A stretch of DNA of 64,000 bases, from NCBI GenBank assembly GCA_009844405.1, contig VYBO01000043.1, positions 4,927-68,926 of the forward strand, in the 5' to 3' direction. Positions 1 through 64,000 of this stretch are shown here, piece by piece. The stretch comes from Acidimicrobiaceae bacterium (GTDB taxonomy: Bacteria > Actinomycetota > Acidimicrobiia > Acidimicrobiales > Aldehydirespiratoraceae). Within the stretch, counting starts at the first letter, position 1; each line of letters starts with the position of its first letter. The notes below the pieces were generated by a model. It did not search any database. It was given only the letters and a program-made list of their open reading frames with translations, and was not told where the DNA came from. A program made the translations under genes and the position numbers.

Positions 1-3000
1 AACGGGGACGGGTGCTGCTGACCGGGATCCAGGCGGTGGTGCGCCTGCCCATCGACCAGCACCGGGCCGACGCGGCCCGGGGGCTGCGCACGGCCACGTT
101 CATCTCCGGCTACCAGGGGTCGCCGCTGGGCACCGTCGACCTCACCATCGAGCGCAACCTGGACATGCTGACAGCCCACGACGTGGTGTGGGTGCCCGGC
201 GTCAACGAGGAGCTGGCCGCCACCGCGGTGTGGGGCAGCCAGGAGCCGCTGCTCGGGCCGCTCGCCCGGCACGACGGCGTGGTGGGCATGTGGTACGGCA
301 AGGGCCCGGGCGTGGACCGCTGCGGCGACGTGTTCAAGCACGGCAACTTCAAGGGCACCGCACCCAACGGCGGGGTGCTGGTGCTGGCCGGGGACGACCC
401 GATGGCCAAGTCGTCGACCCTGCCCACCCAGGTCGAGCCCGCCTTCTACGACGCCCAGATCCCCATCCTCTACCCCGGCTCGATGCAGGAGGTCATCGAC
501 CTGGGCCTGCACGGCATCGCCCTGTCGAGGTACTCGGGCCTGTGGGTGGCGTTCAAGGTCGTCACCACCGTCGCCGGCGGGTTCGGCATCGCCGAGGTGG
601 CCCCCGACCGGATCGTGCCCGTCGACCCCGAACTGGAGATCGACGGGAAGCCGTGGCACCACGTCCAGCGGCCCGGCCTGGTGACACCGCTGAGCCTCGA
701 GCAGGAGAAGGACATCGTCTACGGGCGCCTGGAGGCGGCGGCAGCCTACGCGGCGGCCAACGGCCTCAACGAGATCAGCGGGGCCACCGGAGCGGCCCGG
801 CTCGGTATCGCGGCCGCGGGCCGGACCTTCGGTGAGCTGCGCCAGGCCCTCAGCGACCTCGGCCTCGACGACGACGCCCTGCACCGCTTCGGGATCCGCC
901 TGCTGCGCATTGGCATGGTGTGGCCGCTCGAGCCCGGGATCGTCCGCCGCTTCGCCGCAGGCCTCAACGAGATCCTGGTGCTGGACGAGAAGCGGGCCTT
1001 CATCGAGCTGTTCGTGCGGGACATCCTCTACGGACGGGCGGGCGCACCCCGGGTGGTGGGCAAGACCGACGAACAGGGCCGCCGGCTGGTGCCCGCCGAC
1101 GGCGAACTCAGCGCCGACCGGATCGCGGTGGCTGTCGCCGACCGGCTCCGCTCAGGGGTGCTGGGAGGCGGGGTGGGCGCCCTGCCGATGGCGATGGAGG
1201 CCCGCCTGGCCCTCATCGAGGCGGCCTCGAAGGCCGGGGCCGCGGTCCTGTCCCGCGCGCCGTACTGGTGCAGCGGCTGCCCCCACAACCGCTCCACCGC
1301 GGTGCCCGAGGGCTCGTTCGCGGCGGCCGGGGTGGGCTGCCACGCCATGGCCCTGTGGATCGACGACCGGGCCCAGGTCGTCCATCAGATGGGAGGCGAG
1401 GGCGCCACCTGGATCGGCCGGGCGCCGTTCACCGACCGGACCCACATGTTCCAGAACGTCGGCGACGGCACGTTCTTCCACTCGGCCAGCCTGGCGGTGC
1501 GGGCCGCGGTGGCGGCCGGCGTCGACATCACCTACAAGATCCTCTACAACGGCGCGGTCGCCATGACCGGCGGCCAGGACGTGGCCGGTGCCATCGGCGT
1601 GCCGGAGCTGACCCAGTCGATGGCCGCCGAGGGCGTGAGCCGCACCATCGTGTGCAGCGACGACCCGGACCGTCACGCCGGCGGCGGGCCGCTGGCCCCC
1701 GGCGCCGAGGTCTGGGGCCGGGACCGCCTCGACGAGGCCCAGATCGCCCTGCGGGACACGCCGGGCGTGACCGTGCTCATCTACGACCAGCAGTGCGCGG
1801 CCACCAAGCGCCGGGAGCGCAAGCGGGGCCTGCGCCCCACCCCGACCAAACGCATCTTCATCAACGAGGCGGTGTGCGAGGGATGCGGCGACTGCGGGGC
1901 CAAGAGCCATTGCCTGTCGGTGCAGCCGGTCGACACCGAGCTGGGCACCAAGACCCGCATTCACCAGTCGTCGTGCAACTTCGACTACACCTGCATCGAG
2001 GGGGACTGCCCGTCGTTCATCCGGGTCAAGACGCGTCCAGCCAAGACCGGGCCGGCCGGGGCCAAGACGCCTCCAGCCGGTGCAGCAAGGACTATGCGGG
2101 CCCAGCCTCCCGCCGACATCGCCGAGCCGGACCGGCCCGTTCCCGGTCCCGACGGGTACGGGGTGTTCATGGCGGGCGTGGGCGGCACGGGCGTGGTGAC
2201 CGTCAGCCAGGTGCTGGCCACCGCGGCCCTGCTCGACGGCCTCGACATCCTGGGCCTCGACCAGACCGGGCTCAGCCAGAAGGGCGGGCCGGTGGTGTCG
2301 CACCTGCGCTTCTTCGGTGGCGTTGCCTCCGGCGCGAACCTGATCGGCGCAGGCGACGCCGACTGCTACCTGGGACTGGACCTGCTGGTGGCGGCCGACC
2401 CCAAGAACCTGGCCAAGGCCGACCCCGAACGCACCCTGGCGGTGACGTCGACCAGCAAGCTGCCCACCGGCCACATGGTGGCCCACGTGGACGAGACATA
2501 CCCCGAAATCGACGGGATGCTGGCCGCCATCGACGGCGCCACCCGGGCCAGCGCCAGCATCCGCCTCGACGCCGACCGGATGGCCGACGCCCTGCTGGGC
2601 ACGGCCATGCCGGCCAACGTGCTCGCTCTGGGGGCCGCCTACCAGGCCGGCGGCATCCCGGTGTCGGCCGCCTCCATCGAAGAGGCCATCAAGCTGAACG
2701 GGGTGGCGGTGGCAGCCAACATCGCCGCCTTCCGGTGGGGGCGGGTCTACGTGCGCGAGGGCGCCGACGGCCTGGTCAGCCTGGCCGGAGTGTCGCCTGC
2801 GGCAGCGCTGCCGGAGACAGCCGCAGCCGCGCCCGGCCTGGGCCTCGACTCGGTACCGGCCAGAGCCAAGGCGACGGCCCGGGCACTGCTGCAGAGGTCC
2901 GGGCTGGCCACGGTGCCAACAGACGGCGCCGCGGCCCTGGCCGAGATGGTGGAGCGGCGGGCCGCCGACCTTGCGGACTACCAGTCGGCCTCGCTCGCCT

Positions 3001-3584
3001 CGGAGTACGTGGACTTCGTGGACGCGGCCTCGGCCCGCGAGCGCGAGGTGATGGGCGAGCGGACCGAACTGGCCGAAGCGGTGGCACGCTACCTGCACAA
3101 GCTGATCGCCTACAAGGACGAGTACGAGGTGGCCCGGCTGCACCTGCGCCCCGGCCTGCACGAGGCGATGCGCGACGCGGTGGGCGACTACGCCGGCTAC
3201 CGCATCCTGCTGCACCCGCCAGCGCTGCGGGCCCTGGGACTGAAGCGCAAGATCTCGCTGGGACCGCTCCAGCGGCCCGCGCTGGCGGTGCTGAAGGCGA
3301 TGCGCAGGCTGCGGGGCACGCCCCTCGACCTGTTCGGCTACGCCAAGGTCCGCCGGGTCGAGCGGCAACTCGTCGCCGACTACCGGGCCCTGTTGGAAGC
3401 CGAGTTGAACTCCCTCACGCCGGGCACCTACGAGCGAGCGGTGAAGCTGGCCCAGCTCCCCGACGTGATCAGGGGCTACGAGGACGTGAAGCTGGCGGGA
3501 GTGGAGCGCTTCGGTGAGCAGGTGCGAGCCGTCCGCAGCCCCGACACCCGACCGGTGGCGCTCACGACGAAGCCAGCCGGCTAG
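1..3584 (+). CDS. Indolepyruvate/2-oxoacid:ferredoxin oxidoreductase family protein (fused alpha-beta form), 5' end outside window
   Basis: ORF 12..3584. N-terminus LTGIQAVVRLPIDQ...ISGYQGSPLG is typical of IorA-like TPP enzymes. There is a ferredoxin-type cluster, CEGCGDCGAKSHC. The frame stays open to base 3, so the true start lies upstream of the window. Confidence 0.85.
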   Translation, partial: RGRVLLTGIQAVVRLPIDQHRADAARGLRTATFISGYQGSPLGTVDLTIERNLDMLTAHDVVWVPGVNEELAATAVWGSQEPLLGPLARHDGVVGMWYGKGPGVDRCGDVFKHGNFKGTAPNGGVLVLAGDDPMAKSSTLPTQVEPAFYDAQIPILYPGSMQEVIDLGLHGIALSRYSGLWVAFKVVTTVAGGFGIAEVAPDRIVPVDPELEIDGKPWHHVQRPGLVTPLSLEQEKDIVYGRLEAAAAYAAANGLNEISGATGAARLGIAAAGRTFGELRQALSDLGLDDDALHRFGIRLLRIGMVWPLEPGIVRRFAAGLNEILVLDEKRAFIELFVRDILYGRAGAPRVVGKTDEQGRRLVPADGELSADRIAVAVADRLRSGVLGGGVGALPMAMEARLALIEAASKAGAAVLSRAPYWCSGCPHNRSTAVPEGSFAAAGVGCHAMALWIDDRAQVVHQMGGEGATWIGRAPFTDRTHMFQNVGDGTFFHSASLAVRAAVAAGVDITYKILYNGAVAMTGGQDVAGAIGVPELTQSMAAEGVSRTIVCSDDPDRHAGGGPLAPGAEVWGRDRLDEAQIALRDTPGVTVLIYDQQCAATKRRERKRGLRPTPTKRIFINEAVCEGCGDCGAKSHCLSVQPVDTELGTKTRIHQSSCNFDYTCIEGDCPSFIRVKTRPAKTGPAGAKTPPAGAARTMRAQPPADIAEPDRPVPGPDGYGVFMAGVGGTGVVTVSQVLATAALLDGLDILGLDQTGLSQKGGPVVSHLRFFGGVASGANLIGAGDADCYLGLDLLVAADPKNLAKADPERTLAVTSTSKLPTGHMVAHVDETYPEIDGMLAAIDGATRASASIRLDADRMADALLGTAMPANVLALGAAYQAGGIPVSAASIEEAIKLNGVAVAANIAAFRWGRVYVREGADGLVSLAGVSPAAALPETAAAAPGLGLDSVPARAKATARALLQRSGLATVPTDGAAALAEMVERRAADLADYQSASLASEYVDFVDAASAREREVMGERTELAEAVARYLHKLIAYKDEYEVARLHLRPGLHEAMRDAVGDYAGYRILLHPPALRALGLKRKISLGPLQRPALAVLKAMRRLRGTPLDLFGYAKVRRVERQLVADYRALLEAELNSLTPGTYERAVKLAQLPDVIRGYEDVKLAGVERFGEQVRAVRSPDTRPVALTTKPAG

Positions 3585-3592
3585 CGCAGGGC

Positions 3593-4009
3593 TTGTTCGA
3601 GGCCGACGCTGCACCCGCCGCGCCCGCGGCGTTGCCGCAGAACCCCGACGTCGGCACGGGTATCGATGTGGTCTTCCCGCCCGAGAACCGGCAGCTCATC
3701 GAGCGGATCGTCCGCAGCGGCGCGGTAGTGTCGCAGTTCCCGCCCGGCCTTCGCCCGTCCAAGACCAGCTTCCCGGTGCGCAACGCTGTGGTCGCCGGGC
3801 TGTCCAGTGCCAGTGTGATCATCGAGGCCGAGGAACTCAGCGGCACCCGCATCGAGATGGACTACAGCCTCGAGTTCGACCGGCCGGTTCTCCTGTGGGC
3901 GCCCGTGCTGGGCAGCAGACCCTGGGCGCGCAGCCTCGCCGCCGCTGAAGACAACGTCCACCTGGTGTGCTCAGCGTCGGAGATCCGGGAACTGGCCTTC
4001 CAGCATTGA
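3593..4009 (+). pseudogene. dprA: DprA/Smf (DNA-processing protein A) C-terminal fragment, N-terminal ~150+ aa missing
   Basis: GIDVVFPPENRQLIERIV...VSQFPPG..P....FPVRNAVVAGLS..SVIIEA...SG matches the conserved DprA Rossmann core from its second half onward. It is only 138 aa and begins 9 nt after the upstream stop. Confidence 0.6.
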
Positions 4010-4010
4010 G

Positions 4011-4262
4011 ATGAACCAGGCGCTCGCCGCTCTCGGAGATTCGCTCGCGCCCGACTGCGTCGCCGTGCCGATGCAGGGGCCCGATGTGTGCTCCATCTGC
4101 CGGGGACATCGCGAGGAGGCAGATGATCTCTGCGACAGTTGCACCGTCTGCCACCAGACTCTCGGGTCCCTCCGCCCGGTCGTGCCGATATCGCTGCGTG
4201 CGAAGCAATCAACAATGCGAGACCGACTGCGGGATTACAAGGACAGCGACGCGGCCAGCTGA
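4011..4262 (+). pseudogene. ComF-like (phosphoribosyltransferase family) N-terminal zinc-finger fragment, PRTase domain missing
   Basis: The 83-aa ORF carries CSICRG...CDSCTVC followed by ...DRLRDYKDS, resembling the ComF N-terminus (CxxC..CxxC then the Y..l...l..yK motif). It stops before any PRT domain. Confidence 0.4.
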
Positions 4263-4325
4263 TGCGGAGCGGCCACCAGAGTCCGGGCTACGGTACACCG
4301 GGCGGCCCGGCACCCGGGCCAGGTC

Positions 4326-5270
4326 TTGGCCCGGACGGGAGGGAGCGCGTTGCTTCGGTGGCTCGCGAGACGCATCATCGCCGCCGCGCTGGTGGTGTTC
4401 GTCGTCACCTCCCTGGTCTTCGTGGTCACCCACGTATTCACCGACCCGGCCACGGTGTCGCTGCCGCTGGAGGCCAGCGAGGAGCACCGGGCCCAGCGCC
4501 GGGCCGCCCTCGGGATCGACCGCCCGCTGGGAGTGCAGTACTGGGACTTCGTGTCGGGCCTGGTGGTCGGTGACCTCGGCGAATCCTTCTGGCAGAACCA
4601 GCCCGCCTCCAAACTCGTGCTGGAGCGGCTGCCGGCCACCCTCAAGCTCGTGGCGGGGGCCACCGCGGTCACGGTGCTGCTGGCCGCGCCCATGGGAATG
4701 CTGGCCGCCTGGTGGGAGCGCCGCTTCCCCGACCACGCCGTGCTCGGCTTCTCGATGGCGTCCATCAGCGCCCCGCCGTTCTGGATCGGCTACCTGCTCA
4801 TCATCGTCTTCGCGGTGCAGCTCGGATGGGTGCCGACCTTCGGCTCGCGGGGATTCGCATCGCTGATCCTCCCGTCGTTCGCGATAGGCCTCGCCAGCGC
4901 CGGCCGCCTCGCGCAGATGACCCGCCGGGGCATCGTGGAGGAGTTGCGCAAGCCATACGCGGTGACCGCCCTGTCGCGGGGCTTCTCCCGGTCGTACACG
5001 ATCGTGCACCACACGTTCCGCAACGTGGCCTCGGGCTTCGTGACGATGACCGGCTGGGAGCTGACCCGCATGTTCACCGGCTACACGGTGGTGATCGAAG
5101 TGGTGTTCGCCTGGCCCGGAGTGGGCCGCCTAGCCGTCCAAGCCATCGAGGGCCGGGACCTGATCCTGGTGCAGGCCGCAGTGGTGGTGCTGGCCACGCT
5201 GGTGGTGGTCACCAACCTGCTAGTGGACATAGCCCGCCGGATGATCGATCCCCGGGTGGAACTGGCATGA
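4326..5270 (+). CDS. ABC transporter permease, DppB/OppB (peptide/nickel) family
   Basis: 314 aa with multiple TM segments. N-terminal RRIIAAALVVFVVTSLVFV and the binding-protein-dependent transport signature region are present. TTG start. The stop overlaps the next ATG (ATGA at 5267-5270). Confidence 0.9.
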   Translation: MARTGGSALLRWLARRIIAAALVVFVVTSLVFVVTHVFTDPATVSLPLEASEEHRAQRRAALGIDRPLGVQYWDFVSGLVVGDLGESFWQNQPASKLVLERLPATLKLVAGATAVTVLLAAPMGMLAAWWERRFPDHAVLGFSMASISAPPFWIGYLLIIVFAVQLGWVPTFGSRGFASLILPSFAIGLASAGRLAQMTRRGIVEELRKPYAVTALSRGFSRSYTIVHHTFRNVASGFVTMTGWELTRMFTGYTVVIEVVFAWPGVGRLAVQAIEGRDLILVQAAVVVLATLVVVTNLLVDIARRMIDPRVELA

Positions 5271-6226
5271 CCGCCACAGACGACACGATGGCATCGGAAG
5301 CCGGCACCGGCGCCGCCGATGCGGCCCCGCCCGAGGGCGTCACCGTCCTTGCCGACCTGCGATCGCACCTGCGCAAGTCCAAGGCAGGCATCTCGGGCAT
5401 CATCATCTGCTCGCTGTTCGCGCTGGTGGCCATCCTCGGACCGTGGCTGCCACTCATCAAGGATCCCACCAAGCAGAGCCTGCCCGACAGGCTCACGCCC
5501 CCGGTGGGCTGGGGCGGAACTTGGGCCCATCCCCTCGGCACCGACCAACTCGGGCGCGACATCCTGGCCCGCCTCATCGACGGCGCCCGCATCTCGCTGC
5601 TGGTGAGCGTGACCGCGGTCATAATCGCGGCCATCCTGGGCACCGTCCTCGGACTCGTCGCGGGCTACATCGGCGGGAGGATCGACACCCTCATCGTCTC
5701 GGCCGCCGACGTGCAGATGGCCTTCCCGGGCGTGCTGGCCGGGCTGATCCTGGTGGCCGCGTTCGGCCCGAGCGTGTGGCTGGTCATCATCGTCGTCGCC
5801 ATCTCCAGCTGGATGGTGTTCACCAGGGTGGGCCGGAACCTGGTGCTCACCCTCAAGACCTCGCTGTTCGTGGAGGCCTCCGAGCTCAGCGGCACGCCGT
5901 CGAGCCGGGTCATGTGGCGTCACCTGCTGCCCAACCTGGTCAGCTCGCTGATCACGCTGTGCGTGCTGGAGCTGGCCGCGGCCATACTGGCGGAGTCGGC
6001 GTTCGCCTTCCTCGGCTTCGGAGTGCAGCCGCCCCGCTCGTCATGGGGGCTGATGATCCAGCAGGGCCGCAACTACGTCACCGGCGACGGGTGGTGGATC
6101 GTGACCTTCGCCGGCCTGGCCATCGCCATCGTGGTGCTGGGCGTCAACCTGCTGTCGCTGTGGCTCCAGTCGTTCAACGACGTGGCCGAGCGGGAGCAGA
6201 TCATCCTGGAGAGGCCGGGCGCCTGA
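5267..6226 (+). CDS. ABC transporter permease, DppC/OppC family
   Basis: In frame with track ORF 4712..6226. ATG at 5267 overlaps the upstream stop. Sequence LGTDQLGRDILARLIDGARISL is typical of DppC/OppC. Confidence 0.9.
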   Translation: MTATDDTMASEAGTGAADAAPPEGVTVLADLRSHLRKSKAGISGIIICSLFALVAILGPWLPLIKDPTKQSLPDRLTPPVGWGGTWAHPLGTDQLGRDILARLIDGARISLLVSVTAVIIAAILGTVLGLVAGYIGGRIDTLIVSAADVQMAFPGVLAGLILVAAFGPSVWLVIIVVAISSWMVFTRVGRNLVLTLKTSLFVEASELSGTPSSRVMWRHLLPNLVSSLITLCVLELAAAILAESAFAFLGFGVQPPRSSWGLMIQQGRNYVTGDGWWIVTFAGLAIAIVVLGVNLLSLWLQSFNDVAEREQIILERPGA

Positions 6227-6314
6227 GATGGGCCGACGCCGCTTCGCACCCGACTCTTGCGCGGGCTGGAAGAAGACGGGACTCACGACGACGAGCGCAG
6301 CCGAGAGGCCGGGG

Positions 6315-7319
6315 ATGAGCGGCGCGAGCCCGAACACCGGCGGTAGCACCGAGCGCCTGCTGGAGGTGAAGGACCTCACGGTGGGGTTCCCCACCCGGGA
6401 CGGGATCGTGCGGGGCGTGGACCGCCTGACCCTCAACGTCGGCTCGCACGAGCGCCTCGGCGTGGTGGGCGAGTCGGGCTCGGGCAAGAGCGTCATGGGG
6501 CTGGCCATCCTGGGCATGGTCCTGCCCCCGGGCCGGATCATGGGGGGCTCGGTGCGCTGGCGGGGCGAGGACGTGCTCGACCCAGCGGTGGCCGGCCGGG
6601 TGCGGGGCCGGGAGATAGCCATGATCTTCCAGGATCCGATGGTGTCGCTCAACCCGCTCAAGACAGTCGGCTCGCAGCTGCGCGAGCTGCTGAAGCGCAG
6701 GGTCGGCCTGCAGGGTCCCGCGATCAGGAGACGCTCGCTGGAGCTGCTCGACATGGTCGGCATAGCCAACGCAGGCGAGCGCCTGCGGGCCTACGCGTAC
6801 GAGCTGTCGGGCGGGATGCGCCAGCGGGTGATGATCGCCACCGCGCTGGCCTGCGAACCGACGCTGGTCATCGCGGACGAGCCGACCACGGGACTCGACG
6901 TGACCATCCAGGACCAGATCCTCGCCCTGCTGCACGACCTGTCCACCGAGCTCGGGATGTCGGTGCTGATGATCACCCACGACCTGGGAGTGGTGGCCCA
7001 GTTCTGTGACCGGGTGCAGGTGATGTACGCCGGCCGCATCGTGGAGCGGGCCCCGATCAACGAGATGTTCGCCGATCCCCAGCACCCCTACTCGCTCGGC
7101 CTGCTCCATTCGGTGCCCCGCGTCGACCGCGACGACGGCGAGTTGACCGGCATCCCGGGCGAGCCGCTGGACCGGGCCCGATTCCCGCCGGGCTGCGCGT
7201 TCGAGCCCCGATGCAGCGAGGCCCGCGGCGGCTGCCGCGACGCCCCGCCGCCGCTGCTGAAGACCGCCGACAGGCGCTGGGTGGCCTGCTACAACCGCCC
7301 CGCGGAGGGATCGGCGTGA
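6315..7319 (+). CDS. ABC transporter ATP-binding protein, DppD/OppD type
   Basis: Walker A GESGSGKS, signature LSGGMRQR and Walker [13 protein letters not shown] are present, plus the C-terminal oligopeptide-type extension. ATG at 6315 is preceded by GAGAGG. The track start at 6228 is an alternative. Confidence 0.9.
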
Positions 7320-7350
7320 ACGGATGCGACCCACCCCGAGAGGCACTGAC

Positions 7351-8316
7351 ATGAACGCGCCGGTGACACCGCTGGTGGAGAGCCGGGACGTCAGCGTCCA
7401 CTACACACGGTGGGTCGGCAGCCGCCGGCGGACCGTCTACGCGCTGGACGACTTCAGCATCGCGGTGGCGCCGGGCGAGACGGTGGGCCTGGTGGGCGAA
7501 TCGGGCTGCGGCAAGTCCACCGCGGGCCGGGCGCTGCTGGGAGCGGTGAAGCCGACCAAGGGCCAGGTGATCTTCGAGGGCAGGGACGTGACCGACCTGA
7601 GCCGGCGGAACTGGCGGGCCATGCGCAAGAACGTCCAGATGATCTTCCAGGACCCCTACTCGGCGCTCAACCCCAAGATCAAGATCCGCGACAGCATCGC
7701 CGAGCCGTTCCTGGTGCACACCCGCAAACGGGGCGCGGAGCTGGACGCGGCGGTGGGCGAGCTGCTGGAGACGGTGGGCATGACCGCCGGCGCGGCCGAC
7801 AAGTACCCGCACGCCTTCTCGGGCGGCCAGCGCCAGCGGATCGTGATCGCCCGGGCCCTGGCGCTGCATCCCTCCTTCGTGGTGGCCGACGAGGCCACCG
7901 CCGCCCTCGACGTGTCGATCCAGGCCCAGATCGTGAACCTGCTGGTCGAGCTCAAGGACACCGTGGGACTGTCGTACCTGTTCATCTCCCACAACCTGGC
8001 CGTGGTGCGCCACGTGTCGGACCGGGTGGCCATCATGTACCTGGGCCACCTGATGGAGATCGGCAGCCACCACGACATCTACGAGAACCCGACCCACCCC
8101 TACTCCAAGGCCCTGCTCTCGGCGGTGCCCGTGCCCGACCCGACTACCCGCGGCAACCACGAGCCCCTCAAGGGCGACCTGCCCAGCCCCATGGACCCGC
8201 CGAAGGGCTGCCGGTTCAACACCCGCTGCCCCCTAGCAGTGGACCAGTGCTTCCACGAGCGCCCCCCGCTGACGGAGCGCTCCAGCGGCCACCTGGTGGC
8301 CTGCTGGGTGAATTGA
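7351..8316 (+). CDS. ABC transporter ATP-binding protein, DppF/OppF type
   Basis: Walker A GESGCGKST, signature FSGGQRQR and Walker B FVVADEATAALD are present, plus the C-terminal PPKGCRFNTRCP motif. The track start at 7324 is an alternative. Confidence 0.9.
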   Translation: MNAPVTPLVESRDVSVHYTRWVGSRRRTVYALDDFSIAVAPGETVGLVGESGCGKSTAGRALLGAVKPTKGQVIFEGRDVTDLSRRNWRAMRKNVQMIFQDPYSALNPKIKIRDSIAEPFLVHTRKRGAELDAAVGELLETVGMTAGAADKYPHAFSGGQRQRIVIARALALHPSFVVADEATAALDVSIQAQIVNLLVELKDTVGLSYLFISHNLAVVRHVSDRVAIMYLGHLMEIGSHHDIYENPTHPYSKALLSAVPVPDPTTRGNHEPLKGDLPSPMDPPKGCRFNTRCPLAVDQCFHERPPLTERSSGHLVACWVN

Positions 8317-9494
8317 GCGAACCGGTCACCAGCGCCGCCGGCGGCACAGGCGACAGCGAGAGCGGCCTGACCGCCCGCTGGGTGACGTTCGGCTACCTGT
8401 TCACGCTGTACTTCATCCTCGGCGGGGCCGAGACCATGATGTCGCCGCTGTTCCCGCTGGTGGAGCCCGACCTGGACATCACCGAGAGCAACCTGGCCGC
8501 CATCCTGGCCTCGGTGTCGGCGGGCATCGCCGCGTTCAACATCCTCGGCGGCATCAGCAGCCGCTGGCTCAGCGACCGGTCGATGGTCCGGGCCTCAGCG
8601 ACGGCGCTGGCGGCAGGGATGGTGCTGTCGGCCGTGGCCCAGACCTTCTGGGTGCTGCTCATCGGCCAGACCCTGCTGGGCGTGGCCTTCGGGATCTACT
8701 TCCCGCCCGGTCTGGCCAGCGTGGCCCGGCTGTACCGGGGCGCGGAGGGCAAGGCCATCGCGGTGTGGGGCTAGGCGTACTCGTTCGGTCTTGCCGCGGC
8801 CGCGCTGAGCGTGTTCGCCGGAGAGAACTGGCGCTGGGTGTACGTCGGTTGCGCGGTTCCGTCGCTGCTGGCCATCGCCTACGTGCCCCGGTGGGTGGAG
8901 GCCGACCGGGGCACAGCCCCGGAGCCCTGGCTGGCCCAGCTCGTGCAGTACGCCCGCAAGCAGACGTACCGGCTGGCCGGCTACGCCAGCTTCGGCGGGG
9001 TGTCGATGCACTTCGTGGTGATCGGCTTCTCGCCGGTGTTCTTCGAGAGCCAGGGCGTGGACCTGAGGCTGGTGGGCGTGCTGCTGGCCGCAGGCCGCTT
9101 CCTGTCGGCCCCGGTCAAGCTGGTGGGCGGCGCCATGTACGACCGGCGGGGCGGACCGTGGACGGCCCGGTTGATGATGGTGAGCACCGCAGTGCTGGGA
9201 CTGCCGATGCTGCTGCTGCCGGCCCAGGTCGGCGTGTGGATGCTGGTGCCCTTCGTCGGGATGGCGGTGTCGGTGTTGCCGGTGTCCAACGCCATGCTGG
9301 TGGCGGCGCTGCCGGCCCAGTCGGGCTGGGGCATTGGCACGTTCCGGGCCGGGCTGCTGGGCTCGGCCGCCCTGCTGTCGGCCATCATGAGCGGCCTGCT
9401 GAGCCTGGGCGTGCCCCTGTCCGCGCTGATGCTGGCCGCTCTGGGCCTGCCCGCCCTAGTGGCCGTAGCCATGCATCGGGCCGCGGCGTGCTAG
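8313..9494 (+). pseudogene. MFS transporter interrupted by a single in-frame TAG (8772-8774)
   Basis: Track ORFs 7410..8774 (C-terminal part) and 8811..9494 are in the same frame (both coordinates are 0 mod 3). Reading through gives ...GKAIAVWG*AYSFGLAAAALSVFAGENWRWVYV, a continuous MFS helix pattern. A TTG at 8313 overlaps the dppF-like stop. Confidence 0.75.
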
Positions 9495-9524
9495 AGCAAT
9501 AAAGCACTCAGTGCCCGGGTTCGG

Positions 9525-11822
9525 TCACGCGGGCTCGACGGTGACAGTCACCTGGGGCTGCCCGTCGTCTGTGACGGTGCTGGCGGCGACGGAGATGCGG
9601 TGGCCGTGAATGGTCACTTCGGTGGCGTAGTAACACTCAATGGGCAGACCGTTGGGCCATGGACCTCTGATCGTTTCGTTGGCGAACTGTCCTACAGGCG
9701 CGTAGTGCTTGCCGATGAGGCCGGTGGGGCCGTAGACAGGGGTCAGCTGCTCAATTCTGGAGGACGACACGACAGCCACGGTGGGGCTCACCAGCAACTG
9801 CGGTCGGTGATGTGACATTAGATCCACGTCATAGACGATGATGTCGCCCACAGGCCGTGTGCTTCTTGTGGCAGCGTGCCCTGCGCCGTCATAATCGTCG
9901 GGAGCAGCGCATTGGTACGGGCTGTAGGGCAATTCGCCGATGAAACACTGGGGTACGCCGGGAGGGCCTCGCGCCGCGAAAGGATCCGCCTCGATGACCA
10001 CTGCGGTGGAGTCTGAGGTCGGGACGATGGCAATGGCAGGGTTTGGCGCAGCGGTCCCCCAATAGCTGCCGCCGGAGTCCTCCCAGTCGCGATCCCAGCA
10101 GCGTTGTTCGGTGCCGTATGGGCGCGCGTTGAGGGTCGTCAACTGGTGAGGGCGCACCACAACCGTCGTAGTCTCGTCGGGCGATACGCACACTGCCTCG
10201 GGGCCATCGAGCCATCCCAGCAGCCACTTGTTCCATCCGGTGAGGGGCTCATGAGGATACCGTGCAGACGGCTGGCTGAGAGTAACGCCGCCGCTACCGG
10301 GGCCGCCGTACGCGATCGACTCGGCACTGAGGCTGCCGAGGCCCCATCCGTAGCTTGACATGCCCATCATCGAGTCCTGGCCAGAATCTCGGTCAGGCGG
10401 TCCGCGGCCGTCGTCGCGTGTAGTCGGATAGAGATCCTCAAGGCCGAGATGGTGCAGCAACTCGTGAGCGGCCGTGCCCAACGCCCAACCAAATCGGGCG
10501 TGGGACCAGCTATAGGCGTCGATGTCTGCCCAGGCGTCGGCATCGAGGCCCACCCATTGCTGACCGGGGTAGGGGTTGTCATAGGGGTCATCTTCGGCTT
10601 CGATGCTGGTGACCGCCACCCCGCCGCGACCATAGAACCCGGCGTAGGGGAACTCTTGGGTGACGGTGTGCAGCGCGAGCAGCAACTCATCGTCGGGGAA
10701 CAAGGCGCGCACTTCACTGGAAACGCCGCTCAGAGTCTGTCGGCCCAAGCTGGCAGGCCGGGCGCGGCTGTGGGCCGATCCCGACAGAGTCACCTCGCCG
10801 CCGCGACGAAACACCCAGTCGGTGCGCCCGTGTGACAGCGCCTCTAGCTTGGTCTCGACCGCAGCGAGCAACTCATCGATAAAGCGCTGCTCCGGTTGGG
10901 CGCCCAGTTCGCGGATGTAGCGCTCTCCCGGAGCGGGCAGATCATCGAACGCGACGGTGACCGCGGTCACCTCCACCCGCTGCGGCGCGGCGCCAGGGTA
11001 TACGTAGCCGGAGAAGGTGCGCCTCAGGTTCTCGCATGGCGCGGCCCTAGCCCAGTCCTGCAGGCGCTGCTGGAAGCCGATCACCGAGAACGTGTCTCCC
11101 TCATCAAGCACCGTGCAGGGCACCACCGCCGTGCGGCTATTGTCGGTGAGGCTGTGAGCGAATGTCGCGGTGCATCCTTCGTCTGCGCGACCAGTGGACA
11201 ATACGCTCCAGGTTCCCCACGAGTACGCAGCGGCGCGTGCCAGGAACAGCGACATGTGCCAGCGCGACACCTCGGCGTCAGGCCGGTACGTACCGTCGGA
11301 ATAGCCCACAGTGACGCAAGCCGCGGCGAGCCGCCTGATCGCATACCTATAGTGGTGGTCTTCGGCGACATCGCCGAAAGCCCGAGGCTCGCCGAGAGGA
11401 TCGGGAAGGCCGACGGCCCGCACCAAGAACACCGCCATCTGGCCCCGCGTCACTGACCGGTCCGGACAGAATCTCGCATGCTCACGTGAGCAGCCATCGG
11501 TGATACCCAACGCAGCAAACGTCTCAATATGAGCTGCCCAGGGGTCTGTGACTTCAACGTCCTCGAACCGCCCAGCGTGGCCCGCCAACTCAGCTCGACC
11601 CGCGTCGATCAACACCTCCACGACCCAACCCGCCATCTCACGACGCGTGATCGGCTCCCTACAGCCCTCACCGGTGCAGCCATCAGCAATGGACAGCAGG
11701 TCAACTGTCGCCGCTGGCCGGTCGTCAGAGGCAGCCGCCGGCGCGGTAACTAGTAGCGCCACAGCCGAGCTCACAGCCGGCTGCTGACACCGAGGCTCAA
11801 CCCCAAAAGTCCACCACTCCAC
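9525..11822 (-). CDS. Secreted SLH-like-repeat protein with HExxH zinc metalloprotease domain (M6/immune-inhibitor-A-like)
   Basis: The N-terminus is signal-like. It has three repeats of the form F.DV....W.A.....A..GIT.GC....FCP...VTRGQMA.FL.RA. The motif HELLHHLGLEDLY resembles the M6 HExGHxxGLPDxY signature. Confidence 0.7.
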   Translation of the reverse strand: MEWWTFGVEPRCQQPAVSSAVALLVTAPAAASDDRPAATVDLLSIADGCTGEGCREPITRREMAGWVVEVLIDAGRAELAGHAGRFEDVEVTDPWAAHIETFAALGITDGCSREHARFCPDRSVTRGQMAVFLVRAVGLPDPLGEPRAFGDVAEDHHYRYAIRRLAAACVTVGYSDGTYRPDAEVSRWHMSLFLARAAAYSWGTWSVLSTGRADEGCTATFAHSLTDNSRTAVVPCTVLDEGDTFSVIGFQQRLQDWARAAPCENLRRTFSGYVYPGAAPQRVEVTAVTVAFDDLPAPGERYIRELGAQPEQRFIDELLAAVETKLEALSHGRTDWVFRRGGEVTLSGSAHSRARPASLGRQTLSGVSSEVRALFPDDELLLALHTVTQEFPYAGFYGRGGVAVTSIEAEDDPYDNPYPGQQWVGLDADAWADIDAYSWSHARFGWALGTAAHELLHHLGLEDLYPTTRDDGRGPPDRDSGQDSMMGMSSYGWGLGSLSAESIAYGGPGSGGVTLSQPSARYPHEPLTGWNKWLLGWLDGPEAVCVSPDETTTVVVRPHQLTTLNARPYGTEQRCWDRDWEDSGGSYWGTAAPNPAIAIVPTSDSTAVVIEADPFAARGPPGVPQCFIGELPYSPYQCAAPDDYDGAGHAATRSTRPVGDIIVYDVDLMSHHRPQLLVSPTVAVVSSSRIEQLTPVYGPTGLIGKHYAPVGQFANETIRGPWPNGLPIECYYATEVTIHGHRISVAASTVTDDGQPQVTVTVEPA

Positions 11823-12003
11823 GGGACGCTCCCAACCGCGACTCTAAAGGCAGTCAGCCATGGCTTGTCGAATCCGCTGATTAGCGCTACTTCAAAGGAT
11901 CTCGGCTGGTCAACTAGGGGTAAAATTTTGCGTTTACCTTATTGATTTGAGAATCAACTCAAACTATTGCGCATTTGCGCAGGGACAATCGAGCGCGACT
12001 GCT

Positions 12004-13037
12004 CTAGTCATCTGCGTCGTGCTTCATCACGTAGTAGGCAGACCGCTTCACTCCGTGCATCTCGAGCCTGCCTTCGTCTCGCAGGCGGCGCAGCAGGCGA
12101 CTAGCCCTCTCGGAGTCAATCCGACACAACTCGGTGGCCTCCCGTCGAGTGATCGATCCATTCCGGTCTACGAAGGTGAGAACCATCTGTTCCTGTTGGA
12201 TGTCATCGAAGCCACGGGCACGCACGTACTGGGACGGATCACCGAGACGCTCATATAGAGAGGCGGCTAGGTGGTAGGTCCTCCCCTTGCCGTCACCTCG
12301 GGCCTCAAGCAGCGAACGGTCGACCAGGCTATTCAGTGAGGCCCGTGCGTCGTGTTGGTCGACTTGGAACAGCTCGGCAGCACGAGCGGACGTAATGCGA
12401 AGCTCAAGACGGATCTCGTGCAAGGTCAGGAGGTCCTGGAGAGAGAACTCTTGACCGCCACGTCGCGCTTCCACGATGAAGCTGGCCAGTTCCCGGTCAG
12501 CCGGTCCTGACCTGACCCTCGCAATCACCGTTCCTGCGGTGCTTTGGCTGTAGTCAGGCGCAGGTCTACCAAGTGCCAGCTGACTGGCAAAGGCTCGATT
12601 GATGCCCCTGCCGGTGCGCTCCACTAGTCCCGCCCGCTTGAAAGCGTCAGCCAATGCCGGATTGCGCGCGCGAGGTGGCGTGATGAGCAGGTTGCGAGTG
12701 GTGATGCCCTCAGGCAACCCACCAGGATTGGACACGACGAGGGCGTCACGCGTGACCTCTACGATCGTTGGTCCCGGGAGTGTGAAGTCACGGCTGGCTC
12801 GGTCTTGTTGACGATCAGCGATTGCAGTCGATTCGGATGTGTCTCGCTGCCATGGCGCGGTTCGGCGCCGACCACGTTGCCTTCATCGTCGACGCCAACT
12901 AGAAGAACCCCACCGCTGCCGTTGGAGAGGCAAGCTACAGCTTCTACGAGGTCGGAATCGTTGATGGATCCGCCTTTGAACTCCGCGGTGAGCGTTTCTC
13001 CCCGAATCAGGAGGTCTCGCAAGTGGTCCGAATCCAT
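12004..13037 (-). pseudogene. Remnant of AlbA_2 / HATPase_c_4 / wHTH putative DNA-binding ATPase (RecG-like annotation family), internal deletion plus frameshift
   Basis: ORF 12759..13037 encodes an AlbA_2-like N-terminus (GETLTAEFKG...GGVLLVGVDDEGNVVG). ORF 12004..12735, in a different frame, starts at the very end of a HATPase_c_4-like domain (VSNPGGLPEGIT...RNPALADAFKRAGLVERTGRGI) followed by a wHTH. About 150-200 aa expected between the two pieces are absent. The region has locally lower GC. Confidence 0.65.
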
Positions 13038-13179
13038 ACTCCTGCTTTAATATGGTCTTTTACGTTTACCTACATCTTTGCGTATTCGCTCAAATCTATA
13101 CGTGTTTGGGTATGACAAGTTCGCTGGCGGTCATGCGCTGGTACACCATGCCTTCGGCGAATCGAGCAACGCGGGCGGG

Positions 13180-13288
13180 CCGCCTAGATCGTTGAGCTAG
13201 GCCGCGCGGTTCATCTCCGACCTCGCCGACAGCGGTGACCCGAGTCGGCACCCGCCTAGATCGTTGAGCTAGGCCGCGCGGTTCATCT
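13180..13288. repeat. Perfect 37-bp direct duplication (13180-13216, 13252-13288) separated by a 35-bp unrelated filler; 72-bp unit
   Basis: ccgcctagatcgttgagctaggccgcgcggttcatct occurs twice, read directly from the sequence. The second copy touches the stop codon of the 13287..13754 gene. Confidence 0.95.
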
Positions 13289-13754
13289 ACGCCAAGACCG
13301 GGCAGGCGGTGAGCTTGTAGGTGTTGAGGCGCTTGCGCAGGGTGTAGAGCAGCAGGGCCACCGCCAGCAGGCCCACGGAGGGCTGCACCGGCGCCCACCA
13401 CGACAGCGCTCCGCCCACACCGACCAGGGCGACCACCGCTTGGTTGCACACCGGGCAGCCCACGGCCAGGAACGACACGAACCCGCCCCAGATGGTGCGG
13501 GTGCCCTGGCGCTCGGCGGCCTCGGCCAACCCGCTGGACTCGGCCGGCTCGGGACGGATGGCGAAGATCAGCCCGATCAGGGCCGAAGTGACCGCCAGGA
13601 TCACATAGTCGATCCATCGCACGGGCACCGGCCGGCCGAAGATCGGGGTGTCGATCAGGTCGGACGGCACCGCGATCAGCACCGCCGCGACGGCCCCGAA
13701 CAGCACCGCCCGCGGCCACGTGGCTCGGGGCAGAGCCAGCAGATCCTTGATCAT
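13287..13754 (-). CDS. Integral membrane protein with CPVC motif, function unknown
   Basis: 155 aa with about 4 predicted hydrophobic helices and a GCPVCN motif in a helix. No family is confidently recognised. Confidence 0.6.
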   Translation of the reverse strand: MIKDLLALPRATWPRAVLFGAVAAVLIAVPSDLIDTPIFGRPVPVRWIDYVILAVTSALIGLIFAIRPEPAESSGLAEAAERQGTRTIWGGFVSFLAVGCPVCNQAVVALVGVGGALSWWAPVQPSVGLLAVALLLYTLRKRLNTYKLTACPVLA

Positions 13755-13760
13755 CTTTAG

Positions 13761-14177
13761 TCAGGTGACCTTGTCGATGACCCGGAAGGCGTAGTCGCGC
13801 TGCTCGGCGCCGAGGGTGGCCCTCACCCGGTAGCCGCCGGGCTTGGGGAACTGGACGATGCCGGTGACCACCAGCGGCGAGCGGCTGTCGGAGCCGGGAA
13901 CCTTGCCGGGCGGGCGACCGACCTCGATGTTGGCCTTGGCCTCCATCAGCTTGTGGTGGCCGTCCTCGTCCTCGACCCGGATCATCACCTCGTGGCGCTG
14001 GTTGTGCTCCAACCACGGGACCCGCACCGACAGCGCGATGGAGAAGTGCTGCGGCCGGGGCTTCTTGCCCTCCTTGTAGGCCCGGGTGACGGTGTCCCAT
14101 CCCGCGCCCATCAGGTACAGAAGTCCGTTCTGCACCTCGGCATGGTTGGCCAGGGTCAGCAACTCGATCTGGGCCAC
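13761..14177 (-). CDS. Hypothetical protein (beta-rich, ~138 aa)
   Basis: Clean ORF with a plausible ATG, located 6 nt upstream of the membrane protein gene. No recognisable motif. Confidence 0.5.
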   Translation of the reverse strand: MAQIELLTLANHAEVQNGLLYLMGAGWDTVTRAYKEGKKPRPQHFSIALSVRVPWLEHNQRHEVMIRVEDEDGHHKLMEAKANIEVGRPPGKVPGSDSRSPLVVTGIVQFPKPGGYRVRATLGAEQRDYAFRVIDKVT

Positions 14178-14231
14178 ACGCGGCAGTCTAAGAGTGAACG
14201 CCGGCGGGCGAGAGCCGGTCGGTTCGCCGCG

Positions 14232-15779
14232 CTACTCGCTCCCGGCCGGGGCGAGGCCCAGGCGCTCGGCCAGGCCGATGCGCTGGAGCTTGCCGGTGGG
14301 GCCCTTGGGCAGCTCGTCGAGCACCAGGATCCGGCGGGGAACCTTGAACGCGGCCAGCGACTGCGACAGGAACCGGCGAAGCTCCCGCTCGTCGACGGAA
14401 CTCCCGGAGACGGCCGCGACCGCCGCGGCCACCTCCTCGCCCAGCTTGGGGTGGGGCACGGCGAAGGTGACCGCCTGGGCCACCGACGGGTGGCCCAGCA
14501 GGGCCTCGTCCACCTCCAGCGGGGAGACCTTCTCGCCGCCGCGGTTGATCTGCTCCTTGAGGCGGCCGGTGAGGAACAGGTAGCCGTCGTCGTCGACGTA
14601 GCCCTCGTCGCCGGTGCGGAACCAGCCGTCGGTGAAAGCGGCCGCGTTGGCCTCGGGGTTGTTCTCGTAGCCGTCGATCACGGTCGGGCCCTTGATCGAC
14701 ACCTCTCCCCGTTCGCCGGGTGGCAGGGGCCGGTTCCGGCCGTCGAGCACGGCCAGCTCGATGCCGGCGGGGACCCCGACCGACCGGGGCTTGGCCACCG
14801 CCGGGGGCAGAGGGTTGGCGCACATCTGGTGAGTGGCCTCGGTCATGCCGTAGGCCTCGATCACGGGCGCGCCGAACAGCTCGCCCAGCTCGTGCAGCAC
14901 CGGGGCCGGAAGAGACGCGGAGGAAGACCTCACGAAGCGCAGGCCGGCGGAGCGGGCCGTGTCGCGGTGGCGGTCGGCGCGGGAGAGCACCATCTGATGC
15001 ATGGTCGGGACCGCGGTGTAGTAGCTGGGCTCCAGGGCTTCGAGCTGAGCGAAGAACCTGAAGGCGTCGAAGCCCTCGGTGCAGGCGACCGCGCCCCCCG
15101 CCGACAGCGGCGCCAGCAGCCCGGCCAGCAGCCCGTGGATATGGAACAGCGGCATCACCTGCAGCGACCGGTCTCCGGGAGTCAGGGCGAGCGACACGGC
15201 GATGCCCGCCGCCGAGCGGGCCAGGTGCCGTTGGCGCAGCGGGACGATCTTGGGCCGCGACGTGGTGCCGGAGGTGTGCAGGACCAGGGCCACGTCGTCG
15301 GCGACAGGATCGCCCGGAGCGGGCGCGCCGCCCTCCCCGGACCCGGCGACCAGATCGAGCGCACCGGCACTGCCGTCGACCGAGCCGGCCAGCGACACCG
15401 GCAGCACGGCGGCGCCCGCCTCGCGGGCCGCGGCCCGGGCGACGGCCCCGGAGTCGTCGGGCAGGGTGACCAGGGCCTTGGCGCCGAGGTCGTCGAAATA
15501 GAAGCGCAGTTCGTCGGTGCGGTACTTCGGGTTGAGCGGCGCGGCGCATCCGGTGCAGGCCGCGGCCAGGAAGGCGAGAGCCATCTCAGGCCCGTTGGGA
15601 ACGACGATGGCGATGCGGTCGGCCGGGCCCAGGCCGAGGCCTCGGAGCCGGCCCGCGAGCCGGTCCACCTCGGACCGCAGCTCGGCGTGGGTGAGCACCG
15701 ACCCGTCGGGCGAAACGATCGCCGGCGCGCCGTCGGCCCCGGTACCGAGCAGGCCTCGCAGCGTTTCGCCTGCCGTCAC
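14232..15779 (-). CDS. AMP-dependent acyl-CoA synthetase/ligase
   Basis: AMP-binding signature LVLHTSGTTSRPK, and later GWFRTGDEGYVDDDGYLFLTGRLKEQINRGGEKVSP. The GTG at 15779 overlaps the panE stop (GTGA). The track ORF 14232..16550 is over-extended. Confidence 0.85.
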   Translation of the reverse strand: MTAGETLRGLLGTGADGAPAIVSPDGSVLTHAELRSEVDRLAGRLRGLGLGPADRIAIVVPNGPEMALAFLAAACTGCAAPLNPKYRTDELRFYFDDLGAKALVTLPDDSGAVARAAAREAGAAVLPVSLAGSVDGSAGALDLVAGSGEGGAPAPGDPVADDVALVLHTSGTTSRPKIVPLRQRHLARSAAGIAVSLALTPGDRSLQVMPLFHIHGLLAGLLAPLSAGGAVACTEGFDAFRFFAQLEALEPSYYTAVPTMHQMVLSRADRHRDTARSAGLRFVRSSSASLPAPVLHELGELFGAPVIEAYGMTEATHQMCANPLPPAVAKPRSVGVPAGIELAVLDGRNRPLPPGERGEVSIKGPTVIDGYENNPEANAAAFTDGWFRTGDEGYVDDDGYLFLTGRLKEQINRGGEKVSPLEVDEALLGHPSVAQAVTFAVPHPKLGEEVAAAVAAVSGSSVDERELRRFLSQSLAAFKVPRRILVLDELPKGPTGKLQRIGLAERLGLAPAGSE

Positions 15780-16825
15780 CGGCCCGCCTCGGGTCTCCCG
15801 CTCTTGTTCGCTGCGCTCACGGGCCGCTCGGGCCACGGCCTCGCAAGCTCGGCCTCTAGGCGGCGGTTGAGCAGGGAGGCCAGCCCGTAGACGGTGCTGA
15901 TGGCCGGGGTGGGCACGCCGGTGATCCCGCCGAGTTCGACGAACACGCCGACCAGCGGGTCGAGCTCCAGCGGCCGGCCGGCCTCGGAGTCCTGGAGCAT
16001 CGAAGTCTTGTGCTCGCCGACCGCCTCGGCCCCCGCGATGCGCTGCTCGACGCTGACCCGGATGCGCACGCCGAGCGCCTCGGCGATCCTGCCGGCCTCG
16101 GTCATCATCTGCGCGGCCAGTTCCCGGGTGGCCGGCGTGCGGCAGATGCCGGCCAGCGTCGCCCCGGTGAGTGCGCTGATCGGGTTGAAGGCCAGGTTGC
16201 CCCAGGCCTTGACCCAAAGGTGCGAGCGGATGTCGGTGAGCACCCTCGACTTGAACCCGGCCGAGGTCAGGGCCCCGGCCAGCGCCTTGACCCTCTCCGA
16301 CTTGGTGCCGTCGAGCTCGCCCACCGGGAAGCGGTCGCCCTCGACATGGGTGACCACCCCGGGTGCGGTCTTCGCCGCGGCCGGGTAGGCGATGCAGGCC
16401 ACGATCCGCTCCGCGTCGATGGCTGCCGCGAGCACGCCGTCGGGATCCAGCGCCTCGAGCCGTCGACCGGCGTGGGGACCGCCGTGGCGCTGGAAGTACC
16501 ACCATCCGATGCCGTTCTGCACCGGCACGATCATGGTGCCGTCGTCGCACAGCCGTGCGAGCTCATGGGCCACAGCCGCGATCTGGTGGGCCTTGAGAGC
16601 GAGGATCACCGCGTCGTGGGTGCCGAGCGCCCCGAAGTCGTCGGATGCGTCCAGATCGGAGGCGACGGTCTCGGTGCCGTCAAGCTCAACCAGCCGCAAG
16701 CCATCGCGCCTGATGGCGTACAGGTGCTCGCCTCGTGCAATGACGCTCACGTCATGTCCGGCCACAGCCAGGCGGGCGGCCATCATCCCCCCGATCGCGC
16801 CCGCGCCAACGACACAAGTCCTCAC
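15776..16825 (-). CDS. panE: 2-dehydropantoate 2-reductase (ketopantoate reductase)
   Basis: N-terminal Rossmann VRTCVVGAGAIGG and the ApbA/PanE C-terminal domain are present. GTG at 16825. The last ~25 codons are encoded by the dispersed element. Confidence 0.8.
   Translation of the reverse strand: MRTCVVGAGAIGGMMAARLAVAGHDVSVIARGEHLYAIRRDGLRLVELDGTETVASDLDASDDFGALGTHDAVILALKAHQIAAVAHELARLCDDGTMIVPVQNGIGWWYFQRHGGPHAGRRLEALDPDGVLAAAIDAERIVACIAYPAAAKTAPGVVTHVEGDRFPVGELDGTKSERVKALAGALTSAGFKSRVLTDIRSHLWVKAWGNLAFNPISALTGATLAGICRTPATRELAAQMMTEAGRIAEALGVRIRVSVEQRIAGAEAVGEHKTSMLQDSEAGRPLELDPLVGVFVELGGITGVPTPAISTVYGLASLLNRRLEAELARPWPERPVSAANKSGRPEAGR
15794..15859 (-). repeat. MIRU/REP-like dispersed element, short form (copy 1)
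   Basis: The reverse complement reads ctagaggccgagcttgcgaggccgtggcccgagcggcccgtgagcgcagcgaacaagagcgggagac. The core is nearly identical to the copies at 24436, 24482 and 26578. Confidence 0.9.
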
Positions 16826-17024
16826 CGCGACAGTGTGCCAGCGGATTCGGGTCGTACGGTATACCGCCTCAGCGCGGCGGTGCCGAGACCCTGGGGGGAG
16901 GCCTCGGCACCGATTGGGGGCTGGAGAACCCAAGGATCGCACCCTCAAGTAAGAACTGCGCGAGAACGGTCTCAGCCGACGGCCGACCGCGTGACCTGTC
17001 GGGAGCGCCCCCAGACATGAGCTG

Positions 17025-17880
17025 CTAGACGCGGTTGAGTGCCCGCCAGACCCGCTCGGGAGTGAAAGGGATCTCGAACAGGCGAACGCCAGTGGCATTG
17101 ACGATCGCCGATCGAACTGCGGGGGCGATGCTGTCCACGCCGATCTCCGCCACCGCCTTCGCTCCATAGGGTCCGCTGTCCTCCATGGTCTGAACCAGGA
17201 TCACTTCGATCTCGGGCATGTCGTCAGCCCGGTAGATGCGGTACGGCCCGAACGCGGGGTTGATGCAGCGGCCATTGCCGTCGTAGACCATCTCCTCGCA
17301 GATGGCGTATCCGAGCGCTTGCATCATGGCGCCCTCACGCTGACCCGAGGCGGGTCGAGGGGGATGACCGCCTCGGGGCCGGCCTCCCCCCTTGCATCAT
17401 GGCGCCCTCACGCTGACCCGAGGCGGTGATGGGATTGATGGCAACGCCGCAGTCGATGGCCATCACCAGCTTCTTGGCGGTGACCTGCCCGGTCTCCACA
17501 TCGACCTCGATCTCGGCGAACTGTGCCGCCCAGGGCGGCGGAGACTCCGGCGACACGTAGGAGGCCTGGCCCATGATCTGGTGCTGCTCGTCCTGGTGAA
17601 GCGAGTTGAGGGCGACCTCCTCCAGCGACACCGACTCCCCGGACGGCGCCCAGGCACGCCGGTCGCGCAACTCGATGGTGCAGGGCACTTCGACGCCGAG
17701 CATCTTCGCGGCCCGCTCCTTGATCTGCCACCAAACTGCTTCGGCCGCCTTCTTGGTGGCGGTGCCCGAGATGTACGTCGTGCTCGAGGCGTAGGCGCCG
17801 GTATCGAAGGGCGTCACGTCGGTGTCGGACGAGTAGATCAAAATGTCCTCATCAGGGAACTGGTGAACATGCGCCAGAAA
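17025..17880 (-). pseudogene. Xanthine dehydrogenase/aldehyde oxidase family molybdopterin-binding subunit, C-terminal fragment only, frameshifted by a 73-bp insertion
   Basis: ORFs 17335..17841 and 17025..17327 together encode ...DTDVTPFDTGAYASS...AIDCGVAINPITASGQREGAMMQ|ALGYAICEEMVYD...YGAKAVAEIG. This is the last ~280 aa of a CoxL/XdhB-like protein. The N-terminal ~450 aa are absent. Confidence 0.75.
17318..17426. repeat. Perfect 36-bp direct duplication (17318-17353, 17391-17426) separated by a 37-bp filler; 73-bp unit
   Basis: cttgcatcatggcgccctcacgctgacccgaggcgg occurs twice. The filler is gtcgagggggatgaccgcctcggggccggcctccccc. Removing one copy plus the filler restores the xdh reading frame. 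Confidence 0.95.
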
Positions 17881-17892
17881 GGGAGGAGCCGC

Positions 17893-18249
17893 GTGGGCAC
17901 ATTCAACCGGCCGATCCGGCTCGACAGCATGGACGGTAAGCGGTCCTTGCGACTCGACGCGTTGGTGGACACCGGCAGCTTCTACACGATCGTGCCCGCC
18001 AGCATGCTGACGAGACTGGAGGTCGCTCGGACCGACGAAGCCTGGCTCGAACTAGCCGACGGGCGGCAGGTCCCCTACGACATGGGAGAGGCTCGAGCCA
18101 CGGTGGACGGGCGCAGCACCGCTACCTGGGTGGTCTTCGGCGAGGATGGCGTTCGTCCCTTGCTCGGGGCGTACACGCTCGAGGGACTCCGCCTGTCGGT
18201 CGATCCAGTCGAAGAGACTCTCGTGCCCATACCCTACGTACGGGCGTAA
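17893..18249 (+). CDS. Retropepsin-like (clan AA) aspartyl protease family protein
   Basis: 118 aa with LVDTGSFYTIVP (DTGS active-site motif). GTG at 17893 is preceded by GGGAGGA at 17881-17887. It lies in frame inside track ORF 17392..18249. Confidence 0.7.
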   Translation: MGTFNRPIRLDSMDGKRSLRLDALVDTGSFYTIVPASMLTRLEVARTDEAWLELADGRQVPYDMGEARATVDGRSTATWVVFGEDGVRPLLGAYTLEGLRLSVDPVEETLVPIPYVRA

Positions 18250-18273
18250 CGCCCGCTGTCACTGATCGCCACT

Positions 18274-19923
18274 GTGCCGGTGGGCATCGTCCGCGACGCC
18301 CACACCATGACCCCGCAAGGCCACTCCCCGACCGGATCCCGAGCTGCGGTGTCGGCTGGCCATGTAGAAGCCACTCGGGCCGCAGCAGTTCTGCTTCGCG
18401 CGGGCGGATCGGCGGTCGACGCGGCCATCGGGGCCGATGCGGTCATGGGGGTGGTGGAGCCTACCGGCGCCGGCGTCGCTGGAGATCTGATGGCTGTCTT
18501 GGCCACTCGCGAGGGAGTCTCAGTGCTCAACGGCAGCGGCCGCTCGGGGCGGGGCACGGACGCGGAGTCGGTGCCCGACAACGGCCACGGCTTCGTGCCG
18601 TCCGCCGGAGGATGGGCGGTGACCGTGCCGGGGGCGGTGACCGCATGGGAGGACCTGCACTGGCCCGTCTGCTGGCGCTGCCAGTTCGGGGACCCCCTGC
18701 CGGGGGCGGTGACCGCATGGGAGGACCTGCACGGCCGGTTCGGCCGGTTGCCATGGCCGTCGCTGTTCGAGCCGGCCATCGAGGCCGCCACCGAGGGCGC
18801 CGAGGTCGGCGCGACCGGGAGCCGGCTCTGGGAGGGTTCCCGAGGCCGGCTGGACGCCGCAGGCGAGGCGCTCTACTTCCCGAACGGCGCAGCCCCCGTG
18901 GCGGGCGACGTGTGGCGCAATCCACCCCTGGCCGAGGTGCTGACGCAGGTCGCAGCCGACGGTCCCGATGCCCTGTACCGCGGCCCGCTGGCCCGGGCCG
19001 TATGCGAGGCCGCCACCGCGGCGGGCGGGCGCATGCACATCGACGACCTGGCCGAGCACCGCAGCGAATGGGTCGACCCGCTGCGAGCGGGCCTGGGGGA
19101 GCACGAGCTCATCACGGCGCCGCCTCCGTGCCAGGGCGCGGTCACGGCTCTCGCTGCCGAATGGGTGCACGACCGGGGCCTGCTCGGCGCCACCCGGGAC
19201 GATGCCGGAGCCGAGGCCGCGGCATCCATGGTCGAGGCGCTCGACCGCGCCTTCGCGTTGGCCCTGGACTGCCTGGCCGACCCAGCCGTAGCCGAAGTGC
19301 CTGGTTACAACGAGATGAGGGCCCGGATGGCTGGCGCGCCGCGACGCGGACCGATGCCGCTGGGGCCGGGAACGGTGTTCACGGTGGTGTTCACGGCCGA
19401 GCAGGCAGTGGTGCTGACCTCCAGCGTGTGCGACCGGTTCGGGTCGGGAGTGACCGTGCCCGAGGGCGGCTTCGTGCTGCAGAGCAGGGGACGGGGCTTC
19501 TCCACCGATCTGAGCCACCCGAACGCGGTGGCACCCAACAAACGCCCCTACCACACGATCGTTCCCACGCTGGTGCTCGAGAACGGCCAACCCATGCTGG
19601 GCATGGGAGTAGTAGGCGGGATCATGCAGCCCCAGGGCCAACTGCAGATCCTGCACCGGGTACTCGGCGGCGCGGACCTGACCGCCGCCGTCGAAGCCGG
19701 CCGGTTCCGCCTGATCGGCGAAGGGCAGGTCACCACGGAAGCCAGCCTGGAGCCCGAATGGCGAGCCGCCATCGGCCGAGCCGGCTATGACCTCGTCGAC
19801 ACAGCCGACGTGATCGGCGGCTTCGGCGGCGCCCAAGCCGTCCTGAGTGCAGGCGACACCCTGACCGCGGCCAGCGATCCCCGCCGCGACGGCGCCTCAG
19901 CCCTTATCGGGATGACTGACTGA
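18274..19923 (+). CDS. ggt: Gamma-glutamyltransferase family protein carrying a 24-aa in-frame insertion
   Basis: GGT-family features are present, including the conserved T in PYHTIVPT (autoprocessing site region) and GGIMQPQGQLQ. The insertion WPVCWRCQFGDPLPGAVTAWEDLH is encoded by 18661-18732. Confidence 0.85.
   Translation: MPVGIVRDAHTMTPQGHSPTGSRAAVSAGHVEATRAAAVLLRAGGSAVDAAIGADAVMGVVEPTGAGVAGDLMAVLATREGVSVLNGSGRSGRGTDAESVPDNGHGFVPSAGGWAVTVPGAVTAWEDLHWPVCWRCQFGDPLPGAVTAWEDLHGRFGRLPWPSLFEPAIEAATEGAEVGATGSRLWEGSRGRLDAAGEALYFPNGAAPVAGDVWRNPPLAEVLTQVAADGPDALYRGPLARAVCEAATAAGGRMHIDDLAEHRSEWVDPLRAGLGEHELITAPPPCQGAVTALAAEWVHDRGLLGATRDDAGAEAAASMVEALDRAFALALDCLADPAVAEVPGYNEMRARMAGAPRRGPMPLGPGTVFTVVFTAEQAVVLTSSVCDRFGSGVTVPEGGFVLQSRGRGFSTDLSHPNAVAPNKRPYHTIVPTLVLENGQPMLGMGVVGGIMQPQGQLQILHRVLGGADLTAAVEAGRFRLIGEGQVTTEASLEPEWRAAIGRAGYDLVDTADVIGGFGGAQAVLSAGDTLTAASDPRRDGASALIGMTD
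18626..18732. repeat. Perfect 35-bp direct duplication (18626-18660, 18698-18732) separated by a 37-bp filler; 72-bp unit
   Basis: tgccgggggcggtgaccgcatgggaggacctgcac occurs twice. The filler is tggcccgtctgctggcgctgccagttcggggaccccc. Confidence 0.95.
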
Positions 19924-19964
19924 CCGGCCCGGCCGGCCGGAAGGCTCAATCGCGGTAGCTAGTT

Positions 19965-20690
19965 CTACAGACTGTTGAGCCAGTCGATGACGTGGTCGAG
20001 AGGGGCCACGTCGGCGTACTTCATGTGCAGGTCGAGCAGGTTGACCTTGTGGGAGATCTGGCTGCGGTCGGCCACGCACTCGAAGGGGATGACCACGTCG
20101 AAGTCGTACTGGAAGGCGTCAGCCGCGGTGGCCCGTACGCAGCCGCTGGTGGTCAGGCCGGTGACCACCACCGTGTCCACCCTGTCGTAGACCAGCAGCG
20201 CGGCCAGCTCGGTGCCGAAGAACCCGCTCGGCTTGTGGCTCTTGCAGATCACCAGCTCGTCGGGCCTGGGGGCCAGCTCGTCCACGATCACATCGCCGGG
20301 AGGCAGGTCGTCCCCGGGCGGGCGGCGGCCCACCGTCTTCCAGCGTCCCTTCTGGCCTGGGAAGGGAACGTGGCCCGGGTCGGCGTACAGCTTGGTGAAG
20401 TACACCGGATGGCCGAGCCGGCGCATCTCGTCCAGCAGCCGGGCATTGGCGTCGACTGCGGGCCGTGCCGTCTCGGGGCAGCCGGTGGGCCAGCGGCCGT
20501 CCACGAAGGCCAGCGTCATGTCGACCACGATCAGCGCCGGCGACGTGCCCGCGCTGATGGCCCGGAACTCGTCGCCGCTGAAGGTTGTCCCCCTATCCGG
20601 CGGCGAGATACCGGGCCGACGTCCTCGGGGGGTATGGCGCCCTGCCAGGGGTACACGGCGACCGTTAGGGAGAAGCCCGCGAGGGAGCAC
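19965..20690 (-). CDS. Isochorismatase-family cysteine hydrolase
   Basis: PALIVVDMTLAFVDG...VICKSHKPSGFFGTELAALL....VDTVVVTGLTTSGCVRATA is the classic isochorismatase fold signature with the catalytic Cys. The only in-frame start is the GTG at 20690. Confidence 0.8.
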   Translation of the reverse strand: MLPRGLLPNGRRVPLAGRHTPRGRRPGISPPDRGTTFSGDEFRAISAGTSPALIVVDMTLAFVDGRWPTGCPETARPAVDANARLLDEMRRLGHPVYFTKLYADPGHVPFPGQKGRWKTVGRRPPGDDLPPGDVIVDELAPRPDELVICKSHKPSGFFGTELAALLVYDRVDTVVVTGLTTSGCVRATAADAFQYDFDVVIPFECVADRSQISHKVNLLDLHMKYADVAPLDHVIDWLNSL

Positions 20691-20722
20691 GACCCTGTCC
20701 TCATCGGGTCGTGCTCCCTCGC
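20679..20722 (-). terminator. Perfect 17-bp stem / 10-nt loop hairpin downstream of the binding-protein gene (no U-tract)
   Basis: gcgagggagcacgaccc (20679-20695) and gggtcgtgctccctcgc (20706-20722) are exact reverse complements. The hairpin lies 30 nt after the stop at 20752 and covers the GTG start of the next gene. Confidence 0.5.
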
Positions 20723-20751
20723 AGGTGGAGGGGACCGTCAGGCCTCTGCGA

Positions 20752-22602
20752 TCAGCTCAGCGTCATGTCCTCCACGCGAGCCGTGTCGTCGTAGCGCGGG
20801 ATCCAGCTGAGGTTCTCGGCGCCGCCGTTCACGCTCAGGTAGGTGAGCAGCGGCAGGTTCGCAACCTCGTCGCAGTGCTCCTGCATGATCTCGTGGTACA
20901 TCCGCTCGCGGGCGGCAGCATCGAGCTCGCTGGCGGCCGCCTCCAGCCTGCCGACCAGGTCGGGGTCGTCGTAGGACGACGTCGAGCTGTCACGACCGAC
21001 GTACGAAGCCAGCCGGTCGCCGTCCTGGAGCTCGTTGGAGGCCGACGACAAGAACATGTCGGCGCCCACCTCGCCGACCGGCTTGAGGAACTCGTCGAAG
21101 AGCCAGACCTCCCAGGCCAGCCACTGGTAGTCGATGTTCAGGCCGACGGCTCGCAGGTCGGCCGCGACGGCCTCGGACAGCTCGTCGAACTTGACCCACC
21201 GGGGCCCGCCGGCGAGGAACGAGATCTCCTCGCCCGCGTAGCCGGAATCGGCGATGATCTGCCGGGCCAGATCGGGGTCGTAGGGCCGGTCGGCGAGGTC
21301 GGGGTTGTGCCCGAACACGCCCGAGCCGAAGAGGTTGCAGCCGGCTCGACTGGCCTGGCCCTGATAGATGAACTCGACGTAGTCGTCGATGTTGACGGCG
21401 TGGGCGATGGCCACCCGCAGGTCGGGATAGGCGGCCAGCGGGCCCTCGTAGTTCTTCATCCGGAGGTACGGGAACTCGATGCCCTCGTCGCGCACGAACA
21501 GCTTGGGCATCTGGCCGGCAGTATCGGCCGACAGGCCCACCGCGAGGTGGACCTCGCCGCTCTGGACCGCGGCCACCCGGCCCTGCTCGTCGGGCAGGAA
21601 CACGAACGTCACCTCGTCTATCTGCGGCTCGGGGCCCCAGTAGTCGGTGTTGCGGGTGAGGGTGAGCGAGTCACCCGGCACCCATTCCACGAACTTGTAG
21701 GGGCCGGTGCCGATGGCGTCGTTCGTCAGGTCGTCGACCGTGGTTCCGTCCGGGACCATCTGGATCATGTAGAGCCGGGCCGGCAGCACCGGATCGGGGC
21801 CGTCGGTGTTGATGCGGATGGTGTAGTCGTCCACGACGTCCACGCCGGTGATCTTCTCGACCTGCTCCCTGAGGTCGGAGTCGAGCTCGGGGTCGAACAC
21901 CCGCTCGATGGAGTGCTTGGCCGAGGCCGCGTTGAAGTGGGCGCCGTTGTGGAAGGTGATGCCCCGGCGCAGCTTGAGCTCCCAGGTGGTGTCGTCGACC
22001 AGCCTCGGCAGCGACGCCGCCAGCCTCGGCACGAAGATCGCCGGGTTCACGAGGTCGCGCTCGACGAGCCGCTCGTAGACGTTCTCCATGGTGCGGCGCA
22101 TCTCGCCGTCCTGGTAGTGCGGGTCGATCCTGCCGGGACCCGACGTGATCGCGATGGTGATGGACTCGGGCGCCTCGGCGGCCATCATGGCCGCTTCAGC
22201 CGCAGCCGCAGCTGCAGCGGCGTCGGCCGCGGCGGCGGCGGCGTCCGCCTCAGCCGTAGCCGCAGCCTCCTCGGCGGCATCCAGCTGGGCTTGGAGCTCG
22301 GCGAGCTCCTCGGCGCTGGCAGCCCCTTCAGCTGCGGCAGCCTCCAGCGCCGCCTCTGCCTGAGCCGCCGCATCGGCCGCAGCCTCAGCCTCAGCGGCGG
22401 CCTCGTCAGCCGCAGCCTGCGCGGTGGCGGCCTCAGCCTCGGCGGCGGCAGCCTCCGCCTCGGCCGCAGCCAGGGCAGCGGCATCCTGCGCGCTGGTATC
22501 CGGCGCCGCGGGCTCGTCGTCGTCGCCGCACGCGGCCGCGACGAGGGCAAGGACGAACAGCGCAGCCAACAGCCGCTGCATGAACGTGAACTTCGTCAAC
22601 AT
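20752..22602 (-). CDS. ABC transporter substrate-binding lipoprotein, family 5 (peptide/nickel), with ~130-aa Ala/Glu-rich linker
   Basis: Signal peptide plus lipobox LVAAAC, then an A/E-rich low-complexity stretch, then a typical SBP_bac_5 body (ITIAITSGPGRIDPH...YKFVEWVPGDSLTLTRNTDYWG). Confidence 0.85.
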   Translation of the reverse strand: MLTKFTFMQRLLAALFVLALVAAACGDDDEPAAPDTSAQDAAALAAAEAEAAAAEAEAATAQAAADEAAAEAEAAADAAAQAEAALEAAAAEGAASAEELAELQAQLDAAEEAAATAEADAAAAAADAAAAAAAAEAAMMAAEAPESITIAITSGPGRIDPHYQDGEMRRTMENVYERLVERDLVNPAIFVPRLAASLPRLVDDTTWELKLRRGITFHNGAHFNAASAKHSIERVFDPELDSDLREQVEKITGVDVVDDYTIRINTDGPDPVLPARLYMIQMVPDGTTVDDLTNDAIGTGPYKFVEWVPGDSLTLTRNTDYWGPEPQIDEVTFVFLPDEQGRVAAVQSGEVHLAVGLSADTAGQMPKLFVRDEGIEFPYLRMKNYEGPLAAYPDLRVAIAHAVNIDDYVEFIYQGQASRAGCNLFGSGVFGHNPDLADRPYDPDLARQIIADSGYAGEEISFLAGGPRWVKFDELSEAVAADLRAVGLNIDYQWLAWEVWLFDEFLKPVGEVGADMFLSSASNELQDGDRLASYVGRDSSTSSYDDPDLVGRLEAAASELDAAARERMYHEIMQEHCDEVANLPLLTYLSVNGGAENLSWIPRYDDTARVEDMTLS

Positions 22603-22798
22603 CTGGAGCTAAACCCCCCAAGTGAATCCGTGGTTGAGGACGGCTGTGGCATGCGTATCCGCAGTCGGGTCGCTCAAGGTATACCGCAAAACGCGGTCCT
22701 GCAAGTCGTTGTATACAGCTGCCGGAACTCCCCCATTCCCGCTCGACGTCGGTGTCGGAGAACCCGCAGACGTTGCGCAGCGGTTAGGTTGCGCCCGC

Positions 22799-24253
22799 TC
22801 AGGAGCGGACGAACACGGTCTTGGTGCGGGTGAAGAACTCGAGCGACGACTCCCCGCCCTCGGCCCAGCCCGCGCCGGAGTGCCCGTAGCCCTCGAAGGG
22901 CACATGGAAGGGGACGCCGGTGAGGGGCGAGTTGACCTTGACGGTGCCGGCGTGCGAGCCCTTCCAGAAGCGGCGGGCCACCGCGATGTCGCCGGTGACG
23001 ATGCCGGAGGTGAGGCCGTAGGCGGTGGCGTTGGCCATGGCGACGGCCTCATCGATGTCGCTCACCGGCTCGAAGGTGACCACGGGTCCGAAGATCTCCT
23101 CGGTGGTGAGCGGCCCGGCGGCCGGATTCACCAGCAGTGCGGGCGCCACCCGGCCGTCGCGCCAGCCGCCGGGCTCGGGGCGCACCACGTCGGAGGCCTG
23201 ATGCTCGGCCAGGGACACGTAGTCCTCGACCCGGCCCGCCTCGCCGTCGCTGACCAGGATCCCGAGCTCGTCGCGGCCGGACGTGTCGGTCATATCGCTC
23301 AACCGGGCCTTCAGCCGCGCCAGCAGGTCGTCGTAGACGTCGGTGTGCACGAGCAGCCGTCCCGCCGCGGTGCAGATCTGGCCGTTGTTGCGGAAGCTCG
23401 AGGCCACGATGACGTCGGCCGCCTTGGCGAGGTCGGCGTCGGCCCACACCACGATGGTGTTCTTGCCGCCCAGCTCGGCCTGGAACGGCACCTCCATCCG
23501 CAGCCGGCTCCTGATGTCCACCGCGGCCTCGTAGGAGCCGGTGAGGCTCACGCCGTCGAGTTCGGGGGCGGACAGCAGGGAGTCGGCGATCACCGAGCTC
23601 CGGCCGATCGTGGCGTGCAGCAGGCCGGCGGGCAGGCCGGCGTCGAGCAGGGTGGCCGCGGTCATCAGGCCGGTGACGCCGGCGTTGGTGGACGGCTTGA
23701 AGACGACTGCGTTGCCGGCGGCCAGGGCGGCCGACAGCTTGCGGATGGGGATCGTGAACGGGAAGTTCCAGGGGGTGATGAGGGCGACGGTTCCGAGGGG
23801 CTCGATGAGCGTGAAGACTTCCTCGTCGAAGTCGGTGGAGTAGGTGGCGCCCAAGCGCCGGTAGCCGAGCTCGGCGTAGTAGTCGAGCACGGCCGCCCCC
23901 TTGGCCACCTCGACGCTGGCCTCCGAGGCCGGCTTGCCCATGTCGGCCGAGATGATGGGGGCCAGCTCGTCGGCCCGCTCGAGAAACAGCCCGGCGGCAC
24001 GGTGCAGCACCTCGGCCCGGGCTGCGGGACCCGCCGCCGCCCAGTCCGGCGCGGCCCGGGCGGCTGCCTCGTATGCGGTGCGGACGTCTTCGGGGCCGGC
24101 GCTGCGCATCACGGCCAGCACCCGGCCGTCGCTCCGGCTGACCAGCTTCTGCTCGGGCCCCGAGCCGGGCCGGATGGCGCCGTCGATCAGGATGCCGACC
24201 TCGTCGGCGTCGCCGCTGCCGTCCACGGTGATCCGAGCGGGTACCAGCGTCAT
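22799..24253 (-). CDS. NAD(P)-dependent aldehyde dehydrogenase family protein
   Basis: 484 aa with FPFTIPIRKLSAALAAGNAVVFKPS, ELGGKN and NNGQICTAAGRLLVH (catalytic Cys region). Confidence 0.9.
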   Translation of the reverse strand: MTLVPARITVDGSGDADEVGILIDGAIRPGSGPEQKLVSRSDGRVLAVMRSAGPEDVRTAYEAAARAAPDWAAAGPAARAEVLHRAAGLFLERADELAPIISADMGKPASEASVEVAKGAAVLDYYAELGYRRLGATYSTDFDEEVFTLIEPLGTVALITPWNFPFTIPIRKLSAALAAGNAVVFKPSTNAGVTGLMTAATLLDAGLPAGLLHATIGRSSVIADSLLSAPELDGVSLTGSYEAAVDIRSRLRMEVPFQAELGGKNTIVVWADADLAKAADVIVASSFRNNGQICTAAGRLLVHTDVYDDLLARLKARLSDMTDTSGRDELGILVSDGEAGRVEDYVSLAEHQASDVVRPEPGGWRDGRVAPALLVNPAAGPLTTEEIFGPVVTFEPVSDIDEAVAMANATAYGLTSGIVTGDIAVARRFWKGSHAGTVKVNSPLTGVPFHVPFEGYGHSGAGWAEGGESSLEFFTRTKTVFVRS

Positions 24254-24376
24254 GGTGTGCCTCCACCAGCGTGCGCATCGCCCGCGAGGCGGGCGCGCCG
24301 CGCACGACCGCGCCTTGTATACAGGACGCCGTATACCCTAGGCCGACCGGTTCGAGACTTGCCAACGAGAGGACCC

Positions 24377-24520
24377 AGAGGCCGAGCGGGCGAGCGACAC
24401 TCCATGAGGAAATCGAGAGGCCTTCAGCGAGGCCCCGGGGCCGAGCGGCCCGTGAGCGAAGCGAACAAGAGCGGGAAGCACGGCCCGAGCGGCCCGTGAG
24501 CGCAGCGAACAAGAGCGGAG
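24377..24520 (+). repeat. MIRU/REP-like dispersed element, long form plus an extra tandem core (copy 2)
   Basis: agaggccgagcggg...gcgaggccccggggccgagcggcccgtgagcgaagcgaacaagagcggga is followed by a second core, ggcccgagcggcccgtgagcgcagcgaacaagagcgga. Confidence 0.9.
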
Positions 24521-24528
24521 AACACCAG

Positions 24529-25773
24529 GTGCACGATCGCTCCGGGCCGGGTCGAGGCAGCCTCGTGAGCAGTTCGGGACACGGCACCGGATTCGCCTCC
24601 CTGGTGACGGCCACCCTGGTGGTGACCGCCGCCGCCAACCTCAGCCCGATGCTGGTGAGCGCCCTGGCGGTCCAGATCCAGGACGACCTAGGCATCGGGG
24701 AGGCGGAGATCGGGATGACCGTCAGCGCGTTCTTCTTCGTGGGCGCCCTGACCTCGGCGCTCTCGGGGCGGATGGTGGAGCGCATCGGGCCCGCGGCAGG
24801 ACTGCGCCTCTCGACCGCGGTGGCCGGCGCCGTCCTGGTCGTCACCGGCGCGCTGGGCCGGTCCTGGCCGGCGCTGCCGGTCCTCGTGGGTCTGGCCGGC
24901 CTGGCCAACTCGCTGGGACAGCCGGCTGCCAACCTCTACGTGGCGAGGGGGATCTCCAGCCGGCGTCAGGGACTCGCGCTCGGCATCCAGAAGTCCGGAA
25001 ACCCGGCCGCCTCCCTGCTGGCCGGGCTGGCCATCCCGACGGTCGGGCTGACGATCGGCTGGAGTTGGGCCTTCGTGCTCGGCGGCCTGCTCGCTTTCGG
25101 GGTGACACTGGGCGTGCCGGCCGCGGGCCGGACGCCGCCGGGCGCGGGCCGCGGCGGTGCAGCCACCGACCGTCCGCCGGTCCGGCCCCGCCCCGACGTC
25201 GCCGTCCGGCTGCTGATCGCGGTGACCTGCTCCACCTGCCTGGCCGCCATGGGCTCGATGGCGCTCAGCTCGTTCTTCGTGCTGTCAAGCGTGGAGACCG
25301 GCGTCGACGAGGCCGCGGCCGGGATCCTGCTCATGGCGGGAAGCGTGGTCGGGATCGCTTCGAGGCTCGCGCTGGGCGCCGGCGCGGACCGGGCGTCGCT
25401 GAGCCCGCTCGACATGCTCACCGCGATGTTCGCGGCGGCGGCGCTGGCCTTCGTGGGACTGTCGACAGGGTCCGAGGCGATGCTGTACGCGGCCATGCCG
25501 TTCGCCTTCGCGACCTCGTTCGCGTGGCCGGGCCTGTTCCATCTGGCCATGGTGCGCCAGAACCCGTCGGCGCCGGGCGCGGCCACCGGCATCACCTTGA
25601 CGGGCAACCTCGCCGGAGCGGTGTGCGGCCCGCTGCTGTTCGGCCTGCTGGTGGAGGCGACCAGCTACGGCTGGGCCTGGAGCTTCGCGGCCATCACCTC
25701 GGGGGCGGCCGCGGCCCTGATGGCCGTGACCAGCCGCCTGATCGCACATCGCACGGCGAGCGGCCGCGGGTAG
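24529..25773 (+). CDS. MFS transporter
   Basis: About 12 hydrophobic segments. The start is placed at the GTG after the dispersed element (VHDRSGPG...). The track ORF start at 24271 reads through the repeat and is rejected. Confidence 0.75.
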   Translation: MHDRSGPGRGSLVSSSGHGTGFASLVTATLVVTAAANLSPMLVSALAVQIQDDLGIGEAEIGMTVSAFFFVGALTSALSGRMVERIGPAAGLRLSTAVAGAVLVVTGALGRSWPALPVLVGLAGLANSLGQPAANLYVARGISSRRQGLALGIQKSGNPAASLLAGLAIPTVGLTIGWSWAFVLGGLLAFGVTLGVPAAGRTPPGAGRGGAATDRPPVRPRPDVAVRLLIAVTCSTCLAAMGSMALSSFFVLSSVETGVDEAAAGILLMAGSVVGIASRLALGAGADRASLSPLDMLTAMFAAAALAFVGLSTGSEAMLYAAMPFAFATSFAWPGLFHLAMVRQNPSAPGAATGITLTGNLAGAVCGPLLFGLLVEATSYGWAWSFAAITSGAAAALMAVTSRLIAHRTASGRG

Positions 25774-25854
25774 GGGAGCGCGGGTCGGCGTCTCGGCTTC
25801 CTGTCGGGATGGGCCAGCCTGTAACATCGGCCAACCGCCCATGGAGGACTGATC

Positions 25855-26517
25855 TTGAGCGACAAGGACGGTGAGCAGCCTCTACGAGAAGTTGTCGCAG
25901 GCCAGCTTCGCTTGATGATCCTCGACGGAGAGCTGAAGCCGGGCCAGCGGCTGGTCGAGGGCCAGCTCGCGGAGCGGCTGGGGGTGAGCCGCAACCCGGT
26001 ACGCGAAGCCATGCGATCGCTGGAGGCCACCGGCCTGATCGAGGTGGTGCCCCGGCGGGGCGCCCACGTGTCCGCCATCGACAAGTGCGAGGTTCACCAC
26101 ATCCAGCAGATCCGGATCCTGGTGGAGGGATACGCCGTCGAGCAGGCCGCCATGCGCCAGGACCACGACAGCATCGAGCGGATCCGTCAGTGCATGGAGG
26201 AGGGCCGGCAGGCGACCGAACGGGGGGATGCGGTCACAGCCGCCCTGTGTCACCGGGACTTCCACATCGCGGTGGAGAAGGCGGCCGGGATCCCCTTCCT
26301 GCAGCAGGTGCTCGACCCGCTCCGCCAGCAGACCGAGCTGGTGTTCTCGGTGGTGACCGACAGCCGTGGCGACATCACCTGGGAGGAGCACGAGGACATC
26401 TGCAACGCCATCGCATCGGGCGACCCCTCGCAGGCCCGTGAGATGAGCCGCAGGCACATCATCAACGCGCTGGAGTCGTTCCAGACGGCCGTCGAGTCGA
26501 AACCGGCGACCCTCTAG
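25855..26517 (+). CDS. GntR-family transcriptional regulator, FadR/FCD subfamily
   Basis: N-terminal wHTH (LKPGQRLVEGQLAERLGVSRNPVREAMRSLEATGLIEV) plus a helical FCD C-terminal domain. TTG start is preceded by GGAGGA. Confidence 0.9.
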   Translation: MSDKDGEQPLREVVAGQLRLMILDGELKPGQRLVEGQLAERLGVSRNPVREAMRSLEATGLIEVVPRRGAHVSAIDKCEVHHIQQIRILVEGYAVEQAAMRQDHDSIERIRQCMEEGRQATERGDAVTAALCHRDFHIAVEKAAGIPFLQQVLDPLRQQTELVFSVVTDSRGDITWEEHEDICNAIASGDPSQAREMSRRHIINALESFQTAVESKPATL

Positions 26518-26624
26518 AGGCCGAGCGGACGAGCGGACGAGCGCGCACTCGTGAGGAACTTGACGACGCACTCAGCGAGGCCGTGGCCCGAGCGGCCCGT
26601 GAGCGCAGCGAACAAGAGCGGGAA
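26516..26624 (+). repeat. MIRU/REP-like dispersed element, long form (copy 3)
   Basis: It starts within the TAG stop of the GntR gene: ctAGAGGCCGAGCGG...gaggccgtggcccgagcggcccgtgagcgcagcgaacaagagcggga. Confidence 0.9.
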
Positions 26625-26675
26625 ACACACCGCTGCACGGCGAGGCGGCACCACCCGCCCAAGCCCATTCTGAGT

Positions 26676-28454
26676 TTGACACGACATCCGCCCACAGCCG
26701 GGAGTGACCCGGCAGGCGTGCGGGAAGAGGCCGAGCGGTGGCTGGCCGCCGATCCCGACCCCGGGACGCGGGCCGAGCTCCAAGGCCTGCTGGACGGCGA
26801 CCCCGCCGAACTCGAACACCGCTTCTCCGGGCGGCTCGCCTTCGGCACGGCCGGCATCCGGGGTCCGATGGGGGCCGGGCCGAGCCGCATGAACCGCGTC
26901 CTGGTGAGGATGGTGACCCGGGCCCTGACTGAGCGGCTGCTGCAGGACGGAACGCCCGATGGAGCGGTGATCGTCGGGCACGACGCCCGCCACAACAGCA
27001 AGGACTTCGCCACCGACACGGCCCGCGTGCTGGCCGGGCGGGGTATCGGCGTGAGGATGCTGCCACCCGAGCTGCCCACGCCGGTGCTGGCCTTCGCGGT
27101 CAAGAATCTCGACGCTCCGGCCGGGGTGATGGTCACCGCCAGCCACAACCCGCGCTCCGACAACGGCTACAAGGTCTACTGGCGAGGCGGCCGCCTGCTG
27201 GCCGCACCGATCGACGAGGAGGTCGGCCGGATCATCGACCGCACCGCCCCGCCGGCGGAGTCCGACCTGGCCCCCGGCGACGATCCGCTCATCACCACCG
27301 CCGGCGACGAAGCGGTGGAGGCCTACCTGGAGGCGGTGACGGCTCTACTGGCGCCGGGAGGGCCCCGCTCGGTGCGGATGGCCTACACACCGCTTCACGG
27401 CGTGGGCGCCGGCACGTTCCTGCGGGCCGTGGCCAAGGCGGGGTTCGACCCGCCGGCGCTGGTGGCCGACCAGGCCGAACCCGACCCCGAATTCGCCACC
27501 ACACCGTTCCCCAACCCCGAGGAGGCCGGCGCCCTCGACCGGCTGCTGCGGCTGGCCTCCGACACCGGCGCGGACGTGGCCCTGGCCCACGACCCCGACG
27601 CCGACCGGCTGGGGGTGGCTGTGCCCGACGGGGGGCGGTGGCGGCCGCTGACCGGCGACGAGACGGGCTGCCTGCTTGCCGAGCACCTGCTCCGCCGGTC
27701 CGCGCCCGGCGACGGCGGGGGGCTCCGACGTCCGAGGCTGGTCATCAACACGGTCGTGTCGTCGCGCCTGCTGCCCCGCATCGCGGACGGCCACGGCGCG
27801 GACTGGGCCGAGACGCCCACCGGCTTCAAGTGGATCATGAAGGCCCGCTCGCAGCTGCCCGGCCACGAGCTGGTGCTGGGCTACGAGGACGCTCTCGGTT
27901 ACGCGGTGGGCGACGTGGTCCCGGACAAGGACGGCATCGGCGCGGCGCTGGCCATGGCCGAGCTCGTGGCCCACCTCAAGACGGAGGGGCGAGCCCTTCC
28001 CGATCTGCTCGACGACCTCCACCGCCGCCATGGGGTGCACGCCACCGGGCAGCGCTCGGTCCGCTTCGAGGCGGCTCCCGGCGACGAGCCGCCGATGGCC
28101 CGCGCCATGGCTGCGCTGCGGGCCGACCCGCCGACGGAGCTGGCCGGAGCCGCAGTGACCGCGGTGCACGACCTGGCCGGCGGATCGGAGCACCTGCCGC
28201 CCGTGGACGTGGTCGTTCTCGAGCTCTACGGCGCCGAGGCCAGGGTAATCGTCAGGCCGAGCGGGACCGAGCCCAAGATGAAGGTCTACGCCGAGGCGGT
28301 CGTGGCCCCGCCCGCCGGCGCCGGCCGCGCCGACGACGAGTGGCTGCGCTCGGCCCGAGTCGAGGCCCGCACGACGATGGCGGCGGTGCTCGAAGCGGCC
28401 GTCGGCCATGTGGCCAGGCCCGAGTGCCCGCGCGCCGGCCGGGGTCAGCACTGA
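26676..28454 (+). CDS. Phospho-sugar mutase (phosphomannomutase/phosphoglucomutase family)
   Basis: Active-site MVTASHNP and the metal-binding region HDPDADRLGV, with four-domain PGM/PMM architecture. The start is ambiguous (TTG 26676 or GTG 26718). The track start at 26583 lies inside the repeat. Confidence 0.85.
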   Translation: MTRHPPTAGSDPAGVREEAERWLAADPDPGTRAELQGLLDGDPAELEHRFSGRLAFGTAGIRGPMGAGPSRMNRVLVRMVTRALTERLLQDGTPDGAVIVGHDARHNSKDFATDTARVLAGRGIGVRMLPPELPTPVLAFAVKNLDAPAGVMVTASHNPRSDNGYKVYWRGGRLLAAPIDEEVGRIIDRTAPPAESDLAPGDDPLITTAGDEAVEAYLEAVTALLAPGGPRSVRMAYTPLHGVGAGTFLRAVAKAGFDPPALVADQAEPDPEFATTPFPNPEEAGALDRLLRLASDTGADVALAHDPDADRLGVAVPDGGRWRPLTGDETGCLLAEHLLRRSAPGDGGGLRRPRLVINTVVSSRLLPRIADGHGADWAETPTGFKWIMKARSQLPGHELVLGYEDALGYAVGDVVPDKDGIGAALAMAELVAHLKTEGRALPDLLDDLHRRHGVHATGQRSVRFEAAPGDEPPMARAMAALRADPPTELAGAAVTAVHDLAGGSEHLPPVDVVVLELYGAEARVIVRPSGTEPKMKVYAEAVVAPPAGAGRADDEWLRSARVEARTTMAAVLEAAVGHVARPECPRAGRGQH

Positions 28455-28465
28455 CGGCGGGCTGA

Positions 28466-31400
28466 TCACACGGTGAGGGCCTGCCAGCAGACGAGGTGGA
28501 CGTCGGCGGCAGTGATCTCAGGGAGGGGCTCGGGCACCGGCTGGGGCTGCAGGCCCTGCTCGTCGATCACCCGCAGCACGGCCTCGGCCTGCGCGGCGGG
28601 CTGCTCCGCCGGCCTCAGGGCGGCTCGCACCAGGCGGGTGACGCGCTCGGTGTAGGGCGCCTGAAGGCTGTCGATGGCTCGGGCCACGTCGTGCTGGGTC
28701 ATCGACGGCGGAGGATTGGAACGCACGATCTCGGCCGCCTGTCGCAGGGCGGCAGGTATGCGGGGCTCGAGGTTGGCCTTGTCGGCGAAGTGGTTCCAGC
28801 GCGCCACGATGTCGGCGCGGGCCGCCTCCCATGCCGTGAAAGCCGTCTCCAAGGTCGCGTCGTCGAACTGGCGCGGCGTCTCGAACCCGTCGGCGGGCCG
28901 GGCGAGCCACAGGCATTCGAGCGTGTCGCTGCTGACCCGGCCCGATGCGCCCACGAACCTGAACTGCGGGTTCGGGTCGTCGCCCACCCTGGCGCAGAAC
29001 ACATGCCCGGACTCCCCGCCGGGGTGTGCCGCCATCCCCGAGCCGGTGCCCCAGGGCAGGCGCTGCAAGACGCGATGCATGTCGGGATCGTCGACGGCGC
29101 GCCGGAGCTCGGCCCTGAACTCCTCGCCGGACTGTGCGCCGAGATCGGTGCCCCCGCGCTCGAAGATCGCGGCGTCCTCGGCGCGGAGGCGCTCGATCTC
29201 GGCCCGGGTCTGGCTGAAGCTGCGATCGAGGCTGCGCTCCTGGTCGGGTATGACCTCACCGACTCCGATGGAGGCCGCAGCTTGGGCAATCTTGCGGTTC
29301 AGCCGCTCCTCGAGGCCCAGAAGCTCGTCAAGGCGCCTGTCGGGAAACACGCAGCTGATGAACACTTCGCGGTGCCTGGAGCCGATCCGGTCGATGCGAC
29401 CGTGGCGCTGCACGAGCCGCATCGGGTTCCACGGCAGGTCGTAGTTGACGATGTGGCGGGCCTGTTGGAGGTTCACGCCCTCGGCAAGCACGTCGGTGGT
29501 GACGAGAATGTCATAGAGGTCGGGATGGTCGAGCCCCGGCGCCGCGGTGCGGGGGGCGAAGCTCAGCGCCGGATCACGGGCATGCCCCGAGCCGCCGGTG
29601 TGCCAGGCGATCCTGCCTCGGTAGGCGGACAGTCGCTCGTCTCGCACCACGGCATCCTCGAGGAAACCGACGATCCATTCCACCGTGTCGGCGAAGTAGG
29701 TGAACACCAGCACTTTGCGGCGGTCGCGGGTGTCGTCGGCGCCTATGCCGTCGCGCTCGGCCTGCTGGACGACGCCGGCCAACTCATCGGCCAGCGCGGC
29801 CAGAGTGGGATCGTCGGAGCGCGTCACCGTCTGTGCCTGCCGGGCGAAGTCGCTCAGCAGTCGGTGGTCGCGGCGGGCGTGGGCCACCATCTTGCCGACG
29901 TCGAATCCGGCGGCATCCTCCAGATCCTCGTGGTGGGCGTCGAGGTACTTGTCGATCTGTTCCAGGTCGTCGGAGTCGGTGCTCGCCCAGTCGGCTATCG
30001 CGCCGCCGGTGGCGACTCGGCCGTGGAGCTCGGCGAGTTCCGCGAACGCCAGGCAACCCTCGGCCATCCGCCGGCAGGTCTTCGCGAACGCCCACGGGGA
30101 AGACTCGAAGCGCTTGAGCAGGCCCGAACGCAGCAGCCCGGCGAGCTGCAGCTCATATGCGTCCGGGTTGTCGCGGCCGAGCCGGTAGTTGGAGGGCACG
30201 TAGCGCGCCAGGGTCAGCACCGCGTCGTCGGTGTCGGGGGCTGCGTCCGGGTTGAGCGCGGCCGCAAGCCGCTCGAAGAAGCCGGGCAGCACGCCGTCCA
30301 GGTCGTAGGTGACCTTGTGGACTCTCGGGGTCGGGAACACGATCTGGTGGTCCGCGCCGTCGATGCGCACCGTGTCGTTGGCGTAGTGCTTCTTGACGAA
30401 CGAGCGCGTGCGCCGGACGGCCACCGCGTCGAGCACGTCGAACAGGTGCTGGGGTGACAGGTCGTTGGGATCCTGGCGCATGGCCTCCGCGAAGTGGTCG
30501 CGCAGCGAGCGGATCCCGTCAGCGGCGAAGGTGCCGTCGTTGCGCAGGAAGTATCCGAGCAGGTGGTAGAGGTCCCAGAGGCTGTTGTTGACCGGGGTAG
30601 CGGTCAGCAGCACCAGCTTCTTGGGCGGGAGTCCGGCCAGCAGCCTCCGCAGCGACTCGGCCCTCTGGGTGGACGGGTTGCGCAGATTGTGGGCCTCGTC
30701 CACCACGATGAGGGCGTAGTTGTGAAGGTCGGGCCCGAGCGGGCGCGACGGCTGGCGCCCGGCCTCTTCGGCATGTTCGGCCCTCTCGCGGTTGAGTCTC
30801 GGATCGTCGGCGAGCGCGTCGAACGACACCAGGGTCATCGGCAGGTTGTGCTGCTGCCTGAAGGCCTCCCAAGGGCCGTCGCGCAGCGTCGCCGGGCAGA
30901 TGACCAGCACTCGCTGGCGGCGTTCGACGGCGGCTTCCTCGATGAGCTTGCCCGCGAAGTAGGTCTTGCCCAAGCCGACCTCGTCCGCGACGAGCACGCC
31001 GTTGTAGGCGTCGAGCAGCTTTCGGGCGCGCCACAGGCCGTCCTTCTGGAACGAGGTGAGCTCGATCGTCGACCGCGGCAGGGCGGCCTCGTCGTCTTCG
31101 GCCAGTTCGCGGCCGTAGCGCTCCCACAGCATCCGCAGATAGATGAGCTGCGGAGGGTGCGGCTCGAAGCGGGGAGCGAAGATCGAGGCGAGGTCGTAAT
31201 CGGCGGCGGAGCCCCAGAGCCCGTCGAACCATTGGGCCACAGCCGTCACCGTGTGGGGGGTGTAGTTGCCGAGGTTCAGCTCGAGGTTCGTCGAGAGGCC
31301 GGCGCGGGTGAAGTTCGACGACCCCGAGACGACTCCGTGGGAGTGGGTGGCCACCAAGAACGCCTTGCCGTGAAGGAACCTGTCCTCTAGGCGGCGCACC

Positions 31401-31816
31401 TGCACTCGGCCGCTGCGCAGCCAGTCCAGCAGCCGGCGCGCCGTGCTGTCGGCCTCGACGGTGAACCCGAGCAGGTCGCGGTCGGCGGCGAGCGCCTCCT
31501 CGTGGGAGTCGAGCAGGTCGCCGACTCGGCGCAGTTCGGCGCGGTGCGAGTTGGCCGGCTCGCGCTTGAGCGCACGTCGTCGGCTCTCCGGCGGCGCGGG
31601 CTCAGCGCCGAGCAGCAGCCGCACGCCTGACAGCTTGTCGAGCGAGTCTGCGAGCAGCGAGTAGCCACCGACGTTGAAGTAGGCGGTGGCGACGTCGAGC
31701 CGAACGTCGTGGGCGAACCCGTCGGCGGCGTGGCCGATGAACCCGTTGAGTGCATCGGCCACCGTCGCGCCGTGCTGGTTGACAGCCAACTCGGGCTTGG
31801 CCTCCCCGCTACTCAT
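28466..31816 (-). CDS. PLD-family (HKD) nuclease domain fused to SNF2-family helicase
   Basis: N-terminal HGKAFLV...GSSNFTRAG is a single HKD motif. It is followed by SNF2 motifs LVADEVGLGKT, VVDEAHNLRN and LLTATPVNNSL, and a helicase-C region, LAEGVNLQQARHIVNYDLPWNPMRLVQRHGRIDRIG. Confidence 0.85.
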   Translation of the reverse strand: MSSGEAKPELAVNQHGATVADALNGFIGHAADGFAHDVRLDVATAYFNVGGYSLLADSLDKLSGVRLLLGAEPAPPESRRRALKREPANSHRAELRRVGDLLDSHEEALAADRDLLGFTVEADSTARRLLDWLRSGRVQVRRLEDRFLHGKAFLVATHSHGVVSGSSNFTRAGLSTNLELNLGNYTPHTVTAVAQWFDGLWGSAADYDLASIFAPRFEPHPPQLIYLRMLWERYGRELAEDDEAALPRSTIELTSFQKDGLWRARKLLDAYNGVLVADEVGLGKTYFAGKLIEEAAVERRQRVLVICPATLRDGPWEAFRQQHNLPMTLVSFDALADDPRLNRERAEHAEEAGRQPSRPLGPDLHNYALIVVDEAHNLRNPSTQRAESLRRLLAGLPPKKLVLLTATPVNNSLWDLYHLLGYFLRNDGTFAADGIRSLRDHFAEAMRQDPNDLSPQHLFDVLDAVAVRRTRSFVKKHYANDTVRIDGADHQIVFPTPRVHKVTYDLDGVLPGFFERLAAALNPDAAPDTDDAVLTLARYVPSNYRLGRDNPDAYELQLAGLLRSGLLKRFESSPWAFAKTCRRMAEGCLAFAELAELHGRVATGGAIADWASTDSDDLEQIDKYLDAHHEDLEDAAGFDVGKMVAHARRDHRLLSDFARQAQTVTRSDDPTLAALADELAGVVQQAERDGIGADDTRDRRKVLVFTYFADTVEWIVGFLEDAVVRDERLSAYRGRIAWHTGGSGHARDPALSFAPRTAAPGLDHPDLYDILVTTDVLAEGVNLQQARHIVNYDLPWNPMRLVQRHGRIDRIGSRHREVFISCVFPDRRLDELLGLEERLNRKIAQAAASIGVGEVIPDQERSLDRSFSQTRAEIERLRAEDAAIFERGGTDLGAQSGEEFRAELRRAVDDPDMHRVLQRLPWGTGSGMAAHPGGESGHVFCARVGDDPNPQFRFVGASGRVSSDTLECLWLARPADGFETPRQFDDATLETAFTAWEAARADIVARWNHFADKANLEPRIPAALRQAAEIVRSNPPPSMTQHDVARAIDSLQAPYTERVTRLVRAALRPAEQPAAQAEAVLRVIDEQGLQPQPVPEPLPEITAADVHLVCWQALTV

Positions 31817-32498
31817 CGGGCTCGATCACCTGCCAGCGCTGCTCTCTGAGCACACCGGCAGCTATGTCCGGGGACCGCCGCACCGCCGCTCGAAGCTGGC
31901 CGTCTCGAAATCGCTGCCGCGACTCGTTCAGAGCCTTCTCCCACCCAGGCCGCGGCTCCACGAGCCGCTCAAGGATGCAGAACTCGATCAAGTCCTCCAG
32001 ACAAGGGCGGTATCGCCGCCCACCGACGGGGAAGTGCAAGTCATCAGGCTTGTGCTTGGGGCGTCCACATCGCTCCAGCATGTCCTGCACCGCGACTGAC
32101 TCGCCATGGAGATGAAAGTGAGCCTCGGGGTACTCATTCGGAGGATCCCGGGTGTAGTCATAGGTCAAGATCGGCTCTGAATTGGTGGCGTGCATGAGCT
32201 TATAGCTGCTCTTGGTCGTGGTGAGAAACCGCTGCGATTCGTCGAGCGCGAGCGTGTGCAACAGGCGCAACGCCAACAGGGCCGGGGCCTGAGATAGGGT
32301 CAGCGCTACTGGGTCACCGCGTGGCTTCAGTCGGGAAATCTGGTTCCCAATCGCAGCGCGACCGCTTGCCTCCATCAGCACGGACAGGCAGAGACCGTGC
32401 GTGAGGGTGCGATTCAGCGCCTTAGTGAGTTCGCCAGCAAACTCCCGAGCTTGGCGATCGAGGTTAGGCTGGCGACGGCTCGGCGAAGGTCGAGACAA
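31809..32498 (-). CDS. Hypothetical protein, 229 aa, translationally coupled to the helicase
   Basis: The stop overlaps the helicase ATG by 8 nt (GATGAGTAG). No recognisable domain. The start is uncertain (TTG at 32498 or internal). Confidence 0.5.
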   Translation of the reverse strand: MSRPSPSRRQPNLDRQAREFAGELTKALNRTLTHGLCLSVLMEASGRAAIGNQISRLKPRGDPVALTLSQAPALLALRLLHTLALDESQRFLTTTKSSYKLMHATNSEPILTYDYTRDPPNEYPEAHFHLHGESVAVQDMLERCGRPKHKPDDLHFPVGGRRYRPCLEDLIEFCILERLVEPRPGWEKALNESRQRFRDGQLRAAVRRSPDIAAGVLREQRWQVIEPDE

Positions 32499-32673
32499 CG
32501 AACCAGGCCTCGCGGGCCGTCTCGTTCGTAAATCGTCCGGCTCGAGCCTGATCTTGCAGTGCCTCCCAGCTGTAGCCAGCTTCAGCCAACGCGTTGCTGA
32601 TCAGTTCCTCGATCCCCGCCTCGTCGAGGACTTCGACCTCAATGTCGGCGTAGGGATCTTCGTTGGCGCTCAT
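32464..32673 (-). CDS. Small acidic protein, 69 aa, unknown function
   Basis: ATG at 32673 is preceded by a strong GAGGAGGAG Shine-Dalgarno sequence. The protein MSANEDPYADIEVEVLDEAGIEELISNALAEAGY... is highly acidic. The track start at 32748 is less likely. Confidence 0.5.
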   Translation of the reverse strand: MSANEDPYADIEVEVLDEAGIEELISNALAEAGYSWEALQDQARAGRFTNETAREAWFVVSTFAEPSPA

Positions 32674-32935
32674 TGGCTCCTCCTCACTCAAGCCGTAGCG
32701 GCCACCCGGCCTCGGACTGACGTGCATCATCCTATGACGGTGTGACATCGACTGGAGCCAGCCTTCGTCGCACCCAAGCGAACGACACGATTATAGCCGT
32801 TCACGATCTCGGCCTCGCTCAACCTCAAAGTCGTCGTAGAGGTCATCAACGAGATCGGCGTCCTCGCAGGAGTTCATCGCCCCCTCCGCCTCGTTGGTCA
32901 TGGGGGTACGGGGTCGCACTACTTCGCGGCGCACC

Positions 32936-33778
32936 CTAACGGGAGATGGCAGCGGACCAGCGGCGAAAATGAACGAGGACCGCGGCATGGTGCTCGGCGT
33001 AGCGGTCGGGGCGCCTGGCATCGAAGGTGCTGTACAGCACGGCCAGATCGTCCTCGTCGAGGCCATAGAGATGCGCCACGCACGCATCGAGCTCGGCAAT
33101 CAGATCGTCCTTGGCCTTGCGATCGTTGACGGAGCCGACCGGCACTCCTACATTCCTGGCCCAGTCGGCGAAGCGATCGTCCACCGCAGCCAGCCGCCCC
33201 GCAATCTCGACGACGCGGTCGCGAACTGGGTGGCCCTCGCCCGGGTCGGGCACCGGCAGCGCATTGAGGACATGGAAGTTCAGGCTCATCTCGACGGTCC
33301 GCCGGGCACACCAGTCCATAATCATCCAAGCCAACAGCCCAAGCACGAACGCCTCGTCGCGACAACCACCACGGGTTTGGAGGAGGTATGGACCCTTGTT
33401 GGTGATGACGACCCGAGGCGGGATGAGCGCCGCGACGATGGTACGGGTGTTGGTCGGGTTAGTCACGTCTCGGAAGGCGATGCGCGGATTGCGACACGGC
33501 AGGGTCGCTGGGTCAAGGAGAACCGGCTGGCGTAGTTCAGCGAAGGCTGACCGGACAGTCCGGCTTTGCGACTGGCGCTTCTGCTGAAGGTTAGCCGTGA
33601 TGCTCACAGCATCAGCGCTGTCATAGAAGTCGCCGGTGTCGGGCTGCCAGAGGTTGAAGCTCTTGCCCGCGTAGACGGGCCAGACATCGCCAGTCCTCGG
33701 CTCGGACGGTTTGCTGTCATCGCTGCTGGGCCTCCCTGAGTTGCCGGTAGATCGCGAGGACCTCGTCCCGGCGGTCAT
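32936..33778 (-). CDS. Methyltransferase C-terminal cassette, paralog 2 (possibly non-functional: no start adjacent to conserved WPVY)
   Basis: ...VWPVYAGKSFNLWQPDTG...RIAFRDVTNPTNTRTIVAALIPP...LDACVAHLYGLDEDD is about 60-65% identical to the ORF at 33717..34478. The nearest in-frame ATGs are at 33778 and 33862, both overlapping the paralog-1 3' end. Confidence 0.5.
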   Translation of the reverse strand: MTAGTRSSRSTGNSGRPSSDDSKPSEPRTGDVWPVYAGKSFNLWQPDTGDFYDSADAVSITANLQQKRQSQSRTVRSAFAELRQPVLLDPATLPCRNPRIAFRDVTNPTNTRTIVAALIPPRVVITNKGPYLLQTRGGCRDEAFVLGLLAWMIMDWCARRTVEMSLNFHVLNALPVPDPGEGHPVRDRVVEIAGRLAAVDDRFADWARNVGVPVGSVNDRKAKDDLIAELDACVAHLYGLDEDDLAVLYSTFDARRPDRYAEHHAAVLVHFRRWSAAISR

Positions 33779-34478
33779 CCCACTGCCCCGGACGCCCGAA
33801 GGTGTCGTACACGACGGCGATGTCGTCCTCGTCGAGGCCGTAGAGGTATGCCACGCACGCATCGAGCTCGCACAGGGCCTCTACCCCCCCCCCGGTCGAT
33901 GTCGGGCCAGCTACTGCGCCCACGGGCACACCGACCTCGGCGGCCCAGCCCTCCAATCGCTCGTCGCGCGCGGCGAGGCCTCCCGCCAGTTCGATGATCC
34001 GGTCACGCACCGAATGGCCCTCTCCCGGATCAGGTATTGCCAGAAGATTCAGTTGATGAAAGTTGAGGTGGAGCTCGAGCGTCCGACGCGCTTGCCAATC
34101 GCAAGGCATCGAGCACAGCACTCCCAGCACGTATGCCTCATCCCTAGCGGATCCCGCTAGTCGAAGCAGGTAGGGGGCCTGGTTCGCCACGACGCGATCC
34201 GGCGGGATGAGAGCGGCCACGATCGTGCGGGTGTTGGTCGGGTTGGTCACGTCGCGGAACGCGATCCGGGCTTGGCGGCAGGGTAGCGTTGCTGAGTCAC
34301 GCAGTACCGTCTCGGGCAACTCCGCGAACGCCGACGATTTCGTACCGCTTTGCGATTGGCGCCTGTGCTGAAGGTGCTCTGTGATGGTCGCGGCGTCGAC
34401 GCTGTCGTAGTAGACGCCCGTGTCGGGCTCCCACAGGTTGAACGACGTGCCCTTGTACACCGGCCAAACCCGGCTCAT
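33717..34478 (-). CDS. Methyltransferase C-terminal cassette, paralog 1 (split off or translationally coupled)
   Basis: MSRVWPVYKGTSFNLWEPDTG...RIAFRDVTNPTNTRTIVAALIPP...LDACVAYLYGLDEDD. The ATG at 34478 sits in an ATGA overlap with the third-frame stop of the upstream methyltransferase reading. It contains a G10 tract. Confidence 0.6.
   Translation of the reverse strand: MSRVWPVYKGTSFNLWEPDTGVYYDSVDAATITEHLQHRRQSQSGTKSSAFAELPETVLRDSATLPCRQARIAFRDVTNPTNTRTIVAALIPPDRVVANQAPYLLRLAGSARDEAYVLGVLCSMPCDWQARRTLELHLNFHQLNLLAIPDPGEGHSVRDRIIELAGGLAARDERLEGWAAEVGVPVGAVAGPTSTGGGVEALCELDACVAYLYGLDEDDIAVVYDTFGRPGQWDDRRDEVLAIYRQLREAQQR
33884..33893 (-). repeat. Homopolymer C10 (G10 in gene sense) inside cassette paralog 1
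   Basis: cta + 10 c + ggtcgat, read directly. It encodes the GGG of ...PTSTGGGVEAL. Confidence 0.98.
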
Positions 34479-34503
34479 CGCTCAGTCTCCGCGCTGGAAG
34501 CCG

Positions 34504-34715
34504 CCGCGCCGTCGTCGTTCATGAACCTGTCCCGGTCGCCGGTGGCGTCGAGTTCGCGGACCGGGCGGAAGCGCCATCGTCGTTCACGAAGAGGCTCCGG
34601 TCGTGGGTCGCGTGGAGCTCTGCGACTGCTCGGAAGCGCCACGTCCGTCGTCCCGGAAGAACCGGTGGCGGTCGGTCGTTGCGTTGAGATCGCCTTGGAC
34701 CGGCCGGAATCTCCA
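34504..34715 (-). repeat. Three diverged tandem units (74, 65, 73 nt) each encoding the WRFR..EL.AT.DR..F..DDG motif in a different reading frame
   Basis: Units lie at 34715-34642, 34641-34577 and 34576-34504 in gene sense. Manual three-frame translation is given in the findings. Confidence 0.85.
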
Positions 34716-34724
34716 TCTCCGACG

Positions 34725-34735
34725 CCCCCCCCCCC
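34725..34735 (-). repeat. Homopolymer C11 (G11 in gene sense) inside the methyltransferase
   Basis: gacg + 11 c + gcagg, read directly from the sequence. Confidence 0.98.
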
Positions 34736-35206
34736 GCAGGCGCGTCGCGCTCATCGAGGTCGCTGCCGTCGAATCTTGGATGCTGCTTCATCTTGCGCCA
34801 GACTCGGAACGCGGCCCGGTTCGGCACCTGCGGGAAGGCGGCCGACTTCGACCAACTTCGGAACTCGGACACCGGCACCAGCTCCGGGCCAGCCTCAAGC
34901 ACTTCCCGATAGTGGACCTGCGAGGATGCTGGACCGGGATAGATGGCTACAAGCGGCTCCGAGGCTTCCGCTTCAAGGCCACCCCCTGGGATTGGTTCGG
35001 GCGTTGGCAGTGCAGATCGCGATGAGGGCAGTTGTGTACCGTCCGTCCAAGCCGTCGAAGGCCCATTGCCCTGTGTTGAGGCAGGTAGCGGCCGAGATGA
35101 CCGCGCGTGAGTGAGCAGCGCCACTGTGTAAGCGTTGTGGACTTCCTCGAAGACCCACCCCTTCTGATTGATGAGCGTGAGCACCGACACCTTGGGCTTT
35201 GCTTGC

Positions 35207-35230
35207 AGAGAGAGAGAGAGAGAGAGAGAG
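35207..35230 (-). repeat. (AG)12 on plus strand = (CT)12 in gene sense, inside the methyltransferase
   Basis: Read directly: gcttgc(ag)x12 atttattcgg. It is translated as SLSLSLSL in the track ORF. Confidence 0.98.
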
Positions 35231-38200
35231 ATTTATTCGGTGCCGCGACATCCGTGACCCGCAGCCGCCATTCTGACATGCCTTCGGAATTCAAGGCCGT
35301 TCGGGGGACAACCAGCCCAAGATGACCTCCGACCCGGATGAGTTCAAGGTTCGCCCACATGAAGGCTTGGTACAGATCTGTCCGGCCCGAGCCGAGACCA
35401 GGAAACGCGACTCTGAGAACAGCCCTCGTCTTCTCGGCCACCTCCGAATCATGTAGAAAAGCTTCCTCAAGGTCAGGCCTCTCCAGGCGCGTCCTAGTGA
35501 TGACTCGTCGCATGGCACCGACCGACAAGCCCCGCATACCCGGCTGGTGCATACCCCACCAGACATGTTCTTGGACGACCGCCTGCTCCCATGGTGGGTT
35601 GCCTATCAGGCAGTCGAAGCCGCTGAGGTCGCCTCGTCTGAACACCTCGGGGAAGCGGGCCGGGAAATGGACGGGGTTCAAGTCCGCTACCGCTCGCCGC
35701 ACGGCATCCGTGGCCGCCAGCGCCTCGAAGACGGCCGGGTCGTAGTGCTCGGGGAGGTCGCAGGCGCCGGCGCGCTGGGCCGCGACCACGTCGAAGATCG
35801 CCCGAGCGGGCGCGACTGCAGCGAAGGCCTCGCGGTGAGCCTCGCGGGCTTGGTCGATCTCGGCCTTGGTGGCGTCGGAGGTGCGGGCCAGCCGGCTCAG
35901 CGCCTCGCCGGCCTCGTCGAGCATCGCGACCAGCTGGTTGCGGAACAGGCTCGGCGCCGACGGGTCGGCGTCGGGCTCGAAGACACGCAGCACGTCGTCG
36001 AGCGTGCCAACGCCGGTGAGGCTGTTGCCCTCGATCAGGTTGTGGTCGAGGAAGCTCAGCGGCAGGCCAGGCACGAACGTGTGGACCCAGATCGACAGTC
36101 GGGCAAGCTCCACTGCGACCCGGTTGAGGTCCACGCCGTAGATGCAGTATCGGGCCACTTGGCGGCGCAGAAGCGAACTGGTCTCGATCTCGTCCTCGCC
36201 GCCGAGAGCCCCCGGGACCGCGACGGCGGCAGTCCTCAGGCGCCGCAGGGTTGCATGCACCCCGGCACCGGCAGAGGGGTTGCGGCTCAGCCAACCCGAC
36301 AGCCTCCGCTCGATACGGTCCACTGCCGCCACCAGGAAGTGCCCCGAACCCATCGCGATGTCGGCGCAGCGGAAGTCGAAGAAGGCCGTATCGACCCCGG
36401 CGACGTCGCCCGCGGTCGCCAGTGCGTCGAGACGGGCGAGATGCTCCTCAAGTGCGGGCTCCAGCGCATGGTCGAGCAGATGCTCCACGGCGAAGGGCTT
36501 CGTGAAGTAGCTGCCGGTGCTCTTGCGCACGCCCGAGCGGTTGTGGAAATAGACGCTCCCTGCGGCCACCTCCACCTCATCGTCGGCCTCCGCGGGAACG
36601 TAGGTGGGCTCACCCTTGAGGAGCTTGACGGTGAGATCCTGCTCGGCCAGCGACAGCTGCGACTCCAGCAGGCCCTCGTAGATCGTGCCGAACGCGCGGA
36701 CCGACAACGACCGGAAGTCCACCGGACCCTCGCCCTCGGGGCTGAGGTCGATCAGCATGGCCGACAGCGCGGGGCCGAGCTCGGCGTCGGTCAGCGGCGC
36801 CATCGCCTCGATGGCCGCGCCCGAGCCGCTCACATCCGGGTCGCGGGAGAACAGCCCGCCGTCGTATGCGGGCAGCGCCCAAGCAATATTGCCGGTGTCT
36901 ATGGCGCTCCAGAGTTGCTTGATGTCGGCCCACATCGAGGTGGCCGCCGCGTCGAAGACCACCGATCCGCGGCGGCGGTCCTCGGCGAGGCGTCTCGCCA
37001 GCCGCGTCAGCGAGTGGTCGGCGTAGCGGGCGTTCGTGCTGTAGGGGAAGCGGTCCATGGCCTCGGCGTAGGCGACGAACAGCAGCCGGAACAGGATCAC
37101 CATCACCTGCTCGTAGGCAGCCCTCAGGTCCTCCGGACCCGGCGCATCGGTGACACGCCTGGCCACCGCGTCGGCCAGTGCGGGCACGGTCTCGGCGTAC
37201 ACCCGCTCTCGCAGCCGGACCGCCAGGTCGGCGGCGAACCGGTCCGACGCCTCGAGCGCCTCCTCGATCTTGCCGCCGGCGTCGAGCGCCTCCGCGGAGA
37301 ACAGCAGCCTCAGGTATCCGGCGTGCTGCTCGCTCAGCAGCGCCAGGTTGGCCTCCACGTAGGTCTCGGCCCGGCCCTTGCGGCCCACGCCGGTGTCGGG
37401 GCGGGCCGCATACAGCCGGATCTCGCTGCCGCGGGTCAACAGCACCCAGTCAGCGCCGTGCGCATCCGCATGCGAGAGAGCCAGGGACACGGGGGTGATC
37501 CCGTCGAAGCGGGCAGCCGGAGCGTCGAAGGGCTCGTCTTCGGAGCAGAACACGGCCGCGGCGCGGCTGTGGCCGTTCACCTTCAGCAGATGGACGTGGT
37601 TGGCATGCTGCTCCAGCCGGAAGCCGAGCCCCTCCGCCAGTCGCCTGCCCCGCAGGCCCAGCAGGGACCGGCCCGACCGCACCGACGCGGCCCAGTCGGA
37701 CCGCTGCGGCAGACCCGAACGGAGTTCCTGGGTGGCGAGCAGGCCCACGTTGCGCAGGCCGGCCTCGAGCCTGGCGTGCTCCGGCGCATCGAGTCCGACC
37801 AGCGCCTTCTGGAGGACGCGCACGGCCGCGTGCAGATCGGGCTCGCCCAAGGCGCAGTCGGCGACCCGCTCGACCGGAGCGGCATCGAGGTCCCACACCA
37901 CTGCCGGGCTGTCCCCGACGGGGCCACACACGGCCACCTGAACCGAGTCCGACGAGGTCGTCGCATCCGCAGGCGCCGGATAGCCCACGATCATCAGAAC
38001 CGGGCTGGCTCGTCCGGCGCGGCGCTTTAGGTAGCCGTCGCGCATCTGGGACGCCTGGGGCCTGCGGGAAGCGGACGCCAGAACCACCTCAAGGCCGTTG
38101 GGCACGACCCGGCCGCGGCAACGCTGAAAGAACGCTCCGCACGGCGCCAACGCTTCAGGGAAGCCTTGCGGCCGGGACCAGCGGTCGGGGTCTCGCTCTG

Positions 38201-38420
38201 GCAGGAAGCGGTCAGCCCAGCTCACGCCCTCGCCCGGAGGTTCGTTTGCACTCCCGGCCCGGCGGGAGCGCATGGGAACGCCGTCCCGCCGTGCCGCTCA
38301 TGGCGACGCACGCTACTGAATCGCGAGCGGCCTTGCCAGGGTGGGTCAGTGGGGCGTCGGGGACGCCCAGCCGACGCCAGCGCGGCTGACCCCACGGCTC
38401 GAGTGCTAGCATTGTGCGAC

Positions 38421-38642
38421 ATGGCTGTCCTCTACCTCCGCAACGTCTCCGACGATCTGATGCGCCGGCTGAAGCTGCTCGCGTCCCGAGAGCAGACGTC
38501 GGTCTCGGCCGCCGCGCTCAGAGAACTCGATGAGGCGACCCGCTGGGTCGACGTCCCCGATCTCTTCGAGAACCTCCCGGACGTGCAGGTTCCCACCGCG
38601 GAGATCCTCGCCGCGCTCGACGAGGGGCGCTCGACGAGGTGA
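38421..38642 (+). CDS. vapB: VapB/FitA-like ribbon-helix-helix antitoxin
   Basis: MAVLYLRNVSDDLMRRLKLLASREQTSVSAAALRELDEA is typical of Arc/FitA-type antitoxins. The stop overlaps the start of the PIN gene. ATG at 38421 lies inside track ORF 38166..38642. Confidence 0.75.
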   Translation: MAVLYLRNVSDDLMRRLKLLASREQTSVSAAALRELDEATRWVDVPDLFENLPDVQVPTAEILAALDEGRSTR

Positions 38643-39040
38643 TCGTGGTCGATGCCTCGGCCGTGGTCGAAGCCCTGATCCACGGCGGCGAAGCGCGGCA
38701 GCGGCTGACGACTGAGCGAGTTGCGGCGCCCCACCTCGTCGACGCCGAGGTCATGCACGCTCTTCGCAGGCTGACTGCACGGGGCGCCTTGGACGACCTG
38801 TCCGCCCACCGCGCGGTGCGACGGTGGCGCGGCGCGCCCGTCCGACGGTTCGCGATGCACGCCCTGGTCGATCGAGTCTGGGCCATGCGGCACAACCTCT
38901 CCGCCTACGACGCCTGCTATGTCGCGCTTGCCGAGGCGCTGGACCGCCCCCTGCTGACCGCCGACCACCGGCTCGCGGCGGCGCCCACGCTGAAGTGTCC
39001 CGTCGTGCTGCTGGCAGGCAGAGAAAGTCACGATCAATAG
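38639..39040 (+). CDS. vapC: PIN-domain toxin VapC
   Basis: MIVVDASAVVEAL... provides the first acidic residue, with later DAEV and YDACYVALAEAL...LLTADHRL providing the other PIN acidic residues. Confidence 0.85.
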   Translation: MIVVDASAVVEALIHGGEARQRLTTERVAAPHLVDAEVMHALRRLTARGALDDLSAHRAVRRWRGAPVRRFAMHALVDRVWAMRHNLSAYDACYVALAEALDRPLLTADHRLAAAPTLKCPVVLLAGRESHDQ

Positions 39041-39151
39041 TGTTTCAATAACTGTCAGTAGCTTTCAGTGCTGGCGGGAGCTAGGGTGGGTCCTCAGGAA
39101 GAACTCGTACATCCCTATCGGGCCCGGTTGCGAATGGAGGTCGAAGAAGGC

Positions 39152-39595
39152 ATGAACGAGAACACCGGCGATGCCGGCGCCCCGGGCGGCACCGGTGCGC
39201 CCGAGAGCCCGTCGAACGGCGCGGAGGCCGCCTTCGTGGATGCTCGCGTCATGCACGCAATGGCTCTCGAACGCCTCGACGCGGCAGACATCCGAGACGC
39301 CGCGGAAAAGGCCTGGTGCGCCGCCAAGCGGGCTACCGACGGCCTGATCATCGCCCGCACGGGCCAAGAACCGAAGAAGTCTCCCGACACCACCCGGTTG
39401 CTGCGGCAGTTGTCCTTCGAGGACCCTCACGTGCGGCCGCTCAGCCACCTCTACTCCACGGCCAGGGACCATCTCCACGGCGACTGCTTCTACTCGGGGC
39501 TCTGCGAGCCTGTGGAGGAGACCCTCCGACTGATCCGCGAGACCGGCGACTACATCGCTGAGGCCGAGCGCCTGGCCACCCGCCGCGCCGGCTGA
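39152..39595 (+). CDS. PaREP1/HEPN-like helical protein
   Basis: AAEKAWCAAKRATDGLIIARTG......LL..L..........LYSTARDHLHGDCFYSG resembles the PaREP1 pattern (EK.W.A...A......G....H..L......L....W..A..LH.NFY). ATG at 39134 is an alternative start. Confidence 0.45.
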   Translation: MNENTGDAGAPGGTGAPESPSNGAEAAFVDARVMHAMALERLDAADIRDAAEKAWCAAKRATDGLIIARTGQEPKKSPDTTRLLRQLSFEDPHVRPLSHLYSTARDHLHGDCFYSGLCEPVEETLRLIRETGDYIAEAERLATRRAG

Positions 39596-39717
39596 TCCGG
39601 CGACGCCGGAGGCTCGCCGGCGACAGCCAGTGAGGGCAGCCGTAGCAGGCCGCGCCGGATCGAATCCTCAGCAGGCCCCAGCAGGCTCGGCAATAATGCC
39701 CGGTCGGGAGGGCCTGC

Positions 39718-40785
39718 ATGGCTGAGGAAGTCGCGGCGGTAGAGATCGAGGGCGTCACCAAGCGCTTCGGCGAGGTCGTCGCAGTGGACAACGTCGACCT
39801 GGCCATCGACGACGGCGAGTTCTTCGCCCTGCTGGGCCCGTCGGGCTGCGGCAAGACCACCACCCTGCGCATGATCGCCGGGCTCGACCTGCCGACCGAG
39901 GGCAGCCTTCGGATCTTCGGCGCCGAGGTGGGGATGGCGCCGCCCGACCTGAGGCCGGTCAACACCGTGTTCCAGGCCTACGCCCTGTTCCCGCACATGA
40001 CGGTCCGCCAGAACATCGAGTTCGGCCTGCGAATGCGGAGGGTCAAGGATCCCGAACTGTCGCAGCGGGTGGCCGAGGCCACCGGGATGGTGCGGCTGTC
40101 GGGGATGGAGGACCGCCGGCCCGACCAGCTCTCAGGAGGCCAGCAGCAGCGGGTGGCGCTGGCCCGGGCCCTGGTCAACCAGCCCAAGGTGCTGCTGCTC
40201 GACGAGCCGCTGGGGGCGCTGGACCTCAAACTGCGCCAGGAGATGCAGCAGGAGCTCAAGGCCCTGCAGCGCACCGTGGGCATCACGTTCGTGTTCGTCA
40301 CCCACGACCAGGAGGAGGCCCTCGCCATGAGCGAGCGGATCGGGGTGATGTCGGAGGGCAGGCTTCTGCAGGTCGGCACCCCCCGCGAGATCTACGAGCG
40401 GCCGGCCAGCCGCTTCGTGGCCGACTTCATAGGCCGGACCAACCTCCTCGACGCCACGGTGGAGCCGGCCGGGACGGTGCGCCTAGCCAACGGGGCGCGC
40501 ATCGAGGCCGAGACCTCGCTGCCGGCCGGCGCCGAGGTCTCGGTCAGCCTGCGTCCGGAGCGGGCCCGGCTGCAGCCGGGTGGCACGGCCGCCGCCGAGG
40601 GCTCCAGCCTCGACGGCCAAGTGCGCGACATCACCTACCTGGGCCACGCCGTGGTGTACGAGGTGGCGGTCGGGGAGATGTCGGTCGAGGTGCGGGTCGA
40701 GGGCGAGACCGGCCAGCCGTTCGCCCCCGGCGACGACGTGACCATCAGCTGGGATCACGGCGCCGCCGCCGTGGTCGCGGATTAG
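39718..40785 (+). CDS. potA: Spermidine/putrescine ABC transporter ATP-binding protein
   Basis: Walker A GPSGCGKTT, signature LSGGQQQRVALARAL, Walker B LLLDEPLGALD and a TOBE-like C-terminal domain. Confidence 0.9.
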   Translation: MAEEVAAVEIEGVTKRFGEVVAVDNVDLAIDDGEFFALLGPSGCGKTTTLRMIAGLDLPTEGSLRIFGAEVGMAPPDLRPVNTVFQAYALFPHMTVRQNIEFGLRMRRVKDPELSQRVAEATGMVRLSGMEDRRPDQLSGGQQQRVALARALVNQPKVLLLDEPLGALDLKLRQEMQQELKALQRTVGITFVFVTHDQEEALAMSERIGVMSEGRLLQVGTPREIYERPASRFVADFIGRTNLLDATVEPAGTVRLANGARIEAETSLPAGAEVSVSLRPERARLQPGGTAAAEGSSLDGQVRDITYLGHAVVYEVAVGEMSVEVRVEGETGQPFAPGDDVTISWDHGAAAVVAD

Positions 40786-40788
40786 AGG

Positions 40789-41751
40789 ATGCAGCCCGCG
40801 GGCCGGACCTCGGAGAGCACTGCGGCCTCCGGGGAGAAGGCGGCCGCCCAGGCCCAGCGACGCCAGGGGATGCTCCTGGCGTCGCCCGGAGCCCTATACC
40901 TGCTGATCTTCTTCGTCGCTCCGCTCGCCCTGATCACGGTCTACTCCTTCGCCACCCGCACCTCCACCGGCCGGACGTCGCTGAGCGACTGGAACGTCGA
41001 GTCGTACCGGGCCATCGGCGACGACATCATCGTGGGCATCGTCGGGCGGTCGGCGTGGCTGGCCACCCTCACCACCGCCCTTTGCCTCGCGGTCGGCTAC
41101 CCCTTCGCCTACTACCTGGCCACCCGGCCCCGCCACGTGCGGGCCATCCTGCTGGTGCTGGTGATGATCCCGTTCTGGACCAACGGGCTGGTGCGGGTCT
41201 TCGCCATCCGCTTCCTGCTCGGGTCGAACGGCCCCGCCTCGGCGCTCAGCGAGAATCTGGGCTTCGGGACGTTCCGGATCCTGTTCACCCCCACCGCGGT
41301 GACCATCGGCATGGTCTACAGCTTCCTGACCTTCATGGTCCTGCCGTTGTACGTCTCCCTCGAGCGCATGGACTGGAGCCTCACCGAGGCGGCCCGCGAC
41401 CTGTACGCCAGCGGCTCCAAGGCGTTCTGGAAGGTCACCCTGCCCCTCACCAAGTCGGGGATAGTGGCCGGCAGCGTGCTGGTTTTCGTTCCCAGCTTCG
41501 GCTCCTACGTGGTGCCCGACATCCTGGGCGGGGCCAAGACGCTGCTCATCGGCTCCTACATCGCACGACAGTTCCGAGACGCCCGCAACTACCCGCTCGG
41601 GGCGGCCCTGAGCGTGCTGCTGATCGTGGCCATGCTGGTGGCGGTCGCGCTCAATCAGCGCTCCGGCAGCGGCGCCGAAGGCGGCGACCGGCCCCGGCGC
41701 CGAAGGCGCGGGCGGGCCCGAGGCGGGCCCGAGCCGGCGGCTGTGTCATGA
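40789..41751 (+). CDS. potB: Spermidine/putrescine ABC transporter permease
   Basis: Six TM segments and the EAARDLYASGSKAFWKVTLPL EAA loop. The stop overlaps the next ATG. Confidence 0.85.
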   Translation: MQPAGRTSESTAASGEKAAAQAQRRQGMLLASPGALYLLIFFVAPLALITVYSFATRTSTGRTSLSDWNVESYRAIGDDIIVGIVGRSAWLATLTTALCLAVGYPFAYYLATRPRHVRAILLVLVMIPFWTNGLVRVFAIRFLLGSNGPASALSENLGFGTFRILFTPTAVTIGMVYSFLTFMVLPLYVSLERMDWSLTEAARDLYASGSKAFWKVTLPLTKSGIVAGSVLVFVPSFGSYVVPDILGGAKTLLIGSYIARQFRDARNYPLGAALSVLLIVAMLVAVALNQRSGSGAEGGDRPRRRRRGRARGGPEPAAVS

Positions 41752-42602
41752 GCGGCAACGTCGAGACCGGGCTGGGACCGCGCACCCGGCGGCTGCTGGC
41801 CGCGTGGGCATGGGTCGTCTTCGCCTTCCTGTACGTGCCCATCGCCGTGCTGGTGGTCTTCTCGTTCAACGCGTCGTCCCGGGTGAACATCTGGGGGGGC
41901 TTCTCCCTCCAGTGGTACGGCGAGGCCCTCAACAACGAGGTGATCACCTCGGCGATACGGGTGTCGCTCATAGTGGCGGCGGTCTCCACCGCCGTCTCGG
42001 TGGTGCTGGGCACCGCGGCAGCCCTCGCGCTCGACCGCTACCGGTTCAAGGGTCGCCGCGCCCTCGACGGCACCGTCTACCTGCCCATCGTCATCCCCGA
42101 CATCACCATGGCGGTGATGCTGCTGGTGTTCTTCGCCGAGGCGTTCAAGTTCATCGACTCGTTCGGCCCGCGGTTCACCCTCGGGATCTCGACCGTCGCC
42201 CTGTCCCACATCGCGTTCAACATCTCGTTCGTGTGCGTGGTGGTGAGGGCCCGGCTCGACCAGTTCGACCGCACCCTGGAGGAGGCCGCCCGCGACCTGT
42301 ACGCGACGGGGTGGCAGACGTTCCGGAGGGTCACCCTGCCGCTCATCATGCCCGGCATCGCGGCCGGAGGTCTGCTCGCCCTCACCCTGTCGCTCGACGA
42401 CGTGGTGATCTCCGCGTTCGTGGCCGGGCCGGGCTCGACGACCCTGCCCGTGTACGTGTTCAGCAGCATCCGGCGGGGCGTCACACCGGAGCTGAACGCC
42501 ATCTCCACCCTCATGCTCACCGCGTCGATCACGCTGGTGCTGGGAGCGCTCGCGCTGCAGCGTCGCCGTGCCAGCGCATCGCAGCGGACGCAGGTCCTAT
42601 AG
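41748..42602 (+). CDS. potC: Spermidine/putrescine ABC transporter permease
   Basis: ATG at 41748 (ATGA overlap). EAA loop EEAARDLYATGWQTFRRVTLPL. In frame inside track ORF 41055..42602. Confidence 0.85.
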   Translation: MSGNVETGLGPRTRRLLAAWAWVVFAFLYVPIAVLVVFSFNASSRVNIWGGFSLQWYGEALNNEVITSAIRVSLIVAAVSTAVSVVLGTAAALALDRYRFKGRRALDGTVYLPIVIPDITMAVMLLVFFAEAFKFIDSFGPRFTLGISTVALSHIAFNISFVCVVVRARLDQFDRTLEEAARDLYATGWQTFRRVTLPLIMPGIAAGGLLALTLSLDDVVISAFVAGPGSTTLPVYVFSSIRRGVTPELNAISTLMLTASITLVLGALALQRRRASASQRTQVL

Positions 42603-42641
42603 TTCTGTCGTTCTCTAGCGAACCCAGGAGGGAGACATTCG

Positions 42642-43928
42642 ATGAGTTCAATGACTAGGACGGGAACTGCGCGCCGGCGAGACCGGGGCCGCACCGGACG
42701 CGCCAGGCTGATCCTGCTCGGCGGGATCGTCGGCATCGGCAGCCTGCTGGCCGCGGCCTGCGGCGACGACGAGGCCGACGAACCAGCGGCGGCGCCTGAG
42801 ACGACCCAGGCTCCCGCACCCGCCGAGGAGGCCGCACCGGCCGAGGAGGCTGCACCCGCCGAGGAGGCCGCACCCGCCGAGGAGGCCGCACCGGCCGGAC
42901 CGGCAGGGCACTGCGCCGCCGGCGAGACCGACGGCGACCTGACCTTCTACAACTGGGCCGAGTACATCGACGAGGAACTTCTCGCCGCCTTCGAGGCCGA
43001 GACCGGCATCAATGTGGAGTACTCGACCTACGAGTCCAACGAGGAGATGCTCACCAAGGTCGAGTCGGGCGCAGCCATCTACGACTTGGTGGTGCCGTCG
43101 GACTACATGGTCGACACGATGCGCCGAGACGACCTGCTGCTCGAGCTGAACTTCGACGCCATACCCAACGCGGCCAACATCGGCCCCGAGTTCGCCAACC
43201 CGCCGTTCGACCCCGAGCACAAGTACAGCGTCGCCTACCAGTGGGGCACCACGGGCATCGGCATGTCCTACGAGGTGCTCGAACTTCTGGGCGGCGAGTC
43301 CACCTGGGCGGTGATCTTCGATCCGGCCACCGCCGCCCTGGTGCCGGGCAGCATCTCGATGCTCGACGACGCCCCCGAGACGGTGTCGGCCGCGCTCAAG
43401 TACCTCGGCTACAGCATCGAGGACGTGATCAACAACCGGAACGAGGACGCGGTGCGCGAGGCCGGCGAACTGCTGAGGGCCACCAACGACCGGCTGCTCA
43501 AGTACGACTCGGTCACCTTCGGCGACGACCTGGTCAACGGAGAGGTGGACGTGGCCCACGGCTGGAGCGGCGGGTTCTTCCTGTCGTTCTTCGAGGCCGA
43601 CGCCTACGAGGACTACGTCTACACCATCCCGGCCGAGGGCGGGGTCCGCTGGGTCGACAACATGGCGATCCCCCACAACGCCGACAACATCTGCTCGGCG
43701 CACGCCATGATCAACTTCCTGACCGACGCCGAGAACGGCGCCACGCTGACCAACTGGACCTACTACGGCAGCCCGAACGCGGCCTCCACGCCCTACATCC
43801 TGGACGAGATCCTGGAGGACCCGGGCATCTACCCGCCGCCCGAGGTCGACGCACGGCTCGAGCTGATCCCCCACGCGGGCGACATGGCCCTGCTGATCCA
43901 GGACATGCACAGCCAGGCCAAGAGCTAG
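42642..43928 (+). CDS. potD: Spermidine/putrescine-binding periplasmic lipoprotein (PotD/PotF family)
   Basis: Lipobox LLAAAC, a tandem AEEAAP linker, then a PotD-like body (LTFYNWAEYID...YDLVVPSDYMV...YQWGTTGI). Confidence 0.85.
   Translation: MSSMTRTGTARRRDRGRTGRARLILLGGIVGIGSLLAAACGDDEADEPAAAPETTQAPAPAEEAAPAEEAAPAEEAAPAEEAAPAGPAGHCAAGETDGDLTFYNWAEYIDEELLAAFEAETGINVEYSTYESNEEMLTKVESGAAIYDLVVPSDYMVDTMRRDDLLLELNFDAIPNAANIGPEFANPPFDPEHKYSVAYQWGTTGIGMSYEVLELLGGESTWAVIFDPATAALVPGSISMLDDAPETVSAALKYLGYSIEDVINNRNEDAVREAGELLRATNDRLLKYDSVTFGDDLVNGEVDVAHGWSGGFFLSFFEADAYEDYVYTIPAEGGVRWVDNMAIPHNADNICSAHAMINFLTDAENGATLTNWTYYGSPNAASTPYILDEILEDPGIYPPPEVDARLELIPHAGDMALLIQDMHSQAKS
42822..42893 (+). repeat. 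4 x 18-bp tandem repeat encoding (AEEAAP)4
   Basis: gccgaggaggc[ct]gcacc[gc] occurs four times, read directly from the sequence. Confidence 0.95.
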
Positions 43929-43943
43929 CTGTACTGATCCGCA

Positions 43944-43978
43944 CGGCCGGGGCGCCCCCGAGCGGGGCGTCCCGGCCG
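43944..43978 (+). terminator. GC-rich 15-bp stem hairpin after potD
   Basis: cggccggggcgcccc / cgagc loop / ggggcgtcccggccg with one G-U pair, 16 nt after the stop. There is no U-tract. Confidence 0.5.
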
Positions 43979-44059
43979 GCGCGCTAGCGGGCTTGCCGGT
44001 CTCGGGGGCGGCGTCGCACTGGACCGGCACCGATCGGGCTAGAGCCGTACCCTGGCGCC

Positions 44060-44503
44060 ATGACCACCATCACTGCCGACGTCAAGATCGAGCCCGGCGC
44101 CCAGTTCTCGGTGGAGCTGCGGTCCGGGTCGCACCTGTGGCACGCCGACGAGCCAACCGATGTGGGCGGGGCCGACACCGGCCCCAACCCGTACGAACTG
44201 CTGCTGTCGTCGGTGGCCGCCTGCACCTGCATCACCGTGTCGCTGTACTGCCGGCGCAAGGGCTGGAACCTGCACTCGGTGTCGGCCAGCTACACCCACG
44301 ACCGGGTCCACGCCAACGACTGCGACGACTGCGAGTCCGAGTCGTCGGGCTACATCGACCGGGTGCGAAGCCAGGTCTTCATCGAGGGCGACTTCGACGA
44401 CGACCAGCGCTCCCGCCTGGCCGACATCGCCCGCCGCTGCCCGGTGCACAAGACCCTCGAACGAGGCGTCACCTTCACCACCGAGACCGTCTTCGCGGGC
44501 TGA
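44060..44503 (+). CDS. OsmC/Ohr family protein
   Basis: GPNPYELLLSSVAACTCIT and ...ARRCPVHKTL carry the two conserved Cys regions of the OsmC family. Confidence 0.85.
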   Translation: MTTITADVKIEPGAQFSVELRSGSHLWHADEPTDVGGADTGPNPYELLLSSVAACTCITVSLYCRRKGWNLHSVSASYTHDRVHANDCDDCESESSGYIDRVRSQVFIEGDFDDDQRSRLADIARRCPVHKTLERGVTFTTETVFAG

Positions 44504-44545
44504 CGGGCACGACTAGTCTCGCGGCGACTACCGGAGGGGAGCAGG

Positions 44546-45685
44546 GTGATAGACGAGCCGGCATGGACCATGGGCGTCGAGGAGGAGTACCTGCTCGTGC
44601 ACCGCGAGACCGGGGCCCTCATCACCAAGCAGCCTCCCGGCGTGCTTGAGACCGTGTCCAACGTGCGCCACGGCCTGGTGGCCAGGGAGCTGTTCGACTC
44701 CCAGATCGAGATCGGCACGGACGTCTGCTCCAACCTGAAGGAGCTCCGCGCCGACGTCTGGGTGCTCCGCCAAGCGGTGGCCGACGCCGCCGCCGAGTAC
44801 GGGATGGCGCCCATCGCGGCCTCGTCCCACCCGTTCGCGCGGTGGCACCAGCAGCAGTACACCGACAAGGAGCGCTACCAGGCCATCGCCGCCGACCTGC
44901 AGGGCGTCATCCGGCGGCTGGTCATCTCCGGGATGCACGTCCACGTCGGCATCGAGGACCAGGAGCTGCGCATCGATCTGATGGAGCAGGCCTCGTACTT
45001 CCTGCCCCATCTCCTGGCTCTGTCGACCTCGTCACCGTTCTGGGAGGCCCGCAACACCGGCCTCAGGAGCTACCGCATGGCGGTGGGCGAGGCGATCCCC
45101 CGCAGCGGGATCCCCGAGAAGTTCGGCTCCTGGTCGGAGTTCAGGCGGCACATCGACGTGCTGGTCCGGGCGGGGATCATCGAGGACTCGACCATGGTGT
45201 GGTGGTACATCCGCCCGTCGGAGCGCTACCCCACCTTGGAGATGCGGGTCACCGACCTGCCCACGAGAATGGAGGACTCGGTCGCCATCGCGGCCATGTA
45301 CGTCTGCCTGCTGAGGATGCTGTGGCGGCTCAGGCTGGAGAACCGCCGCTGGCGGAGCTACGCCAACTTCCTGCTGTCGGAGAACCTGTGGCGGGCCCAG
45401 CGCTACGGGGTCGGCGGCGAGCTGATGGACTTCGGCAAGGGGGTGCTGGTGCCGTTCGGCGACCTGCTGGAGGAGTTGATCGAGATGGTCCTGCCCGACG
45501 CCGAGGCCTTGGACTGCGTGGCGGAGATCGAGCACACCCGCACAATCTGCCGGCGGGGCACCTCGGCGGACCGCCAGCTCGCCACCTACCACGGTGCGCT
45601 CGAGGAGGGCGCCACCGAGGACGAGGCTCTCAAGGCCGTCGTCGACGTGCTGGTCGCCGACACGGTGGCGCCGGCCGAGTTCTAG
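44546..45685 (+). CDS. Carboxylate-amine ligase (glutamate-cysteine ligase family 2, YbdK-like)
   Basis: TMGVEEEYLLV...ELFDSQIEIGT...SGMHVHVGI is the GCS2 hallmark. Confidence 0.85.
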   Translation: MIDEPAWTMGVEEEYLLVHRETGALITKQPPGVLETVSNVRHGLVARELFDSQIEIGTDVCSNLKELRADVWVLRQAVADAAAEYGMAPIAASSHPFARWHQQQYTDKERYQAIAADLQGVIRRLVISGMHVHVGIEDQELRIDLMEQASYFLPHLLALSTSSPFWEARNTGLRSYRMAVGEAIPRSGIPEKFGSWSEFRRHIDVLVRAGIIEDSTMVWWYIRPSERYPTLEMRVTDLPTRMEDSVAIAAMYVCLLRMLWRLRLENRRWRSYANFLLSENLWRAQRYGVGGELMDFGKGVLVPFGDLLEELIEMVLPDAEALDCVAEIEHTRTICRRGTSADRQLATYHGALEEGATEDEALKAVVDVLVADTVAPAEF

Positions 45686-45893
45686 ACCGGGGGCGGCCCC
45701 GCCGGTGCGGGGAGGTCGCGCCGACCGGCGTCAAGGAGGCCGCCAATGGACGCCGGAGAGGCACTCCACGCCTGCGACACGAAGCCCTGGGCGTGAGTGG
45801 CTGGAGGACAACTTCGACACGGCCGCAGAGACCTGGCTGATCTATCCCAACCAGGTGAACAACTGCCGGTGTCTGGGGGTGTATACTCCCTCT

Positions 45894-46118
45894 ATGAGGC
45901 GTATACAGCTATACCTGGACGAAGACGTCGACGACGCTTTATCGGCTGCGGCTGCTCGACTCGGGGTCTCGCGATCAGCGCTGGTGAGAAACGCCGTCAG
46001 GTCGGCTCTCGACGATGGGCCCGAGGCACTCACGGATCCTTTTGACGCTCTCGTGGGCAGCGTGGATGTTGAGCCGGACGACGATCTCGACACGGTGATT
46101 TACGGGACCGAACGGTGA
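45894..46118 (+). CDS. vapB: CopG/ribbon-helix-helix antitoxin (VapB-type)
   Basis: MRRIQLYLDEDVDDALSAAAARLGVSRSALVRNAV. A TATACT box ends 6 nt before the ATG, so the transcript may be leaderless. The stop overlaps the PIN gene start. Confidence 0.8.
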   Translation: MRRIQLYLDEDVDDALSAAAARLGVSRSALVRNAVRSALDDGPEALTDPFDALVGSVDVEPDDDLDTVIYGTER

Positions 46119-46510
46119 GGTTCGTCGACACGTCCTTCTGGATCGGTCTGCTCGTTCCCGCAGATCGCCGTCACCCCGATGCCGTGCGATTGTGGCGCGA
46201 CGGGCGCGGACCCCTCCGGACCTCCAACCTGGTGACAGGAGAGACTTGGACATGGTTGAAGCGTCGCGCCGGCCATACGCACTCCCTCAGCTTCATCACC
46301 ATGCTCCGCCAGGCGCCGCGTGTGTCGGTAGCAGTCGTCGACTCGGCCATAGACGAGCGGGCATGGGAGTGGCTTGCTCGCCATGACGAGCGGCACTACT
46401 CCTACGTCGATGCCACCAGCTTCGAGATCATGCGGCGCGAGCGGATCACCGAAGCGCTCGCGTTCGACGGCGGCTTCAGCGCGGCCGGCTTCATAGAAGT
46501 CCGGCCCTGA
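46115..46510 (+). CDS. vapC: PIN-domain toxin VapC
   Basis: VRFVDTSFWIGLL...ETWTWL....SYVDATSFEIM...EALAFDGGF carries the PIN acidic residues. Confidence 0.85.
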   Translation: MRFVDTSFWIGLLVPADRRHPDAVRLWRDGRGPLRTSNLVTGETWTWLKRRAGHTHSLSFITMLRQAPRVSVAVVDSAIDERAWEWLARHDERHYSYVDATSFEIMRRERITEALAFDGGFSAAGFIEVRP

Positions 46511-46531
46511 CCCGATCGGTATGCTGGCGAC

Positions 46532-46786
46532 ATGGCCGGAGCGGTGGTGATGGTGATCGTGCTGGTGGTGGTGTTCCCGGTGGTGGTGCTGGTCGGCTGC
46601 GGGATCCTGGCCGCGGCACTGGGCAGCTTCCTGAAGGTCGACTCCGACGCGGCCAACCGGGGCGACGACGGCCCCAACGAGTACCTGGAGCTGGCCCGCA
46701 AGGAAGCCGAGACCGGCTACCCGCAGCGGCCCGAGACGCCGTCGCTGCGTTCTAGGCTCGAGTCGAGGATCCGGTCGGCCAGGTAG
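46532..46786 (+). CDS. Possible small membrane protein (84 aa)
   Basis: It has one strongly hydrophobic N-terminal helix and a charged tail. It overlaps a convergent gene end by 35 nt. No homology is recognised. Confidence 0.3.
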   Translation: MAGAVVMVIVLVVVFPVVVLVGCGILAAALGSFLKVDSDAANRGDDGPNEYLELARKEAETGYPQRPETPSLRSRLESRIRSAR

Positions 46787-48389
46787 ACGGGCAGCCACGG
46801 TCGATCCACACTGCGGCGGCCACCGCGGCGAACACGGCGTCGCTGCCGTTGACGGGCTCCGAACCGTCGTCGATGATCTCAACCTCGACGGCGGGCATGT
46901 CGGCCGCGCCGACGATGCCGAAGGATCGGACGGTCAGGTCGTGAACGTGTCCGTCGGGATCCACCCCGAGCGACTCGCTGGTCACCCATGAATAGGCCAT
47001 GTGGGCCGCACCGGTGCAATAGGAGCGCAGCACGGTCTCGTCGAGGGTCCGGCCGGCCCGCACCTCCACGCAGATCGTGCCGTCGGGCGCTACCGCTGCG
47101 GTAGCAGATCCGCCATCGGGTCCGGCGATCCAGCCCGGCTCGCCCCGGGCTGCGGCCAGAAGCACCGCCGCCTCGGCCCAGCCTGCCCCCCTCACCTGCG
47201 ACGAGGTGGGCGGCCCCGGCACGTCGACCTCGGTGACGACCAGGCCGGGCGCCCATTCCTGGATCACGGCAGCAATGCCCGGCGTTCGTGCCACGACGAT
47301 CCCACCGGTTCCGTCGGGCCGCAACCCCGCCGCGATCGGCGGGCGTTTGGGGCCGAGTTCGACCGTGTCGGGGCGGGACCACAGCACCCGCACCGGCCGA
47401 CCGTGACGGGCGGCCAGCAAGCGGGCGGCCTCCACCACCGGCGAGTGGAGCTTCCCCCCGAACGCGCCGCCGTTGCCGAGCGCGGATGCGGGCTCGCCGC
47501 CGGGCCGGCACCAGGCCGCGTCGGTCTCCAGGTAGCCGGGCTCCACCCAGCTCGTGCGCAGGGTGACGGCCCAGTCGCCGGGCGGCACCTCCAACGGCGG
47601 CGCCCAACGGGCCGTGGTGCGCCGGCCCGGAACCTGCCCGGCCAGGCTTCGCGCCTCAGCGGCGGTCTCAGCGACCACCCAGCCGTGCTCGTCAGCAGCC
47701 TCGCAGTCCGGCCCGGCCCGCACAGCCACGAGGGCGCCTGCCGGAGCCGTGTCGTCCGCGAAACCGCCAGCTCCGAGGGACACATGGGGGCCGGTGGACT
47801 GACGAGTATGCCCCTCGATCGTCGCCCGGAGGTCGGCCGCGGCCCTCTGGTCGGTGTCCGGGGCACTCGCGGCGTCGGCGGCTGTCGCTGCGAGCCCGGG
47901 ATAGGCCTGCCAAGCGTCGAGAATGGGCTGCCAACCGGTGCACCGGCACAGATGGGCGGCCAGAGTCCGGGCCGCGACGCGGCGATCACGGTGATCGGCG
48001 CCCCTGCCGTGCAGCCCCGCGAAGCGGCAGATGATCCCCGGCGTGCAGAACCCGCACTGGCTGGCGCCGGTGGCGGCGAAGGCCCGGGCCCAGCCGTCCC
48101 GCACCTCGGCGCCGAGCCCTTCCAGGGTGGTGATGGTCCGTCCCTGCACCCGGCGGGCCGGGGTCACGCACGCCACCCTGGGCTGGCCGTCCACCAGCAC
48201 GGTGCAGCAGCCGCACTGACCCTGGGGGCTGCACCCGTCCTTCACCGAGCGCACCCCGAGTTGCTCGCGCAGCACGTCAAGCAGCGTCAAGCTCCCGTCC
48301 GCGACAACCACCGCCGCGCCATCCACAACGATCTCGAAGCTCTCCCGAAACTGATGCGGATCCTGGGCCTCAGAGGGCTGGAGCGTCAT
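46752..48389 (-). CDS. (2Fe-2S)-binding domain fused to a degenerate xanthine-dehydrogenase-family domain
   Basis: ATG at 48389 (MTLQPSEAQ...). CoxS-like clusters are present: GCSPQGQCGCCTV and SQCGFCTPGI...HLCRCTGW. The C-terminal half resembles the XDH Mo-binding C-terminal region. The track ORF start at 48668 is over-extended. Confidence 0.7.
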   Translation of the reverse strand: MTLQPSEAQDPHQFRESFEIVVDGAAVVVADGSLTLLDVLREQLGVRSVKDGCSPQGQCGCCTVLVDGQPRVACVTPARRVQGRTITTLEGLGAEVRDGWARAFAATGASQCGFCTPGIICRFAGLHGRGADHRDRRVAARTLAAHLCRCTGWQPILDAWQAYPGLAATAADAASAPDTDQRAAADLRATIEGHTRQSTGPHVSLGAGGFADDTAPAGALVAVRAGPDCEAADEHGWVVAETAAEARSLAGQVPGRRTTARWAPPLEVPPGDWAVTLRTSWVEPGYLETDAAWCRPGGEPASALGNGGAFGGKLHSPVVEAARLLAARHGRPVRVLWSRPDTVELGPKRPPIAAGLRPDGTGGIVVARTPGIAAVIQEWAPGLVVTEVDVPGPPTSSQVRGAGWAEAAVLLAAARGEPGWIAGPDGGSATAAVAPDGTICVEVRAGRTLDETVLRSYCTGAAHMAYSWVTSESLGVDPDGHVHDLTVRSFGIVGAADMPAVEVEIIDDGSEPVNGSDAVFAAVAAAVWIDRGCPSTWPTGSSTRA

Positions 48390-48426
48390 CAATTTCGGGC
48401 CCGGACCCACTGGCCCGAGCGGCCGG

Positions 48427-48747
48427 TTAGCTGAAGCTCTGGCCGCAGCCGCAGGTGCGCTGAGCGTTGGGGTTGTCGATCGAGAACCCGGCCGACTGCA
48501 GGCTGTCGGAGTAGTCGAGCGTGGCCCCCTCGAGCAGCATCGCCGAGGACGGGTCCACCACCACCTGCACCGCGCCGAACGTGGCGGTGGTGTCGCTGTC
48601 GGCCACATCGGTGTCGAAGTACATCTCGTAGGAGAAGCCCGAGCAGCCTCCCGGACGGACGGCCACACGAAGCGACAGCCCCTCCTCGTTCTCGGCCTCG
48701 ATGAGTTCCGACACCTTGTCGGACGCCTTATCGGTGAGTGTGATCAC
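48427..48747 (-). CDS. erpA: HesB/IscA/ErpA-family iron-sulfur cluster insertion protein
   Basis: ITLTDKASDKVSELI...LRVAVRPGGCSGFSYEMYFD...NPNAQRTCGCGQSF is the canonical IscA C..CGC motif. The GTG at 48747 lies within track ORF 48427..49350. Confidence 0.85.
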   Translation of the reverse strand: MITLTDKASDKVSELIEAENEEGLSLRVAVRPGGCSGFSYEMYFDTDVADSDTTATFGAVQVVVDPSSAMLLEGATLDYSDSLQSAGFSIDNPNAQRTCGCGQSFS

Positions 48748-48892
48748 GACGGCTCTCCGTGAGTGGTTGCCCAACGCTTGCTGTGACGACAAACCTAGCG
48801 CCCGGATCCGGGCGAGGCTACTGATGCAGAAACCGGCCGGATCGGCAACCGGCCGGATCGGCGCTGCAGGCGGCGCCGGTAGCATCGGACCT

Positions 48893-50056
48893 GTGACCAC
48901 GACCGTACCGACGGCCGAGGCCGTGATGGACATGATGCGGGGCGTGGTCGATCCTGAGCTCGGCAGCAACCTGGTGGAGTTGGGCATGGCCCGGGGCGCG
49001 CAGGTGTGCGACGACGGCGTGATCCGCATCGAGATCGCCCTCACCACCTCGGGCTGCCCCCTGAGGGCACAGATCCAAAAGGACGTCAAGGCGCGGCTGG
49101 AGTCCCTTCCCGGCGTGACCAAGGTTCGTATCGTCTGGGCCGAGCTCAGCGCCGACGAGAAGGCCGCGGCCATGGCCAAGGCCCGCTTCAACGTCGCACA
49201 GCGGGCGCCGGACACCGCCATCCCGCCCACCACCAAGGTGCTGATGGTGGCCAGCGGCAAGGGCGGCGTGGGCAAGTCCACGGTCACCACCAACGTGGCC
49301 GCCGCGCTGGCCTCGCAGGGGTTCAACGTCGGCGTGATGGACGCCGACATCTGGGGCTACTCGGTGCCCCGGATGCTGGGCGTCGACGGCGATCTGCGCT
49401 CCCTCGACGGCAAGATCGTCCCGCTCACCCGGACCGTCGGCGAGGGTCGCCTCGACGTCGTGTCGATGGGATTCCTGGTGGACCGCGAGGACTCGGCGCT
49501 GATGTGGCGGGGGCTGATGCTCAACCGGGCCGTGCAGCACTTCTGCGAGGACGTCCGCTGGAGCGACGACCTCGACTACCTGCTGATCGACATGCCGCCC
49601 GGCACCGGCGACGTGCAGATGGGCCTGGCCAGGATGCTGCCGCGAGCCGAGATGATCATCGTGACCACCCCGGCGACGGCCGCCCAGAAGGTGGCGGCCA
49701 GGGTGGTGGACATGGGCCGCAAGAACTACCTGCGCATCGTGGGAGTGATCGAGAACATGAGCTACCTGGCCACCGGCGACGGCGAGCATCACGCCGTGTT
49801 CGGCTCGGGCGGCGGCGAGGCCCTCGCCGCGGAGGTCGGGGTGCCGCTGCTGGGCCGCATACCCCTCGAGGCTGCCGTGGCCGACGGCGCGGACCGGGGC
49901 GAGCCGGCCGTGCTGGGCGACGGCCTGGCGGCCGAGGCCTTCAAAGCGGCGGCCCAAGCCCTGTCGGAGGAGCACGTGCCCCCGGTGGAGATGGCCGGCT
50001 GCAGCGCCCGCATGCTGGAAGCCGCCGCCGCCGCGCTCGACGCGGCCGAAGCCTGA
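48893..50056 (+). CDS. apbC: Mrp/ApbC/NBP35-family Fe-S cluster carrier ATPase with N-terminal DUF59 (MIP18) domain
   Basis: The DUF59 region is VVDPELGSNLVELGM. The deviant Walker A is ASGKGGVGKSTVT, and DYLLIDMPPGTGD is also present. GTG at 48893. Confidence 0.9.
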   Translation: MTTTVPTAEAVMDMMRGVVDPELGSNLVELGMARGAQVCDDGVIRIEIALTTSGCPLRAQIQKDVKARLESLPGVTKVRIVWAELSADEKAAAMAKARFNVAQRAPDTAIPPTTKVLMVASGKGGVGKSTVTTNVAAALASQGFNVGVMDADIWGYSVPRMLGVDGDLRSLDGKIVPLTRTVGEGRLDVVSMGFLVDREDSALMWRGLMLNRAVQHFCEDVRWSDDLDYLLIDMPPGTGDVQMGLARMLPRAEMIIVTTPATAAQKVAARVVDMGRKNYLRIVGVIENMSYLATGDGEHHAVFGSGGGEALAAEVGVPLLGRIPLEAAVADGADRGEPAVLGDGLAAEAFKAAAQALSEEHVPPVEMAGCSARMLEAAAAALDAAEA

Positions 50057-50104
50057 CCGGCTACGCCTGCGAACTCCTGTCGAGGAGGCGCGGTCAGCCC
50101 GGCA

Positions 50105-51418
50105 CTAGTCGCAGAGGCCTTCTTCGCTTACGCCCCGGTGGCTGTCGCAGATCGTTGTGCTCTCGACGGACTTGAGGACGAACGAACCGGAACCGGGGTC
50201 CTGCTGGGCGAAGACTTGCAGCCGGAAGCCGCGGACGGCGTCGTCGGGCAGACCCAACACGTCGACCGTGATCTCGCCGAGATCGCCGATGACGGGAGCG
50301 CCCGAGACGACGATGCGAGACGGCGGACCGTCAGAGGCCACCGCTCCAGCGACGATCCGTGCCAGCTCGGCCAGCGTCTCAGCGGCGGGCGTCTCGCCCA
50401 GGGTGGCGACGATGTCGGCGGTGGCGTCCGAGGTGTCGCCCAGCGGCGACAGGAAAGCGCTGCTGGCCCATCCCACCGCGTCGGCCATGCGGATCTCATG
50501 CCAGATGGTGGTGGGGAGCCTGCGGGTGTTGCCGGTGGCGATCACGCCCCGGTTGAGATCGAGGGTGGCAAGGAGTGCGTCGGAGTCGGCCTCGCGGACG
50601 TAGACGACCGGCTCGCTGCCCACGTTCATCACGTTGTCGAGCCGGGCGACGATCTCCCCCGCGGGCACGTCGCGCACGTTCAGGACGCTGTCGTGGGAGA
50701 CGCCGACCACCGCGAGCGCGGCGCCTTCGGGGGGGCCGAACTCGTGAGGCTCGCCGGGAAGGGACGCGGCCGGCTCGGGCGCGCCGTCCGGCGTGCCGCC
50801 GGCTCCGTCCGTCGACGCTTCCCCGGACTCGTCGCCGCCCGTGTCGGCGGCGGCGGTGGCGTCGGTGTCCGTGGCCGCGTCCGTGTCGCCGGCATCCGTC
50901 TCGCCGGCGGGCGCCGGCGTCTCCACGGCCTCCTCGGTGGCGGCGGCTGGGCCGGACCCCGTGGCGGCCATCGTCTCAGCCTCGGTCTCCTCTTCCGATG
51001 CCTCCGCCGGCCGCGCATCACCCCCGGCCGCCGCCTCCTGGCCCGCGGCGAGGGCCTCCGCCGCCGCGGCAGCCTGGGCAGCCGCCGCCTCGGCTACGGC
51101 CGCGGCCTGCTGGGCCATCACGACCGCCTCCTGAGCCACGACAGCCGCCTCGTCGGCGGCGGCAGCCGACGAGGCGGACTTGATGGCGGCATCCTCGGCA
51201 CTGGCCTGCGCGGCGGCGGCAGCCGCTCGCGCCTCCGCAAGGTCGGCGCTGCCGGAGTCGTCGGCCGCGCCGTCACTGCCGGGGTCGGCAACGAACGCGG
51301 CCACCAGCGCCACCAAGGCGACCAGCAGCGCCACCAGGGCCAGCAGCAGCGCCCGCCTGGCTACCGCCAGGCCGAGCGACATCCCCATCGGGGGCTTCGA
51401 ACCTCGATCAGCTTCCAT
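50105..51418 (-). CDS. Membrane-anchored Ala-rich protein with C-terminal globular domain (envelope cluster)
   Basis: TM segment LLLALVALLVALVALVAAFV, a long A/E/Q-rich segment, an acidic T/D/A-rich linker, then a ~200-aa domain ending ...ICDSHRGVSEEGLCD. The start is chosen downstream of the dispersed element; 51388 and 51382 are alternatives. Confidence 0.55.
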   Translation of the reverse strand: MEADRGSKPPMGMSLGLAVARRALLLALVALLVALVALVAAFVADPGSDGAADDSGSADLAEARAAAAAAQASAEDAAIKSASSAAAADEAAVVAQEAVVMAQQAAAVAEAAAAQAAAAAEALAAGQEAAAGGDARPAEASEEETEAETMAATGSGPAAATEEAVETPAPAGETDAGDTDAATDTDATAAADTGGDESGEASTDGAGGTPDGAPEPAASLPGEPHEFGPPEGAALAVVGVSHDSVLNVRDVPAGEIVARLDNVMNVGSEPVVYVREADSDALLATLDLNRGVIATGNTRRLPTTIWHEIRMADAVGWASSAFLSPLGDTSDATADIVATLGETPAAETLAELARIVAGAVASDGPPSRIVVSGAPVIGDLGEITVDVLGLPDDAVRGFRLQVFAQQDPGSGSFVLKSVESTTICDSHRGVSEEGLCD

Positions 51419-51506
51419 CTCGCACCGGACCCAGTATGCCAGCGCACCGATCCACGTCCGGGCACCCCCTCCCCCGGGAGGATGTCCGACCTCCAGAAGC
51501 GAGCGA

Positions 51507-51628
51507 GGATCCGCCCGCCTACCCGCTCGGCCCCGGCTCCCGCTCATGTTCGCTGGCGCTCACGGGCCGCTCGGGCCACGGCCTCGCCCGCACGAACTGG
51601 ATCCGCCCGCCTACCCGCTCGGCCTCTG
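51507..51628 (-). repeat. MIRU/REP-like dispersed element, long form with duplicated 26-bp flank (copy 4)
   Basis: ggatccgcccgcctacccgctcggcc occurs at 51507-51532 and 51599-51624, flanking the core tcccgctcatgttcgctggcgctcacgggccgctcgggccacggcctcgc. Confidence 0.9.
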
Positions 51629-53254
51629 GGGCTGGGCCAGGCCGATCGATGGCCGGAAGGTCGAACTCACCTCGTCGGCGAGGAGGCGGGCCACTTCGGC
51701 ATGGCCCGCGTTGTTCAAGTGGAAGCTCCGATACCAGCCGTTGAGCGGGTCGCGACCCACGTGGGTGATGCCGTGCAGGAAGTCCGGGCCCCGCCCGCAC
51801 ACCTCATGGCCCCCCTCACGGAAGGGCGTGTACGTGTCGACGTAGTGGACCCGCACCTTGCCGAGCTCATCATTGGCCTGCCGCACCGCCGCGGCGAGCT
51901 GCCGGTTGAGATGCCCGGCCAGCAGGCCCAGCATGTCGACCGTCTCGGGCTTGTACACCACCCGGCACGGATCGAACAGCCTCCACTCACTCGACGGCGC
52001 GATCAGGCTGGGATAGCCGATCACATACAGGCGGCCCCTCTCAGTGAGCCGCTCAGACACGATCTCGCGGTAGAAGTCGGCGATCGACCCGTGGCGGTTC
52101 CCGGCGATGCGGAGGGCACACCGGTAGTCGGGCCGCGAACCGGTCCGGCTGGCGCCGGGGCAGGTTCTCGCCGGCGCGACGAGGTTGTCGATCCTGGCCT
52201 TCAACCCGTCCTCCGACGGGCATCCCAGGAACAGCTCGGTCACCCGGGTGAACGGCACGCAGGCCAGCACCACGTCCTCGAAGCCGATGTCGTTGCCTCC
52301 CAGCGACAGGGCGACGATGTCCACCCGCCGGGGACCGCCGAGCACCTCCGTGTGTTCCGCCCACATCGACACCCGGCCCGGATCCTGCGGCCGGGAGTTG
52401 AACATGTCCTCGACCAGACCGCCCTCGCAGGCCGTGTGGGTATGGGCTATGGCCCATCCCCGCTGCCTGAGCGCATCCGATGCGGCCGGGCCGGCCGAGC
52501 GCGGGCTCCGCCGGCAGGACCCCCGGGCGTGGGGGTCGGTCCCGACGCCCGAGGAATACGAGTCGCCGGCGGACAGCCAGGTGATGGCGGCATTGAACCG
52601 CAGCGCACGAGTCAGCAGCGACGCCATCTCGGCCCGGGTCACAGGCGCATCCGGGCAGAAACGGGCCGGGGAGGTCGAGCAGCCCGTCGTGACGCCCGCC
52701 ACGGCGAGCGCGTCGATCGCCGACTCGTGGATGTTGCCCCCCGTATCGACGAACCCCGCGATCTCCGCGGGATCGGCCGGGCTGAGCCGGAACGCCCGCC
52801 TCAGGAAGCTGGCCGTCTCGCCTCGGGACACCGGCTGGTACGGGCAGAAGCGGGCCGGGTGGGCGCCGCACCCGTAGGTGACACGCAGGTCGAAGAGACG
52901 CTCCACATGCGGCGCCCACCATCGCCGGGACGCGACATCGACGAAGCGTGAGTCTCTTGTGCTGGGAGGATCCCGGCCGTCGAGTGCGCGCACCAGCCAG
53001 ACCGCCATCGCCCATCGGGGCAGGTGCTGCTGCGGGCACAGGCGGTCGGGCGTGCATCCCGTGCCGCTCAGGACCCCAGCGGCGCCGAGCGCCTCGACCG
53101 CGTCGCGGTGCACGCCGGCTTGATCAGTGTCCGACGGTTGTGCCCATGCGGGCGCCGCGGCCAGTGCAGCGCACGACGCGGCGAACAGTGCCAGTGCCGT
53201 CCCGGCCAGCGTCCACAGCCGCATGCGCGGCCTTGCACACCGCTCTCTCGACAT
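51611..53254 (-). CDS. Secreted SLH-like-repeat protein with SGNH/GDSL hydrolase domain
   Basis: Signal peptide, then three repeats of the same GC....FCP...V(T/S)R.E.A..L.RA type as in 9525..11822. These are followed by WLSAGDSYSSG (GDS block I) and SLGGNDIGF (block III). ATG at 53224 is an alternative start. Confidence 0.75.
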   Translation of the reverse strand: MSRERCARPRMRLWTLAGTALALFAASCAALAAAPAWAQPSDTDQAGVHRDAVEALGAAGVLSGTGCTPDRLCPQQHLPRWAMAVWLVRALDGRDPPSTRDSRFVDVASRRWWAPHVERLFDLRVTYGCGAHPARFCPYQPVSRGETASFLRRAFRLSPADPAEIAGFVDTGGNIHESAIDALAVAGVTTGCSTSPARFCPDAPVTRAEMASLLTRALRFNAAITWLSAGDSYSSGVGTDPHARGSCRRSPRSAGPAASDALRQRGWAIAHTHTACEGGLVEDMFNSRPQDPGRVSMWAEHTEVLGGPRRVDIVALSLGGNDIGFEDVVLACVPFTRVTELFLGCPSEDGLKARIDNLVAPARTCPGASRTGSRPDYRCALRIAGNRHGSIADFYREIVSERLTERGRLYVIGYPSLIAPSSEWRLFDPCRVVYKPETVDMLGLLAGHLNRQLAAAVRQANDELGKVRVHYVDTYTPFREGGHEVCGRGPDFLHGITHVGRDPLNGWYRSFHLNNAGHAEVARLLADEVSSTFRPSIGLAQPQRPSG

Positions 53255-53276
53255 CCGCGTGCCTGGTTTCAGCCGG

Positions 53277-53792
53277 CTAGAGACAGAGGCCCTCCCCGCT
53301 TGCGCCTCGGCGGCAGATCGCGGCGCGCTGCACGGCGGACGCGTCCGGAGCCGCGGTCGGATCCTCGGCTCTGTCCTGCGAGCCCGCAGCCACCACAGCG
53401 TCGGCCGCGAGCTTCCGGACGTCCTCCAGTTGGGCTTCAAGACACACAATGGCGTCGGAGGTCACCGGATCGCCGGGATCGGACAAATCAGCGGCCCTCG
53501 CCTCCTCCGACTGCGCTGTCTGCGCGGCGGCGCCCTCTGCAACGGCCTTGGCCGAGACGGCCGTGGCGATGGCCGCGTCTGAGGCGGCCCTTGCCTCGGC
53601 GACTTCGTTGCGGAGCCGATCGATGTCCGCTCCCTCGGTCCGGCCGCCCGGCGAATCCACCAGAAGCGCAGCCACGACCGCCACCGCGGCGACAACCGTC
53701 GAGGCCGCCGCGACGACCATCACCCGCCTGGCCGGCGCCACGGCAGGCGGGACGGGCCGCCAGGGCGCCTGCCGCTCACTCATATCCGACAC
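53277..53792 (-). CDS. Membrane-anchored Ala-rich protein (envelope cluster)
   Basis: TM segment VMVVAAASTVVAAVAVVAALLV, then an Ala-rich helical segment. The C-terminus ...ICRRGASGEGLCL resembles that of 50105..51418. Confidence 0.5.
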   Translation of the reverse strand: MSDMSERQAPWRPVPPAVAPARRVMVVAAASTVVAAVAVVAALLVDSPGGRTEGADIDRLRNEVAEARAASDAAIATAVSAKAVAEGAAAQTAQSEEARAADLSDPGDPVTSDAIVCLEAQLEDVRKLAADAVVAAGSQDRAEDPTAAPDASAVQRAAICRRGASGEGLCL

Positions 53793-53924
53793 GCCTCCCA
53801 GTATTGCATTGCGGCCCCGGCGCGGGCCGACGACCTGGGCCGGTGGTCGGGGGCGACTCGGCCGGCATCGCGGTCCAGGCCACGCGCCGCACCCGCAGTG
53901 AGCTGGACCGAGGTCCTCATACGG

Positions 53925-55094
53925 TCAGGGGCCCGCGGTGGCCTGCTCGATGTGGGCCTTGATCCCCTCCACCACCCGCTGCATGTTGCTCCGGTGCTCG
54001 GCCATTCGACGGTCGATGATGCGGGGCTCCAGGTCGGGGCGGGCTGAGATGATCTCGTCGAGCCCGGAGGGGCCGGGACCGAGGATGCCCCGGAAGCGCA
54101 GCCGGGTGCCGCCCACAACGGGCTCGAGCTCGAAGCGCCAGCGGGCGCCGGGGTTGCCGACGTCGCTGGTGCACCAGCCGAACGCGACCTGCTCGGTGAA
54201 CACGTCCACGAAGCACCGGGCCTCCCAGTCCCCCCGGCCCGGGTGATGATTGCGGCCCACGAAACAGGCGCCCAGAGACGGGCCGTCGTGGCCGCCGGTC
54301 CATTCGGCCCCCTGGAACTCCTCGGAGAACCGCGCTGGCAGGTTGATGTCGGTCACCTCGGCCCACACTGCGGCCGGCTCGGCCCGGACGTCCGCCTCCA
54401 CGACCGTGCCGGGACCGTCGGCGATGCGCACCGGGTCGCTGGGCCCTCGCTCGTAGGTGCGGGCGTAGCCGTCGAAGTAGGCGATCTCGCGGGCCGGATG
54501 CCGCCGAGCCGGCTTGAAGTCGGTGCCGACGGTCCAGGCCACCGGGAACATGGCGATCTCGGTCACATCGTCGGGGATGCCGAGAAGTTCCTTGATCTCG
54601 GCGGCCTTGGCCAGACCGGCAGTGGTCCAGGCCGTGCCCAGGCCCCTGGCTCGCAGGGCCAGGCAGAAGCTCCACGCACTCTGGATCACCGAGTCGAACA
54701 GGCCGGGACGCCCGCTGCCGTCGTGACGGCCGAGGATCACCGGTATGACGATTGCGGGCACCTCGCCGAGGTGCTCGGCCAGATGACCCGCGGAGAGCAT
54801 GGCCCGCTCCCGGGGGTCCCCGGTGCCGGCCAGGCGGTCGCGGGCCTCGATCATGCGGTTGCCGATCACGTCGCGGTAGAGGTCGGCCAGCCGCTGCTTG
54901 AGCTCCGGATCACGCACGATGAGCCAGCGCCGGCTGCCCTGGTTGCCCCCGGTGGGGGCCTGCTCGGCGACTTCGATGCAGTCCAGGATGATCTCGTCGT
55001 CCACATCGCGCTCAAGGTCGAGGCGCCGTCGCACGGCGCGGGTGGTGGTGAGCACCTCGTCCACGGCCGCAGTCGTGCTCGGGTCAATCTCCAT
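53925..55094 (-). CDS. Nitroreductase-family domain fused to SRPBCC (START/polyketide-cyclase-like) domain
   Basis: N-terminal TTRAVRRRL....V.DEIILDCIEVAEQAPTGGNQGSRRWLIV is the nitroreductase signature. The C-terminal ~150 aa are SRPBCC-like. The track start at 55133 is an alternative. Confidence 0.75.
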   Translation of the reverse strand: MEIDPSTTAAVDEVLTTTRAVRRRLDLERDVDDEIILDCIEVAEQAPTGGNQGSRRWLIVRDPELKQRLADLYRDVIGNRMIEARDRLAGTGDPRERAMLSAGHLAEHLGEVPAIVIPVILGRHDGSGRPGLFDSVIQSAWSFCLALRARGLGTAWTTAGLAKAAEIKELLGIPDDVTEIAMFPVAWTVGTDFKPARRHPAREIAYFDGYARTYERGPSDPVRIADGPGTVVEADVRAEPAAVWAEVTDINLPARFSEEFQGAEWTGGHDGPSLGACFVGRNHHPGRGDWEARCFVDVFTEQVAFGWCTSDVGNPGARWRFELEPVVGGTRLRFRGILGPGPSGLDEIISARPDLEPRIIDRRMAEHRSNMQRVVEGIKAHIEQATAGP

Positions 55095-55614
55095 CTGAGT
55101 CCTCACTGCTCTGCCGGCTGTCGCGGATCTCACGCACCTCGTTCACGTCCCGGACATCGGGACCGCCCGGGTGGAACCCACCGGCACCGCCCGAGCTGTA
55201 GCCGAAGCCGAACCCGCCTCGACCGCCGGGGCCAGCAGACCATCCCCCGACGGTGACCTTCTTCGAGAAGTGACGCATCAGCAGCGACCTGACCAGCACA
55301 CGGGTGGGAAAGAACAGCAACAGCAGCCCGACCGCGTCGGTGATGAAACCGGGCGTGAGCATCAACGCGCCCGCCACGAGGATCAGCAACCCGTCCACCA
55401 ACTCGGCGGCAGGCAGCTCGCCACGGCTCAGGCGGGCCCGGATCTGGTTGAGCACACCCAGCCCGGAGCGGCGCACCATCCACGCGCCCACCACCGAGAC
55501 CCCGACCAGCAGCACGATGGTCTGGCCGGTCCCCATCCCGCCGGCCACACCGATGATCACATACAGCTCCAGCAGCGGCACGCAGAGCAGCGCCAGGAGC
55601 AGCAGGCCGAACAC
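55084..55614 (-). CDS. fxsA: FxsA-family cytoplasmic membrane protein
   Basis: LLELYVIIGVAG..G..QTI.L......G........G...L..........P..E..DG.LILVAGALMLTPGFITD is the FxsA hallmark. GTG at 55614. Confidence 0.8.
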   Translation of the reverse strand: MFGLLLLALLCVPLLELYVIIGVAGGMGTGQTIVLLVGVSVVGAWMVRRSGLGVLNQIRARLSRGELPAAELVDGLLILVAGALMLTPGFITDAVGLLLLFFPTRVLVRSLLMRHFSKKVTVGGWSAGPGGRGGFGFGYSSGGAGGFHPGGPDVRDVNEVREIRDSRQSSEDSDGD

Positions 55615-55646
55615 GCCCCCAGCGTATGGGCGCAATCCCCCGCTGG

Positions 55647-55735
55647 ATTCTCGGGTCGGTTGTAGGCGCTGTACGCGAAGAACCAACCCGAGAATCCGCC
55701 GACACAATCTCGGGTCGGTTGTACGCGCTGTACGC
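55647..55735 (+). promoter_or_regulatory. L1-R-L2 alternative-pairing element in the fxsA/selA divergent region
   Basis: L1 attctcgggtcggtt (55647-55661) and R aaccaacccgagaat (55681-55695) are complementary at 14 of 15 positions. A 28-nt copy of L1 plus its loop recurs at 55708-55735 with 1 mismatch. Confidence 0.5.
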
Positions 55736-55760
55736 CCCCACTCGCGGCGTGCCTAGCCTT

Positions 55761-57050
55761 GTGGCCGACGTGCCGACCCAGGATCGACCGCCCTCCGTCG
55801 ACCGGCTAGCCCGCTCACTGGCCGGGACCGGACTGCCCCATGCGCTTCTGGTCGACGCGGCCCGGGCCGCGGTGGCGGCCGGGGACCCCGGCTCGGCCGG
55901 AGCCCGGGCCGAGCGCATCCGCCGGCGGCTGCTGTCGCCGGTGATCAACGGGACCGGCGTGCTGCTGCACACCAACCTCGGCCGGGCGCCGCTGGCCTGG
56001 AGCCAGAGCGCCGGCTACTCGAACCTGGAGCTGGATCTCGAGACCGGCGAACGCGGCGACCGGCAGGCCGGCGCGCCCGCGCTGCTGGCCCGGGCCTGCG
56101 GGGCCGAGGCCGCGATGGCGGTGAACAACTGCGCCTCGGCGGTGATGCTGGTGCTGGCCGCGCTGGCCGAGGGCCGCGACGCGGTGGTCTCCCGGGGCGA
56201 GCTGGTGGAGATCGGCGGCGGGTTCAGGGTTCCCGACGTGATGGCATGGTCGGGTGCCCGGCTGGTGGAGGTCGGGACCACCAACCGCACCCGCCGGGCC
56301 GACTTCGCGGCCGCCGTCGCCGACGGTGCCAACGATGTGGCCGTGGTGGTGCAGGTGCACCAGTCGAACTTCCGGGTGGTGGGCTACACCGAGGCGCCCC
56401 GTACCGCGGAGCTGGCCGGCCTGGGGCCGCCGCTGGTGGCCGACATCGGCTCGGGGCTGCTCGACAGCCGCTGCCCGTGGCTGGACCGCGGGCCGCCGCC
56501 GTGGCTGGACCGGGAGCCGGCCGCCCGCCAGACGCTCGAGGCCGGCGCCGCGCTGGTGACGTTCTCCGGCGACAAGCTACTGGGCGGGCCTCAGGCCGGC
56601 ATCATCGCCGGGCGGGCCGATCTGGTCGAAGCCTGCCGCCGCCACCGGCTGGCTCGGGCCCTGCGGCCCGGGTCACTGGTGCTGGCCGCGCTGCAGCAAA
56701 CCGCGCTGGCCTACCTGCGCCAGGACGGCCAGGCCATCGACTTCTGGCGCATGGCCGCGCCAACACCGGCCCAGCTTCGAGAGCGTCTCGGCGCCTACGA
56801 GGGCCTGCAGGAGGTGAGCACCGCGGCCACGCCCGGAGGGGGCACTCTGCCCGGTGTCGAGATCGAGTCGGTGGGCGTGGCCGTGCCCGGCGACCATGTG
56901 AGCCGGCTGAGGTCGCGGCCCCGTCCGATCATCGCCCGGGTCGCCGACGGCGCCACCGTGGTCGACCTCCGCACCGTCCACCCCGACGACGACGCCGAGG
57001 TGGCCGCGGCCCTGCGCGAGGCTGCCGACGTCACCGAACCACCCGCCTGA
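55761..57050 (+). CDS. selA: L-seryl-tRNA(Sec) selenium transferase
   Basis: VINGTGVLLHTNLGRAPL, GGGFRVPDV, and FSGDKLLGGPQAGII with the PLP lysine. The start is a GTG at 55761 or 55770. Confidence 0.85.
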   Translation: MADVPTQDRPPSVDRLARSLAGTGLPHALLVDAARAAVAAGDPGSAGARAERIRRRLLSPVINGTGVLLHTNLGRAPLAWSQSAGYSNLELDLETGERGDRQAGAPALLARACGAEAAMAVNNCASAVMLVLAALAEGRDAVVSRGELVEIGGGFRVPDVMAWSGARLVEVGTTNRTRRADFAAAVADGANDVAVVVQVHQSNFRVVGYTEAPRTAELAGLGPPLVADIGSGLLDSRCPWLDRGPPPWLDREPAARQTLEAGAALVTFSGDKLLGGPQAGIIAGRADLVEACRRHRLARALRPGSLVLAALQQTALAYLRQDGQAIDFWRMAAPTPAQLRERLGAYEGLQEVSTAATPGGGTLPGVEIESVGVAVPGDHVSRLRSRPRPIIARVADGATVVDLRTVHPDDDAEVAAALREAADVTEPPA

Positions 57051-57052
57051 CC

Positions 57053-57100
57053 GAATTGGCAGCAGAATGCCCCCTATACGGCGCATAATGCTGCCAATTC
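57053..57100 (+). promoter_or_regulatory. Perfect 12-bp stem hairpin (24-nt structured loop) in the selA-selB spacer, locally AT-richer
   Basis: gaattggcagca (57053-57064) and tgctgccaattc (57089-57100) are exact complements. An inner atgc/gcat pair can extend the stem. Confidence 0.5.
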
Positions 57101-57131
57101 CGATTCCCGCCGCCGAGACGGCCGACCGTCC

Positions 57132-58850
57132 ATGCACGTAGTCGCCACCGCGGGCCACGTAGACCACGGCAAGAGCACGCTGGTGCGGGCTCTCACCGGC
57201 ACCGACCCCGACCGCCTGGCCGAGGAGAAGGAGCGGGGCCTCACCATCGACCTGGGCTTCGCGTCGATGCCGCTGCCGTCGGGACGGCAGATCGCCTTCA
57301 TCGACGTGCCCGGCCATGTCCGCTTCCTCAAGAACATGCTGGCCGGGGTGAGCGGGGTGGACGCCTGCGTGTTCGTGGTCGACGTCACCGAGGGATGGAA
57401 GCCGCAGTCCGAGGAGCACCTGCGGATCCTGCAACTGCTCGGCCTCGGCCACGGGCTGGTGGCCCTCACGAAGATGGACGAGGCCGACGACGACCTGGTG
57501 GAGCTGGCCCGCCTCGACGTGGCCGAGCACGTGGCGGGCACGTTCCTGGCCGACGCGCCGATCGTGGCCACCGACGCGGTGACCGGGACCGGCATCGACG
57601 CGCTCGTCGACGCGCTGGACGGCCTGCTGGCCCTGACCCCCACCTCAGCCGACCGCCACCGGCCCCGGCTCTGGGTGGACCGGGCCTTCGCCATAAAGGG
57701 CTCGGGAACGGTGGTGACCGGCACGCTGACCGGCGGCGCGCTCACCGCCGACGACGCCCTGACCCTGCTTCCTTCCGGGCGCGGCGTGCGGGTGCGGGCC
57801 CTCCAGAGCCTTTACCGGCGGTGCGACCGGATCGGTCCCGGCAACCGGGTGGCGGTCAACCTCGTCGGGGCGGGTCACCGCGACGTGGATCGGGGAGATG
57901 CCGTAGTGCGGGCCGAGCAGTGGCACACCACCGACACCATCGATGCCGAGCTGTCGGTGCTGGCCTCGCTCGACCATCCGGTCACGCGGCGGGGCGCCTA
58001 TGCGGCCTACATCGGGTCGGGCGAGCATCCGGTGCGGCTGCGGGTGCTGGGGCCGGCGGCCATCGAGCCGGGGAGGACCGGGCTCGTCCGCCTGCACCTG
58101 CCGCTGCGTCTGCCGCTCTGCATGGGCGACCGGTTCATCCTGCGCGAGTCGGGCCGGTCCGAGACGGTCGGGGGTGGCGAGGTTCTCGATGTGGAGCCGG
58201 TGCTGCCCGCGTCCAGGGCACGCCCCGACCGCTCAGTGGACCGGATCATCGCGGAGCGGGGCCGCATCGACGCGGCCCGCTTGGAGCGGATGACCGGTAT
58301 CGCCCGCCCAGCCGACCTGGAGCGGTGGGCGGTGGCGCCCGAGCACCTTGAGCAGACCAGCCGGCGGCTGACCGGGGCCGTGGAAGCGGCCGGGCCGCTC
58401 GGTCTCGATCTGGCCGGCCTCGACGACTTCGAGCGGGCTGTGATCGACGCCACCGAAGGCATCGACTCGGTCGAGGGGCGGGCCCGGCCCGCCGGGGGCA
58501 CCGATCCACTGGCCGGCCACCCGTTCGTGAAGGCGGCCGAGGCCGCCCCGTTCGCACCGCCCGCTCCCGACGGCGTCGGCGGCGACGAGCTGCGCCTGCT
58601 GGTGCGGCAGGGTCGGCTGGTCGAGAGCGGCGGCATCCACTTCGGGGCGGACGCGGTCGCCGAGGCGGCGCGGGTGGTGGCCCGGCTGCTGGCCGGCAAG
58701 CCCGAAGGGGTGACGGTGGCCGAGGTCCGCGACGCCTGGGGCACGACCCGCAAGTACGCCCTGGCCCTGCTGGCCCGGCTGGACGGCACGGGCGTCACTC
58801 GCAGGCGGGGGGACCTGCGCATCGCCGGGTCGCGGCTGCCTCAGGTGTAG
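57132..58850 (+). CDS. selB: Selenocysteine-specific translation elongation factor
   Basis: GTPase motifs VATAGHVDHGKSTL, DVPGH and LTKMD, followed by EF-Tu-like domains II/III and C-terminal winged-helix repeats. Confidence 0.9.
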   Translation: MHVVATAGHVDHGKSTLVRALTGTDPDRLAEEKERGLTIDLGFASMPLPSGRQIAFIDVPGHVRFLKNMLAGVSGVDACVFVVDVTEGWKPQSEEHLRILQLLGLGHGLVALTKMDEADDDLVELARLDVAEHVAGTFLADAPIVATDAVTGTGIDALVDALDGLLALTPTSADRHRPRLWVDRAFAIKGSGTVVTGTLTGGALTADDALTLLPSGRGVRVRALQSLYRRCDRIGPGNRVAVNLVGAGHRDVDRGDAVVRAEQWHTTDTIDAELSVLASLDHPVTRRGAYAAYIGSGEHPVRLRVLGPAAIEPGRTGLVRLHLPLRLPLCMGDRFILRESGRSETVGGGEVLDVEPVLPASRARPDRSVDRIIAERGRIDAARLERMTGIARPADLERWAVAPEHLEQTSRRLTGAVEAAGPLGLDLAGLDDFERAVIDATEGIDSVEGRARPAGGTDPLAGHPFVKAAEAAPFAPPAPDGVGGDELRLLVRQGRLVESGGIHFGADAVAEAARVVARLLAGKPEGVTVAEVRDAWGTTRKYALALLARLDGTGVTRRRGDLRIAGSRLPQV

Positions 58851-58879
58851 GTCGGGTACTCCAGACCGGGACCCGCAGA

Positions 58880-59149
58880 TCAGGTGCGGGCCATGCGCAG
58901 CAGGAGGTCGCGCCGCTCGATCTCGTTGAGGCCGCCCCATATGCCGTGCTGCTCGCCGATGTCGAGCGCGTACGTCAGGCAGTCGGGCTGCACCGAGCAT
59001 GAGGCGCAGATGTCCTTGGCCCGGAGCTCGCGGCGCCGCTTCTCGTCGCGCTTCTCGACGTAGGGAGGCGGGAAGAAAACCGAGGCGTGCGGCCCCCGGC
59101 AAGCAGCCCGCAGCTGCCATTCGACTTCCTCGCGCGAAGCGAACCTCAT
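58880..59149 (-). CDS. whiB: WhiB-family transcription factor
   Basis: The four Cys (C..C....C..CSVQPDC) and the GIWGGL turn are canonical WhiB-like features. Confidence 0.9.
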   Translation of the reverse strand: MRFASREEVEWQLRAACRGPHASVFFPPPYVEKRDEKRRRELRAKDICASCSVQPDCLTYALDIGEQHGIWGGLNEIERRDLLLRMART

Positions 59150-59251
59150 AGGTGTGCGCCTCCTCCGACTGAGGAACTAGCACACGCACCTGCAGAGATA
59201 CAAGCCGCCGGAGAGCCTTTTTCGGACTTCGGCCGCGGCTGCCGTCGGGTC

Positions 59252-60607
59252 TCAGGGGGCGTTCGCAGCCTCAGGATCCTCAGGCGGGCCGTCCTCAGGG
59301 TCGACCGGTTCCACCGTGAGGATCAGTCCTTCCAGCGCCATGACGCGCACCGGGTCGCCACCGGAGATGGGGGTGGCCCGCTGGGTTCGGGCCCTCCACG
59401 GGGCGCCGTCGATCACCACCACCCCTTCGGGGTCGACGTCGTCGCGGGCCACGCCGAGCGACCCGATCATCCAGTCGCGTCCGATCGTCGGGGTGCCGTA
59501 GCGGGTTCGCACCATGGCGGGCATGCCGGCCACCATCCCGGCGAACACCCCGACGATCCCCGCCACCAGCGTGATCCACGACAGCAGCAGGCCGGCGAAC
59601 AGGGTCAGCGACCCGGCCACCAGGCACACGGTGGCGATCACCGTCCACACCCTGGGCACGCCGATCTGTATGTCCACCGCATAGCCGAACATGGCCACCA
59701 GCAGCAGCGCGACGGCCCAGCCCCGGACCGGCAGCGCCGCCAGCCCGTAGCAGCCGAGCAGGAAGGTGATGGCGCCGATCCCGCCGGCGATGCCCACGCC
59801 CGCGGTGTAGAGCTCGAAGACGAGCAGCCCGCCGCCCACTAGGAACAGCAGGTAGGCGACCGCGGGGCTGGCCGCGACGTGCATGAACTGGTCGAGCAGC
59901 GCCAGCTTGGCGAACCGGACCCGGCTCACCGGGACCCGCAGCGGCTCGCCGCCCGATTCGTCGATCTCCGTCTCGAAGCCGGGCAGGTCGAGCACGAAGA
60001 AGGGCAGGGTCGGCGCCTCCCGGGCCACGCCGAGTTCGATGGCCTCCGCGAAGGAGACGGTGGAGGAGCGCATGCTCGGGTAGGCCCGGGCGAAGGTCTC
60101 CGTCAGGTGCCCGGCCGGCAGTACCGGTGGACCGAGGTCACCCAGTTCGGAGCCGGGAGCGAGGGCCAGGTCGGTGACCACCCCGGCGAGCTGTCCCACC
60201 CCGCCGCGGGCCTCGGCGCCGGACGGACCGACCCACATCGTGACCGGCACTCCCGCACCGGCGATGCGGTCGGCCAGCTCACGAAGCCGCTGGTCGTCGA
60301 CGGTGGCCCGGGAGCTGTTCACCTGCAGCACCAGGCTCAGCGAGCCGTCGGCCTCGGCCTTGTCGATGGACCGCTCGATGAAGTCGGCCATTATCGGGTC
60401 GAGATAGCCAGAGACTTCTACGACGTCCACCACTCCCGGCGCTGCCTGGGCGGCACGGTCGCCTGCCTGCGCGACGGCGCCGCCTGACTGCGCGGCAACG
60501 CCGGTCGTGTTCGAGGCGGCAGCCGCCGCCGGCAAGCCCAGTGCCAGTGCCGCCGCCAGCAGAACGCCCGCGAGCGAGAGCACGCGGACCCGCCGGGTGA
60601 GCCTCAT
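59252..60607 (-). CDS. nfeD: NfeD-family membrane-bound serine protease (ClpP-class) with C-terminal OB domain
   Basis: Signal peptide, a ClpP-like domain (VVEVSGYLDPIMADFIERSI), 4-5 TM segments, and an NfeD OB-fold C-terminus (GVARDDVDPEGVVVIDGAPWRART). ATG at 60607. The track ORF start reads through the dispersed element. Confidence 0.8.
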   Translation of the reverse strand: MRLTRRVRVLSLAGVLLAAALALGLPAAAAASNTTGVAAQSGGAVAQAGDRAAQAAPGVVDVVEVSGYLDPIMADFIERSIDKAEADGSLSLVLQVNSSRATVDDQRLRELADRIAGAGVPVTMWVGPSGAEARGGVGQLAGVVTDLALAPGSELGDLGPPVLPAGHLTETFARAYPSMRSSTVSFAEAIELGVAREAPTLPFFVLDLPGFETEIDESGGEPLRVPVSRVRFAKLALLDQFMHVAASPAVAYLLFLVGGGLLVFELYTAGVGIAGGIGAITFLLGCYGLAALPVRGWAVALLLVAMFGYAVDIQIGVPRVWTVIATVCLVAGSLTLFAGLLLSWITLVAGIVGVFAGMVAGMPAMVRTRYGTPTIGRDWMIGSLGVARDDVDPEGVVVIDGAPWRARTQRATPISGGDPVRVMALEGLILTVEPVDPEDGPPEDPEAANAP

Positions 60608-60645
60608 CGGACGACGCAGTATGGAGCGGTGCCGCCGTCGGAGTA

Positions 60646-60738
60646 TCTCCCGCTCTTGTTCGCTCCGCTCACCGGCCGCTCGGGCCACGGTCTCGCCAGT
60701 ATGAACCGGAATCGCTCGCCTGCCCGCTCGGCCGCTAG
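60646..60738 (-). repeat. MIRU/REP-like dispersed element, long form (copy 5)
   Basis: The reverse complement reads ctagcggccgagcgggcaggcgagcg...gcgagaccgtggcccgagcggccggtgagcggagcgaacaagagcgggaga. Its CTAG supplies the TAG stop of the STAS gene. Confidence 0.9.
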
Positions 60739-61088
60739 GCGTCCGGATCGCGGTCGAGGGCTCCGACGGCGGCATCGAGGGTCTCTTCCACCGGCACGAT
60801 GCGGTCGAAGCCGGTGGTGTGCAGCAGGCGGAGCAGCGTGGTGCCGTTGCAGTACACCACTACCCTGCCCTCGTTCTCGCGGACGCGGCGGATCCCGCCG
60901 ATGAGCGCGCCGAGACCGGCCGAGTCGATGAAGGGCACGCCGCAGAGATCGACCACGAGGCGGCCCGAGGTGGCGTGCTCGGCCAGCGCCTCGCGGAACT
61001 GGGCGACGGTGTAGGCATCGAGTTCCCCGGTGGGGCGAAGCAGGTGGTACGACGCTGCCTCGTTGTGGAGAGACTCGATGTCCAGCAC
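60735..61088 (-). CDS. STAS-domain anti-sigma-factor antagonist (SpoIIAA-like)
   Basis: LRPTGELDAYTVAQFREAL......LVVDLCGVPFIDSAGLGALIGG is the STAS signature with the DS(A/S)G phosphorylatable serine region. Confidence 0.85.
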   Translation of the reverse strand: MLDIESLHNEAASYHLLRPTGELDAYTVAQFREALAEHATSGRLVVDLCGVPFIDSAGLGALIGGIRRVRENEGRVVVYCNGTTLLRLLHTTGFDRIVPVEETLDAAVGALDRDPDA

Positions 61089-61153
61089 GGGCAGGAGGAT
61101 ATACCGCCGCTGCGGACATCGGGGGCAGCCGGCAGGCCGGTACTATCTGCGCC

Positions 61154-61534
61154 GTGGCCGACGTGTTGCTGGTTACCGACGCCGACTGGATCGCGGAGCA
61201 GTGCGAGGCGGCACTGAGCGGCGACCACCGCCTTCACCGGGTGAGGCAGGGCGCGGACACCCTCGAGGCGATCGAGCTTGTCGAACCCCATCTGGTGCTG
61301 CTCGACCTGCAGGTCGGCAACATGGGCGGCATGGCGGCATGCCTTGCCGTCCGCCAGGAGGAGGACATGGGCCGGCTGGAGCCCCGGCCGGTGATCATGC
61401 TGCTCGACCGCGACGCCGACGAGTTCCTGGCCCGCCGCAGCTCTGCCGACGCCTGGCTGGTGAAGCCGATCAACCCGATGGCGCTGGCCCGCCTGGTGGC
61501 GTCCACCCTGGCCGAAGCGGCCGCTCCGGCCTGA
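61154..61534 (+). CDS. Single-domain response regulator (receiver domain only)
   Basis: LLVTDAD...PHLVLLDLQVGNMGG...LVKP is a CheY-like receiver with the phospho-acceptor Asp in LLDLQ. GTG start. Confidence 0.8.
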   Translation: MADVLLVTDADWIAEQCEAALSGDHRLHRVRQGADTLEAIELVEPHLVLLDLQVGNMGGMAACLAVRQEEDMGRLEPRPVIMLLDRDADEFLARRSSADAWLVKPINPMALARLVASTLAEAAAPA

Positions 61535-61555
61535 GAGCGTGGCCGGCGAGCGGTT

Positions 61556-61608
61556 CCCCGCTCGTGTTCGCTTCGACCAGAGGGCCGCTCGGGCCCGGCC
61601 TCGGCTAG
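61556..61608 (-). repeat. MIRU/REP-like dispersed element, degenerate short form (copy 6, antisense to neighbours)
   Basis: ccccgctcgtgttcgcttcgaccagagggccgctcgggcccggcctcggctag aligns to the minus-orientation consensus with several substitutions. Confidence 0.7.
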
Positions 61609-61626
61609 CATCTCCGGCGCTGCACA

Positions 61627-61700
61627 CGGGCAGTGGCGCAGCTTGGTAGCGCGCCTCGTTCGGGACGAGGAGGTCGTGGGTTCAAATCCCGCCTGCCCGA
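61627..61700 (+). tRNA. tRNA-Pro (anticodon CGG)
   Basis: Manual cloverleaf: acceptor CGGGCAG/CTGCCCG, D-arm GCGC-AGCTTGGTA-GCGC, anticodon stem CCTCG/CGAGG with loop TTCGGGA, variable AGGTC, T-arm GTGGG-TTCAAAT-CCCGC (G-U closing pair), discriminator A. CCA is not encoded. Confidence 0.9.
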
Positions 61701-61736
61701 CTCTTGTGATGTGTCGCGGGACGCGACGCGAGGCGG

Positions 61737-62786
61737 TCAGGGGCCCAGGAGGGTGACGGGCACGACGGCGATGTCGTCAACGGTCTCGAATGCTCGTCCC
61801 GCCGCGGTCAGCACGATCAGGCGCGAGGGCTCGCCGGCCTGCTGGGTGTCCACCCTGCTGCGGACACGGCGCAGGGACTCGACGGCCGAGGCGACGGCGT
61901 CAGCGCCGCCGAGCTTGATCTCCACAGCCGCCCAGTCGCCGGCGCCGCGAGTGATTATGGCGTCGGCCTCGAGGTTCTTGGAGTCGAGGTAGTAGCGAAC
62001 CTCGGCTCTCGCCGCCTGTGCGTAGACCCGCAGGTCGCGCAGGGCCAGAGACTCGAACAGCAGCCCGAGGGCGGCGAGGTCGGCCCGAAGGCCCGCAGGC
62101 GAGGCCCGCAGCGCGGCCGCGGCCAGCGACGGGTCGGCGAAGTAGCGCTTGGGAGTCGACCGCAGCGTCGTGCTGCTGCGCAGATGGGTGGCCCACGCGG
62201 GCAGCGGCTCGACGACGAACGCCTCCTCCAGGCGGTCGAGGTACCTTCTCACGGTGTCGCGGTCCGACGGTCCGCCCGTGTTGGCGGAGTCGGCGATCAG
62301 GGTCCTCGCCGAGGCCGAAGTGCCCTCATTGCGGGCCAGTGACGTGATCAGGGCCAGCATCTTCAGCGGATCGTGGGTGACCTCGCCACCCCGGAGGTCC
62401 ACCATTGCGACGTCCCGGAGGTAGTCGCCTAGGCGGGCGCCGGCATCGGCAGGCTCCAGCGCGGTAAAGCGAGGGAACCCGCCCCGGCACACCAGTTCGG
62501 ACACTCGCAGCAGATCGGACTCTGGAGGATCGGCGCGGCACGGCCCGCCGGCCAGGAGACCGCTGAGCGAGATGCGGCCGGTCGAGTCTCCCGACTCGTA
62601 CAGCGACATCGGGCGCAGCCGCAGCCGCGCCACCCGGCCCGCGCCGCTGTGGTCGGTGATGGTGTAGGTGGGCCGGATCGATCCGGCCAGGATGAACTGC
62701 CCACAGGCGGCCCGGTCGTCGCAGGCGTGACGCATCGCGTTCCAGACCCCGTCACCTAGCAATACCGCAAAAAATACCCAGGCCAT
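61737..62786 (-). pseudogene. AAA+ ATPase with DUF4143 domain, N-terminally truncated (Walker A region missing)
   Basis: ...GQFILAGS...RLRLRPMSL.E...... and the C-terminal region PKRYFADPSLAAAAL...GLLFESLALRDLRVYA are typical of the AAA_14/DUF4143 family. Homology begins near the degenerate Walker B (VLLGDGVW). The upstream sequence is AT-richer. Confidence 0.6.
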
Positions 62787-62828
62787 ACCGCAGAATGCAC
62801 CTCGCCTGGGCGAACTACCTACGGGACG

Positions 62829-62862
62829 GAAGAACCCGTCCCGGTGGTGGGACGGGTTCTTC
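62829..62862. other. Perfect 14-bp stem / 6-nt loop hairpin with an overlapping alternative 7-bp stem
   Basis: gaagaacccgtccc (62829-62842) and gggacgggttcttc (62849-62862) are exact complements. gggacgg (62823-62829) can alternatively pair with ccgtccc (62836-62842). Confidence 0.6.
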
Positions 62863-63199
62863 AGCGGCGCCGGCATGACCGACGCACCCCGGCATCGCTG
62901 CTCCGGGGGTGCCGGGTTGGGTGATGGGCGCAGGCGCACGATCCTTGCGCCTTGCTCGGCGCTGCCCGGAAAGGAGATCATCAACAGGCAGGACGCCCAA
63001 CGGGGTGCCAATGGCCAGACACCCCCCAATCCCGGCGATGTTCCTGTCACTGCGGCACGGCGCTGCCTCCTCTGAACCTCACATGCCATTGTCCCGCGGA
63101 GGTGTGACACCGCTGCCGTCAGCCGCACGGTCCGGCGGCCCGCAGGACTGCGGACGGCCGGCGCTGCGCAAGCGACGCTCGGCAGTTACGGTCCGGCGT

Positions 63200-63679
63200 G
63201 TGGGAGCGGACTCGGGGAACGAGTCGTGGGCCTCGTCGCCGGCGACCCGCAAGTCGATGCAGGGCAACCGCAGCCGCGACACCAAGCCCGAGATGGCGGT
63301 GCGCTCCGCCGTGCATCGCCGAGGCATCAGGTTCCGGGTGTCCGCGCGGCCCCAGCCCGAGATTGCCCGCACCGCCGACCTGGTCCTGCGCAAGACCCGC
63401 ATCGCCGTGTTCGTCGACGGCTGCTACTGGCACGGATGCCCCGACCACCACACCCAGCCAGCCACAAACGCGCAGTACTGGGCGGACAAGATCGCCCGCA
63501 ACGTCGAGCGCGACAGCGAGACCACCGCATACCTGCAGCAGGCCGGGTGGACGGTGCTGCGCTTCTGGGAGCACGAGGATCCCGAGGCCGTCGCCGACCG
63601 AGTGCAGAAAGCCGTGCAGTCGGCCCTTGGATATCCCGGCACGACGGGTACCGACGAACAGACGTTTCCCTCGGTTTGA
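63200..63679 (+). CDS. vsr: Very-short-patch repair endonuclease
   Basis: SRDTKPEMAVRSAVHRRGIRFRV....P...RTADLVL...RIAVFVDGCYWHGCP is the Vsr hallmark (DT.PE, FV.GCFWH.C). The GTG at 63200 lies inside track ORF 62909..63679. Confidence 0.85.
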   Translation: MGADSGNESWASSPATRKSMQGNRSRDTKPEMAVRSAVHRRGIRFRVSARPQPEIARTADLVLRKTRIAVFVDGCYWHGCPDHHTQPATNAQYWADKIARNVERDSETTAYLQQAGWTVLRFWEHEDPEAVADRVQKAVQSALGYPGTTGTDEQTFPSV

Positions 63680-63712
63680 GACCCCTTGCCGGCCCTGGAC
63701 CGTGGCGGTTGA

Positions 63713-64000
63713 CTACCCAAGAGGTGGCGGGTCGGGCGTGTGGTAGTCGTGCTTAGCTCCATCGAAGTCGGACCCGGTGAGGACTGTTCTAGAGAGATCG
63801 GCACCGGTGAGGTCGGCACCGCGGAAGTCCGCCCCATAGAGGTCAGCACCAGCGAGATCAGCACCAGCGAGGTTCGCCCCGGTAAGGCGCGCACCGGTCA
63901 GGTCGGCGCCAGCGAGACTCGCCCCGGCTAGATTCGCGTCGCAGAGATCGGCGTCGCAGAGGTCAGCGTCGGTGAGGATGGCACCGGAAAGTTGCGAGCC
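63713..64000 (-). CDS. Pentapeptide-repeat protein, 5' end outside window
   Basis: Not in the ORF track because no start lies in the window. Manual translation of the minus strand from 64000 gives [95 protein letters not shown], with stop TAG at 63715-63713. Confidence 0.8.

Follow-up and report, generated by a model that had tools for sequence, protein, structure and literature searches.

The window (the whole 64-kb stretch of DNA that was analysed) carries on its minus strand a methyltransferase gene in several segments, two tandem cassettes matching the target-recognition (TRD) region of such enzymes, and a helicase gene downstream (Table 1). Between the methyltransferase and the cassettes lie three copies of a short protein motif, which we call the hook for the role proposed for it below. 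Only three long repeats, SSR1 to SSR3, are found in the 64 kb, and all of them are within the methyltransferase gene.

Table 1. Features of the methyltransferase-helicase locus, in the direction of transcription
Feature	Coordinates	Strand	Basis or remark
Methyltransferase body: N-terminal region and Eco57I-type N6-adenine MTase domain	35232..38273	-	Pfam, PADLOC
SSR1, (CT)12.5, junction of MTase body (frame 0) and next segment (frame 2)	35207..35231	-	TRF, sequence
ORF2: last MTase-fold strands and small subdomain, ending VWRKMKQHPRF plus tether	34736..35206	-	frame 2 translation
SSR2, G11, putative frame selector	34725..34735	-	sequence; G15 in ~99%-identical strain
U1, QGDxN-class motif WRFRPVQGDLNATTDRHRFFRDDG, frame 0	34644..34715	-	tail without hidden stop
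U2, AExH-class motif WRFRAVAELHATHDRSLFVNDDG, frame 2	34573..34641	-	GTG-AAC tail holds TGA 34586-34584
U3, RExD-class motif WRFRPVRELDATGDRDRFMNDDG, frame 1	34508..34576	-	ATG-AAC tail holds TGA 34521-34519
ATGA overlap of U3-frame stop and cassette 1 start	34475..34478	-	GGAG ~8 nt upstream
TRD cassette 1, 253 aa, WPVYKG...ELDACVAYLYGLDEDD	33717..34478	-	PADLOC profile positions 1132-1373
SSR3, G10 inside cassette 1	33884..33893	-	in frame completing cassette 1 here
TRD cassette 2, 308 aa from ATG 33862	32936..33862	-	PADLOC profile positions 1132-1371; HMM match
PLD (HKD) + SNF2 helicase, partner gene	28466..31816	-	Pfam PLDc_2, SNF2-rel_dom, Helicase_C

Genes, cassettes and family assignment

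The methyltransferase body matches the Pfam family Eco57I (E = 7e-14) and, far more extensively, the PADLOC model REase_MTase_IIG (PDLC03620; E = 2.5e-156, profile positions 101-984). The rest of this profile is distributed over the following segments, with ORF2 at positions 1059-1093 and each cassette at 1132-1373, so that the Type IIG-like model is covered full-length. The match of ORF2 is weak and comes from PADLOC only, and no Pfam family was found for the cassettes. PADLOC models of DrmMI, the methyltransferase of DISARM class 1, also match the methyltransferase domain (E = 6e-59 and 2e-48). The partner helicase has PADLOC matches to DrmD and to 'HKD+Snf2', and of 84 related loci, 76 have a PLD-SNF2 gene further downstream on this strand. 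A Pfam search found no nuclease domain in the N-terminal region of the methyltransferase; a PLD domain is present on the helicase partner. Judged by these family models, the locus encodes an N6-adenine methyltransferase of Type IIG-like, DrmMI-like character, followed by tandem TaqI-like TRD cassettes and accompanied by a PLD-SNF2 helicase.

The initial annotation had drawn a comparison with pglX of the Pgl system. It stands as an analogy (see below); both family models and gene neighbours show that this is neither pglX nor a Pgl system. Scores against the NCBIfam models BREX_2_MTaseX and BREX_1_MTaseX are 19.9 and 15.4 bits, with cut-offs of 400 and 500, and the PADLOC E-values for PglX are only 8e-5 and 6e-4, whereas the Type IIG model gives 2.5e-156. 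PglZ, PglW and PglY are absent among the called genes around L001, a locus ~99% identical to that in the window; the genes called there are ABC transporter genes, the methyltransferase, two cassettes, a PIN toxin pair, the PLD-SNF2 helicase and phosphoglucomutase. DISARM class 1 was rejected as well, as its core set of drmA (helicase), drmB (DUF1998) and drmC is lacking, with DUF1998/DrmB absent in L001 and in another locus, L083; besides DrmMI, the nearest DISARM component is the DrmD-like SNF2 helicase with its N-terminal PLD domain. Megablast of the locus against plasmids gave no match.

The canonical homologs of the Type IIG-like methyltransferase are single chains, and in those compared (P0040 and P0121-P0239) the ORF2 part is contiguous with the MTase domain. 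In the window the called ORF of the body continues out of frame to 34947. As assembled, SSR1 leaves the 1,108-aa body out of frame with the G-tract segment, and the hook region is not joined to it; joining needs -2, +1 or +4 nt at SSR1, or else internal initiation at GTG 35190, a possible start of ORF2. A repeat of period 1, 2, 4, 5 or 10 occupies the SSR1 junction in related symbiont loci, and canonical relatives have none.

In most of the related loci the TRD is a separate polypeptide of ~250 aa, and cassette 1 has hundreds of stand-alone homologs. When the cassette protein of the window was itself looked up, the matches were the identical scaffold ENGE20-1_SAMN12347672 and a Logan contig beginning 105 nt before the cassette, and nothing else. 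The 5' end of cassette 2 and the 3' end of cassette 1 share sequence in different frames, and the WPVY of cassette 2 begins at 33682. The geometry around SSR3 is conserved: a stop closes the cassette-2 frame at once, and another closes the third frame ~107 nt later. No second cassette carries a hook, so that second cassettes must act in trans. SSR1 and SSR3 behave as ordinary ON/OFF tracts; a multi-frame device was looked for after each of them and none was found.

A G tract followed by three units in three frames

The region downstream of SSR2 is different. Three staggered units 3' of the G11 tract encode the motif W-R-F-R..A-T-x-D-R..F-x-x-D-D-G, one in each reading frame; the spacing between units is 74 and 65 nt, and both distances are 2 mod 3, which places the units in three separate frames. 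The G tract and the tandem units (starting at 34715, 34641 and 34576), the presence of the same motif once per frame, and the synonymous differences between units (AGA/CGC/CGC, CGG/CGA/CGC, GCA/GCG/GCC, ACG/ACC/ACC and GGA/GGC/GGC) had all been put forward in the initial annotation. We reproduced them from the sequence, and on re-reading the window every other statement of that annotation about the sequence also proved accurate.

Among these were the outcomes predicted for different tract lengths, which frame translation bears out. In the G10-equivalent frame U1 is read and translation stops at 34586-34584; the G11 frame, as sequenced, reads U2 and stops at 34521-34519; and the G12-equivalent frame reads U3 and runs on to a stop at 34477-34475, which forms an ATGA together with the start codon ATG (34478-34476) of the first WPVY cassette. 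Both hidden stops are TGA triplets contained in the GTG-AAC or ATG-AAC of the following unit's tail, and a chain of stop-start overlaps thus descends to the cassette, from GTGA 34587-34584 through ATGA 34522-34519 to ATGA 34478-34475. The last of these is the 4-nt ATGA/GTGA overlap of translationally coupled gene pairs, a likeness of geometry. In most loci of the split class, the U3 frame likewise stops 11 nt before the W codon of WPVY with an ATGA/GTGA overlap; the remaining loci have a direct in-frame fusion of the U3 frame to the cassette. In distant loci of the fused class, the frame of the penultimate unit stops at an ATGA/GTGA that shares bases with an in-frame Met or Val codon located 14-20 nt ahead of WPVY. 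Where split-class loci have a good Shine-Dalgarno sequence (here GGAG), the cassette may be translated in every state, which would blur the differences between states.

The structural setting was examined in the canonical homolog P0040. A PDB sequence search with this protein gave no match, and fold comparison succeeded. Its AF2 model (mean pLDDT 92) resembles CamA, M.BseCI, M.TaqI, BrxX/PglX and BpuSI, and the part homologous to cassette 1 matches the TRD and C-terminal region of CamA, M.BseCI and M.TaqI. The site of the repeat falls in a tether of low confidence (residues 391-410, pLDDT ~70), and the hook and following TRD form one high-confidence block (pLDDT 96-97). The confidence profile and the secondary structure suggest that the hook packs on the TRD.

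Spread, repeat turnover and selection

The initial annotation had allowed that the layout might be confined to one assembly; it is not. At least three staggered units are found in 60 of the 83 loci examined, 59 of them distinct and many on complete long-read chromosomes. The carriers belong to several genera of Acidimicrobiia (sponge and coral symbionts), to Chloroflexota, and to a Palauibacter MAG; the P0006 locus entered the comparison through a genome scan, as L060. A single unit, in frame and without a repeat, is found in seven related loci, of which none comes from the named sponge-symbiont genera. Intact homologs with one copy of the motif, which the initial annotation had proposed to seek, do exist; among those that are single chains, each of the three hook classes is represented as the only copy (24, 23 and 6 cases). 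A matching of three hooks to three cassettes was considered and rejected, because 37 loci with three hooks have one cassette.

A repeat precedes the first unit in 59 of 59 loci, at a distance of 2-40 nt in nearly all of them. Its period is 1 (24 loci), 2 (22), 4 (7), 5 (4), 7 (1) or 8 (1), and never divisible by 3; a non-triplet repeat inside the reading frame, one of the hallmarks of contingency loci, is thus seen both at G11 of the window and in all 59 loci. The kind of repeat at the equivalent site differs among relatives, which have poly-G, poly-C, CT, AG, CA, and tetra-, penta-, hepta- or octanucleotide tracts. Nor is the G tract invariant, another of the concerns raised at the outset: in L001 and L002, from the ~99%-identical strain, G15 replaces the window's G11 plus CGTCGG and sets the U3 frame. 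Within one clade with near-identical flanks the tract ranges from (CT)9.5 to (CT)27.5. Tract length is thus polymorphic among close relatives with conserved flanks, a second hallmark of contingency loci. The assembled frame states 1, 2 and 3 occur among genomes in the ratio 14:18:14. Pattern scans of metagenomes for tract-length variants returned 0 and 1 matches, so that no population series could be drawn up. A hint that tract length may vary within a population comes from ten short-read contigs with an identical cassette (P0073), all of which break in the poly-C tract or within ~110 nt after it.

Substitution patterns show purifying selection on every unit in the frame that is its own. In pairwise counts, own-frame pN/pS is 0.23 for U1, 0.32 for U2 and 0.33 for U3, and the other frames give values of 0.95-2.07; codon position 3 is the most variable within the units. 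Because the loci share ancestry, naive P values exaggerate their independence. The supposition in the initial annotation that each unit is protein-constrained in its own frame agrees with this test, and the fear that units 1 and 2 are decay products does not, since their pN/pS of 0.23 and 0.32 compares with ~1-2 off-frame. For the same reason we rejected a model in which constraint acts in one frame and the other motifs are by-products, as pN/pS is lowest in the own frame and ~1-2 elsewhere.

Selection extends to the connecting paths. Where an off-frame path has to be open, 3,834 codons from 53 distinct loci contain 0 stops, with ~133 expected at the 3.5% background. Where a path is to be closed, a hidden +1 stop is found in 57 of 64 middle units and 49 of 60 last units, against 0 of 60 first units. 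The codons involved are fixed; Val-Asn is invariably GTG-AAC (62 of 62), even though just 38% of local Val codons are GTG, and Leu-Asn in U1 is CTC-AAC in all 12 of 12. It is thus the choice among synonymous codons that keeps the off-frame stops in place.

A probable three-frame contingency junction and its alternatives

We consider it quite probable that SSR2 and the three units form a conserved and selected three-frame contingency junction in a two-gene restriction-modification-like defence module, with three productive states in place of an ON/OFF switch. The initial annotation had also concluded that this is not simple ON/OFF and that each frame would yield a motif-bearing product with its own relation to the cassette, and the three stop-free paths, the codon-held stops and the similar frequency of all states support this view. 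In such a junction, a hypermutable non-triplet repeat would sit in the flexible tether between the methyltransferase body and the TRD module, and the hook, a strand-turn motif of ~23 residues that would be the first ordered element of the TRD module, is written three times with one-frame shifts. Slippage of the repeat would never delete the hook; it would pick which of three paralogs of ancient divergence (QGDxN, AExH or RExD class) joins the methyltransferase chain. The U1 frame is ended by the TGA hidden in the U2 tail, and the U2 frame by the TGA in the U3 tail, so that the U3 frame alone reaches a TRD cassette, by stop-start overlap in the window and most relatives or by in-frame fusion in the others. 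The cassettes would be separable specificity subunits tethered by the hook, and the three productive states would differ in the hook paralog, in tether length, and in whether the TRD is made in cis or coupled. The tract presumably slips within populations, the hook may well dock to a TRD that is translated as a chain by itself, and the states are likely to differ in biochemistry and in phenotype.

The broken appearance of the gene, which is interrupted at several points in this assembly, together with the proneness of homopolymers to sequencing error, could suggest a decaying pseudogene or an assembly artefact, with U1 and U2 as relics of duplication, an erroneous G tract, and a single meaningful frame. 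This is extremely improbable in view of the number of distinct loci, many on complete long-read chromosomes, the own-frame purifying selection on each unit, the absence of stops from all codons required to be open, and hidden stops that are fixed at the codon level. The slippage might alternatively take place in RNA, when RNA polymerase slips on the long homopolymer or through ribosomal frameshifting, in which case every cell would contain all isoforms and there would be no heritable switch. G or C runs of 10-28 nt, found in 24 of the 59 loci, are of a length that provokes transcriptional slippage in other systems. The other 35 loci, however, have units of 2-8 nt, including (GACC)62 and (AGCCA)36, for which slippage in DNA replication is established and slippage at the RNA level is not, and the tract lengths that vary between close relatives are those of the DNA; we regard an RNA-level explanation as quite improbable.

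Two further explanations were weighed. According to one, the hooks neutralise frameshifts and the states are equivalent, the repeat being either kept for some other purpose, such as the length or composition of the tether, or a mutational by-product. It is in keeping with the production of body, hook and a short Gly/Ala/Ser-rich tail from every frame, with the start codon, and in many cases the Shine-Dalgarno-like GGAG, that belong to the cassette itself, with near-equal state frequencies among genomes, as expected if no state is penalised, and with the position of the repeat in a low-confidence tether. We nevertheless find such frameshift buffering unlikely. The hook paralogs are not interchangeable, since their classes remain distinct across genera and each serves as the sole copy in canonical enzymes; a harmful repeat could be removed by one interrupting mutation, yet long pure repeats of diverse types are renewed at this position in 59 of 59 loci; periods divisible by 3 would vary tether length without frameshift, yet none is seen; and SSR1 and SSR3 in the same gene are plain ON/OFF switches. 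The other explanation is a relay of termination and reinitiation, in which the TGA hidden in GTGA, ATGA or TTGA lets the ribosome restart in the next frame, and the repeat sets the number of relay steps (1, 2 or 3) before the cassette and hence the dose of TRD. The chain of GTGA, ATGA and ATGA in the window leads down to the cassette start; 104 of the 105 NTG codons at hidden stops are ATG, GTG or TTG and one is CTG, which is locally ~2x commoner than TTG; and in the distant fused-class loci ATGA/GTGA lies over an in-frame Met/Val codon before WPVY. On the other hand, TGA by itself already forces NTG, the one signal that discriminates is TTG over CTG (6 vs 1, in non-independent cases), and Shine-Dalgarno sequences before the internal restart codons are not consistent. 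We hold such a relay to be possible though doubtful; it is compatible with the three-frame junction and would be a mechanism inside it.

The junction has partial counterparts among known systems. Phasevarions (Type III mod, Type I hsdM/hsdS, and the Type IIG enzyme Cj0031 of Campylobacter jejuni, with poly-G) likewise have an intragenic non-triplet repeat in an N6-adenine methyltransferase, with tract length variable between close relatives, in host-associated bacteria. They are ON/OFF systems with one productive and two truncated frames, whereas here there are three open frames, each with its own copy of an essential motif, and off-frame stops placed by selection; the bacteria, moreover, are uncultured symbionts of sponges and corals, and the methyltransferase is partnered by a PLD-SNF2 helicase. 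The pglX gene of the Streptomyces coelicolor Pgl system (BREX type 2) also has a G tract in a large adenine methyltransferase gene of actinobacterial phage defence, and the PglX/BrxX fold is distantly related to that of the methyltransferase studied here; the pglX tract has been described as an ON/OFF switch. In the NgoAV-type hsdS poly-G switch of Type I systems, a frameshift gives a truncated S subunit with altered specificity. There too a homopolymer alters the kind of specificity component, but with two outcomes only and no motif re-encoded in other frames. The (CAAT)n repeat of Haemophilus influenzae lic1 has start codons in more than one frame and gives three expression levels; it is likewise one repeat with three states, but its multi-frame feature consists of start codons upstream of the repeat, whereas the present locus duplicates a structural protein motif in three frames downstream of it and adds programmed stops.

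As to the cassettes, TRD switching by programmed inversion (DrmMI-like, PglX, Type I) involves the same class of enzyme, DrmMI-like Type II RM, and silent adjoining C-terminal specificity cassettes; here, by contrast, the cassettes are direct tandem ORFs under repeats and stop-start overlaps, in place of inverted repeats and a recombinase. A separate specificity subunit is known in Type I HsdS and in Type IIB enzymes such as BcgI. Unlike in those, the split at the present locus falls after the first TRD strand, which stays on the methyltransferase chain as the hook, and relatives keep the fused form. No description of a three-frame motif arrangement was found in the literature searched.

Phase variation driven by repeats is normally binary and has two dead-end frames, and a junction in which all three are productive and maintained would amount to a design principle, by which one hypermutable tract encodes a three-way choice. 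It would also offer a clean natural case of selection on off-frame stop codons, and would extend contingency loci from cultured pathogens to uncultured high-GC symbionts of sponges and corals. The defence module of methyltransferase and PLD-SNF2 helicase is itself barely characterised. A more far-reaching reading, which we put forward tentatively and think less likely to be right than wrong, is that one repeat and three hook paralogs give three methylomes or defence states, multiplied by SSR1 and SSR3 and complemented by a TGA relay code. In that event, the hook paralog would alter the DNA specificity or activity of one methyltransferase-TRD pair; SSR1, by joining body and hook segment, and SSR3, by choosing between cassette 1 and cassette 2, would multiply the states of SSR2; and off-frame TGA triplets in start-capable GTG, ATG and TTG would pass ribosomes through successive frames until the TRD cassette is reached. 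The result would be an overlapping code, with three frames of one stretch translated and selected in at least two phyla of sponge and coral symbionts.

In current annotation such loci are called broken genes, accompanied by hundreds of anonymous 250-aa 'hypothetical proteins'.

A Type IIG-like methyltransferase gene with three staggered units

The methyltransferase ORF matches the PADLOC Type IIG model PDLC03620 (E = 2.5e-156, profile positions 101-984) and, more weakly, DrmMI models. The segment that bears the G tract matches profile positions 1059-1093, and the ORFs at 34478-33717 (cassette 1) and 33862-32936 (cassette 2) each match positions 1132-1373; the three units thus fill about 40 profile positions between the body and the C-terminal module, which occurs twice, in tandem, the 5' extension of the second cassette ORF overlapping the 3' end of the first in a different frame. 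The Pgl label of the initial annotation has to be abandoned: BREX PglX models reach only 15-20 bits (cut-offs, 400-500), and the neighbours in a near-identical contig are housekeeping genes, with no PglZ/W/Y or DrmA/B among them. Of 84 loci, 76 have a PLD-SNF2 gene downstream in the same orientation.

Features of the methyltransferase locus
Feature	Position	Strand	Remarks
Methyltransferase ORF, 1,108 aa	38273-34947	minus	Upstream of the tract; Eco57I-type methyltransferase domain
SSR1, (CT)12.5	35207-35231	minus	Exact point where methyltransferase body (frame 0) and next segment (frame 2) diverge
SSR2, G11 tract	34735-34725	minus	Followed by three diverged units
U1	start 34715	minus	WRFRPVQGDLNATTDRHRFFRDDG
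U2	start 34641	minus	WRFRAVAELHATHDRSLFVNDDG
U3	start 34576	minus	WRFRPVRELDATGDRDRFMNDDG
Two TRD cassettes, tandem direct repeat	32936-34478		About 64% identical (protein)
SSR3, G10	33884-33893	minus	Inside cassette 1, about 200 nt before WPVY of cassette 2
PLD + SNF2 helicase gene	31816-28466		Downstream of cassettes

The AlphaFold model of P0040, a canonical single-chain homolog, has a mean pLDDT of 92, and its fold resembles CamA, M.BseCI, M.TaqI, BrxX/PglX and BpuSI, by which the cassette is a TaqI-like target-recognition domain (TRD) followed by C-terminal helices. The site of the G tract corresponds in this model to a low-confidence tether (residues 391-410, pLDDT about 70). Since the motif encoded by each unit (residues 410-432, with a strand at 411-415) forms a single block with the following TRD (pLDDT 96-97), we take it as the element with which the ordered part of the TRD module is predicted to begin, and name it the hook.

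Unit starts in the window are spaced by 74 and 65 nt, both 2 mod 3, which sets every unit one frame back relative to its predecessor. Per-column DNA identity of the units is 78%, and the synonymous differences listed in the initial annotation are all found in their alignment. The ORF table confirms its three frame-dependent outcomes: the U1 frame runs to a stop at 34586-34584, the G11 frame of the assembly covers U2 and ends at 34521-34519, and the third is open across U3 as far as 34477-34475, where its stop shares an ATGA with the start ATG of the following ORF. The two internal stops are each a TGA within the GTG-AAC or ATG-AAC (Val/Met-Asn) codons of the following unit, and the tether is about 3, 28 or 50 residues long depending on the frame.

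Conservation of the layout and selection on three frames

The three-frame arrangement is real, conserved and under selection, in support of the three-state reading proposed earlier: the layout recurs among relatives, all units are selected in their own frames, and the required paths are stop-free. Protein searches find hundreds of stand-alone equivalents of the cassette (245-285 aa), often two per contig, and a few proteins continuous from the upstream segment via one motif into the cassette. The named sources are Ca. Poriferisocius, Acidimicrobiaceae, unclassified 'bacterium' MAGs and one Gammaproteobacteria MAG; the stand-alone ORFs are annotated merely as hypothetical proteins. A genome scan gives 80 loci, many on complete chromosomes, from genera including Ca. 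Aldehydirespirator, Poriferisocius and Poriferisodalis, and from Spongiisociaceae, two Chloroflexota MAGs and a Palauibacter MAG. A scaffold of sample SAMN12347672 matches the window at 100% identity.

When the motif HMM was run on all three forward frames of 83 loci, 60 had at least three staggered units, 14 had two, two had none, and seven had one in-frame unit, with no repeat; none of these seven is from the named sponge-symbiont genera. That units were located with a motif model matters little here, since virtually every locus in the clade keeps all three. The three units are orthologous classes, QGDxN, AExH and RExD. QGDxN is the first unit wherever it is present in three-unit loci, and the order of the other two varies in distant clades; the sole hook of intact single-chain homologs is QGDxN in 6, AExH in 24 and RExD in 23. 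Three related loci (L006 9775-9905, L007 9844-9975, L009 9710-9905) have extra units, four or five in total, which are identical or near-identical 65-nt copies of the last one; unit copy number therefore changes, each change also shifting the frame.

A repeat precedes the first unit in all 59 distinct loci with at least three units, nearly always 2-40 nt away, and its period is 1 (24 loci), 2 (22), 4 (7), 5 (4), 7 (1) or 8 (1), in no case divisible by 3. Its type differs even between close relatives (G11, G15, G12, C13, (AG)26, (GGCA)20, (GACC)19 to 62, (CCGAG)n), and within one clade of near-identical flanks it ranges from (CT)9.5 to (CT)27.5. In a strain about 99% identical to the window, G15 replaces G11 plus CGTCGG, 15 vs 17 nt, which sets the U3 frame. 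Genomes with an anchorable upstream frame read the first, second and third unit in 14, 18 and 14 cases. Short-read contigs with identical cassettes end in the repeat or at most about 110 nt after it (L018; L086-L094, within the first 1-250 nt; the starts of L002 and L084), several beginning with C5-C10, so such loci are systematically fragmented in Illumina assemblies.

Pairwise Nei-Gojobori counts give own-frame pN/pS of 0.23 (U1), 0.32 (U2) and 0.33 (U3), and 0.95-2.07 in the two other frames; the third codon position varies most. The pre-unit stretches that each frame must cross contain 0 stops in 3,834 codons from 53 distinct loci, where about 133 are expected, comparable off-frame sequence having 3.5% stops. 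A hidden +1 stop, i.e., an off-frame TGA in a unit's tail codons that ends the preceding frame, is absent from all 60 first units and present in 57 of the 64 middle and 49 of the 60 last ones. Synonymous choice keeps these terminating stops in place: all 62 Val-Asn pairs are written GTG-AAC, GTG making up 38% of Val codons in neighbouring cassettes, and Leu-Asn is CTC-AAC in U1 (12/12) and TTG-AAC or CTG-AAC in middle units. Naive probabilities for these tests of selection are too small because the loci share ancestry.

The cassette link and two further repeats

At most loci 11 nt separate the end of the U3 frame from the W codon of WPVY, and the stop overlaps the cassette start as ATGA or GTGA. 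In L022, L031-L035, L040, L060, L062 and L082, and also in the distant clades, the last unit and the cassette form one in-frame fusion; in the distant clades the penultimate unit's frame ends at ATGA/GTGA overlapping an in-frame Met/Val codon, 14-20 nt before WPVY. Three units are followed by one cassette at 37 loci and by two at 18. As second cassettes lack the motif, they would have to work with a hook supplied in trans.

Apart from SSR1, SSR2 and SSR3, the 64-kb window has no long repeats. At SSR1 the gene is out of frame as assembled, and one CT unit fewer would join the body to the next segment; the 99%-identical strain has (TC)14, 3 nt longer, and is likewise out of frame. Related symbiont loci have poly-G, poly-C, CT or 4-, 5- or 10-nt repeats at this junction, and canonical relatives have none. 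The junction is in frame in 16 of 51 loci with both flanks anchorable, and seven of the 16 are canonical and repeat-free; among loci that do bear a repeat, the in-frame share is thus only about a fifth.

The geometry at SSR3 is fixed across loci: reading in the cassette's own frame gives the whole of cassette 1, the frame of cassette 2 meets a stop within 1-25 nt (TAG at once in the window), and the remaining frame runs on for about 107 nt before its stop. As all three states are present among genomes, SSR3 seems to turn cassette 1 ON or OFF and may also choose between TRDs. In one distant clade as many as five TRD cassettes stand in tandem, in successive frames (L069 9230-12350, L072 9995-11500), separated by C9-C13 tracts, each just before the preceding cassette's stop, where a 1-nt change would read directly into the next cassette.

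A proposed mechanism and its relation to known systems

The most likely mechanism is replication slippage at the non-triplet tether repeat, which would pick one of three frames, each of which would equip the methyltransferase body with its own hook paralog and end it in a short Gly/Ala/Ser-rich tail. Fusion or stop-start coupling to a TRD cassette would exist in the last frame alone, and the states would therefore differ in hook class, tether length and TRD supply, in cis or by coupling. To the observed anatomy, conservation, selection and tract differences between relatives we add, by inference, that switching takes place within a population, that the hook docks to a separately made TRD and that phenotype differs between states. 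Since each hidden stop lies in GTGA, ATGA or TTGA, ribosomes ending there could take up translation again in the following frame and, as a last step, at the ATG of the cassette; such a relay would yield graded TRD dosage.

Phase-variable methyltransferases driven by repeats are well known (Type III mod, Type I hsdM/hsdS, Type IIG Cj0031), the pglX G tract is documented, and DrmMI, PglX and Type I TRDs are known to switch by inversion. The literature searched gives no account of a repeat followed by one and the same motif in each of the three frames, or of phase variation in these symbionts.

Some relatives have additional long G or C runs of 13-25 nt located 2-4 kb upstream, either inside the methyltransferase body or ahead of it (L016 ~7302, L028 ~7291, L049 ~5929-5994, L072 ~5951, L054 ~7056); the window has no such upstream run. 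The spacer between cassette 2 and the helicase is also variable: a 229-aa ORF without family match occupies it in the window (31809-32498), vs a PIN-toxin and antitoxin pair on the opposite strand in the 99%-identical strain (L001 7983-8707).

Follow-up and report, generated by a model that had tools for sequence, protein, structure and literature searches.

Frameshifting repeats in a predicted Eco57I-type methyltransferase gene point to a phase-variable defence locus in sponge-associated Acidimicrobiia

Genes at the locus

The window, by which we mean the whole 64 kb stretch of DNA analysed here, carries a gene which is predicted to encode an Eco57I-type N6-adenine methyltransferase (Table 1). 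Its ORF matches the Pfam family Eco57I with an E-value of 7e-14 and the PADLOC profile REase_MTase_IIG (PDLC03620) with 2.5e-156, whereby residues 130-1006 correspond to profile positions 101-984. The remaining pieces of the gene map to positions 1059-1093 and 1132-1373 of PDLC03620, and all pieces are colinear with the profile. The N-terminal 130 residues of the ORF have no profile match. No nuclease family was found in the 1108 residues by Pfam and NCBIfam, the NCBIfam search gave sub-threshold matches only, and no match was obtained when the PDB was searched with the sequence of the complete conceptual protein. The profile match, the gamma-class N6-adenine methyltransferase motifs and the C-terminal recognition domain are those of a Type IIG enzyme. 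In this clade methylase and recognition domain are not joined in one chain: a separate ORF, which has a start of its own, encodes the C-terminal half of the recognition domain, and a fusion is found only in the lineages L006, L007 and L023.

A gene for a PLD-SNF2 protein is located downstream of the methylase gene in L001, L005-L007, L008-L015, L029 and L032. This linkage points to a function in defence, and it also suggests that the PLD-SNF2 protein carries out restriction. VapBC and an ABC transporter flank the locus on one side, and PGM flanks it on the other. An integrase was observed upstream of the locus in L001 only. Between strains with flanking genes of 95-99% identity, the cassette from approximately 35533 to 32988 reaches an identity of only 82-85%.

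Table 1. Positions in the window of the genes, repeats and motif copies, with the evidence for each.
Feature	Position	Strand	Characteristics and evidence
Methyltransferase ORF as sequenced (OFF allele), with out-of-frame tail past SSR1	34947..38273	-	1108 codons from first ATG; Pfam Eco57I, PADLOC
GNPPW, predicted catalytic motif IV of N6-adenine methyltransferase	35589..35603	-	direct translation
SSR1, T(CT)12	35207..35231	-	putative ON/OFF frameshifting tract; TRF, shuffles, sister strains with 8-22 units
Continuation frame after SSR1	34519..35206	-	LINQKGWVF hairpin, clade-specific disordered insert, first half of recognition domain, then (with G11) copy b and stop; pN/pS, AlphaFold models
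SSR2, G11 (gene sense)	34725..34735	-	putative frame selector before three motif copies; run scan; G10, G11 or G15 in sisters
Motif copy a, WRFRPVQGDLNATTDRHRFFRDDG	34644..34715	-	read with SSR2 G10; frame stop 34584-34586; pN/pS
Motif copy b, WRFRAVAELHATHDRSLFVNDDG	34573..34641	-	frame chosen by sequenced G11; frame stop 34519-34521; pN/pS
Motif copy c, WRFRPVRELDATGDRDRFMNDDGA	34505..34576	-	read with G12 or G9; frame stop TGA 34475-34477; pN/pS
C-terminal recognition module 1 (CTD1)	33717..34478	-	253 residues, separate ORF; PADLOC PDLC03620 positions 1132-1373, E 9e-47
SSR3, G10 inside module 1	33884..33893	-	in frame as sequenced; run scan
C-terminal recognition module 2 (CTD2)	32936..33778	-	alternative ATG 33862; PDLC03620 positions 1132-1371, E 5e-48
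PLD (HKD) nuclease - SNF2 helicase, presumed restriction component	28466..31816	-	Pfam PLDc_2, SNF2-rel_dom, Helicase_C; PADLOC DrmD, 'HKD+Snf2' likeness

The dinucleotide tract SSR1

An earlier note on this DNA had reported a perfect (AG)12 run inside the coding sequence of the methyltransferase. The run is real and not a product of chance: TRF finds a repeat of period 2 with 12.5 copies and 100% matches at 35207-35231, and the pattern was seen in none of 100 dinucleotide-preserving shuffles of the window. In gene sense it reads T(CT)12 (25 nt; (AG)12 on the plus strand), and it is the sole dinucleotide run of at least 5 units within the 64 kb. The tract lies about 123 codons after the catalytic motif (GNPPW at 35603-35589), instead of the approximately 240 codons given in that note.

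Across SSR1 the sequenced ORF reads APNKSLSLSLSLCKQSPRC and then runs to the stop at 34947, whereas the ORF 34519..35190 has the frame in which the conserved continuation QAKPKVSVLTLINQKGWVFEEV is read. The (CT)12 allele thus throws the gene out of frame and is OFF, as had been proposed, and recalculation gave the same tract lengths, (CT)11 or (CT)14, at which the upstream and downstream frames would come together. The expected fusion of the two parts holds for the frames themselves. The predicted product with one CT unit less is not a full-length fused protein; it would have 1250 residues and end after copy b at 34519.

That the downstream frame is part of the same protein is borne out by homologues of 35-43% identity, which span both frames as one polypeptide, and 99% of the joined sequence is covered by single-chain homologues. 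For P0001, a relative with a single chain, the AlphaFold model has a pLDDT of 89.7. In Foldseek it matches CamA, M.BseCI, MmeI and BrxX/PglX best, and these matches span the end of the methyltransferase domain and the recognition domain, whose fold is of the TaqI/CamA/MmeI kind and not of the HsdS kind. SSR1 is positioned in a loop ahead of the last beta-hairpin of the catalytic domain. The domain behind SSR1 shows pN/pS values of 0.22-0.29, lineages with OFF alleles only included. A single-chain join via copy a and module 1 was considered and dropped; L012, P0005 and P0031 show ON products which end after the motif, with the modules as separate ORFs.

Three out-of-phase motif copies behind SSR2

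SSR2 and SSR3 (G11 and G10 in gene sense) are the only mononucleotide runs of at least 8 nt in the window. The earlier note had covered only part of the locus: it had missed these two tracts as well as the 65/74-nt unit, which is present in triplicate, and the duplication of the C-terminal module. Together with SSR1, the two tracts and the recognition modules with their own ORFs make up one switch. All three tracts, which together span 1.35 kb, are perfect repeats inside an ORF with a unit that is not a multiple of 3, as in SSR contingency genes, and by chance none of them would be expected.

SSR2 is located in a loop of the recognition domain and is followed by three copies of a segment of 24 residues. 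The distances between neighbouring copies are 74 and 65 nt, which places each copy in a different reading frame. The spacing between a and b is either 74 or 68 nt and changes by multiples of 3 only. In 18 of 18 lineages all frames are open as far as their own copy, and any frame leaving SSR2 reads exactly one copy correctly. Frames a and b end at a TGA hidden in the Phe-Val/Met-Asn codons of the next copy. Frame c ends at an ATGA in which the stop (TGA, 34475-34477) overlaps the ATG of module 1; this overlap of stop and start (ATGA or GTGA) is conserved together with an upstream GGAG-like site, and in L007 and L023 copy c and the module form one continuous frame. Peptides specific for the three frames are GASEQSQSSTRPTTGASS (a), ASARSANSTPPATGTGS (b) and AAASSAETER (c).

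Each copy is under purifying selection in its own frame. The pN/pS values are 0.14 for copy a (1.5-2.6 in the other two frames), 0.22 for copy b (1.3-3.3) and 0.19 for copy c; taken together, they are 0.14-0.22 in the own frame vs. 1.1-3.3 in the other two. Variable sites are distributed over the codon positions as 10/4/18, 7/3/16 and 7/3/19 in the three copies (17-18 distinct sequences). The paralogue-specific residues QGDLNAT, AELHATH and RELDATG are kept across genera. States a, b and c are all found among the assemblies, even within one species-level clade; L012 is in state a, the window and L018 are in state b, and L021 is in state c. Three selected copies, one per frame, are direct sequence-level evidence of a bacterium using all three frames past a slippery tract.

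Other observations bear on how far the three states may differ. In the AlphaFold model of the state-b fragment, calculated with no module 1 in cis, motif b has a pLDDT of 66-81, which is of moderate confidence. States a and b may be truncations which are simply tolerated. L019 and L025 possess 4-5 copies of the 65-nt unit, the last of which is out of reach from SSR2; these loci are left unexplained by the simple model. It is also conceivable that SSR2 is a mutational hotspot which cannot be removed and that the copies keep the enzyme working in any frame, all states being equivalent. Such a buffer would leave one intact segment copy in each frame, as is found. We regard it as unlikely, since a harmful repeat is easily lost by point mutation, yet this site has repeatedly gained new frameshifting types of up to 26 units. 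In other lineages the site holds C12, C21, (AG)26, (GA)15-16, (TC)15, (CT)10, (CA)13, (AGGC)19, (ACCG)19, (AGGCCGAC)7, a pentanucleotide or GTCC/GACC repeats. Further arguments against a buffer are that the copies hold their paralogue-specific residues over long divergence, that a recognition module is coupled or fused to frame c alone, and that SSR1 and SSR3 have no such buffer.

C-terminal recognition modules and SSR3

The exact protein of module 1 is present in several sponge MAGs. Module 2 is a tandem paralogue with 62% identity to module 1, and the two form direct repeats (family D1/D2, spacing 775-784 nt). Long inverted repeats were not detected, and the locus of the window has no recombinase; both the inverted repeats and the linked recombinase of an hsdS-type recombinational shufflon are missing here. 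SSR3 is G13 and in frame in L012, it is out of frame in L001 and L022, and in other genera it ranges from G10 to G14. It was also considered that a shift at SSR3, with a TAG directly after the tract, makes translation continue from the ATG at 33862 and brings module 2 to expression; this was dropped, as the TAG/ATG arrangement is not kept in L001, L017 and L019.

Variation of tract lengths between strains

Phase variation had been suggested in the earlier note, and the length of SSR1 is indeed not uniform. Over 11,772 nt, L009, an independent assembly, has no mismatch to the window and a single gap of one TC unit ((TC)13 vs. (TC)12). This is the single difference in the same background, and it could be an assembly consensus effect. 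Among syntenic strains with helicases at least 90% identical, SSR1 has 8, 10, 12, 13, 14 or 22 units, SSR2 is G10, G11 or G15, and SSR3 is G10 or G13; near-identical genomes thus differ in tract length, as is known from contingency genes. The (TC)22 allele of L012 is in frame and reads straight through SSR1, and in-frame as well as out-of-frame lengths occur with the downstream coding sequence kept. In the nearly identical kilobase between SSR1 and SSR2 that was aligned for L032 and the window, indels are found only at SSR1 and SSR2, and the two occupy different SSR2 states (b and c). Taken together, phase variation at this locus is well supported by these comparisons of genome sequences, and the assemblies suggest that switching takes place within one population. 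In a metagenome scan no match was obtained for the strain-specific tract with its flank; with the clade pattern one short contig was found.

The repeats are concentrated in these genes. In 69.5 kb of their sequence there are 41 long repeats, vs. 1 in 158.9 kb of the flanks. Approximately 20 lineages of Acidimicrobiia, mostly sponge-associated, retain a frameshifting repeat at the SSR1 site, which in other genera is (TC)n or Gn (Ca. Poriferisocius, the genus of P0004, is represented by L018 from the genome scan). At the SSR1 and SSR2 sites of these lineages the repeat units have lengths of 1, 2, 4, 5 or 8 nt, none of which is a multiple of 3.

Contigs tend to break at the locus: L033 starts in SSR1, L011 in the 65-nt repeats, and L030 and L031 with C45-50. 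Together with the error-proneness of homopolymer lengths, this could be taken to mean that the repeats arose as artefacts when low-complexity sequence was sequenced or assembled and that the true gene is intact and invariant. This explanation is hardly credible, as the same tracts were recovered in independent short-read MAGs, in complete-chromosome assemblies (OZ... and NZ_OZ... records) and on a 4.1-Mb contig (L012). The lengths of 8 to 26 units are far past error, and the three-frame layout with separate module ORFs is present in all these assemblies.

Five of the lineages with an intact gene were assembled in the ON state (L012, L002, L018, L023 and L028) and 12 in the OFF state, which is close to the 1:2 ratio expected of a freely drifting tract. 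L003 is a sixth lineage in frame at SSR1 and has no NPPW region. P0031 (L003/L004) is in frame at SSR1, yet an internal deletion has removed its catalytic region including NPPW; therefore some alleles are probably dead. We also considered that the whole gene is a pseudogene with several frameshifts, in which the repeats are neutral expansions in dead sequence. The sequenced gene is broken at SSR1 with its pieces in three frames, most assemblies are OFF, and the deletion in P0031 would fit such decay as well. This reading is already contradicted and very unlikely, because the downstream domain, in lineages with OFF alleles only too, and each copy in its own frame are under purifying selection. 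Moreover, the architecture is kept over approximately 20 lineages and several genera, intact ON alleles exist in the five lineages named above, and the frame breaks fall exactly at the repeats and are not scattered.

Long G or C homopolymers are a type of sequence on which polymerases slip, and such runs (G10-G16, C12, C21) are present at these sites. Slippage might therefore occur in transcription or translation and not in the DNA, so that each cell makes a mix of three C-terminal isoforms at any tract length. It would account equally well for the selection on all three frames at the protein level. As an explanation in place of DNA slippage it seems improbable to us: the same sites elsewhere hold di-, tetra-, penta- and octanucleotide repeats, which are classic substrates of DNA slippage and poor substrates of transcriptional slippage, and length differences at the DNA level are seen directly between near-identical strains. 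The two processes are compatible and do not exclude each other.

Proposed function and significance

The locus is probably a contingency locus, in which a two-component RM-like defence has its methylase rewired by slipped-strand mispairing at three repeats. The Eco57I-type N6-adenine methyltransferase would pair with the PLD-SNF2 nuclease-helicase as an RM-like defence in uncultured sponge-associated Acidimicrobiia. SSR1 would work as the ON/OFF switch of the methylase, and removal of one CT unit would yield the methylase ending in copy b. The three SSR2 states may give methylases which differ in how, or with which separate module, the recognition domain is completed. A shift at SSR3 may abolish module 1, so that module 2 takes its place. 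In combination, the three repeats would vary the activity and probably the target specificity or the subunit make-up. As in Type I and Type III systems, the nuclease-helicase is presumed to need the methylase to recognise its target; the OFF state would therefore be non-toxic and the barrier to foreign DNA just lower.

More tentatively, the locus may act as a 'frame decoder': SSR2 would select among three paralogous versions of a recognition segment and thereby also determine if and in what way the separate modules are recruited, and with SSR1 and SSR3 a clone would cycle through several methylation and restriction specificities and an OFF state. We consider this possible, with somewhat less confidence than would be needed to favour it. 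If true, frameshifts by themselves, with no recombinases involved, would switch the specificity in a combinatorial way.

Most of what is known of repeat-driven phase variation in RM methylases comes from host-adapted pathogens of low GC content. The locus shows such switching conserved across several genera of uncultured Acidimicrobiia with approximately 70% GC, mostly from sponges. Phage pressure in sponges is thought to be high, and one clone is predicted to be able to keep altering its DNA marking and restriction defence. For genome annotation this means that 'broken' methylase genes in these MAGs are likely to be switches and not pseudogenes. The layout past SSR2 provides a testable system for the question how much phenotypic variety one repeat can encode.

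Comparison with known systems

The tract of Cj0031 in Campylobacter jejuni is a poly-G. Cj0031 is a phase-variable Type IIG enzyme, and phage restriction and methylation change with its switching (PMC4889913). Like the locus described here, it is a large Eco57I/COG1002-like methylase with its own recognition domain, whose frame is switched by a tract in the gene (PMC4889913). In contrast to Cj0031, which is one polypeptide with a single tract and a simple ON/OFF switch, the locus has three tracts, split modules, a separate PLD-SNF2 gene and a putative three-frame C-terminal decoder. The host is also different, being an Acidimicrobiia symbiont with 68-70% GC.

In Type III systems a short repeat in the ORF of the mod methylase acts as ON/OFF switch by slipped-strand mispairing (PMC3498834, PMC5909438), and MmyCI of Mycoplasma mycoides is a phase-variable Type III mod with (AG)12 (PMC3498834; surveyed in PMC5909438). 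The restriction subunit depends on the methylase, so that OFF is tolerated, a feature which the locus would share. Type III mod genes differ from it in methylase family and subunit organisation and have one repeat, and alternative-frame copies of a segment are not among the features described for them in the surveys considered here (e.g., PMC5909438). A late repeat that alters the C-terminus and does not abolish the protein is known from Helicobacter canadensis (PMC2823697). There the alternative frames are short unrelated tails (PMC2823697), whereas the frames of the locus hold conserved, selected segment copies and a built-in stop for the preceding frame.

The specificity of Type I systems is switched by repeat tracts in hsdS, e.g., in NgoAV (PMC9577141), or by recombinational shuffling of duplicated hsdS genes (PMC7394358). 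As in these systems, the recognition component seems to be varied, and duplicated, diverged recognition modules adjoin the methylase gene. Unlike in hsdS shuffling, the modules are in direct orientation, a frameshift takes the place of inversion, and the recognition domain is not HsdS.

In Streptomyces coelicolor a G tract, the only one in the gene, causes phase variation of pglX of the Pgl/BREX-2 system. The likeness lies in a defence methylase which comes from a high-GC actinobacterium, belongs to the same broad superfamily and is switched by a G tract, and BrxX/PglX is among the structural matches (for the Pgl system see PMC4365076). The methylase is, however, not a PglX orthologue, with 19.9 and 15.4 bits in the NCBIfam PglX equivalog search vs. 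cut-offs of 400 and 500, and no PglZ, BrxC or PglW is encoded nearby.

DISARM class 1 consists of the methylase DrmMI, the SNF2 helicase DrmD and DrmA/DrmB, with or without the PLD protein DrmC. The methylase resembles DrmMI profiles (E 6e-59), and its partner resembles DrmD (E 6e-46) and has a PLD domain. The locus differs from DISARM class 1 in that neither DrmA nor DrmB (DUF1998) is present, the NCBIfam DrmD score is 186 bits vs. a cut-off of 610, the PLD domain is fused to the helicase, and the best profile of the methylase is REase_MTase_IIG and not DrmMI. No description of the three-frame decoder layout was found in the literature searched; the locus as such is a known type of switch in a new lineage.

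The repeat tract and the split methylase gene

The earlier note claimed a dinucleotide tract in the methylase gene. TRF identifies it as a perfect repeat (period 2, 12.5 copies, 100% matches), and the pattern did not occur in any of 100 dinucleotide-preserving shuffles. This tract, SSR1, is the sole dinucleotide run of at least 5 units within the 64 kb, and two G runs, SSR2 and SSR3, are the only mononucleotide runs of at least 8. As sequenced, the gene is translated as ...APNKSLSLSLSLCKQSPRC... up to a stop at 34947, and the conserved continuation QAKPKVSVLTLINQKGWVF... sits in the frame of the following ORF. Both (CT)11 and (CT)14 join the two frames, as had been proposed, and the sequenced gene is indeed OFF, being out of frame at SSR1. 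The tract lies ~123 codons past GNPPW, not ~240 codons after NPPW as previously stated. The window allele is also in state b at SSR2 and in frame at SSR3. With SSR1 as (CT)11, the predicted products have 1228 (G10 at SSR2, state a), 1250 (G11, b) or 1265 residues (G12, c). Three other tandem repeats were found by TRF in the window, all of which keep the frame because their units are multiples of 3.

Features of the locus in the window (profile, PADLOC profile PDLC03620)
Feature	Position	Strand	Description
SSR1	35207-35231	-	T(CT)12, gene sense
SSR2	34725-34735		G11, gene sense
SSR3	33884-33893		G10, gene sense
Methylase ORF (ORF1)	34947..38273	-	contains SSR1; Pfam Eco57I; PADLOC REase_MTase_IIG PDLC03620, E 2.5e-156; residues 130-1006 on profile positions 101-984
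GNPPW codons	35603-35589
Continuation ORF	34519..35190		profile positions 1059-1093
Clade-specific insert	~35100-34975	-	RSSRPLPASTQGNGPSTAWTDGTQLPSSRSALPTPEPIPGGG, ~45 residues
Copy a	34715-34644	-	WRFRPVQGDLNATTDRHRFFRDDG
Copy b	34641-34573	-	WRFRAVAELHATHDRSLFVNDDG
Copy c	34576-34505	-	WRFRPVRELDATGDRDRFMNDDGA
Module 1	33717..34478		profile positions 1132-1373
Module 2	32936..33862		profile positions 1132-1371, again
Divergent cassette	~35533 to 32988
Module 2-helicase slot	31809-32673	-	ORFs of 69 and 188 residues
PLD-SNF2 helicase	28466..31816
VapBC-like pair	38421-39040	+	FitA-like RHH, then PIN domain
Tandem repeat	42814-42897		18-nt unit x4.7, 92% matches
Tandem repeat	46543-46593		GGT-rich run
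Tandem repeat	63794-63971		15-nt units x7.6

The pieces are placed colinearly on the PADLOC profile. A search with the joined sequence returned 140 proteins, and those with 35-43% identity span 99% of the query as a single chain. The downstream frames are therefore part of the same ancestral protein, in agreement with the earlier note. The C-terminal recognition module is present twice in tandem in the window, at a spacing of ~780 nt and with 62% protein identity between the two. The linker at the SSR2 site is shorter than 20 residues in 106 of 108 single-chain homologues, so the arrangement is an innovation of one sub-clade. A low-complexity, clade-specific insert that follows a beta-hairpin has no counterpart in most homologues and is modelled as disordered (pLDDT <50 in a relative).

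AlphaFold gave a confident model (pLDDT 89.7, pTM 0.87) of the single-chain relative P0001, covering it from immediately behind SSR1 up to its C-terminus. The model starts with the beta-hairpin (residues 1-27), followed by the disordered insert (43-73), a loop at the SSR2 site (~141-147) and a motif (150-171) that forms an ordered strand-turn before the module. Foldseek matches to CamA, M.BseCI, MmeI and BrxX/PglX (E 1e-5 to 1e-4, TM ~0.4) span the end of the gamma-class methyltransferase domain and the DNA-recognition domain. SSR1 thus interrupts the catalytic domain, and the recognition domain is formed by motif and module together. The state-b fragment of the window, modelled without the module, is confident over its first 140 residues but reaches only pLDDT 66-81 in the motif.

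Conservation and instability of the repeat sites

A 27-nt clade pattern matched 11 species-representative genomes, all Acidimicrobiia and including Ca. Poriferisocius, Ca. Poriferisodalis and Ca. Aldehydirespirator, as well as one metagenome contig. Among the related loci (L001-L033), the distant orthologues L001-L007 were retrieved via their proteins. Across lineages, in gene sense, (TC)9-16, (CT)9 or G8-G14 occurs at the SSR1 site and G10-G14 at the SSR3 site. The SSR2 site holds mono- and dinucleotide repeats (G10-15, C12, C21, (AG)26, (GA)6-16, (TC)15, (CT)10, (CA)13, (AG)5) and longer units ((AGGC)19, (ACCG)19, (AGGCCGAC)7, (CAGGA)n, (GCCAA)n, (GTCC)n(GACC)n). All units are 1, 2, 4, 5 or 8 nt long, so that each one is frameshifting. 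The repeat sites are conserved, and their fixed position with turnover of the repeat type argues for selection for mutability.

Many contigs from sponge-associated 'Acidimicrobiaceae bacterium' MAGs share this genomic context and encode the exact module-1 protein and helicases at least 90% identical. The window is matched at 100% identity by L008, L010 and L011, and L009 (GCA_009840875.1) differs from it over 11,772 nt by a single gap, (TC)13 versus (TC)12. Sister strains carry (TC)8 (L013-15), (TC)10 (L029), (TC)14 (L032) or (TC)22 (L012) at SSR1; the last is in frame and its ORF continues for 1158 codons. Among the window and sister strains, SSR2 is G10, G11 or G15 and SSR3 is G10 or G13. 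The kilobase from SSR1 to SSR2 is almost identical between the window and L032, and every indel lies at one of these two tracts. The methylase and module genes of 15 loci contain 41 long repeats in 69.5 kb, compared to 1 in 158.9 kb of flanks. The tracts are thus unstable between genomes. These differing lengths and the in-frame (TC)22 support the phase variation proposed in the earlier note, and we infer that switching also takes place within populations.

Contigs from short reads tend to stop within the locus (L030:1-50, L031:1-45, L033:1-24, L011:1). Some break at C45-50 runs, which have the look of artefacts; the breaks within SSR1 and within the 65-nt repeats are compatible with heterogeneous repeats. 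In the ~159 kb of flanking DNA there is a single long repeat, a G12 (L001:2903-2914) in a gene for a 1896-residue Calx-beta/fn3 surface protein, and this gene may be another contingency gene of the symbionts. A fourth repeat site, absent from the window, was observed in the methylase gene ~1.57 kb 5' of NPPW, in its N-terminal part (G16, L018:1258-1273; G14, L020:2027-2040).

Selection and reading frames

The OFF gene does not evolve like a pseudogene. For the domain downstream of SSR1, pN/pS is 0.22-0.29 in its own frame versus 1.6-2.8 in the other two, and the outcome is unchanged if only lineages assembled as OFF are used. Five lineages (L012, L002, L018, L023, L028) combine an in-frame SSR1 with an intact gene and twelve have SSR1 out of frame, a ratio close to the 1:2 expected under free drift of tract length. 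L003 is in frame at SSR1 in a gene without the NPPW region. This L003/L004 allele (protein P0031) lacks ~260 residues including that region and probably represents a chimera or a dead copy.

Directly 3' of SSR2, three copies of a 24-residue segment are found. They are spaced by 74 and 65 nt, so each copy is in its own reading frame. All 18-19 clade lineages share this layout, as does the distant L007 (43% protein identity, 60% GC). Own-frame pN/pS is 0.14 (a), 0.22 (b) and 0.19 (c), versus 1.1-3.3 in the other two frames. Variable columns per codon position are 10/4/18, 7/3/16 and 7/3/19, respectively, with the same picture in a six-lineage version. Paralogue-specific residues are kept across genera, the a-to-b spacing of 74 or 68 nt differs only by a multiple of 3, and the stretch from SSR2 to the respective copy is open in every frame in 18/18 lineages. 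Selection acts in all three frames, and at the sequence level there is evidence that all three are translated.

Frame a is terminated by a TGA within the TTC-GTG-AAC codons of copy b, frame b by the same kind of TGA inside copy c, and frame c by a TGA overlapping the start codon of module 1. The latter overlap (ATGA or GTGA) is conserved and preceded by a GGAG-like site. Copy c is joined in frame to the module in L007 and L023. All three SSR2 states occur among the assemblies: a in L012-15, L029, L002, L003, L019, L027 and L023; b in the window, L009, L018, L020, L022, L026 and L028; c in L001, L021/L005, L025, L032, L033 and L007. The three states presumably have a functional meaning. Copy number of the 65-nt unit varies too, with 4 copies in L019:2463-2740 and 5 in L025:1850-2190 (extra c-type units). 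In both loci the last, module-coupled copy is out of reach for every frame leaving SSR2.

Variable cassette and neighbouring genes

Between the window and L013-15, the upstream part of the methylase gene is 98.4% and the helicase 94.8% identical, whereas the cassette between them reaches only 85% (module 1 81%, module 2 73-86%). Such divergence would be expected of a diversifying recognition region. The boundary is sharp: ~55 nt past the NPPW codons, sister-strain identity falls from 98% to 82-85%, coinciding with a GC drop to 58-61% (GC profile 34900-35650). This suggests that the C-terminal cassette was exchanged by recombination. Comparison of L012:6535-7362 with L013:6535-7362 showed 100% identical modules 1 and a differing middle of module 2, module-1-like in L012, a mosaic that points to gene conversion between the two modules.

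Wherever a locus extends far enough, the PLD-SNF2 helicase gene is found after the methylase gene. Its product could be a restriction component that depends on the methylase, as the analogy to Type I and Type III systems suggests. The slot between module 2 and the helicase differs between strains (window versus L012-15, L029, L001, L032, L006). The two slot ORFs of the window gave no family match; elsewhere the slot contains RelB/YafQ, a RAMA/DUF4357 protein or a PIN toxin next to a small ORF that presumably encodes the antitoxin. The VapBC-like pair directly upstream of the methylase gene is kept in syntenic strains.

Comparison with known systems

A full-text word search of open-access papers returned no relevant paper on phase variation in these symbionts and no description of out-of-phase duplicated segments behind a repeat; both may be described elsewhere. 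The locus does not belong to DISARM (no DrmA or DrmB, DrmD below the cut-off), to BREX/PglX or to the recombinational hsdS shufflons (direct repeats, no recombinase). It matches the Type IIG profile, yet it is split and no nuclease domain of its own was found. Type III mod genes are an established case of ON/OFF switching by repeats (PMC5909438), among them MmyCI with (AG)12 (PMC3498834); other established cases are Type I systems (PMC7383803) and the Type IIG enzyme Cj0031 (PMC4889913). In Helicobacter canadensis, C-terminal switching through late repeats was proposed (PMC2823697). Repeat-driven switching itself is already known; the broader finding here is a contingency locus that combines several repeats with a three-frame decoder and with recognition modules that are both split and duplicated.
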